From a virus (lineage: Duplodnaviria; Caudoviricetes): DNA of 42,087 bases. Positions 1 to 42,087 of the stretch are shown piece after piece (position 1 is the first letter of the stretch; each line of letters opens with the position of its first letter). The translations under genes and the position numbers were made by a program. The stretch is from positions 1 through 42,087 of the IMG/VR virus record IMGVR_UViG_3300032266_000400. One strand, given 5' to 3'. The notes beneath the pieces are model-generated. The model was given only the letters and a program-made list of their open reading frames with translations, was not told where the DNA came from and made no database searches.

Positions 1-134
1 CGGCATGTCACGGTAGTGTTGACGATTTTACGAAGTTCTTCTTTAAGAATCGCACGAACTTGAGTACCGTCCTTTTTATGGTAGGTACTAGAGTTATGTG
101 TGCGATCATTATACTTGCGGTACAGGGCTTTCAT
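1..134 (-). CDS. small hypothetical protein, truncated by the window edge (MKALYRKYNDRTHNSSTYHKKDGTQVRAILKEELRKIVNTTVTC...)
   Basis: ATG at 134 preceded by AGGAGA Shine-Dalgarno; frame is open to position 1; not in ORF track. Confidence 0.6.
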   Translation of the reverse strand, partial: MKALYRKYNDRTHNSSTYHKKDGTQVRAILKEELRKIVNTTVTC

Positions 135-208
135 AATATCTCCTATTCGCCTTTTGCGTGTGTCCCGAACTTCCTCTGTTGCCAGCGTTAGGTCGGATGT
201 TGAAATGT

Positions 209-285
209 TGGGGTAACCAATGGGGAACGATCCCATTCTATCGCTTTCACAGAGCGAGGTGCTAAACCTTTACACTATGGTTACC
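209..285 (-). tRNA. tRNA-His(GUG)
   Basis: Cloverleaf; anticodon arm TCGCT-CTGTGAA-AGCGA; encoded G-1 and C73; CCA end. Confidence 0.93.
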
Positions 286-291
286 ATAAAT

Positions 292-386
292 TGGTGGGGA
301 ATATTGGAATCGAACCAATCAAGTTTGATTTTGCGGTACATATTCTAATACAGAATACAGTTGCTTCACCTTGAAGCGTATTCCCC
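292..386 (-). ncRNA. tRNA-like RNA whose anticodon arm is replaced by a TATTCT/AGAATA hairpin + GTACCGCAA module
   Basis: Acceptor GGGGAAT/ATTCCCC-A-CCA, D arm GCTTC/GAAGC, T arm ATTGG-TTCGATT-CCAAT; no canonical anticodon loop. Confidence 0.7.
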
Positions 387-392
387 ATTAAC

Positions 393-470
393 TGGTCTGT
401 GCGGTAGGATTTGAACCTACGATTTCTCACTTCCAAGGCGAGTAGATTAACCAGACTTTCTCACACACAG
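393..470 (-). tRNA. tRNA-Pro(UGG)
   Basis: Anticodon arm CTCGC-CTTGGAA-GTGAG; C1-G72, A73; CCA. Confidence 0.93.
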
Positions 471-478
471 ATAAAACT

Positions 479-587
479 TGGTGGATTGTAAGGGACTTGA
501 ACCCTTGTCAGACCAAGAGTGCGGTGGCGCACACTCGATAATGCTCCTACGGCTATTCACCGTGCATGAGACCATCCTTGACAACCC
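479..587 (-). ncRNA. mini tmRNA-like / alanine-acceptor tRNA-like RNA (109 nt)
   Basis: Acceptor GGGTTGT/ACAATCC with G3-U70, A73, CCA; GAC before T arm AAGGG-TTCAAGT-CCCTT; no D stem; two internal hairpins instead of an anticodon arm. Confidence 0.6.
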
Positions 588-594
588 ATAAACT

Positions 595-686
595 TGGCCC
601 CTGAGAGTGGGATTGAACCACCAAGGTCTGAACCAACCTTTTTGACCTACTAATAAGGACGACTTTACCGATTCGTCTACTCAGAG
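595..686 (-). ncRNA. degenerate tRNA-like RNA with long variable arm, anticodon unresolved
   Basis: Acceptor CTCTGAG/CTCAGGG-G-CCA, D arm, T arm GGTGG-TTCAATC-CCACT, variable hairpin AAGGTT/GACCTT; weak anticodon stem lacking U33. Confidence 0.55.
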
Positions 687-692
687 ATAACT

Positions 693-766
693 TGGTGGAC
701 CGCCGGGGAATCGAACCCCGATAACTAACGTGCAAGGCTAGGGTAATCCCATTATACTAGCAGCCC
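693..766 (-). tRNA. tRNA-Ala(UGC)
   Basis: Loop CTTGCAC; G3-U70, A73; CCA. Confidence 0.93.
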
Positions 767-778
767 ATGAAAATAATT

Positions 779-853
779 TGGTAGCCAATGATGGGAACGA
801 TCCATCGACCCCCGCCTTATCAAGACGGTGCTCTACCACTGAGCTAATTGGCC
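779..853 (-). tRNA. tRNA-Ile(GAU)
   Basis: CCGTC-TTGATAA-GGCGG; CCA. Confidence 0.93.
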
Positions 854-858
854 AAACT

Positions 859-934
859 TGGTGGTAATAGTTGGACTCGAACCAACGATAGACTGCGTAT
901 GAAGCAGTTGCATTAGCCACTATGCTATATTACC
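859..934 (-). tRNA. tRNA with CAU anticodon (elongator Met or lysidine-Ile2)
   Basis: ACTGC-TTCATAC-GCAGT; paired 1-72 so not initiator; CCA. Confidence 0.88.
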
Positions 935-1029
935 ATATAGAAACACACTACCAGTCCCGGGGATTCGAACCCCTTTCTCTTGTAGTTTACCACGACTTTT
1001 GCAGTCAGGCAAGCAATGTGTTCTTATAT
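935..1029 (-). ncRNA. candidate ncRNA: long terminal stem enclosing a tRNA T arm
   Basis: ATATAAGAACACA...TGTGTTTCTATAT terminal pairing; internal GGGG-TTCGAAT-CCCC T arm and GACT-GCAAA-AGTC hairpin; no CCA. Confidence 0.5.
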
Positions 1030-1102
1030 GGTGCTCCTTGCTGGTAACGATCCAGCGTCTATACATTACCAATGTATTATAATACCTTTATACTAAAAGA
1101 GC
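1029..1102 (-). tRNA. tRNA-Thr(GGU)
   Basis: ATACA-TTGGTAA-TGTAT; CCA. Confidence 0.92.
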
Positions 1103-1106
1103 AAAT

Positions 1107-1183
1107 TGGTGCGACCGGAGAGATTCGAACTCCCGACTCCTAAGTTCGTAGCCTAGTACTCTATCCAGCTGAGTTACGGTCGC
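1107..1183 (-). tRNA. tRNA-Arg(ACG)
   Basis: CTAGG-CTACGAA-CTTAG; canonical D and T arms; CCA. Confidence 0.95.
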
Positions 1184-1189
1184 ATTGAT

Positions 1190-1264
1190 TGGTATTCCGT
1201 ATGGGTTTTGATCCCATCTCAATAGTTTGAAGGACTATCGGCCACGCCAGCTGCCTCACGGAAT
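1190..1264 (-). tRNA. atypical tRNA-Glu(UUC) (C33, G8, T loop ATCAAAA)
   Basis: Acceptor ATTCCGT/ACGGAAT-A-CCA; anticodon arm ATAGT-CCTTCAA-ACTAT. Confidence 0.65.
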
Positions 1265-1273
1265 ATAAAATAA

Positions 1274-1341
1274 CAGGATAGTTTTGTCGATCAGGACAAT
1301 AAACAATTTGAGTGATCTGAGTTATTTGCAGAACCTATCCT
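1274..1341 (-). ncRNA. stand-alone small RNA: AGGATAG-GTTCTGCAAA...CTATCCTG
   Basis: 7-bp terminal stem plus the GTWCYGCAA motif also found inside the tRNA-like RNAs at 292-386 and 1429-1555. Confidence 0.55.
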
Positions 1342-1346
1342 TAAAC

Positions 1347-1421
1347 TGGTACCTAGTGTAGGAGTCGAACCTACGACATTCCGCTAATCGGGCAGACGTT
1401 CTTCCGCTGAACTAACCAGGT
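1347..1421 (-). tRNA. atypical tRNA-Ile(GAU)-like (C33, U37)
   Basis: Canonical acceptor, D and T arms and CCA; anticodon arm TCTGC-CCGATTA-GCGGA. Confidence 0.7.
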
Positions 1422-1428
1422 ATAATAT

Positions 1429-1555
1429 TGGTGGAGATGCCGGGATTCGAACCGCGGACAAGAACTTTTACAGAGTTATAGCTAGTTGATTGCAGAACTT
1501 ATTCTTGTCAGAATAATTTTTTTGCTTTGCTATGCTACCATTACATCACATCTCC
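1429..1555 (-). ncRNA. tRNA-Tyr(GUA)-like RNA with ~50-nt insertion between D arm and anticodon arm
   Basis: Acceptor GGAGATG/CATCTCC-A-CCA; D arm; insert TTATTCT-GACA-AGAATAA-GTTCTGCAA; hairpin AACT-CTGTAAA-AGTT; bulged T arm with TTCGAAT loop. Confidence 0.7.
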
Positions 1556-1561
1556 GAAACT

Positions 1562-1635
1562 TGGTGCGGGGTAAGGGAGTCGAACCCTTGACTAAACGTT
1601 GGCAACGTTTGATTTTTCCGCTAAACTAACCACGC
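1562..1635 (-). tRNA. tRNA-Gly(GCC)
   Basis: AAACG-TTGCCAA-CGTTT; CCA; A73 rather than the bacterial U73; one acceptor mismatch. Confidence 0.88.
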
Positions 1636-1642
1636 ATAAAAC

Positions 1643-1721
1643 TGGCTCCGTATCTGGGTAACGATCCCAGCTAGTCATTGATTAACAGTCAAGTCCGTGC
1701 ACCATGCTCGGATTCTACGGA
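1643..1721 (-). tRNA. tRNA-Asn(GUU)
   Basis: TTGA-CTGTTAA-TCAA; G73; CCA. Confidence 0.87.
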
Positions 1722-1728
1722 ATAAATT

Positions 1729-1804
1729 TGGCAGGGGAGATGGGATTCGAACCCATGATGACGATTTCAAAGACCGTTGCCTTAGGCCACTAGGCGACAC
1801 CCCA
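1729..1804 (-). tRNA. tRNA-Gln(UUG)
   Basis: ACGGT-CTTTGAA-ATCGT; unpaired 1-72, G73; CCA. Confidence 0.93.
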
Positions 1805-2058
1805 ACATGTTTATTAACACACTCTTTCGAATGTGTGTATTGAAACACACTCAACATTACACCCTTGATTCGCTACTGCTACTAGGGGCGTGTTCTAATA
1901 TGTTTCAATACGCTACGATTTTTCATCTCACAAAAGAGACTTCATCCCGTAGGCCGCCCGTTCGTCCATGTTTTAAGTGCAGACTAGGTCCTCGTTACCT
2001 ATACACACTATCTAACTCTCCACTACGCAACTTTGTAGTTGCTTCTTAATTAACCCTT

Positions 2059-2087
2059 ATTATAGCAGAGTATCCATTTACTGTAAA
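2059..2087 (-). promoter_or_regulatory. sigma70-type promoter directed into the tRNA array
   Basis: TTTACA-17 bp-TATAAT with extended -10 TG. Confidence 0.75.
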
Positions 2088-2112
2088 TTCTGCTTGTTGT
2101 TTTTACACAACG

Positions 2113-2147
2113 AAAAACCCCTGAGACTTTTTAGTTTCCCAGGGGTT
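2113..2147 (-). terminator. intrinsic terminator (attenuator) upstream of the tRNA array
   Basis: AACCCCTGGGA/TCTCAGGGGTT stem followed by U tract. Confidence 0.8.
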
Positions 2148-2191
2148 GAATAAATTTTGTTATGATGTAACTAGTTATTCCTCTCCCCGGG
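2138..2191 (-). promoter_or_regulatory. antiterminator hairpin overlapping the leader stop codon and the terminator 5' arm
   Basis: CCCGGGG/CCCC(T)GGG + GAATAA/TTATTC + GTTA/TAAC nested helices. Confidence 0.65.
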
Positions 2192-2309
2192 CTCCTCTTT
2201 GGTTATCATTCCCGCGAATACTTGTAGGATATGATACCGCAAAGGCCGCTAAGGTCTCTATAGACCATAGTCCCGTATGTTTCGGCATGTAACAAGTTTT
2301 ATTCATCAT
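2175..2309 (-). CDS. putative attenuator leader peptide, 44 aa (MMNKTCYMPKHTGLWSIETLAAFAVSYPTSIRGNDNQRGARGEE)
   Basis: ATG..TAA open frame between promoter and terminator; all 20 amino acids, 35 distinct codons; too short for the ORF track. Confidence 0.7.
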   Translation of the reverse strand: MMNKTCYMPKHTGLWSIETLAAFAVSYPTSIRGNDNQRGARGEE

Positions 2310-2376
2310 AGTATTCTATTTAGTCCTGGTTAAAAATAACTGCAAATTACATAGTGTTTTTTGCGTTTATGTGTGT

Positions 2377-2405
2377 ATTATATAGTAGTTTTGTGTTGAA
2401 GTCAA
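2377..2405 (-). promoter_or_regulatory. sigma70-type promoter for leader peptide / tRNA operon
   Basis: TTGACT-17 bp-TATAAT. Confidence 0.78.
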
Positions 2406-2464
2406 CCTTCAGTTTACCCAAAACACAAAAATACAACACATCCTAATATACATTAAATATTCGT

Positions 2465-4060
2465 ATGAGTAAAGAATTTAAAATCTACAAATACGAGATT
2501 GTCTATCTTAGCTATGATGAGCCTAATGCACAAGCAAATTGGGAAAATTTGTTAAAAAAAGTTCCATATGCTAGGCGTGTACACGGAATCAAAGGTAGTG
2601 ACGCTGCACACAAAGAAATAGCAAAATACACCAGCACCGAAAGAGTTAATATTATAGATGGCGATAACATCATTGATGAAAATTTTCTACATCAAATACT
2701 CACACTTGATGATTCAGTAGATGAATCTAAAACAGTTTTTAGTTGGCCTAGCAGAAATATAATCAACGGATTATTATATGGCAACGGCGGAATCAAATGC
2801 TGGCCAGTGCAAGCAATACTTGATATGCGTACACATGAAAATGCAGAACCAAATGACCCCAAGACTCAAGTGGATTTCTGCTGGGCACTGAATTATATGG
2901 CAATTGATAAATCTTATTCAGTAGTATATAATAATACTAGCAAATTACAAGCCTGGCGATCTGGATTCCGTGAGGGAGTAAAAATGAGTTTAGACAATGG
3001 AAACAAAGTCGATGATTTATCTGACTTAAACATAGGAAATCTGAACCGATTGCGTATTTGGATGACTACTGGTATAGATGTTGACAATGGGATATGGGCT
3101 ATATTAGGTGCTAGACAAGGGTGCTATAAAACACAATATACAAATTGGGACTATACTCAAGTACGTGATTTTGATTACTTAAATGAATTGTATAACTCTA
3201 CAGTTGAACAAATGTCGGTAATGGATGCAATAAACGAATGTAAAACTTTAGGTCACATTATCCCAATATGTGAACCATTTACCAGTGAACAAAGCAAATT
3301 TGTTAAAAGCATAGAGTTCAATCCTGATAGACAACTTAAAACAATACACTCAGTTGATACTATCAACGAATATGAGTATGACATTGTTATGGTTACTTAC
3401 AATGAGCCCAACGCTGAAGAAAATTGGTCTAATCTTAAAAGTAGATTTCCAAGAGCAAAACGAGTTGACGGTGTTAAAGGAATACACAATGCACATGTTG
3501 CTGCTGCTAAACTAGCACGTACTAAGATGTTCTGGGTAGTTGATGGTGATGCTGTCATAAACAAGAACTTTCATTTTGATTATATCGTGCATCCAAACAA
3601 GATGGATCATGTTCACGTTTGGCGTAGTAAGAATCCAGTCAATGATTTAGAGTATGGATTTGGAGGAGTCAAACTATTCCCTAGAGAAATGACTCTTAAC
3701 ATGGACATGAGTAAGCCTGACATGACCACAAGTATCAGCACTAAGTATAAGCCTGTCTTTGAGGTAAGCAACATAACAAGTTTCAATACTGATCCATTTA
3801 GTGCTTGGCGTAGTGCTTTCAGAGAATGCTGTAAGTTGTCAAGCAAAGTAATTGACAGACAGAATGATAGTGAAACAATAGAAAGATTACGAATTTGGTG
3901 TATGATAGGTCTTGATAGACCACACGGGTACTATGCTATCACTGGGGCAACTGCCGGTAAAAAGTACGGTGAAAGTAACATAGGTAATCTAGAAGCGTTG
4001 AAAAAAATCAATGACTTTGTTTGGTTAAAGGAAATATTTGATGCCAATAAATTGGACTGA
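2465..4060 (+). CDS. tandem two-domain GT-A fold glycosyltransferase-like protein
   Basis: Internal duplication: YDEPNA..NW / YNEPNA..NW, RVHGIKG / RVDGVKG, DxD motifs IIDGD / VVDGD, YGxGGxK, AWRSxFRE. Confidence 0.75.
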   Translation: MSKEFKIYKYEIVYLSYDEPNAQANWENLLKKVPYARRVHGIKGSDAAHKEIAKYTSTERVNIIDGDNIIDENFLHQILTLDDSVDESKTVFSWPSRNIINGLLYGNGGIKCWPVQAILDMRTHENAEPNDPKTQVDFCWALNYMAIDKSYSVVYNNTSKLQAWRSGFREGVKMSLDNGNKVDDLSDLNIGNLNRLRIWMTTGIDVDNGIWAILGARQGCYKTQYTNWDYTQVRDFDYLNELYNSTVEQMSVMDAINECKTLGHIIPICEPFTSEQSKFVKSIEFNPDRQLKTIHSVDTINEYEYDIVMVTYNEPNAEENWSNLKSRFPRAKRVDGVKGIHNAHVAAAKLARTKMFWVVDGDAVINKNFHFDYIVHPNKMDHVHVWRSKNPVNDLEYGFGGVKLFPREMTLNMDMSKPDMTTSISTKYKPVFEVSNITSFNTDPFSAWRSAFRECCKLSSKVIDRQNDSETIERLRIWCMIGLDRPHGYYAITGATAGKKYGESNIGNLEALKKINDFVWLKEIFDANKLD

Positions 4061-4733
4061 TGATAAAGATGTTTTTGGAAGAATGTTTGTTCTTACCAAT
4101 AATAGCCTGTTCAATCAATTACGCAATGCAGTTGACAACGAAGGGGCAGAGTTATCTGATGCACTAAGCTGGGGACAATTAAAAAGTAAACGATGGTTAG
4201 TATCTGAGTTAGAAAAATTAAATTTAGATTTGGGAACTATTTTTTTATGCGCCGGTTGGTATGCCACCTTAGCAGCAATGCTATTTGATAGCAGTTGTAA
4301 AATAGATAAGATTCGTAGCTTTGATATTGACCCATCATGTGAAAGAATAGCAGAAACTATAAACAGAGAAAGAGTAAAAAACAGCTGGAAATTTAAAGCA
4401 GGAACATTAGATATACAAAATTTAATTTATGAAAATTTTAGTTACATAACACATAGATATGACGGTAGCAAATTAGAATTAACTGATTCTGCAAATACTA
4501 TCATCAACACTAGCTGTGAACATATAGAAGATTTTGATGTTTGGTACAATAAAATACCCAGTGGTAAAATAGTTATACTTCAAACTAATAACTTCACTGA
4601 AATAGAAGAACATGTAAATTGTTCCAATAGTTTAGAAGAATTTAGAATTCAAACACCCATGTCTATTGTACTATACGAAGGTGAATTGATTTTGCCAGAT
4701 TACACTAGATACATGAGAATAGGTTATCATTAA
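4041..4733 (+). CDS. SAM-dependent methyltransferase-like protein (phage family)
   Basis: Motif I-like FLCAGWY, acidic SFDID, IINTSCEH; ATG 4041 preferred to TTG 4038. Confidence 0.6.
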   Translation: MPINWTDDKDVFGRMFVLTNNSLFNQLRNAVDNEGAELSDALSWGQLKSKRWLVSELEKLNLDLGTIFLCAGWYATLAAMLFDSSCKIDKIRSFDIDPSCERIAETINRERVKNSWKFKAGTLDIQNLIYENFSYITHRYDGSKLELTDSANTIINTSCEHIEDFDVWYNKIPSGKIVILQTNNFTEIEEHVNCSNSLEEFRIQTPMSIVLYEGELILPDYTRYMRIGYH

Positions 4734-4852
4734 CTTATTATTTCTATAACAGTTTAATAAGTATTTTATATACCCCATGCTAAAAAGACGTTAAATACTA
4801 ATAGTATTTATTGCGGTGCAACAAGACATAAAAAATACAAATAAGAGAACAT

Positions 4853-5935
4853 ATGTACAAATTATCAGATATAAAAGCCGTTCATTTAGAAATAACACAG
4901 CGTTGCCAAGCTGCTTGTAGTATGTGTGATAGAAACATGAATGGGGGAAGTATAAATCCACATTTAGATTTAAGCGAATTATCACTAGTTGACATAAAAA
5001 AAATTATGTCCCCTGAATTTATTTCACAATTAGTAAGTATGCAACTATGCGGCAATCACGGTGACCCTATTATAGCCGAAGATACATTAGCAGTGCTGGA
5101 ATATATTCGTGAACACAATCCTAAAACTTTTATAACTATGAATACTAATGCGGGCGCCAGAGATATAGATTGGTGGACTAAATTAGCTAAAATAATTAAT
5201 AGAAAAGGATTTGTTATTTTTAGCGTAGATGGGTTAGAAGATACTAACCATTTATATAGGCAAAATGTGCAATGGCATATTGTTGAACGGTCCATGCATG
5301 CCTTTATTAGTGCAGGGGGCAGGGCAAGATGGGATTTTTTAGTATTTGAACATAATCAACACCAAGTCGAACAAGCAAAACTATTGTCAGAACAATGGGG
5401 ATTTGAAAAATTTGTAGTTAAAAAAAGTGCAAGATTCTTAAGTTCGAACACGGTTCCAAAAGAGTCTCACCAAGCAGTAAATCGCAAAGGTGAAAAAACC
5501 ATAGAAATTAAAAAACCAGCAGAACACTTACAAAATTCAGTACTCAAAAATCAAACCAATATCATTAAAAAATATAATTCAATGGATGAATACTATGATG
5601 TTGCAGAAATTACATGCAAAGTAAAAAATGAAGGCAGTATGTATATTAGCGCCGAAGGCATAGTATTGCCTTGTTGTTGGACTGCTAGTAGAATGTATAA
5701 GTGGTGGCAAGAAAACCCCAAAGCTGAACAGATTTGGGAATTCATTGAAAAAGCAGGGGGCAAAGATTCGTTGAATGTAAAATTGTTTGGTTTAGAACAT
5801 GTATTTTCAACTGGGATATTTGAAGATATAGAGAATAGTTGGAATAAACCAAGCTGTAGTGAAGGCAAATTAAAAGTATGTGCTATGAAATGCACAAAAG
5901 AATTTGATGTAGTAAGTTCACAATATGACAGATAA
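4853..5935 (+). CDS. radical SAM protein with C-terminal SPASM/twitch-like Cys domain
   Basis: CQAACSMC; GNHGDP; FSVDG; C-terminal C..PCC..C..CxxxC. Confidence 0.88.
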   Translation: MYKLSDIKAVHLEITQRCQAACSMCDRNMNGGSINPHLDLSELSLVDIKKIMSPEFISQLVSMQLCGNHGDPIIAEDTLAVLEYIREHNPKTFITMNTNAGARDIDWWTKLAKIINRKGFVIFSVDGLEDTNHLYRQNVQWHIVERSMHAFISAGGRARWDFLVFEHNQHQVEQAKLLSEQWGFEKFVVKKSARFLSSNTVPKESHQAVNRKGEKTIEIKKPAEHLQNSVLKNQTNIIKKYNSMDEYYDVAEITCKVKNEGSMYISAEGIVLPCCWTASRMYKWWQENPKAEQIWEFIEKAGGKDSLNVKLFGLEHVFSTGIFEDIENSWNKPSCSEGKLKVCAMKCTKEFDVVSSQYDR

Positions 5936-7337
5936 AGCAAAATTGTCACCTACTTTTTGTGCTTTACCATGGATGCATCTAAGTAGTAGACCAGATGGCA
6001 AGATGCGTACTTGTTGTACTAGTAATGCTAGTTCTGTGCAAGACCCTGATTCTAATTTAAAGATTGGCGGAGGAGAGGTTGGAGTAGTGCGAAACGATGA
6101 TGGAATACCTGCTAACTTTAATCATACCAGTCTAGAAGAAGCATGGAACTCTAGCTATATGCGTAATGTACGCAAGATGATGCTGCGAGGAGAAAAACCG
6201 GCAAGTTGTTTAAAATGCTACAAGGAAGAAGATGCAGGTCATCTAAGCAAACGTAATTGGGAAACTAATTATTGGGCTGACAGATTCAACTTAAATGAAT
6301 TGATAGACGAGACTGATGCCAATGGTAAGATTCCACCAAAGATACGTTATATTGATTTGCGTATGGGAAGCAAATGCCAATTAGCATGTGTTATGTGTAG
6401 CCCGCATGATAGTTCTGGTTGGATCAAAGAATGGAACTCTATATTTCCAAAGATACAAAATGATAAATTAAAAAACACAAGTCAATGGGAAAACAAAGGA
6501 CAGAACGACGGTGCTAGTTATAATTGGCATAAAAATAATCCAAAATTTTGGAATGATTTATACGCACAAATTCCACATATGTATCAATTATACTTTGCCG
6601 GCGGTGAGAGTTTGATAATCGAAGAACACTATGATTTGCTTGAAGAATGTATTAAAAGGGGATATGCTAAAAATATAGAATTACGTTATAACTCAAATGC
6701 AGTTGAATGGCGTGATAATTTATTTGACCTTTGGAAAGAGTTCAAACGAATTAGATTTCATTATAGTATAGATGCATACGGGGAACAAAATGACTATATA
6801 AGATACCCTAGTAACTGGAAACACCAAGAAGAAGTATTTTGGAAATTAGACAATACTGCACCCCAAATAGAAATTACCACAGCGACTACGCTCATGGCAT
6901 TAAATGTAGGTACTATCCCAGAGTTTACTAAATGGAAAATAGAGCAAGGATTCAAGAAGATTAATCGCTGGCCTTTGGGTGCAGGTGGAATAAATATGCA
7001 CTTTGCTTATTGGCCACCTCAACTCAATGTAAAAGTATTGCCAGCTAGTGTTAAAAAGACTATTACTGAAAAATATGAAAACGAGTTCTATCCATGGATA
7101 GATGAAAACTGGAACAAATTTACTGGGGTAGCTGAACAAGGGATATCTAAAGAAACATTTTTAGAAAACCCATATGGCATAAAAAGATTTAAAGGGATAA
7201 TTAATTTTATGAATTCTGAGGATTGGAGTCAACGTTTGCCCGAAACTAAAGAATACATCAATTTAATAAATGCACAGCGAGGATGGAGTGATAAATTCTT
7301 GCAAGTATTTCCTTTGTTTGAGAGAGTGATGAAATAA
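5925..7337 (+). CDS. radical SAM protein with N-terminal twitch-like Cys domain
   Basis: FCALPW..CC..CLKC then CQLACVMC, AGGES, YNSN, SIDA. Confidence 0.88.
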   Translation: MTDKAKLSPTFCALPWMHLSSRPDGKMRTCCTSNASSVQDPDSNLKIGGGEVGVVRNDDGIPANFNHTSLEEAWNSSYMRNVRKMMLRGEKPASCLKCYKEEDAGHLSKRNWETNYWADRFNLNELIDETDANGKIPPKIRYIDLRMGSKCQLACVMCSPHDSSGWIKEWNSIFPKIQNDKLKNTSQWENKGQNDGASYNWHKNNPKFWNDLYAQIPHMYQLYFAGGESLIIEEHYDLLEECIKRGYAKNIELRYNSNAVEWRDNLFDLWKEFKRIRFHYSIDAYGEQNDYIRYPSNWKHQEEVFWKLDNTAPQIEITTATTLMALNVGTIPEFTKWKIEQGFKKINRWPLGAGGINMHFAYWPPQLNVKVLPASVKKTITEKYENEFYPWIDENWNKFTGVAEQGISKETFLENPYGIKRFKGIINFMNSEDWSQRLPETKEYINLINAQRGWSDKFLQVFPLFERVMK

Positions 7338-7338
7338 T

Positions 7339-7920
7339 ATGAATTTTAAATTTAATAACGAAATTCCAGGATATGCATGCCGGGAAGAATGTGAAACGAT
7401 ATGCAATATCATTGGTAAAGGTGAATACTATAATATACTTGAGGTAGGATGTTTTACTGGAAGATTAACGTGGAGTTTGTGTCAAACCTTTACTGATGCA
7501 CAAATTACTGTATTGGATATATGGGAAGGACAAATTGATTTTATGTTTACCAAAGAAGCATCTGGTCCTAGAAATTATATCAATTATTTTAGAGATGAAA
7601 AATTTATCAATAAAAGAAACACCCCGGAGTTTTTTAATTCACTGCAAGAAGGACATACTAACTTAACTGTAATACATGATAACTTTTATAATTACAATAC
7701 ACAACATGATGTAATAATATTAGGAGCAGATGATAAAAAAATGATGCATGAAAATTTAATTGATCATGCATTATTATTACGTCCTAAACTTATTATTGGC
7801 AGACATGCTCACAGTCATAAACCAATAATAAATAAAGCATTAGAACTGTATGAAATAGAACGATACGACCCGTACGGGGTTTATGTCGTTAAAAACAAAA
7901 AGGATACATTTAATGAGTAA
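7339..7920 (+). CDS. class I SAM-dependent methyltransferase
   Basis: ILEVGCFTG motif I; VLDIW motif II. Confidence 0.7.
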   Translation: MNFKFNNEIPGYACREECETICNIIGKGEYYNILEVGCFTGRLTWSLCQTFTDAQITVLDIWEGQIDFMFTKEASGPRNYINYFRDEKFINKRNTPEFFNSLQEGHTNLTVIHDNFYNYNTQHDVIILGADDKKMMHENLIDHALLLRPKLIIGRHAHSHKPIINKALELYEIERYDPYGVYVVKNKKDTFNE

Positions 7921-9271
7921 TGGAACATTCTGTCCACTTCCTTGGAACAGTATTAATTTAAGAAACAATGGTGATTTACGCATTTGCTGTAATACAAATA
8001 GTTATAGTCCTAAAAAAGGAATTATGCGTAAGGATGACGGTACCCCTTACAATGCAGGCAAAGATGATTGGAACGAAGCACGTAACGCTAGTCTATTGAA
8101 AGAAGTTAGAGCAAGCATGTTAAAAGGCGAGTGGAATCCAGAATGTGAACGTTGCCGACAAGAAGAAACAAACGGTATTCGTTCACGTAGAGAATATGAA
8201 GCTGAGGATTGGGGAAAGTGGCTTGGAAATTTTATTGATTTAGAAAAAGCAAAATCAATGACTGAAGAAGATGGTACTTTAGATACAAGTAAACAAGATA
8301 TTAATTTTATCGACATAAGGTATGGAAATTTTTGCAATCTTAAATGTCGCATGTGTGGACCTACTGACAGTCATCAATGGTACAATGATTTTGTGGAATT
8401 ACGAAATACAACATCATATATGGACACGCATGATAAAGTACAATTGGTAAAAAATCAAGATGGTAGATGGACAACTGGTCAATACGATTGGTTTCAAAAT
8501 AATGATAAGTATTGGGAAAATTTTGAAAAATATGCTACCACTGCACACAAATTATATATAGTCGGTGGTGAACCATTGATAATTGATGAGCATCTAGAAA
8601 GTATTGAACGTTTGGTGGCTAGCGGTAATGCAAAAAACATTAGATTAGAATACAATACCAATCTAACAATTCTTCCAAACAAATTAGTAAAATTATGGGA
8701 AAATTTTAAAGAGATTAGAATAGGAGCTAGCATTGACGGAATTGGTGAAGTGTTTAACTACCAAAGAACCCCTGCAAATTTTGATCAAGTTTATAATAAC
8801 ATGATGAAACTAAACAATAATGAAAACATAAAATTAAAAGCATGGTTTGCACTTACAGTAACACCATATAATGTATTTCATTTTCCAGAGTTTATGAAAT
8901 GGAAATTAACTACTAGTGGATTAACTAAATTTAATCCTACCAAAGATTACAGACCTATCGTGTCGCATCACATGTGCCATGCTCCAAAACATTTCAATAT
9001 TAAAGTTCTGCCGGCACATTTAAAACAACAAGTAGTAGAACATTATCAAATGTATATTGATTGGATTAATTCAACTGACATGACAGATCATGTTAAAAAA
9101 GAATTTATTAAAATATCAAATGGTGTTACTAAATTTATGAATTCAGAAGATTATAGTGATCAATGGTTAAATGAGTTTATAACTTTTACAAACAAAGTAG
9201 ATGCTTTACGTGGACAAGATATACGAACAATTGTACCACAATTTAAGGATATGTTTGATGCAAGTAAATAG
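7913..9271 (+). CDS. radical SAM protein with N-terminal twitch-like Cys domain
   Basis: FCPLPW..CC..CERC, CNLKCRMC, VGGEP, YNTN, SIDG; start moved to ATG 7913 (AGGA SD upstream). Confidence 0.88.
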   Translation: MSNGTFCPLPWNSINLRNNGDLRICCNTNSYSPKKGIMRKDDGTPYNAGKDDWNEARNASLLKEVRASMLKGEWNPECERCRQEETNGIRSRREYEAEDWGKWLGNFIDLEKAKSMTEEDGTLDTSKQDINFIDIRYGNFCNLKCRMCGPTDSHQWYNDFVELRNTTSYMDTHDKVQLVKNQDGRWTTGQYDWFQNNDKYWENFEKYATTAHKLYIVGGEPLIIDEHLESIERLVASGNAKNIRLEYNTNLTILPNKLVKLWENFKEIRIGASIDGIGEVFNYQRTPANFDQVYNNMMKLNNNENIKLKAWFALTVTPYNVFHFPEFMKWKLTTSGLTKFNPTKDYRPIVSHHMCHAPKHFNIKVLPAHLKQQVVEHYQMYIDWINSTDMTDHVKKEFIKISNGVTKFMNSEDYSDQWLNEFITFTNKVDALRGQDIRTIVPQFKDMFDASK

Positions 9272-10190
9272 ATATGAAGATATAACTTTTGATATGTTGG
9301 GTACACGCCGAGCGCGCCCTATGAATCTGTCAAAATTTGCTAAATTTAGATCAACTTTAGATATGAAAAATTATCCAAAAGATACTGCTAAATACGCAAA
9401 GAGTTTCTTGATGGAGATTGATCATTGGATCAATCTTCATAAATTTGTTAAATATATCGGGTTAGAATCACTACCTCATCAGAATGTAATTTTAGGAACT
9501 ACGCATCAACTTGATGAATTACATCAATTATACGGAAATCGCATTGTTACTTACGTTGGTGAATACAAATATCATCGTAGATTAACAGATTTTAAAGTAA
9601 AACAAATTAATCATTATAGTGAATTGAGTATTGGAGATGTTTTTATAGTAAGCTATCCAAGTTGTATCACTACTAATTATCACACTGATTTTGATCTGTT
9701 GTTAGATCATTGTCTTGTCAATAAAATACCTGTACATATAGACGGGGCTTGGTTTGGACAATGCCGTAATTTTGAGTTAGATGTTACACATCCTGCAATA
9801 GAAAGCGTTAGTGTAAGTTTAAGCAAAGCATTGGCAATGGGGAGTCAGCGTATAGGAATTAGATATTCTCGCAACAAAATATTAGGCCCAATTAGTATTA
9901 TGAATGATTTTGAATATTGCAATGTTAGTGATATGTGGATAGGAGTAGAATCAATGAGACACTTTGGACCTGATTATTGGTGGAGTAATTATAGTGAGTT
10001 GTATTCTAAAGTCTGTAATGATTTTAACTTAGAAGAAGCAGATAGTATCCATGTAGGGTGGCTCAATAATAATACAGGGAAGCATCAATTTGGAGTAAGA
10101 ACTCCATTACGCATGTTAATTGAAGGAATATTTGATGAGCGTGGCACCGACAATGGATTAAACAAGATTGAAAGAGAAGAACGCAGATGA
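9258..10190 (+). CDS. PLP-dependent (fold type I) aminotransferase/lyase-like protein
   Basis: SYP, HIDGAW, SLSK (Schiff-base Lys), RIG motifs; start ATG 9258 with AAGGA SD. Confidence 0.72.
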   Translation: MQVNRYEDITFDMLGTRRARPMNLSKFAKFRSTLDMKNYPKDTAKYAKSFLMEIDHWINLHKFVKYIGLESLPHQNVILGTTHQLDELHQLYGNRIVTYVGEYKYHRRLTDFKVKQINHYSELSIGDVFIVSYPSCITTNYHTDFDLLLDHCLVNKIPVHIDGAWFGQCRNFELDVTHPAIESVSVSLSKALAMGSQRIGIRYSRNKILGPISIMNDFEYCNVSDMWIGVESMRHFGPDYWWSNYSELYSKVCNDFNLEEADSIHVGWLNNNTGKHQFGVRTPLRMLIEGIFDERGTDNGLNKIEREERR

Positions 10191-10870
10191 TATACGGTTC
10201 CTACAATATAGATTTAGATATTGAATTTTATAGGAACGAGGCTAAAATTTTCTTAGAATCAGAAAAAGTAGAAACAGCTGGAAGATATAATTTTAATAAA
10301 TTTATTAGTCTTACTAAAGAGTCTAAAATAGATTTAACTAAATATTTTGCCAATACATTGGCAAGAGACTATGATTGGCATTGGGAATATTTTCATTCAG
10401 GACAACCGGTTGGATTACATACTGATTACACTGCATTTCCCAATGTTTGGAACACAGCAGCAAAACAAGAATGTCATGTAGTAGTAGGAATAATCATTCC
10501 ACTTGAGTGGAATTCAAAACAACCATACACTGTAAATTATAATAAAATAACAGATGTTCCTCGAAAATTAAAATATATGGAAGGTGAGATGAGGTACGTT
10601 GATAATTATGAAATTTTTAACTATAGAGATAAATGGGAATATGATACTGAATCATTAGTATACAATCCTAAAAAAACTGAAAATTATAAACAATTCGCCG
10701 ATCTAAAAATTCATAGTGTATATAAATGGGAAATAGGAACGGCAATGGTATTTGACACTAAAAGATGGCATAGTAGCAGTTGGTTTTTATCTGATGCTGA
10801 ATTACCAAAAGTTTCGGTTGAATATAAAAGAAGTATATTAGGTCTTGGGTCAATTAACATAAATAAATAA
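10187..10870 (+). CDS. 2OG-Fe(II) oxygenase-like protein
   Basis: HTD..IIIPL..W.IG.AMVFD...WHSS..KRS; paralog of 15511-16137. Confidence 0.65.
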   Translation: MIYGSYNIDLDIEFYRNEAKIFLESEKVETAGRYNFNKFISLTKESKIDLTKYFANTLARDYDWHWEYFHSGQPVGLHTDYTAFPNVWNTAAKQECHVVVGIIIPLEWNSKQPYTVNYNKITDVPRKLKYMEGEMRYVDNYEIFNYRDKWEYDTESLVYNPKKTENYKQFADLKIHSVYKWEIGTAMVFDTKRWHSSSWFLSDAELPKVSVEYKRSILGLGSININK

Positions 10871-10877
10871 AAATATC

Positions 10878-12014
10878 ATGACCGATAAAAAAGATGTTTG
10901 GTGCTCGTTACTTTGGACTCATGTCTGCATAAGATTAGATAATAAATTACAGCCTTGCTGTAGGTGGTTGGGTGGTGATACCATAACATTTGAACAACTT
11001 GAAAAATACGGTATTTCAGGATTAAACACTGATTATCTAAAACAAGTGCGAAAAGATATGTTAAATGGCATACCTCGCAAAGAATGTGACAAATGCTATC
11101 ACGAGGAAAACGCTGTTAACAAAGATAATAAAAAATTATCAATGCGACAACGTGCAAACATGCGAGATAATGTATCAAGAGAAAAATGTACCGAAGAATT
11201 TGATTCAATAAGATATATTGAAATGTCAGTAGATAATATTTGTAATCTAGAATGCAAAATGTGTGATAGTAAATTCAGCAGTAAATTACAAAGTAGAGAT
11301 AAATTTTTAGGAGATTTAGTTTACAAAAAGTTAGAACCAAAATTTAATAAATTTGACAATATTGACATATCCAAAGTAACTCGTGTTAAAATTTTAGGTG
11401 GTGAAGCATTCGTATCACCAAATTTCATTAAGTTTATTGATTATCTAATTGAGCGTACTAATCCAAACGATGTAACTATAGAAATTGCAACTAATGGATC
11501 ATGCGTTCCTGATAAAGAAATTATTGAAAAATTAAATCTTTTTAAAAATTTAGAGATAGGTGTTAGCTTAGATAGCTTTGATAAATCAAATGATTATCAA
11601 CGGTACGGTGGTTCATATTTAGAAACTTTTAACAATGCAATTTTATACAGAACCATTTTTAAAAATGTGCATGTTTTTACACATTCAGTAATAACTTTAT
11701 TAAATGCTAATACATTAGGCAATACTATCAATAAGTTAGAAAAACATTTTAGTACAACAATTGATTTTTTAAGAGCACCAATGCATTTATCAATTTTATA
11801 TGCCCCAAAAGAATATTTAGATTGGATTGTAGAATCAAATAGTCATAATGAAAAAGCAAGTTTGATGATAAATTCGATTATTAAAAGAAATACATATGAT
11901 GAAGTAGAATGGAATAAATTTTTAGATAGTATAAAAAAACTTGATAATTACTATAACATAGAATTAAAAGATTTCAATCAACCATTGGCAAATTTTTTAT
12001 TGAATTTTAAATGA
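10878..12014 (+). CDS. radical SAM protein with N-terminal twitch-like Cys domain
   Basis: WCSLLW..PCC..CDKC, CNLECKMC, LGGEA, TNG, SLD. Confidence 0.87.
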   Translation: MTDKKDVWCSLLWTHVCIRLDNKLQPCCRWLGGDTITFEQLEKYGISGLNTDYLKQVRKDMLNGIPRKECDKCYHEENAVNKDNKKLSMRQRANMRDNVSREKCTEEFDSIRYIEMSVDNICNLECKMCDSKFSSKLQSRDKFLGDLVYKKLEPKFNKFDNIDISKVTRVKILGGEAFVSPNFIKFIDYLIERTNPNDVTIEIATNGSCVPDKEIIEKLNLFKNLEIGVSLDSFDKSNDYQRYGGSYLETFNNAILYRTIFKNVHVFTHSVITLLNANTLGNTINKLEKHFSTTIDFLRAPMHLSILYAPKEYLDWIVESNSHNEKASLMINSIIKRNTYDEVEWNKFLDSIKKLDNYYNIELKDFNQPLANFLLNFK

Positions 12015-13123
12015 CTGACTTAAAACATAGCGAATACGACTTTACTAAAATACCATTTAAGGATATAGTGCAAGTAGGACAACGCACTCTACTATATCGT
12101 GACTTGTTTACTGTCAGTTGGTTATTAGGTAGATTCTGCAACTACAAGTGTAGCTATTGCTGGCCATACGCACGTAGCGACAAGAAGGACCATAGGCCTA
12201 CAGAATTATGTTTAAGTACAATAGATGAGATTAAACGACAAGCTAGGGGTAACGGGTTCAATAGTTTTCATTTTAGCCTGAGTGGGGGTGAACCTACGTT
12301 TCATCCTGGCTATCTAGATATACTCAAGTATCTAGCAGATGATGTAGATAACACAAATTATACTAGTATACACATGACTAGTAATTGTTCTAGAAACATG
12401 AAATGGTTTGAGACGTATGTAGAACATGCTAAGAAGTTTCATCGTGCTAGTATTACAGCAAGTCTGCATACCGAACACTTAGATACAACCGAGAAGATGC
12501 AAGACTTTGCAGACAAATTGATATTCTGTCAAGAGCATGATGTACAGATAACTATCAACATGGTTATGGTTCCCGCATGGTTCGACAGAGATTATGATAA
12601 CGCATTATTTTTTCACAACCAAGGTATCAATGTGACATTGAAGCCCCAAAGTGATCCTACTGCTAACTATGTAGTTAGTGGATACACCGACGAACAGATG
12701 AAACAATTGCACAATGGTATGCCCCAACGTGCATATACTGAAGTTAAGCGTATTTGGAAAGATAGACCTATACCTAAATTTCAAATGCCACCAAATACAT
12801 TAAATAGTAATGATGCATCAGTTCCTGCAAATATGCAAGTTGAGTTTACTGACAGCACAGGCAAAAAATGGTATATGGATCAAGCAGAAAGATTCAATGC
12901 GTTTGGATTCAACAATTTTAAAGGTTGGATGTGCAACAGTGGATTTCAAGGTATAGTTATCAGAGAGCCAGATGGTAATATAAAACGTAGTTATAGCTGT
13001 ACTGATATTCCATTGGGAAACATAGAGACTGGATTCAAATTATTTGATAGGCCTATGATTTGCATCAGTCCTAATTGTGTTAGTAGTGCAGATAGTAAAT
13101 TACCAAAAAGATTAATAAAATGA
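12011..13123 (+). CDS. radical SAM protein with C-terminal Cys cluster
   Basis: CNYKCSYC, SGGEPT, TSN, C-terminal C..C..CISPNC. Confidence 0.88.
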   Translation: MTDLKHSEYDFTKIPFKDIVQVGQRTLLYRDLFTVSWLLGRFCNYKCSYCWPYARSDKKDHRPTELCLSTIDEIKRQARGNGFNSFHFSLSGGEPTFHPGYLDILKYLADDVDNTNYTSIHMTSNCSRNMKWFETYVEHAKKFHRASITASLHTEHLDTTEKMQDFADKLIFCQEHDVQITINMVMVPAWFDRDYDNALFFHNQGINVTLKPQSDPTANYVVSGYTDEQMKQLHNGMPQRAYTEVKRIWKDRPIPKFQMPPNTLNSNDASVPANMQVEFTDSTGKKWYMDQAERFNAFGFNNFKGWMCNSGFQGIVIREPDGNIKRSYSCTDIPLGNIETGFKLFDRPMICISPNCVSSADSKLPKRLIK

Positions 13124-13692
13124 AATACTTCAATGAAATTGAACTTCCTGCATATACAGAATTGCATAACGAATTGAATAGATTATTAGAATCTAAAACA
13201 ATTGCATGGCATATTAGACAAATATGTTTGAATACTACCGTAAATGAGCCTGATAATTATGTTTTGGGTTGTGGTAGTTTAGTTTATGATTGGGAAAACT
13301 TAAAAGAAGAACTTACCTCGTCCGGCGAACTTAAGTTAGTGGTTCCTAAAAAAGAAAATGTAATTCAAGATTCTGATTTTACTATTCTATGTAGTCAATT
13401 TAAAAATACATTATTTGAACAAGTTTACAATACCGTTGCGGAAAAATTTAATATTGGCAGATTTAGATTGATGATGATCAATCCTAAAACTTGTTTGAGT
13501 TGGCACACAGATTCTTCACGTAGATTACACTACCCTATCAAAACGCAAGAAGGTTGTTTAATGATTATAGAAGATGAAGTATTTCATTTGAAACAAGATA
13601 TTTGGTATATGGCTGACACAACATATAAACATACTGCATTAAATGCTTCTAAAGAAACTAGAATTCATTTAGTAGTAGAGATTAAGGCATGA
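13120..13692 (+). CDS. Asp/Asn beta-hydroxylase-like 2OG-Fe(II) oxygenase
   Basis: WHTD..RLHYPI..HTALN..RIHLV. Confidence 0.75.
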   Translation: MKYFNEIELPAYTELHNELNRLLESKTIAWHIRQICLNTTVNEPDNYVLGCGSLVYDWENLKEELTSSGELKLVVPKKENVIQDSDFTILCSQFKNTLFEQVYNTVAEKFNIGRFRLMMINPKTCLSWHTDSSRRLHYPIKTQEGCLMIIEDEVFHLKQDIWYMADTTYKHTALNASKETRIHLVVEIKA

Positions 13693-14113
13693 TTTTGACC
13701 ATAGCAATATGGTCGTTTGTCCAAGCAGCATCTAGTTCAGTAAAGTTGTGTTTGATGGCCCAATCATAATGCGTATCTCTGACCCATCCAAATAATTTGC
13801 CTTGATGTATCCAATCTGTATTCCATGCAGATTCTAATAGATACCAACCTAAATCTTTACCCCGGTATTCTTTTCTTATGTTTAGTGTTCTATATCTAAC
13901 TAATTCAGTAGACCATTTAACTAGTTGAGTTGCACCTATCAACTTGTCATTGTCATATAACCCATATGCTATCCTAATAGGGTCAACTTCTTGTGTAGTA
14001 TGAGGACCCAATGTTTTAATTATCTCTACTATTTTTTTATTAGGATCTTTAAAATGGTCAACTTCTAACCAATAATTCTTAAGAGTAAGAAAATCTATTT
14101 GTTTAATAACCAT
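13682..14113 (-). CDS. GNAT-family acetyltransferase
   Basis: Motif A IRKEYRGKDLG; C-terminal KHNF. Confidence 0.75.
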   Translation of the reverse strand: MVIKQIDFLTLKNYWLEVDHFKDPNKKIVEIIKTLGPHTTQEVDPIRIAYGLYDNDKLIGATQLVKWSTELVRYRTLNIRKEYRGKDLGWYLLESAWNTDWIHQGKLFGWVRDTHYDWAIKHNFTELDAAWTNDHIAMVKIMP

Positions 14114-14982
14114 GGGTTCTCTACTCTTTTTGCGTTTATAATATCTTCACTAGTTAAATTTTCATTTTGTAGCAATTGTGCTATGCCTATTCTATTTACT
14201 AGTTTGTTTCTACTAAATTTATCCCACTCACTTGAATATGAATGACAAAGGAATACAGTAGAACTTGCTGTTAATCCCAATACTTTTGCTATCCATTCTT
14301 GTTTATGTCTGTATTTGTCAAACATATAATCAGCAGTAAAATTAGAAATTATAGGCATGTGTATATTGATAGATATATGATTTACATATTCATATTCGTT
14401 TAAAACTTGCATGGGAGTGTTTTTAACATCACGATGATAACATAAACCTATCTTACATTTGCCTGTAGCAAATGTTTTAGATAGACTAAATGCTACCATT
14501 TTAATGCACGGTCTATCAACATTTATATTAGGAACTTTAGCAATACCAAAATATGCCATGTCTATTAATACAGGAATGTCTAAAGAATCACACACATCAA
14601 TGATATCATCAAAGTTTAAATATTTTTCACCATTTGCTGAATAAGGATAACTGATGATTAATTTATTTCCATGTTCTAAATCAGAAACTTTCTCTATCGT
14701 TTTTATATTTGTACTTGCGTGGAAGGGGTATTCGCCTTTAAAAACAACTGTATTATATTCTTTGAATGCATGTTCAAAGTTATAAAATGCACCTGTAACC
14801 CCGTCTGTTATAGATTTCTCATATAGTTCAAGCCCATAGACTATAAAATTTTTACTAGAAATAATCCAATCATGGTATTTTTCTTTAAAATCATTTATTG
14901 AATTTTTATACCATATATTGTTTGTATTCAAATATGGAATTACTAGATTATCTTCAATTGGCAATGGCTTGTATGTTATCAT
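14095..14982 (-). CDS. PLP-dependent (fold type I) aminotransferase/lyase-like protein
   Basis: GVT, GEYPFH, ISYP, IDMAY, FSLSK; paralog of 9258-10190. Confidence 0.75.
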   Translation of the reverse strand: MITYKPLPIEDNLVIPYLNTNNIWYKNSINDFKEKYHDWIISSKNFIVYGLELYEKSITDGVTGAFYNFEHAFKEYNTVVFKGEYPFHASTNIKTIEKVSDLEHGNKLIISYPYSANGEKYLNFDDIIDVCDSLDIPVLIDMAYFGIAKVPNINVDRPCIKMVAFSLSKTFATGKCKIGLCYHRDVKNTPMQVLNEYEYVNHISINIHMPIISNFTADYMFDKYRHKQEWIAKVLGLTASSTVFLCHSYSSEWDKFSRNKLVNRIGIAQLLQNENLTSEDIINAKRVENPWLLNK

Positions 14983-15518
14983 AATAATTCTCTAAGTTTA
15001 TTAGATAGATTTTTATTTATTTTAGATAGCCAAACATCATAGCTTTTGAGTTCCATTTCGATATTATTAGGTCTATGTTCTGCCCACTTGAAATCAAAAG
15101 CAACTAATTGATTTTTATTTAGCGTTAAATTACTTAAACTACCATTGCATTTAAATACATTATTCTTCTTAAAGAATTTATACATTTCTATAATTTGTTC
15201 TTCAATGTCAGGCACTACTTTATGTAATGCAGGTAAGCTATATAAGAGACAATCCCCCGTGAACTCTTGTAGTATAGTTTTATTTTCTTTATCAATATCT
15301 AATGTTTTAGGAATCCATTCACTTTGTAATTTAGACAACCAATATATTTCATTATCAAAAAAACTGTCTATTTCTTGAGGTGATTTTTTAGTCATATTTC
15401 CATTGACTGTGATGGCATCATATTTATATTGTCTTTTGATAATGTTGTTTACATGGTCAATGTGAACTTCTACGCATGTTCCTAAATTAGGCAAAGGAGA
15501 TTTGTATAATTCAAACAT
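14979..15518 (-). CDS. minimal protein-kinase-like fold protein with atypical catalytic loop
   Basis: IIKR (beta3 Lys), NE (alphaC Glu), LQEF hinge, KCNGSLSNL loop, AFDF. Confidence 0.55.
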   Translation of the reverse strand: MFELYKSPLPNLGTCVEVHIDHVNNIIKRQYKYDAITVNGNMTKKSPQEIDSFFDNEIYWLSKLQSEWIPKTLDIDKENKTILQEFTGDCLLYSLPALHKVVPDIEEQIIEMYKFFKKNNVFKCNGSLSNLTLNKNQLVAFDFKWAEHRPNNIEMELKSYDVWLSKINKNLSNKLRELL

Positions 15519-16137
15519 CACTTAAAAATATAGAAAGACCTTTTTTTACCCCATTAAAATAACTAGCTGAATGTAATAAACTGCTGTCAAAGACTAATAC
15601 ATCACCTATCTTCCACGGGACTACTTGTTTTATAGATAAACCAAATAGATTTTCATACGGTAAATGAATTAGATATTTAAAATAATCATCCTTGTCAAAT
15701 GGTTGATTAGTATATCCTTCTAGTGTTTCATAATCAGTTTTTCGTAAATTATATACTGGATCAGGCATGTATTTAAACAAACTGCCTTTCCAAAAATGAC
15801 TAGCTTCACCGTAGTGTCGTTGATTAAATATAACTGTGTTAAAATCTACTTGTTCGTTCAACGGAATAACAATATTATAGGTAGATTTAAGTCCGTTTAA
15901 GTTTGAGATTTTTCCAGTGTCAGTATGTACTTGAAATGGATTTGGCGTTTCAAAGAAATTTCCGCCGTGAATAGTTCCCGAAATCTTTAATTTTTCAATT
16001 ATCCAATTAGCATCTTTATGTGTGTAAATAACATTTTTTACCCCGGCCATTTTTTCTACTTTTCTGCCAGTATTTTCTAATTGATTTATTTTATCAAAAT
16101 CTTCTTTTGTTAAGAAATTATTATAAATTTTAATCAT
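15511..16137 (-). CDS. 2OG-Fe(II) oxygenase-like protein
   Basis: HTD..IVIPL..WKIGDVLVFD..LLHSA..KK. Confidence 0.7.
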   Translation of the reverse strand: MIKIYNNFLTKEDFDKINQLENTGRKVEKMAGVKNVIYTHKDANWIIEKLKISGTIHGGNFFETPNPFQVHTDTGKISNLNGLKSTYNIVIPLNEQVDFNTVIFNQRHYGEASHFWKGSLFKYMPDPVYNLRKTDYETLEGYTNQPFDKDDYFKYLIHLPYENLFGLSIKQVVPWKIGDVLVFDSSLLHSASYFNGVKKGLSIFLSDV

Positions 16138-17171
16138 AGATTTATATATTGTTGATTTATTTTCCAGTATGAATTGCCGCGATAGTTGTCAACTTTTGAT
16201 ATCCAGTCGTTAAACTTATTGAAATTGCCAGCTGGAGCTTCTTTTAGAAAATTAACTACGATATTCAATTCTGAATATTCTTTAAGTTTTTCTATTGTTT
16301 TGGCGCGCATCTCGTCCGTAAGATGTTGAATAGACAAATGATTTGGAATGTCTAATATTCTAAATAAAATAGGTCCTCTATCATTCCACCATTCAATCAT
16401 TTCAGGAATATGATATACATTTAAAATACTCACTACACAATTAATACTTACATTAATTCCTATTTCAATTGCTGTTTCTATATTTTTATTGTTTGTTTTC
16501 CATGATGATAGATATCGTACATAATCACTTACTTCATTAATACCATCTACACTTAAAATAAATTCAACTTTTTTGAATTTACTAAACAAGTCTTTGAATT
16601 TAGAAGGGTCTACGGTGTTGTTTACTATATACACCATTGTTATATTTTTTGCTACATCAAAATCAATTAATTTTTGTAGTAGCTGAGTATGCTGCGGCAT
16701 TAATAGTATTTCACCACCTGCTAACTTAATTCTTTTTAGATTTTTTACAAGTTCCCAAGACAAGTCTATATTTATTTCTTGTTGTTTATCTACAGTTGCT
16801 TTGCCAAATATATTCTTTTCATCCATTATCCATCTAGTACTATTATGACTTCCACAAGTTATACAAGCTAGATTACATAAATTTCCCAAGTATATATCTA
16901 AATTTTCTAATGAAACAACATTGTTGTCAGGTTCACGTTCATTCCAAAGAATACGATGACTTTTTCCACCATGTTGTTCGTGTGTCTGACATTTTTGACA
17001 CCCTGTTGGATTCGCTCTTATGTTATCTAAAGTTTCACTATTAAAAATATCGGCTAAATCACTTAATTTTTCAACATTTTTAACACGTTGATTTTTGTCA
17101 TACCAGCAACAAGGGCCTGCAGCATTTTCGTAAATGTACATATTCCTAAAAGGTGCCATACAATAAGCCAT
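16134..17171 (-). CDS. radical SAM protein with N-terminal twitch-like Cys domain
   Basis: YCMAPF..PCC..CQKC, CNLACITC, AGGE, SVDG. Confidence 0.87.
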   Translation of the reverse strand: MAYCMAPFRNMYIYENAAGPCCWYDKNQRVKNVEKLSDLADIFNSETLDNIRANPTGCQKCQTHEQHGGKSHRILWNEREPDNNVVSLENLDIYLGNLCNLACITCGSHNSTRWIMDEKNIFGKATVDKQQEINIDLSWELVKNLKRIKLAGGEILLMPQHTQLLQKLIDFDVAKNITMVYIVNNTVDPSKFKDLFSKFKKVEFILSVDGINEVSDYVRYLSSWKTNNKNIETAIEIGINVSINCVVSILNVYHIPEMIEWWNDRGPILFRILDIPNHLSIQHLTDEMRAKTIEKLKEYSELNIVVNFLKEAPAGNFNKFNDWISKVDNYRGNSYWKINQQYINL

Positions 17172-17181
17172 AATATTTACC

Positions 17182-17763
17182 TTATCTATAAAATCCAGTA
17201 AGACTTTTTCTACAGTTATTACCTGCTGCTTGATCTACTCTTTCTACTTTGTGAAAGACTTTACCTATAATTACTAATCTATTAGGTTTAGGAGAATAGT
17301 AATTACCATACCCCGGATCTAAAACCATATCAGCTTGAGTGAATATTGACCCATTTGTTTTCCTATCATCTGTCGTAGAAGAATCTGCTACTAAAAGATT
17401 TCCTCCCCAAGTTGATTCCCATCTGTCATGCAAATAAAAGCTATATGATGATAATGATTGATAATCTTGGTGCCAATCTATTTCTGCTCCGGCGCGATAT
17501 ACATGCACCATTAATGAAAATTTAGTACATTGAACTAAATTAGCCTTTGCTAATTTATCAAAAAATACTTTGAAGTGAGTAGGTTCATCACTCCAATATT
17601 TCTTTTCAGTCTTGTATATTTCTCCAGTATTTAATTTATAGGAAGGATCAACCCCGAAAGGTATTCTTTCATACGGTAACGAATCTGCTTCTGTTTTCGT
17701 AATGAGAAATTCTTCGGGGGTTAAAAAATCATCAATGACAATGATATTATCAAAGAGTTTCAT
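17182..17763 (-). CDS. prolyl 4-hydroxylase-like 2OG-Fe(II) oxygenase
   Basis: IIVIDDFL, WHQD, WGGNL, PKPNRLV, FHKV, RKSL; start moved to ATG 17763 because the upstream DNA encodes rubredoxin. Confidence 0.8.
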   Translation of the reverse strand: MKLFDNIIVIDDFLTPEEFLITKTEADSLPYERIPFGVDPSYKLNTGEIYKTEKKYWSDEPTHFKVFFDKLAKANLVQCTKFSLMVHVYRAGAEIDWHQDYQSLSSYSFYLHDRWESTWGGNLLVADSSTTDDRKTNGSIFTQADMVLDPGYGNYYSPKPNRLVIIGKVFHKVERVDQAAGNNCRKSLTGFYR

Positions 17764-17878
17764 AATCTTCTTTGCCACATCCGCACTCAGGGCAAACGTG
17801 GTCGTCAGGTAATTGTTCCCATTTACCTTCAACTGTTTCATCGTGGACATGCCCACATACTATACATACATGTTCCAT
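17750..17878 (-). CDS. rubredoxin, 42 aa (MEHVCIVCGHVHDETVEGKWEQLPDDHVCPECGCGKEDYETL)
   Basis: CxxCG...W..LPDD..CPxCG..K signature; GGAGG SD; follows rubrerythrin by 1 nt; absent from ORF track. Confidence 0.92.
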   Translation of the reverse strand: MEHVCIVCGHVHDETVEGKWEQLPDDHVCPECGCGKEDYETL

Positions 17879-17879
17879 T

Positions 17880-18329
17880 TTACATTTCCTCCAATACTTT
17901 TTGATACGCTGCGGCGTGACGTTTTTCAATCTTGGCTAATGCACTAAAGCGTTTTTCAGCTTTGGTCAATAGTTCTTTGAATTGTTCCGCATGCTCCTTT
18001 GATTCTTCAATTTGCATATTAGCTTCATTGGCAAAAACTAAATTACCTTCGAATTCAGCAGTTTCTTTGAAGTTTGGATACATAGTTTCAAACTCATAAG
18101 TCTCGCCGTCGATTGCCATTTGCAAGCATTCTTTGGTAGTAGGTTTTCCGATTGATAACTCTAAGTGACCCCACGCATGTAGAATCTCTTGGTCTGCTGT
18201 GTGTTCGAAATGTTTTGCGATTTCCTCGTGACCTTCTTCACGGGCGATCTTTGCGAAATAGCGATATTTGGTGTGTGCTTGTGACTCACCTGCAAACGCA
18301 TCTGCTAGGTTTTGCATTGTTTGTGACAT
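17880..18329 (-). CDS. rbr: rubrerythrin (ferritin-like di-iron domain only)
   Basis: NLADAFAGESQA..Y, EILHA, GETYE..MYP, ESKEH. Confidence 0.9.
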   Translation of the reverse strand: MSQTMQNLADAFAGESQAHTKYRYFAKIAREEGHEEIAKHFEHTADQEILHAWGHLELSIGKPTTKECLQMAIDGETYEFETMYPNFKETAEFEGNLVFANEANMQIEESKEHAEQFKELLTKAEKRFSALAKIEKRHAAAYQKVLEEM

Positions 18330-18391
18330 AATTACTCCTTGTGTGTCTATGAGTATATCATACTCAAAAACTATTTATCTAGGAAATTATG

Positions 18392-18688
18392 TCAATCTTC
18401 TTTTATAATCAACCCATTGCTATGTTTGCCTCTAGGATGTTCTACATCCTGATCAAAGCGTTGTTCTTGTATGGTTTTGTGACCAAATACTTTCTCACTA
18501 TGACATAACAGACATTTTGGATTGCCACAATCTAATGCATGATGTTTTGCTAGACGATGCGGTTCTTTGAGAAACTTGTCATGACCTGTATGACCCATCC
18601 TTTTAGCAATATCTAATTGTTTATTGATGGCATTATCGTCCTTAAGCAAGCGTTTGCTATGCTTAATCTTATCTTGTTCAGTACTCAT
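18392..18688 (-). CDS. hypothetical protein with CGNPKCLLCH metal-binding motif
   Basis: ORF directly abutting iscU; Cys/His cluster. Confidence 0.7.
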   Translation of the reverse strand: MSTEQDKIKHSKRLLKDDNAINKQLDIAKRMGHTGHDKFLKEPHRLAKHHALDCGNPKCLLCHSEKVFGHKTIQEQRFDQDVEHPRGKHSNGLIIKED

Positions 18689-19069
18689 TTAATGCTTCTT
18701 TCGGTAATCTTCTATTGCGGCTTTGATGGCGTCTTCGGCGAGGATTGAACAGTGGATTTTGACTGGGGGGAGGGCGAGATGTTCGGCGATGAGTGAGTTT
18801 TTGAGGGTTCCAGCTTCATCCAATGTTTTACCCTTGACCCACTCTGTGACAAGACTTGAAGAAGCAATTGCCGACCCACACCCATATGTCTTAAATTTGG
18901 CATCTGTGATTAACCCCGTTTCTTTATCTACTTTAATTTGCAGTTTCATTACGTCGCCGCATGCTGGGGCACCAACCATTCCTGTACCCACATCTTCATC
19001 TTCTTTACTAAAACTACCCACATTACGCGGGTTCTCATAGTGATCTACAACTTGTTGAGAATATGCCAT
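18689..19069 (-). CDS. iscU: Fe-S cluster scaffold IscU
   Basis: DHYENPRNVG, GAPACGDVM, FKTYGCGSAIASSS, LPPVKIHCS. Confidence 0.97.
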   Translation of the reverse strand: MAYSQQVVDHYENPRNVGSFSKEDEDVGTGMVGAPACGDVMKLQIKVDKETGLITDAKFKTYGCGSAIASSSLVTEWVKGKTLDEAGTLKNSLIAEHLALPPVKIHCSILAEDAIKAAIEDYRKKH

Positions 19070-19191
19070 TATTTAGCCTCTTTACTAAACATTAATAAAA
19101 CTTTTGCTTGAATGTTCTTAGCGAACTGAGGTTGAGGGAAGTTCCATCCGACGAATGCACCTAAAAATAAATATAACAAAGTTTCTAACAT
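19069..19191 (-). CDS. small membrane protein, 40 aa (MLETLLYYFLGAFVGWNFPQPQFAKNIQAKVLLMFSKEAK)
   Basis: AGGAG SD; hydrophobic N-terminus; TAATG coupling to iscU; not in ORF track. Confidence 0.7.
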   Translation of the reverse strand: MLETLLYLFLGAFVGWNFPQPQFAKNIQAKVLLMFSKEAK

Positions 19192-19212
19192 AATATGTCT
19201 CCTGTATTGTAT

Positions 19213-19665
19213 TTAGTCGGTTGAATTATCTTCTACTACAATCCATCCTAATTTGAATAAATCTTTGCGTATTTCGTCGGTAACAACACTTTCAGCTACA
19301 TGCGCTTTAGTCTCAAGTAGCCTTTTCTTTGAATCTTCACTTAAGATATTCCACTGGTCTGCGTCTGCATCGACTATACCACTACAGTACCAATCCATAT
19401 AGTCACCTTCACCCCGAATGTCAGCAAGAATACTACCTGCATGTCTCCAACTGCAACTCCATTTTTTCTCGGTTAGTATAGGCCATACTTCATTACGCAT
19501 GAAGTCATTGTTACACATTGCTGCGTATAGATGCTGGGCATAGACTTTATCAGCTTTAACTTTTTCTATGACCCACTCAGTGGTAACTAAATCATACTCT
19601 AAGTTATCTACTTTAGGGATGAGTATACTATCTTCCTCATCCCAGTCTATCATATCATTTTCCAT
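19213..19665 (-). CDS. hypothetical phage protein
   Basis: ORF with LYAAMCNN, WSCSWR, YMDWYCSG; start at ATG 19665 overlapping the upstream stop. Confidence 0.7.
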   Translation of the reverse strand: MENDMIDWDEEDSILIPKVDNLEYDLVTTEWVIEKVKADKVYAQHLYAAMCNNDFMRNEVWPILTEKKWSCSWRHAGSILADIRGEGDYMDWYCSGIVDADADQWNILSEDSKKRLLETKAHVAESVVTDEIRKDLFKLGWIVVEDNSTD

Positions 19666-20200
19666 CAGTTTTTTTGACTCTTTGCTTACTGTAGAAAATG
19701 TGATTACCAATACGTGCTACTTGTTTGTAGGGCCATGCAGGGTCAACATGTATAGAGTGAAAGAACAATGTTGTCTTTGGAACAACATCTTTGTACATTC
19801 CCATCATTGCTTGATAAGCAACCATTTCAGCTTGCTTATATTTTGCGCTTGATGTATTTGGATCACCTTTGCCTTCGCATACCCAGCTGAACTGACATAC
19901 AACATTTGAATTGATTGTAGTCTTTTGGTAGATTACTTTGCATGGTGTCTCTGCGAATCCATGATTAACACGATTCAATACCACTCTGGCGACGGCGGCT
20001 TGACCAGGCATTGCCTCAGTACCCGCTTCATAATAGATATTTCTTGCCATACACGCAAGTTGCTTCATATCAATTTTCTTTAATGCACTAGTAGTAATTT
20101 CGGGCAAATTGTATAGTGATTGTGTCGGCAAAGGAACGACCATGATTGATAAAAACATCATGGACAGTAACACTATCTTATTTTTTAATGATAAAAACAT
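19655..20200 (-). CDS. SleB/CwlJ-like cell wall hydrolase (Hydrolase_2) with N-terminal TM/signal
   Basis: CMARNIYYEA, AVARVVLNRV, CQFSW, IGNHIFY; ATG 20200 with AAGGA SD. Confidence 0.9.
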   Translation of the reverse strand: MFLSLKNKIVLLSMMFLSIMVVPLPTQSLYNLPEITTSALKKIDMKQLACMARNIYYEAGTEAMPGQAAVARVVLNRVNHGFAETPCKVIYQKTTINSNVVCQFSWVCEGKGDPNTSSAKYKQAEMVAYQAMMGMYKDVVPKTTLFFHSIHVDPAWPYKQVARIGNHIFYSKQRVKKTDGK

Positions 20201-20257
20201 AATTTTCCTTTTCTGTAGTATACTACAGTTTTGATTAATAACCAAATGGTTTGGTTA

Positions 20258-22420
20258 TTAAACCCAGCAATCGCAATTACATGTGATTACATCATTGATA
20301 GCTTGCGCTATAGAAGGCACTGAAGGCAACAGTACCGAAGAATTGTCTATAGTATTTAGCTGAATTGGGATAATGTTTACAGGTTCTGCTAAACTTCCGG
20401 GTATTACTATTGGATCAGGTGCAACTATTGTTGTTGTTTCAGCAGGGTATGCTGGTGCAGCATCAGGTGCATTTAATGGAACATTACTAGGTATATTGTT
20501 GTCTAATGGTATGCCAACTAAGTTCAATCTAGTCTGATTTCTATTTTCACGCATCATTCCCACTATACTTTGTCCAGTTACATTAGCTAAATTACTAATA
20601 GCTTCTAATGTCTGTGCAGCCATATTTGGTTGAGTGTCCAATGCGTAATTAGGTATACTATCTACAAAACTATATATAGTAGTAGGGTATGGATATATTG
20701 TACCTGTTCTAGGGTCAGGCAATATACTTAATCCGTTATATCTAGCCCGCTGTTCTATGTTCAATTGCGTTGCAGTTTGTCTATATAAACTATTAAGTTG
20801 TGTAGCCTGTATTGAAGATACATTCTTTATTGTTGCTATCTCAGCATTGGCTAAATCAATTTGCGCTTGTACTGCTGCATCCAATCCAACACTGGATCCT
20901 TGAGTAGCAGTATATAAGTTTGCGTATATAGTTGCTAATGTTGGTGTTTGTATAGATAATATTAGTGATTGCATCAATTCCCATGGATAAGGTAATCCAG
21001 ACATAGATCCAAAGAAATCACTATATGTATATGTATTACTTGCGCCACTACCCAATGCAATTGCAGTCAATGATGTTTGTGCAAGTGTAGTATCCGTTGG
21101 CACATTTGTACCATTTATTAAATCTAAACCTTGTGTAGTTTCTAGGTTAGCTGCTACTTGAGCAAATTTCTCTATAGGAATATTAGTAATATTTTTTATC
21201 TGTTGCATAGATACAGAGAACGCACCTGCTGCAACTGCAATGTCTGCCGGTAACAAATCTTGTAAGTACGATCCAAATCCTTGAGGAATAACTTGTATAT
21301 TGTTGATACTACTATATCCTGTATAAGATACTTGAGCAGTACCTGCAGGAGATGTTGAGCCTATTTGTGATTTTATAGCTGGCGCAGTCAATCCTGAGTT
21401 CAAACTTCCACTACTCGTGTATATAGGGTAATACGTTTTGCTGTTAGTAGATTGTGTTTGACCTACATTATATACTGGCACTGTTAGTGTCAGATAGCTT
21501 ATAGGGAACATCTTTTTTGGATTCAATAAATCTGCTAATGTTTCTAATCCAGTTGTTTTACAATTCAATGATATCAATATCTCATCCAAATCAACACCAG
21601 CTATTATTAAAAATGCTCCATAAATCATTTGCTGTTGATTAGGAGTTACATTATTATTGCTAGTTGCTCTATCTACATCAGATACAGATAACCCACTAGC
21701 TAATAATGCTATACGCAATGAGGTTGTTAACCCATTGACATTTTTAATAGTAGCTAATAGATTAGAAGGTAATCCAAATGTAGATATAGTTTTTAAGTCT
21801 AATGCTTTACCTAAGTTTATTAAATCTTGTCCAAAGTCAGTTGTTGCTAGACTTACACCAGTTATATCTGCTGTAGTTAAATCATTCATGTTACTATAAG
21901 TACCGGTTAAAAATTCTAAAGAATTTGTTAAAGTCATTATAGCTTGATTTGATTGACTTATATATGAACTAGCTTGTTGAAAAGAACCTAAAAAATCAGT
22001 ATAGTTTGGTAGACTAGAATTATAATTGTATTCGTTATATGCTTGCCAAGCGAATAATCTGTAATACCCGTAACTAGCATTTTGTCCGGTATAAGCAAAG
22101 TTATAACTTTGACTTCCGAAGTATGTGCTAGGGGGACTGTTACCTAATGCAGGGATAGTTGCACTGCCTATTGCTAGTAAATTAGTATAAGTTCCTAATG
22201 ATAAATCACCAGCGTTGTATCTAACATAACCTTGTCTAATTGCATTGGTTAAATTATTAAGAACCGTAGTAGATATTATAGTACCATATGTATAGTTGCT
22301 AATACTTGTACTAGAACCCATGATAGAACTAGTAGGTGAGTTAATTCCTATACCAGTATTTTGCAATAACCCGCTTAATGAGTTAACTCCTAAAGGACTT
22401 TGTTTTCCTGAATCACTCAT
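20258..22420 (-). CDS. putative virion structural (baseplate-region) protein, 720 aa
   Basis: S/T/N/G-rich long ORF coupled (ATGA overlap) to the PAAR gene; C-terminal CNCDCW. Confidence 0.55.
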   Translation of the reverse strand: MSDSGKQSPLGVNSLSGLLQNTGIGINSPTSSIMGSSTSISNYTYGTIISTTVLNNLTNAIRQGYVRYNAGDLSLGTYTNLLAIGSATIPALGNSPPSTYFGSQSYNFAYTGQNASYGYYRLFAWQAYNEYNYNSSLPNYTDFLGSFQQASSYISQSNQAIMTLTNSLEFLTGTYSNMNDLTTADITGVSLATTDFGQDLINLGKALDLKTISTFGLPSNLLATIKNVNGLTTSLRIALLASGLSVSDVDRATSNNNVTPNQQQMIYGAFLIIAGVDLDEILISLNCKTTGLETLADLLNPKKMFPISYLTLTVPVYNVGQTQSTNSKTYYPIYTSSGSLNSGLTAPAIKSQIGSTSPAGTAQVSYTGYSSINNIQVIPQGFGSYLQDLLPADIAVAAGAFSVSMQQIKNITNIPIEKFAQVAANLETTQGLDLINGTNVPTDTTLAQTSLTAIALGSGASNTYTYSDFFGSMSGLPYPWELMQSLILSIQTPTLATIYANLYTATQGSSVGLDAAVQAQIDLANAEIATIKNVSSIQATQLNSLYRQTATQLNIEQRARYNGLSILPDPRTGTIYPYPTTIYSFVDSIPNYALDTQPNMAAQTLEAISNLANVTGQSIVGMMRENRNQTRLNLVGIPLDNNIPSNVPLNAPDAAPAYPAETTTIVAPDPIVIPGSLAEPVNIIPIQLNTIDNSSVLLPSVPSIAQAINDVITCNCDCWV

Positions 22421-22698
22421 GGTACAAAAACATTCTCACTACCTTGGACAATACTATGCCCGCATTGATTGCCTGAACCAACTCTTAGTACCGGATCTCC
22501 TTCAGCAAATACAGTCGGACTACCTTCAGTTGTATTGGGACTATCATGCGGTGGGTGCGGATCTCCCCATGGCGCATGCGGAGATATAGGACTAGGATGC
22601 AATCCAACAGCAATGCCGTTGGCAAACACAGTACCAGCAGCACGAATTATCTTGCCACCTTCTTGATTTGCATCACCTTTCCTACTCAATTTTGCCAT
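22417..22698 (-). CDS. PAAR-repeat spike tip protein (T4 gp5.4-like)
   Basis: RKGD, TVFANG, His cluster, GSPTVFAEG.PV.RVG..CGH..GSENVF. Confidence 0.9.
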   Translation of the reverse strand: MAKLSRKGDANQEGGKIIRAAGTVFANGIAVGLHPSPISPHAPWGDPHPPHDSPNTTEGSPTVFAEGDPVLRVGSGNQCGHSIVQGSENVFVP

Positions 22699-22701
22699 TG
22701 T

Positions 22702-22995
22702 TTATCCTAATACAATTTTCTTATCCGGTACTTTAATTCCAGTGGTTGCTTCTAAATACTTCATTTTAATGTTATCATCAGTCTCTGCATAAAGACTAAT
22801 ACTAGTAGTATTTAGTGTGAATTTACCCTTAGGATTTGCAGTAAACATACTAGGTATCATTTGCATACCTTGCTGCCCCGGTGCAATACTCACTGGTTCT
22901 TCGATGATGATATTATCTCTGGTGATATCAACTACTTTGGTAATCAATTCTTCACCGCTGTTCAACTTGATTGTAAAAACTTTTCCTACTTCCAT
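22702..22995 (-). CDS. Sm-like domain phage protein
   Basis: IKLNSGEELI..V; C-terminal Y...TTGI. Confidence 0.65.
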   Translation of the reverse strand: MEVGKVFTIKLNSGEELITKVVDITRDNIIIEEPVSIAPGQQGMQMIPSMFTANPKGKFTLNTTSISLYAETDDNIKMKYLEATTGIKVPDKKIVLG

Positions 22996-23225
22996 TATAT
23001 GCTTTCTGTTAATTTTTTCTTGAGTTCTGTAAACCCACCCACAAGTTCTCCTTCTAGGAAAATCTGTGGAACTGTTCGGGCAGTTGGTACTGCTTCTAAT
23101 AAATCTTCTTTGGTATACCCTTCACCAATCTTCTTTTCTACAAATGCTATCCCTTTACTTGTTAATAACATTTTTGCTTGGTCACAATAAGGACAGTGAT
23201 CTTTGCTCCATACTATAGCTTTCAT
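22995..23225 (-). CDS. glutaredoxin
   Basis: CPYC, TVPQIF, VGGF; ATG 23225 with AAGGA SD. Confidence 0.95.
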   Translation of the reverse strand: MKAIVWSKDHCPYCDQAKMLLTSKGIAFVEKKIGEGYTKEDLLEAVPTARTVPQIFLEGELVGGFTELKKKLTESI

Positions 23226-23235
23226 ATTTTTCCTT

Positions 23236-24339
23236 TTATAAAGTTGGTAGTTGGTCGTAATCAAGACTTTCGCTCATCACTCCCAATACATAATTTGTTG
23301 ATTCATTCTCTTGTAGTGCAGTCTGCTTCTTGCTTGTGTCACTATGTTTGTTGAACCATGGAATAGGTGTACTCTTTGGTGCACTACTTTGATATTTGAT
23401 ACCGATATCTTTCAATGCACTTACTGCTGTATAATCAACAAAGTCTTTCAACACATTAGCATTCAATCCAATGACAGGTCCTTTGTTGAACAAGTAGTCT
23501 GCCCATTGTTTTTCTTCACGAATCACATCCATGTACAATTGATAGACTTCACCTTCGCATTCTTGTTTTGCTTTAACAAATCGTTCATCTTCTTTGACAA
23601 CTTGGTTGATGATATAAGCTGTCCAACCTTTGTGTAGTAATTCATCTTGCAATATCAAACTGATGATATTGCCATTGCCGATAAAGATTTTGTTCTCTAC
23701 CATTGCTAGGCTTGTAGCAAAACTTACCATGAATCTAAATGCTTCTAGTGCGTAACTAGCATTCAATGCTAACCATATTGCTTTGATGTGACTTTCTTCA
23801 CTTACTGATTTTGGATTGGTCTCTTTGAAGCAATTTAATTCATGTAGTTTGTCATAGTACTTACCAATGCTTGATGCCATGTCTACAATCTCTTGTGTAT
23901 CATGTATTGTATTGAATACATCTTTTGGCACGTTATAGATATTACGAATGATATGGCTATAACTCTTGCTGTGAATATTAGTCTCAAAGAATCCCCAATT
24001 ATACATCAATGCTTCTAGTTCTGGGATACTACATACAGGGGTGAACACTTGTGTTGGGCCACGACCTTGCAAACTGTCTAATGCAGTCTGACGTAGTAAG
24101 TTGCTAGTAAAGATATGTTTAACTGCTTCACTGGCTTCTTTGAAGTCATTAGCATCTTTGGTCAAACTTATTTCTTCTGGTTGCCAAAAGAATCCTCGTG
24201 CAGTACTATCAAAGTCTGCGAGTTTTTTATACTTGACTTCTTCAAAACGCTGTATAGTGACCGGACCTTGAGGGTCTAGAAACATTTTACGATTTAAGTA
24301 GTCTGTCTTTGTGTGTAGATTATATTGTGCTTGGCTCAT
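23236..24339 (-). CDS. nrdB: ribonucleotide reductase class Ia beta subunit
   Basis: FFWQPEEI, ALDS, ETNIHSKSY (radical Tyr), EAFRF, DELLH, ALQE..STNY. Confidence 0.97.
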   Translation of the reverse strand: MSQAQYNLHTKTDYLNRKMFLDPQGPVTIQRFEEVKYKKLADFDSTARGFFWQPEEISLTKDANDFKEASEAVKHIFTSNLLRQTALDSLQGRGPTQVFTPVCSIPELEALMYNWGFFETNIHSKSYSHIIRNIYNVPKDVFNTIHDTQEIVDMASSIGKYYDKLHELNCFKETNPKSVSEESHIKAIWLALNASYALEAFRFMVSFATSLAMVENKIFIGNGNIISLILQDELLHKGWTAYIINQVVKEDERFVKAKQECEGEVYQLYMDVIREEKQWADYLFNKGPVIGLNANVLKDFVDYTAVSALKDIGIKYQSSAPKSTPIPWFNKHSDTSKKQTALQENESTNYVLGVMSESLDYDQLPTL

Positions 24340-25250
24340 TTTATTACGCTATCCGCAGATACTTGTATATTGCTGATACTCCAATAGCCACCTGTACTGT
24401 TGCACAATGCACCCCATGAACAACTGTTGTTCCACCATGGAGCACTACCGGGACCAGTCGGACTAAAGCCTTGCCAGAATGATAGATTCAACCAGTAGCC
24501 ATTCTTCATGCTGGTGATCAATGAAGTCATATCTACACTAGCACTACCTTCTGCGCCTGAACCAACACTACTATCATACACTATCACAAAATTACCATTC
24601 TGTGAATATGTTACTGTCATTGTAGGAGTTGTTCCATATGTGAAATCAGTCACCATATCAAAAGGCTTAGTCATGTCAATGATACCAACCATGCTATGTA
24701 GTCCGTTAGTTGCTGTAGGTGAACTAGTCATTGACGAATAGTTAAAGCAACTGTTGTTGGCTGTACTTGCGAATGAATACTCATATCGTTGAGGAGCACT
24801 AGAACCACCTGTACCTAAATGTAATGTAGATTGTGTGATTTTGTTACCATTTGTTTCTATAATATCAATCTCTTGACAGTTCCATTGATTATTGCTACCA
24901 CCTGCATCACAATAGTTAGTGCCTTTGGGTTGAACACTAGGTTGTACTGGATTTGATACCATATAGAAACTAGCGTTAACATAGTTCTGTGATAGTTTTG
25001 ACAAATCAATTGTTGCTTTTACTTGAGTAATGTTTACATATCCTTGTTGTGATACAAGTCTACCTGCTGCACAGTTAGCATTAACACCAAATGTAACTGA
25101 GTTGCCTGATACAACTGGATCAGTTCCACATCCGTTGTAGTCTACTACAAAAGCAGGGGTGAATATAGTTGAGGTTGCAGTAGGAGCTGTTGATGTTTTG
25201 CTACAAGCTGCTAATACTAATACAGTTAATATAACTAATAATTTTTTCAT
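24336..25250 (-). CDS. lipoprotein with glycoside hydrolase family 7-like (clan B beta-jelly roll) domain
   Basis: Lipobox LAAC; IDLSKL..VNASFYMVS, YCDA, CQEIDIIETN, IDMTKPF.MVTDF, GYWLNLSFW, SISNIQV. Confidence 0.7.
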   Translation of the reverse strand: MKKLLVILTVLVLAACSKTSTAPTATSTIFTPAFVVDYNGCGTDPVVSGNSVTFGVNANCAAGRLVSQQGYVNITQVKATIDLSKLSQNYVNASFYMVSNPVQPSVQPKGTNYCDAGGSNNQWNCQEIDIIETNGNKITQSTLHLGTGGSSAPQRYEYSFASTANNSCFNYSSMTSSPTATNGLHSMVGIIDMTKPFDMVTDFTYGTTPTMTVTYSQNGNFVIVYDSSVGSGAEGSASVDMTSLITSMKNGYWLNLSFWQGFSPTGPGSAPWWNNSCSWGALCNSTGGYWSISNIQVSADSVIK

Positions 25251-25258
25251 GTTTTTCC

Positions 25259-27574
25259 TTAAAGTTTACAAGATTCACAATCTTCTTCATTATCAAAATC
25301 GATTGGTTCCAACATTGTTGGGGCTATTTCATCGGGTGCTTTACTACCTTGTTTGTTAATCAAGCTATAATAGAAAGTCTTGAGACCCCACATATGTGCT
25401 TGCATCAAGTTCTTTGCTATCAATGTAGTCGGGACTTTACGACCCTCAAAATGTGCAGGATTATAGAATGTGTTAGTACTTATGCTCTGGTCAATATATG
25501 CTGCTAGTACTGCTGCGGTTTTCAAGTAACCATCACAGTCTTTTTGTTCCCACATCAATTGATACTTGTTCTTTAGTTTTTGATATTCTGGAACGACTTG
25601 TGTGAAGCTACCTGCTTTGCTTTCTTTGACACTAATCAGGCTCATAGGCATCTCAATGCCATTCGTGCTGTTGATGACTACACTACTTGATTCTACAGGA
25701 GCGATTGCCATTTGTGTAGCATTGCGGACGCCGTGTTCTTTCATATTAGCACGTAGTGTTTCCCAATCTAGTTCTGGGGCAAAGTCTGTCAATTGATTGA
25801 CACCATTGGCACGTAGTTCCCAAGGGAAGATACCTTGACCATAACGTGTCTTGTCACTACCTTCGCACTTGCCTCGTTCTTTAGCAAGTTCTACACTAGC
25901 TTCTGTTAGATAGTATGCTAGATGTTCTGCCCATGTTTTGACTTCTGCCAGTGCATCACGCTCACCGTACTTTAGACTGCGTTTAGCATGCCAGTATGCT
26001 AAGTTGGTTACGCCAATGCCTAATGGACGAATCTCATCATTGCTTAGTTTAGATTGTATACTCAGGAAGTCTTGGTAATCCAATATATTGTTAAGACTGC
26101 GATGTAGAATGCGGCAAGCCCTACGCATGTCTTCCGGATTTCTGAAGGCTCCCCAGTTGATTGAGCCCAAAGTACAAAGGGCAATGCGACCATCAGGATC
26201 GTCAAGACGCTTAAAGGATCTAGTGGGTAATAGTATTTCACAGCATAAGTTACTCTGGTAAATTGTGTGATACTCAGGATCGAATGGACCTTGATTCATC
26301 ACATTGTCAATGAATACTAGATATATGCGACCAGTATCTGTGCGTTCTTTTAGTATTCCACTTTTGAATACCTCTTCGGCATTCATTGTCTTTTTTCTTA
26401 AATCTTTTCGTTTTTCGTATTTGATGTAGAGTTCTTCGAACAACTGTGTGTTAGTGTAGAAGGCTTCATATAGATCGGGAACTTCGTTTGGGTCAAAGAA
26501 GGTGATGTTTTCTTTGTTTTTGAACCTGCGCCAGAACAATGCTGACAGGACGACCCCGTAGTCCATGTGCCGCACACGGGTTTCCTCAGTTCCTTGATTG
26601 TTTTTAAGAACGATAAGATCGTCAAACTGATGGTGCCAAATAGGATAAAATACTGTAGCACTTGCATTGCGAATACCTCCTTGACTGCAACTTCTTAGAT
26701 CACCAAACCATTTCTTAAGAAACGGTATCATGCCGGTGTGCATGATCTCTCCACCGCGGATAGGACTACCTAAAGGGCGTAGTCTTCCAATTTCTAATCC
26801 AATGCCAGCACGTTTGCTAGCATACTTGGCCATCATCTCTCCCGAAGCAAAGATACTGTCCAAATCATCGTCACTACGGATAAGCACACAACTACTGAAT
26901 TGCTTGGTTGGAGTTCCCAAGCCAGCCAGCACAGGGGTAGCCAATGTAAAAAGACCATCACTAGCAGCATTGTAGTATTCTTTGATGTATCTGAGTCTTG
27001 CTGTATTTGGTTCTTCACTGTGGAAGACGGTAGCTGCTGCAACCATGTAACGAATTTGCGGAGTTTCATATATTTCCTTTGTTGAACGATTCTTTACTAG
27101 ATACTTTTCAATCAGTTGCTCGACGGCAGCATAACTATATGTTTCATCTTTAGAATGATCTATTAGGTCATTCATCTTGTTCCAATCTTCTTCAGTATAC
27201 CATTCTAGTAATTCACTTGTATACAAGCCAGTAGCTACATTCTTTTTCACAATATCATATAGGTGCGGAACCTCATATTGACCATATACATCCTTACGCA
27301 GCATACTCATACGCTGCTTCCCTGCTACATATTGATAATTGGTATGACCAACATCACTATTGCTTTCTACATCAATCAAATCAACGATTGCACGTAGTGT
27401 TATACTATCTATTTGGCTCGTAGTGATTCCATCATAAAAATGTAATTGACTTTTGATCTCAACCATACTTGGGCTTACATCTGCTATTCCATTACATACT
27501 TTTGCTACCTGTGCTTGCCATTTCTCTAACATTAGTGGTTCTTTTTTACCACTTCTTTTTATAACATTAATCAT
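25259..27574 (-). CDS. nrdA: ribonucleotide reductase class Ia alpha subunit
   Basis: N-terminal ATP cone (VIKRSG), QFSSC, SQGGIR, SNLCCEI, APVESSS, KTFYY, C-terminal CESC. Confidence 0.98.
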   Translation of the reverse strand: MINVIKRSGKKEPLMLEKWQAQVAKVCNGIADVSPSMVEIKSQLHFYDGITTSQIDSITLRAIVDLIDVESNSDVGHTNYQYVAGKQRMSMLRKDVYGQYEVPHLYDIVKKNVATGLYTSELLEWYTEEDWNKMNDLIDHSKDETYSYAAVEQLIEKYLVKNRSTKEIYETPQIRYMVAAATVFHSEEPNTARLRYIKEYYNAASDGLFTLATPVLAGLGTPTKQFSSCVLIRSDDDLDSIFASGEMMAKYASKRAGIGLEIGRLRPLGSPIRGGEIMHTGMIPFLKKWFGDLRSCSQGGIRNASATVFYPIWHHQFDDLIVLKNNQGTEETRVRHMDYGVVLSALFWRRFKNKENITFFDPNEVPDLYEAFYTNTQLFEELYIKYEKRKDLRKKTMNAEEVFKSGILKERTDTGRIYLVFIDNVMNQGPFDPEYHTIYQSNLCCEILLPTRSFKRLDDPDGRIALCTLGSINWGAFRNPEDMRRACRILHRSLNNILDYQDFLSIQSKLSNDEIRPLGIGVTNLAYWHAKRSLKYGERDALAEVKTWAEHLAYYLTEASVELAKERGKCEGSDKTRYGQGIFPWELRANGVNQLTDFAPELDWETLRANMKEHGVRNATQMAIAPVESSSVVINSTNGIEMPMSLISVKESKAGSFTQVVPEYQKLKNKYQLMWEQKDCDGYLKTAAVLAAYIDQSISTNTFYNPAHFEGRKVPTTLIAKNLMQAHMWGLKTFYYSLINKQGSKAPDEIAPTMLEPIDFDNEEDCESCKL

Positions 27575-27581
27575 TAATCAC

Positions 27582-28019
27582 CTATATTTTTTTATTTATT
27601 TTATCCATATTCACTGGATTACCCAACTTAAAATCTTTCAGACAATTACTTATGACCGTATTGGGGTAGTAATTCAGTATATATTTTGCGTTATCGACCA
27701 TGACTAAGGCACATTCTTCATTATTATCGTCTATTGCGATAGAGAAGTCAACATCTTTTATACCCACTAGTTGTAGTGTGTAGACCATTCCCAGTCCTCT
27801 GGCAATTTGACAGTAGTTATTTTCTAATAACAAATCCCAAGGTCCGGGCCATGTTTCTATTTCATCTAAGTGAAGATGATGATTTACCAGAGGTGCATAT
27901 TGCCACCATTTGTCTATTGCTAGACAAATAGTTTTAATATCACTGTTTTCTAGGGATTTTCTTAAGTCGTACCAACTCTTAAGTCTTGTTTCGTAGTTTA
28001 ATTGAAATACGTTAGTCAC
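27582..28019 (-). CDS. hypothetical phage protein
   Basis: 145-aa ORF ending 7 nt before nrdA. Confidence 0.7.
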   Translation of the reverse strand: MTNVFQLNYETRLKSWYDLRKSLENSDIKTICLAIDKWWQYAPLVNHHLHLDEIETWPGPWDLLLENNYCQIARGLGMVYTLQLVGIKDVDFSIAIDDNNEECALVMVDNAKYILNYYPNTVISNCLKDFKLGNPVNMDKINKKI

Positions 28020-28037
28020 ATTCTACTTATCATTAAT

Positions 28038-28388
28038 TTAGACTGTGATTTCTTTCCATGATAATGTTTCTTCATCCCAGCTATACATCTTACCATCGTT
28101 AGGCATTAATGCAGGTGGTTGCCATAAACATGTATCATCATCTAATATCCAGCTTGGGTAAGGTTGGGGTGCATAGAATGCATCACGCTCACTATCATAC
28201 GTGTAACCAAGACCTGCGTAATTTTTACGCATTGGTGTTCCACCTAAACGATGTTGTCCACCAAATGTGTTATAACTTGTTTGCACCCATAGTGCTGGGT
28301 CTCCCCACAAACCAGTATTTAATACATCTTGTTCTATAACAATCACTGAAGTGACTATACCGTTTTCTACTTTTGCAAAATGACTCAT
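28038..28388 (-). CDS. hypothetical tail-fibre-associated phage protein
   Basis: AGGAG SD; MSHFA, WVQTSYN, RKNYAG.GY.YD...DAF, PYPSW, Y.WDE. Confidence 0.7.
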   Translation of the reverse strand: MSHFAKVENGIVTSVIVIEQDVLNTGLWGDPALWVQTSYNTFGGQHRLGGTPMRKNYAGLGYTYDSERDAFYAPQPYPSWILDDDTCLWQPPALMPNDGKMYSWDEETLSWKEITV

Positions 28389-28433
28389 TTATGTCTCCTT
28401 TATAATATCTATTTATTAATTAAACCGTGCTAA

Positions 28434-29966
28434 TTAAAAAGTTATAGAACCAGAACTAGTCCAAGTGTATATCCTATATCCACCTGAAGTTGTGATAGTT
28501 GGGCTACCTGTAGTACTTAATGCTGCTGCATAACTATCAGGATAGCGAACGATGACGATACCAGAACCGCCATTGCCACCACCTGTCTGACTGGTTCCTG
28601 TACTACTTGTGATATATGCGCCAGCACCACCTCCACCTGTATTAGCAGCACCGCTATATGCCGGGACACCACTGTTTACACCACTACCACCACCGCCCAG
28701 TCCACCTGTACCTGCAGGCAACCCTCCAGTTCCTAAACTGGCTGCCCCGCCGCCTGCATAATATGTTGCAGTCCCTGTAATTGATGACTGTAGTCCAACG
28801 CCACCATCTTTGTTAGAACCTGCTGCACCTGCGCCACCACCCCCGCCACCTGCGTAACTGGCGTAATAGCTTGATCCATTATTGCCTTGGCCCACGATGC
28901 CTGTGCCCGGACTAGTGCTATAAGACGCTCCGCCACCGGATCCACCATTGATACCACCTGCTCCCCCTAACGGATTTATAAGAAAGGTTGCGCCTGCGCC
29001 GCCGCCTGTTGCTATCACAGTAGTAAATGGACTATTACTAGAAAATGCAACACTTCCGTTATTAGTTATAGATAACGCATAAGTGCTATTATCTACGATA
29101 GTAGTATTTTGTAATGTCAATAGACTAGTCTGTGTACCGGTAATATCACTGATATTAGTACCGGCACTTTGTGTGGCTGTTAGAGGACTTGTTGGTACCG
29201 TGAAATTACCTGTATAGACGGCTACACCTTTTACAGCACGTAGGTTAGACAAGTATCCAGTGTAATAATTTGCTGAAGAACCACTTACAGTACTAGATGA
29301 TCCAATTTGAAGATTGGTATTAGTAAAATTATTATAATTAGTTGCAGTACCTACACTAGTTCCATTCACATAGACTGTAAAAGTATTTCCAACTCGAACC
29401 AAAGCTATATGCGTCCATGTGTTTATTGGAACAGTACCGGCATTGATAGCAAGAACCCCGCCTGTATAGAATAATAACGTATTTGAAGCATACAGTCCAA
29501 AATAAAACCCAGTAGTACTTGCGTCGGATTGTCTTGTATCGTAAACAGCTTGTGTTCCGCTTGACACTGTGGTGTACACCCATGCTTCAACTGTGAAATC
29601 TTCAGTGCCAAACCCTAACGCTGCATTATTAGCAGTTAGATATTGACTACTGCCATTGAAACTATAACTATAACTGTTATTGTTTATTAGTGCTGAATTT
29701 TCTCCGGGTGACCAAGTTCCTGCTGAATAAGTGCCCGCAGGAGCTCCAATACCGCCTCCGCCTACTGTTACTGTGATAGGTATACCTGATGGTACCGCAA
29801 ATCCACTAGCAGTTAACAAGCCACCAGCACCGCCACCACCGCCAGCCCAGCCACCACCACCGCCACCACCTGCGACTACTAGATATTCTAGTGTAGATGG
29901 TGGTGAAGTTGGCTCAAATATCAATGATAACCCTGATCCAATAGTTACTCCTGAAGTTATTAACAT
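28434..29966 (-). CDS. glycine-rich virion protein with inserted LamG/concanavalin A-like domain
   Basis: EYLVVAGGGGGG; FTVEAWVY, WTHIALVR, GYLSNLR; GGSGIVIVRY; SGSITF end. Confidence 0.75.
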   Translation of the reverse strand: MLITSGVTIGSGLSLIFEPTSPPSTLEYLVVAGGGGGGGWAGGGGGAGGLLTASGFAVPSGIPITVTVGGGGIGAPAGTYSAGTWSPGENSALINNNSYSYSFNGSSQYLTANNAALGFGTEDFTVEAWVYTTVSSGTQAVYDTRQSDASTTGFYFGLYASNTLLFYTGGVLAINAGTVPINTWTHIALVRVGNTFTVYVNGTSVGTATNYNNFTNTNLQIGSSSTVSGSSANYYTGYLSNLRAVKGVAVYTGNFTVPTSPLTATQSAGTNISDITGTQTSLLTLQNTTIVDNSTYALSITNNGSVAFSSNSPFTTVIATGGGAGATFLINPLGGAGGINGGSGGGASYSTSPGTGIVGQGNNGSSYYASYAGGGGGGAGAAGSNKDGGVGLQSSITGTATYYAGGGAASLGTGGLPAGTGGLGGGGSGVNSGVPAYSGAANTGGGGAGAYITSSTGTSQTGGGNGGSGIVIVRYPDSYAAALSTTGSPTITTSGGYRIYTWTSSGSITF

Positions 29967-29976
29967 TTATATATCC

Positions 29977-30960
29977 TTAAAAAGTTATTGTTCCGCTACC
30001 GGTAAATGTGAATATTCTATACCCAGCTTCCACATTACTTGATACAGTACCAGTAACAATAGTGTTTGTATAATAAGCCGAATCTGGGACTCGTATGATT
30101 ACAATCCCTGATCCACCTGTGCCGCCGATCATGTTATTTGCACCAAATCCTAATCCACCGCCACCACCCCCTGTGTTGGGTAGACTTGCTATTACATTAG
30201 CATTATATCTTGCGTTACCGCCCCCACCAAGACCACCGGTTCCTTGTGTAGTTGTGGATCCTGTACCGCCGCCACCGCCGCCTGCAAAATATACAGAACC
30301 CCCACTTACTTGTCCTACACTTAAACTAGTAGCTAATGTAGTACTAATAAATGTAGTGATTGCCCCAATACCACCATTTCCTCCCCTTGCTGAGGTTCCG
30401 TTTGCCCCTATACCCCCGGCACCCCCGCCTCCGCCGGCAGCACCATTCGTATCATTTGCGTAATTTCTTCCACCAGCATAACCTTGAGGTGGAGTTGCTG
30501 CCGGTACATTACCATCACCACCAAAATGATTTTGACCACCGCCACCTGAACCTGATCCTCCACCTGAACCTCCGACGTTACCGTCGGTAATTCCATTTGA
30601 CGGAGTATAATATCCGCCACTTCCACCTCCACGTGCATTAACTAAAGTTGTTATAGATGATGTGTTTCCGTTGGTAGCTTCTGTTACTGTACCGCTAATA
30701 CCGCTACCATTGGTTACTAGTCCACCGGCGCCCCCTGCGCCTACAGTAATAGTATAAAGTGTAGCAGGGGTGATTGAAATATTTGTTCTTTCAATGAATC
30801 CTCCAGCACCACCGCCACCGCCTCCCGAGTCAGTATCCCAAGTAGTACCCACTCCGCCGCCACCGCCGCCACCTACTGCTAAGTAATCAATACTTGAAAT
30901 AACATTCGGGAATGAGAAATTAGCACCCCCGTCTGCAACAGATAAATTACCTATAATCAT
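29977..30960 (-). CDS. glycine-rich virion protein (paralog)
   Basis: DYLAVGGGGGGG...GGSGIVIIR...GSGTITF. Confidence 0.75.
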   Translation of the reverse strand: MIIGNLSVADGGANFSFPNVISSIDYLAVGGGGGGGVGTTWDTDSGGGGGGAGGFIERTNISITPATLYTITVGAGGAGGLVTNGSGISGTVTEATNGNTSSITTLVNARGGGSGGYYTPSNGITDGNVGGSGGGSGSGGGGQNHFGGDGNVPAATPPQGYAGGRNYANDTNGAAGGGGGAGGIGANGTSARGGNGGIGAITTFISTTLATSLSVGQVSGGSVYFAGGGGGGTGSTTTQGTGGLGGGGNARYNANVIASLPNTGGGGGGLGFGANNMIGGTGGSGIVIIRVPDSAYYTNTIVTGTVSSNVEAGYRIFTFTGSGTITF

Positions 30961-30967
30961 ATTTACT

Positions 30968-31879
30968 TTAGAAAGTTATTGATCCAGAACTGTTCCAAAC
31001 ATATATCCTATACCCACCGCTAGTGATAGGATATCCTGCTGCTACCCCTATCGTAGATGTAGCTGCTGCAAAACTATCTGGATAACGAACAATAACAACA
31101 CCAGAACCGCCTGCTTGTCCTGAAGTTGATCCGTTACCACCGCCTCCACCACCACCACCAGTATTAGCACTGCCCGCTGTTCCATTGGTATCTTGATTAG
31201 CACCGTTACCGCCGCCACCTGTTGCAGGAGTTGTTCCGCCACCATACCCGCCGCGTGTGGTACCAACATAATGTCCGCCACCACCGCCGCCACCTGCATA
31301 TGAAACATTTGCACCAGAGATAGTACTATATATAGCTATACCACCATCACCAGCAGGACCAGATCCAGCAGTAGATGAATTTCCACCGATTCCACCCCCG
31401 CCACCACCCCCGCCACCTTGTTGATGTGCTCCACTGACTTGCGTTCCATAACCACCGGCATATCCTTGAATAGGTGGACCTGATACTCCGGTACCGCCTG
31501 CGCTTCCTAACACACCACTGTTTGGGCCAGAACCACCACCGCCCCCAGAACCACCGTTGCCACCTACGTTTGTGCCTATGCCACCAACTGCGCCGCGCCC
31601 GCCCGCTGTTGCAGTAACAGAGCTAAACACACTAGCGTTGCCGTAGTTGCCGTATGTGCCATAACTAGCAGTTGCTCCTCCACCGCCTACTGTGACGGTA
31701 TATGGGGTTCCTAATGAAATAGAAAGGTTATCAGTTAATAGTCCACCAGCACCTCCGCCACCGCCACCTGGACCCCCACCGCCGGAACCTCCACCAGCAA
31801 TTACTAGATATTCAACAGAACTTAACCCGGGTGGAGTTATAGTAAATCCACCAGTGAGTGCCATGCCGGATAAAATCAT
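30968..31879 (-). CDS. glycine-rich virion protein (paralog)
   Basis: EYLVIAGGG...GGSGVVIVRY...SSGSITF. Confidence 0.75.
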   Translation of the reverse strand: MILSGMALTGGFTITPPGLSSVEYLVIAGGGSGGGGPGGGGGGAGGLLTDNLSISLGTPYTVTVGGGGATASYGTYGNYGNASVFSSVTATAGGRGAVGGIGTNVGGNGGSGGGGGSGPNSGVLGSAGGTGVSGPPIQGYAGGYGTQVSGAHQQGGGGGGGGGIGGNSSTAGSGPAGDGGIAIYSTISGANVSYAGGGGGGGHYVGTTRGGYGGGTTPATGGGGNGANQDTNGTAGSANTGGGGGGGGNGSTSGQAGGSGVVIVRYPDSFAAATSTIGVAAGYPITSGGYRIYVWNSSGSITF

Positions 31880-31881
31880 TT

Positions 31882-32205
31882 TTAATTAGTCCAAGGTAAA
31901 GGTAACATTACGATAGGGGGATTTATCTGTAATTCTATTTGATTATCGATTTCTGATTGTACACTAGATTGATCTACTCCAGAACTATATACCCAAGTTA
32001 ATACTTCTTCTTCTGTTAAATCACTATAAGGTGTAAAATCTGGTCCACCGCCAAATGTGATTCTAGTTAGTCCTGGGATAGTTGCTGAATAAGTACCATC
32101 AGTTCCAATACAAGACCAAGCTACTTCTACAACTACGTCCGTGTAACCGTCTAGTTGTACTTGAGAAGCCATATTTTGAACTGTCCATGTATATGATATT
32201 GACAT
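31882..32205 (-). CDS. small acidic tail-fibre-associated protein
   Basis: AAGGA SD; YTW.V, V.W, FTPYSDLTEEEVL.WV, PLPW. Confidence 0.7.
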   Translation of the reverse strand: MSISYTWTVQNMASQVQLDGYTDVVVEVAWSCIGTDGTYSATIPGLTRITFGGGPDFTPYSDLTEEEVLTWVYSSGVDQSSVQSEIDNQIELQINPPIVMLPLPWTN

Positions 32206-32228
32206 ATTGTTTCCTTTTATAAAAATAT

Positions 32229-40220
<7,992 letters not shown>

Positions 40221-40223
40221 TTA

Positions 40224-42087
40224 TCAACTTAAGATTATCGGTATTGAAATATTGCCACTTCTACCTACTACGGTTATAGAGCCAGTCTTAAATGATAGTG
40301 TTCCAGAACCATCTGTGCTTAATACTTGATTTGCAGTTCCTCCGGTTATATGCAGGTTAGCAACATTACCTAATGACACATTAGTTGCTAATGAGAAATT
40401 AGCAGTATTTGATATGTCTATAGTATTTGCTGATATATTACCAGTAACGGTTAATATGTTAGTGTTTTTGTCAAAAGTTAAGTTAGCACTTGCGCCTGCT
40501 GCGTTATCATCGTTGAAGATAACTTGAGTATTAGATCCTGCTACTGGTCCAGTAGCACCTGTACTACCATCATATCCAGTAGCACCTGTACTACCATCAT
40601 ATCCAGTAGCACCTGTACTACCATCATATCCAGTTGCTCCGGTAGCACCATCATATCCAGTAGCACCTGTACTACCATCATATCCAGTAGCACCGGTAGC
40701 CCCATCATATCCAGTAGCACCTGTACTACCATCATATCCAGTAGCACCGGTAGCCCCATCATATCCAGTAGCACCGGTAGCCCCCATTGCGCCGGCGCCA
40801 ATATCAGTCCAACTTAAATTATTTGCTCCATCCGTACTTAATACATATCCACTACTACCACCACTGATATGTAAGTTACTTACATTACCTAATGTAACAG
40901 CTACTGTATTTGCAAAATTTACATTACCTGAATCAGTGTTGTTTACAACTAACCCGCTGTCAGTTATCCATGCATTACCGTTATAAAGAAATCCTGATCT
41001 CTTGGTCATTGTAGGACCACCAAACGGTGACGGTACAAATTCTGCTACAGTATTATAAGTCTCTAATACCGTAGCATATGATGAGTTATCTACTATAGGA
41101 TTACTTTGTAATGTTAATATTTGTGTTTCTGTTCCAGTAATAGCTGCTGATGGATTACCATTTGTATTAGCAGTTTGAGTACTTGTAAATGATGTAGTTG
41201 GTAGTGTAAAATTAGTTGTATATACTGCTATACCTTTAACAAGACGAACATTAGTTATTGTTCCGTAAAAAGTGCCACCCCAACCATACTCAGCGCCATT
41301 TCCTGGACTAGCAATATACAATGGAACATCCCCGGCCGGTAAACCAGACGATAATGATAGAGTCCCTTGTAGTATACCATTAACAAATAAATATGCTACT
41401 CCGCTAGCTTTTGTAAGAGCAACATGATACCATTGATTTAGATTTATTGTATTTGTTGAATACATATATCCTGAAGGTCCCATACCATCTAGATAAACTT
41501 CTAATAGACCTGTTGTAGAATTTATTCCTATATACCAAGCTGGGTTAGAATGATAGGGAGAACCTCCGCCAAATAATATAGCACCAACCCCGTTGAAATT
41601 AGTTGCAAGTGCAGGGTTATTATTAAAACAATTAAACCAACATTCAATTGTAAAATCTGGATCACCTGTGCCCAAATCATAAGTAGTAGGTTGTGTACCT
41701 ATCCAATATGGATTATTAAATTCAGTCTGATAGAATCCTCCGGCCCATACTCCACCAGTTAAAGTATTTCCCCCTGCTAATAGACCTGCTGTTGGTCCTG
41801 GCAAATTGATAAGACCATATGCTGTTAGTACTCCTACATTAGCACTAGTAACTGTTAATGTGTTTGTAGTTTTGTCAAAAGTTAAGTTAGCACTAGCACC
41901 TGCACTGCCTGCATCATTGAAGATAACTTGAGTATTAGACCCTGCTACCGGTCCAGTTGCACCTGTTGCCCCGTCTATACCTGATGCACCAGTAGCGCCT
42001 GTTTCTCCCGTTGCTCCAGTACTACCAAATTCACCTGTAGCACCAGTTGCACCATCTAAACCAGTTGCCCCGTCTATACCTGATGCA
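40224..42087 (-). CDS. second collagen-like/LamG fibre protein, 5' end beyond the window
   Basis: Frame stays open upstream of the track's TTG 41804 to the window edge, with more GAT repeats; FTIECWF/WYHVALT LamG motifs. Confidence 0.85.
40549..40782 (-). repeat. 27-nt coding tandem repeat, 8 x GYDG(S/A)TGAT
   Basis: ccagtagcacctgtactaccatcatat units repeated head to tail. Confidence 0.9.

Follow-up and report, generated by a model that had tools for sequence, protein, structure and literature searches.

Why phages carry tRNA genes is described as a question open for more than 50 years (PMC10264068), and phage tRNAs are described as able to defeat tRNA-cutting defences (PMC11464382, PMC11555353). 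The locus analysed here raises the question of whether such genes can be placed under the control of a ribosome that samples the charged-tRNA pool. It lies in the window, by which we mean the whole stretch of 42,087 nucleotides analysed, a 42-kb virus contig of an uncultured lake phage that carries a ribonucleotide reductase frame. A preliminary description of this DNA had proposed that a leader peptide holding all amino acids gates a phage tRNA array by attenuation. The features that bear on this proposal all lie on the minus strand:

2377..2405, minus strand: P1, sigma70-type promoter of the leader, 11/12 matches
2317..2330, minus strand: AGGA box overlapping a TAAATA box ahead of the start codon, near-invariant in a family of relatives that was collected in part using this AGGA/TAAATA box itself
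2175..2309, minus strand: leader ORF, 44 codons long, with its set of 20 amino acids complete at codon 37
2138..2191, minus strand: antiterminator hairpin, codons 40-44 and the stop paired with the 5' arm of the terminator (folds, compensatory changes in the inner helices)
2113..2147, minus strand: intrinsic terminator hairpin and T run (folds, compensatory changes)
2059..2087, minus strand: P2, second sigma70-type promoter, past the terminator, 11/12 matches with an extended -10
2060..2077, minus strand: ORF2 remnant of five codons, inside the P2 spacer, at the site where most relatives start a gene of 48-58 aa
1837..2009, minus strand: structured non-coding RNA candidate, with a core at 2009-1952 and a long hairpin at 1911-1837
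209..1804, minus strand: tRNA array, 11 genes with default ARAGORN and 13 on this strand when the threshold is relaxed

The leader ORF of the window

The 44-codon ORF at 2309-2175 is present as claimed, and our recount agrees with the earlier one: the peptide holds 20 of 20 amino acids, the set being complete at codon 37, and is written with 35 distinct codons, including four Thr, three Ser and three Arg codons. Each amino acid occurs one to four times, and no codon run was found for any amino acid in the window leader. Among same-length windows of the window's own genes, 3 of 7193 (0.04%) combine 20/20 amino acids with at least 35 codons, and random DNA does so at 0.1-0.5%. Given the peptide, so many distinct codons would be unexpected under phage codon usage (p 0.016), yet not under uniform choice among synonyms (p 0.21), so that this part of the description holds on one standard only. 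The window leader samples 29 of the 32 decoding classes (p 0.01-0.04). Of 11 anticodons in the array, whose genes cover 11 amino acids besides one uncertain call (anticodon TTA), 5 have their exact codon in the leader. The leader is thus no mirror of the array, and resembles a probe of the general pool, not of the phage's own tRNAs.

Relatives of the leader

Four scans of viral contigs with an iterated, composition-blind profile, which took at least 203 of 4141 candidate frames, defined a leader family of at least 80 DNA sequences and at least 72 distinct peptides of 44-59 aa. Among the matches listed, 65 of 72 family peptides hold all 20 amino acids, seven hold 19 and none fewer, at a median identity of 39% and with one invariant column among the 72 peptides. 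Dereplication at 50-90% left 85-92% of the family complete. Three null models fell short of this figure: independently resampled columns were complete in 18% of cases, a null that alignment slips depress; mosaics of complete parents under 60% identity in 23-56%; and a tree simulation in 15 of 72, with a maximum of 42 in 300 runs, so that 0/300 reached 65. ORF2, a real small gene of the same loci, provides a further comparison, since 0/30 of its copies reach 19 amino acids (maximum 18). Rare residues that leave their usual column are found elsewhere in the peptide: this applies to Trp in 6/6 cases (against an extra Trp in 2/66), to Cys in 7/9 (extra Cys in 1/63) and to His in 6/6 (extra His in 6/66), although family members are kin and these counts cover fewer independent events. 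Cys, Trp and His have a mean of 1.0-1.1 copies and are present in 97-100% of the family. Single-copy residues change less than others (odds ratio 0.24); close pairs show 24 single-copy changes, of which some are one-column alignment slips. Distinct codons exceed the peptide-based expectation in 71/72 leaders against phage usage and in 60/72 against uniform usage, and the CTY, GTY and CGG classes are missing from 55-58 of the 72. The claim that stalling at any codon would be sensed was therefore overstated, with 29/32 decoding classes sampled, three mostly missing, and stalls within the last five codons that would not count.

The frame appears to be translated. Leader pN/pS is 0.38 (31 disjoint pairs), substitutions concentrate at third positions (225 against 136 and 114), the other two sense frames are interrupted by stops in 72/72 leaders, and the frame is preserved while leader length varies from 44 to 59 codons. 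As in known attenuators, a short ORF under coding selection thus lies between a promoter and the downstream genes.

Because one anchor had fixed several residues in 23 loci, independent sets of leaders were sought. An anchor on the downstream structured RNA gave 120 loci from 4/64 parts and, by a longest-ORF rule with duplicates dropped, 18 distinct leaders; 13 of these are complete, including 9 of the 14 missed by the family profile. Ten loci of this set had no terminator plus ORF, five of them with 300 nt or less upstream. In the control set 4/33 peptides hold 20/20, a count that gives no clean null, since three of the four (L330, L350, L351) are tRNA-array leaders themselves and the fourth (L373) is a near copy. 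A second anchor, on a terminator variant, gave 29 loci, from which one without upstream DNA and four ordinary long genes were set aside, and defined a third lineage of 20 distinct leaders of 35-48 residues. Three of these hold 20 amino acids, six 19, nine 18 and two a lower number; the mean is 18.5 against 16.7 in gene windows, and Trp and His are present in 20/20. Only 4/20 finish their set ahead of the hairpin, the last-added amino acid coming too late in 16/20. Since this lineage is mostly incomplete, at 18-19 amino acids, strict completeness marks the window's and several other lineages, high breadth marks the whole cassette, and 'pan-amino-acid' went too far as a universal rule. Pooled, 77 of 106 leaders are complete against 3.1 expected, with complete leaders in 7 of 11 similarity clusters. 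One might suppose that the ORF arose by chance within a structured non-coding leader, as about 2% of 44-codon frames hold 20/20 by chance; the pooled count and a frame held across 44-59 codons largely refute this, and we give it practically no credence. At the level of sequence comparison, these results demonstrate that the leader ORF is under selection to hold every, or almost every, amino acid.

Competing hairpins at the end of the leader

Both hairpins claimed for the window are more stable than expected: the terminator (2147-2113) has a z of -4.0, matched by 0/200 shuffles, and the competing hairpin formed by the end of the ORF a z of -2.9, matched by 1/200. A simple terminator scan misses the former because its loop limit is 8 and the loop here is 10. 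When a ribosome footprint is included in the fold, the terminator arm is trapped with P 0.96-0.98 at the A-site codons tested from 5 to 39, and with P 0.09 at codon 40, which places the switch point of the window at codon 39-40, the amino-acid set closing at 37. In the family, a terminator was identified in 69 of 72 loci, two of the others being truncated and one missed by the pattern. In nascent folds, the end of the ORF traps the terminator 5' arm in 69/69, that is, it acts as an antiterminator, and with a ribosome at the stop codon the terminator forms in 69/69. The second half of the ORF can also fold into a hairpin, a candidate for the protector (1:2) hairpin that gives classical attenuators termination without translation, yet in nascent folds a ribosome placed at codon 5 leaves the arm trapped. 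Both hairpins covary, with compensatory changes in the inner helices of the antiterminator and in the terminator; two-sided helix changes exceed shuffled and slid controls in 15, 39 and 8 cells, although kin can beat such shuffles, and the outermost antiterminator helix was left uncounted because its register shifts between lineages. Antiterminator stability was tested in 22 short leaders, 14 of which beat all but 1 of 100 shuffles; weak antiterminators, matched by 13-27 of 100 shuffles, occur in L039 and in the window's close kin L010, L011 and L015.

The amino-acid set is complete before the antiterminator begins in 68/69 leaders of the main family, which is where sensing codons of an attenuator lie: in 41/42 short leaders against 18 expected, and in 27/27 long leaders, whose hairpin begins 10-13 codons ahead of the stop, against 6.9. 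The gap from the complete set to the antiterminator is at least 5 nt in 65/69, with a median of 7-9 nt. This comes close to the spacing that leaves a stem intact on the ribosome, a stem being described as still folded at +12 from the P-site codon (PMC8861025). At equilibrium, the terminator wins in the full-length RNA of 46-78% of leaders with a ribosome at least 9 codons upstream of the stop (window, P 0.13-1.0); as the terminator is thus often favoured, read-through needs kinetic trapping.

The antiterminator seed occurs in all three reading frames (33, 12 and 19 of 72 leaders, 8 having no seed), so that the RNA is what is fixed and no peptide motif. This bears on a reading in which the peptide itself is the product, as a small effector or an arrest peptide, and the terminator is constitutive. 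Such a reading could draw on a pN/pS below 1, on a conserved SIRG-like stretch and on the RxPG-like end of the leader, which we take to resemble arrest motifs. With one invariant residue in 72 peptides and no Pfam or PHROG match to the leader peptide, with a PG/RG end that stems from an RNA seed present in three frames, and with a covarying antiterminator that it leaves without a role, we consider it very improbable.

Promoters and initiation

The promoters described at 2405-2377 and at 2059-2087 are borne out as promoter-like sites, each with 11/12 matches and the second with an extended -10. A P1-like site (at least 10/12) lies upstream in 62/69 family loci, and P2 lies downstream of the terminator in 52/64. 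The AGGA box, a long-spaced Shine-Dalgarno candidate by its sequence, is indeed 14 nt from the first ATG; this spacing of about 14 nt is conserved in the family and hence no defect of the window copy, and some other leaders have 11-14 nt. The TAAATA box presumably resembles a T4-type late promoter and would yield a nearly leaderless RNA; in many leaders the -10 box lies about 7 nt ahead of the ATG, which implies leaderless RNA. An imperfect inverted repeat between P1 and the start codon (2368-2338, minus strand), whose pairing is better in leaders of the long lineage, may form a 5' hairpin or serve as a protein site.

A long AGGA spacing suggests weak initiation, and would suit a switch that reports general translation speed or coupling, as affected by antibiotics, shut-off or initiation failure, the breadth of the peptide serving to average codon effects. 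The trapping of the arm at early codons, whereby absence of the ribosome would also give read-through, points the same way, as do the third lineage, with leaders of 16-19 amino acids, and the vmlR (PMC9226507) and whiB7 (PMC10274678) leaders, described as responding to antibiotics. However, averaging needs no exact single Trp, Cys and His replaced when lost, nor their presence at 1.0-1.1 copies in 97-100% of leaders, and we hold a general speed sensor to be quite unlikely beside a sensor of individual amino acids.

What lies downstream of the proposed switch

Where enough DNA is available, tRNA genes are found downstream of the leader in 45 of 48 loci, and upstream in none. Between the switch and the first tRNA, most loci contain a conserved structured RNA with covarying helices; the window copy (2009-1837) has no Rfam match and could be an antitermination or processing element. 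A possible pseudoknot was noted in this RNA, which also occurs at loci without detectable leader. The small gene ORF2 is present in 47/64 family loci and in 13/19 further loci (for example L198:192-356, minus strand), with at least 322 relatives. It has no Pfam, PHROG, PDB sequence, atlas or fold match and none in isolated phages, and is modelled as a two-helix protein (pLDDT 84). In 36/64 loci an ATG frame starts upstream of the point where the P2 -10 box ends; because its start is thus usually inside P2, ORF2 would be translatable only from read-through RNA.

These observations suggest another output for the same switch, namely an attenuator chiefly for ORF2 or the structured RNA, with tRNAs almost wholly transcribed from P2 and a switch in the window that only trims output. 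The frequency of ORF2, the presence of the structured RNA in most loci, the 36/64 overlapping starts and P2, which in 52/64 relatives could supply most tRNA transcripts, speak for it, and the last of these makes 'gating' of the array an overstatement. Against it, 17/64 loci, including the window's lineage, keep the leader without ORF2, and at least five loci (L153, L174, L192, L224, L230) have neither ORF2 nor P2 in the 300 nt scanned, so that the switch is their only predicted route to the structured RNA and the tRNAs. We judge this alternative unlikely, though it deserves to be taken seriously, and retain the array among the outputs.

Several units of the array depart from ordinary tRNAs. 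At 595-686 (minus strand) lies an ARAGORN call with the ochre-suppressor anticodon TTA, to which Rfam gives no score; as the call is also absent in relatives L003 and L004, it may be a degenerate tRNA. The window genes read normally in table 11. Units at 1429-1555, 480-590 and 295-385 (minus strand) are tRNA-like, with a T arm, a CCA end and an enlarged middle, and are not called as tRNAs; the first has a weak tmRNA model score of 18.8 bits, below the cut-off.

Distribution and cultured phages

The nearest isolates by the NrdA of the window are the Xanthomonas phages BUDD and X1 (about 60%), and relatives of the window reach 200-350 kb. Both cultured phages have an unannotated 39-codon ORF (in X1 at L416:4351-4470) heading the main tRNA array, with 19 amino acids in X1, where Cys is the one missing, and 18 in BUDD. 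A terminator like that of the window follows in the same layout, together with a hairpin that competes with it (-23 kcal/mol in X1 and -28 in BUDD). The amino-acid counts are modest alone, being reached by 8% and 26% of gene windows, and the likeness to the window leader is in the layout. Directly ahead of the first tRNA, X1 positions L416:4810-4830 contain what we take to be a likeness of the rRNA-operon boxA. No such leader was found in the stretch examined at the array head of Ralstonia phage RSP15, nor within 600 nt of the second tRNA cluster of BUDD. The paper on X1 reports 34 tRNAs, and its main text does not mention a leader, attenuation or a terminator (PMC13384950). Since X1 is in culture, with strain 8004 as its recorded laboratory host, the question can now be put to the test on its similar unit.

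Among 50,697 isolated phages, blastn with the leader region found only six chance hits (E 0.2). Our first terminator pattern was too strict and matched 0 viral contigs. A search by neighbour gene gave nine loci, three with the leader, five distant ones without tRNA and one without upstream DNA. A GTDB scan with the strict terminator pattern returned one contig (L293), from a Neisseriaceae-labelled MAG, with an identical leader peptide, the same neighbour gene and eight tRNAs; it is probably a binned phage, for which reason we infer from it neither a host nor anything about analogues in bacteria. Contigs from an RNA library span window positions 2135-2317 and 1954-2134, and a contig of a second RNA study extends to 2422, beyond P1; assembled contigs of either kind cannot show start, end, strand or level.

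Elsewhere in the window, several frames with radical-SAM-type cysteine motifs (4853-13123, plus strand) adjoin a glycosyltransferase-like gene with a weak Pfam match (2465-4060) and diverge from the leader. Frames at 17880-19069 (minus strand) presumably correspond to rubrerythrin and an IscU-type iron-sulfur scaffold, as read from sequence alone. Radical-SAM and tail-fibre-like names likewise come from our reading of the sequences, NrdA excepted.

Proposed mechanism

The region is a conserved leader cassette of large tailed phages, which probably acts as a ribosome-controlled attenuator for slow decoding of nearly any amino acid. The attenuator reading is partly supported, in that the ORF, its breadth and both hairpins are conserved and sit where attenuation by a ribosome would require them; its wording was in part overstated. 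That some ribosome-controlled switch operates at the leader is, from these patterns, highly probable; to broad sensing of charged tRNAs with output to the array we would assign a probability of about two in three. A ribosome keeping pace with RNA polymerase would reach codon 40 and cover the 5' strand of the antiterminator, and the terminator would form. With the ribosome delayed at codons 2-39, the antiterminator would be the first to fold, sequestering the terminator arm, and transcription would continue. With one copy per amino acid, the ORF would amount to a timed test of the whole charged-tRNA pool. The output for the window would be extra transcript of structured RNA and tRNAs above a P2 baseline; in most relatives, not in the window, read-through RNA would also be the sole possible ORF2 message.

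Candidate triggers are starvation, tRNA cleavage by host defence and infection-caused tRNA loss, and a link to anticodon nucleases is plausible. That a leader selected for every amino acid detects the loss of almost any host tRNA and delivers the array, the structured RNA and a small protein on demand is, in our view, an evenly balanced proposition. If true, some phages would make tRNAs upon decoding failure and not just for codon-usage matching, and the locus would amount to a viral operon for tRNA rescue, regulated and under feedback control.

Comparison with known systems

We found no description of a leader attenuator for phage tRNAs in a literature search at abstract level, with subscription papers mostly outside its scope. 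The trpL, hisL, pheL, thrL and ilv leaders sense one to three amino acids via codon runs. The phage leader shares with such amino-acid operon attenuators a short leader ORF, mutually exclusive hairpins and a stop about 30 nt before the terminator; unlike the trp/his/thr type, it has no codon runs, is two to three times longer and precedes phage tRNA genes. Completeness would here replace codon runs as the attenuator design, one that could be put to use for reporting tRNA loss in general. T-boxes, which require no ORF, directly bind a single uncharged tRNA; the likeness is in the coupling of tRNA charging to termination, and no covariance-model match to a T-box or any other Rfam family was obtained in the switch region of the window.

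The vmlR uORF attenuator of B. subtilis, as described, shares the default of read-through if the ribosome fails to advance, whereas attenuators of this type control resistance proteins and, as far as described, show no selection for all amino acids, and the phage leader precedes tRNAs (PMC9226507). The closest precedent for broad sensing is the whiB7 uORF of mycobacteria, described as an element at which stalling leads to an antiterminator and read-through and whose composition sets the amino acids sensed; the M. smegmatis uORF holds 19/20 amino acids, while whiB7 uORFs are 25-40% Ala and that of M. tuberculosis is without several amino acids (PMC10274678). The window leader is not of the whiB7 type in the strict sense of an Ala-rich uORF before whiB7/wblC, since it has 4 Ala of 44 and is followed by a structured RNA and tRNAs. 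The two are likened by design alone, the output being a transcription factor in one case and tRNAs, a structured RNA and a small gene in the other, and the phage leader differs from this precedent, so far as it is described, in that completeness itself is conserved.
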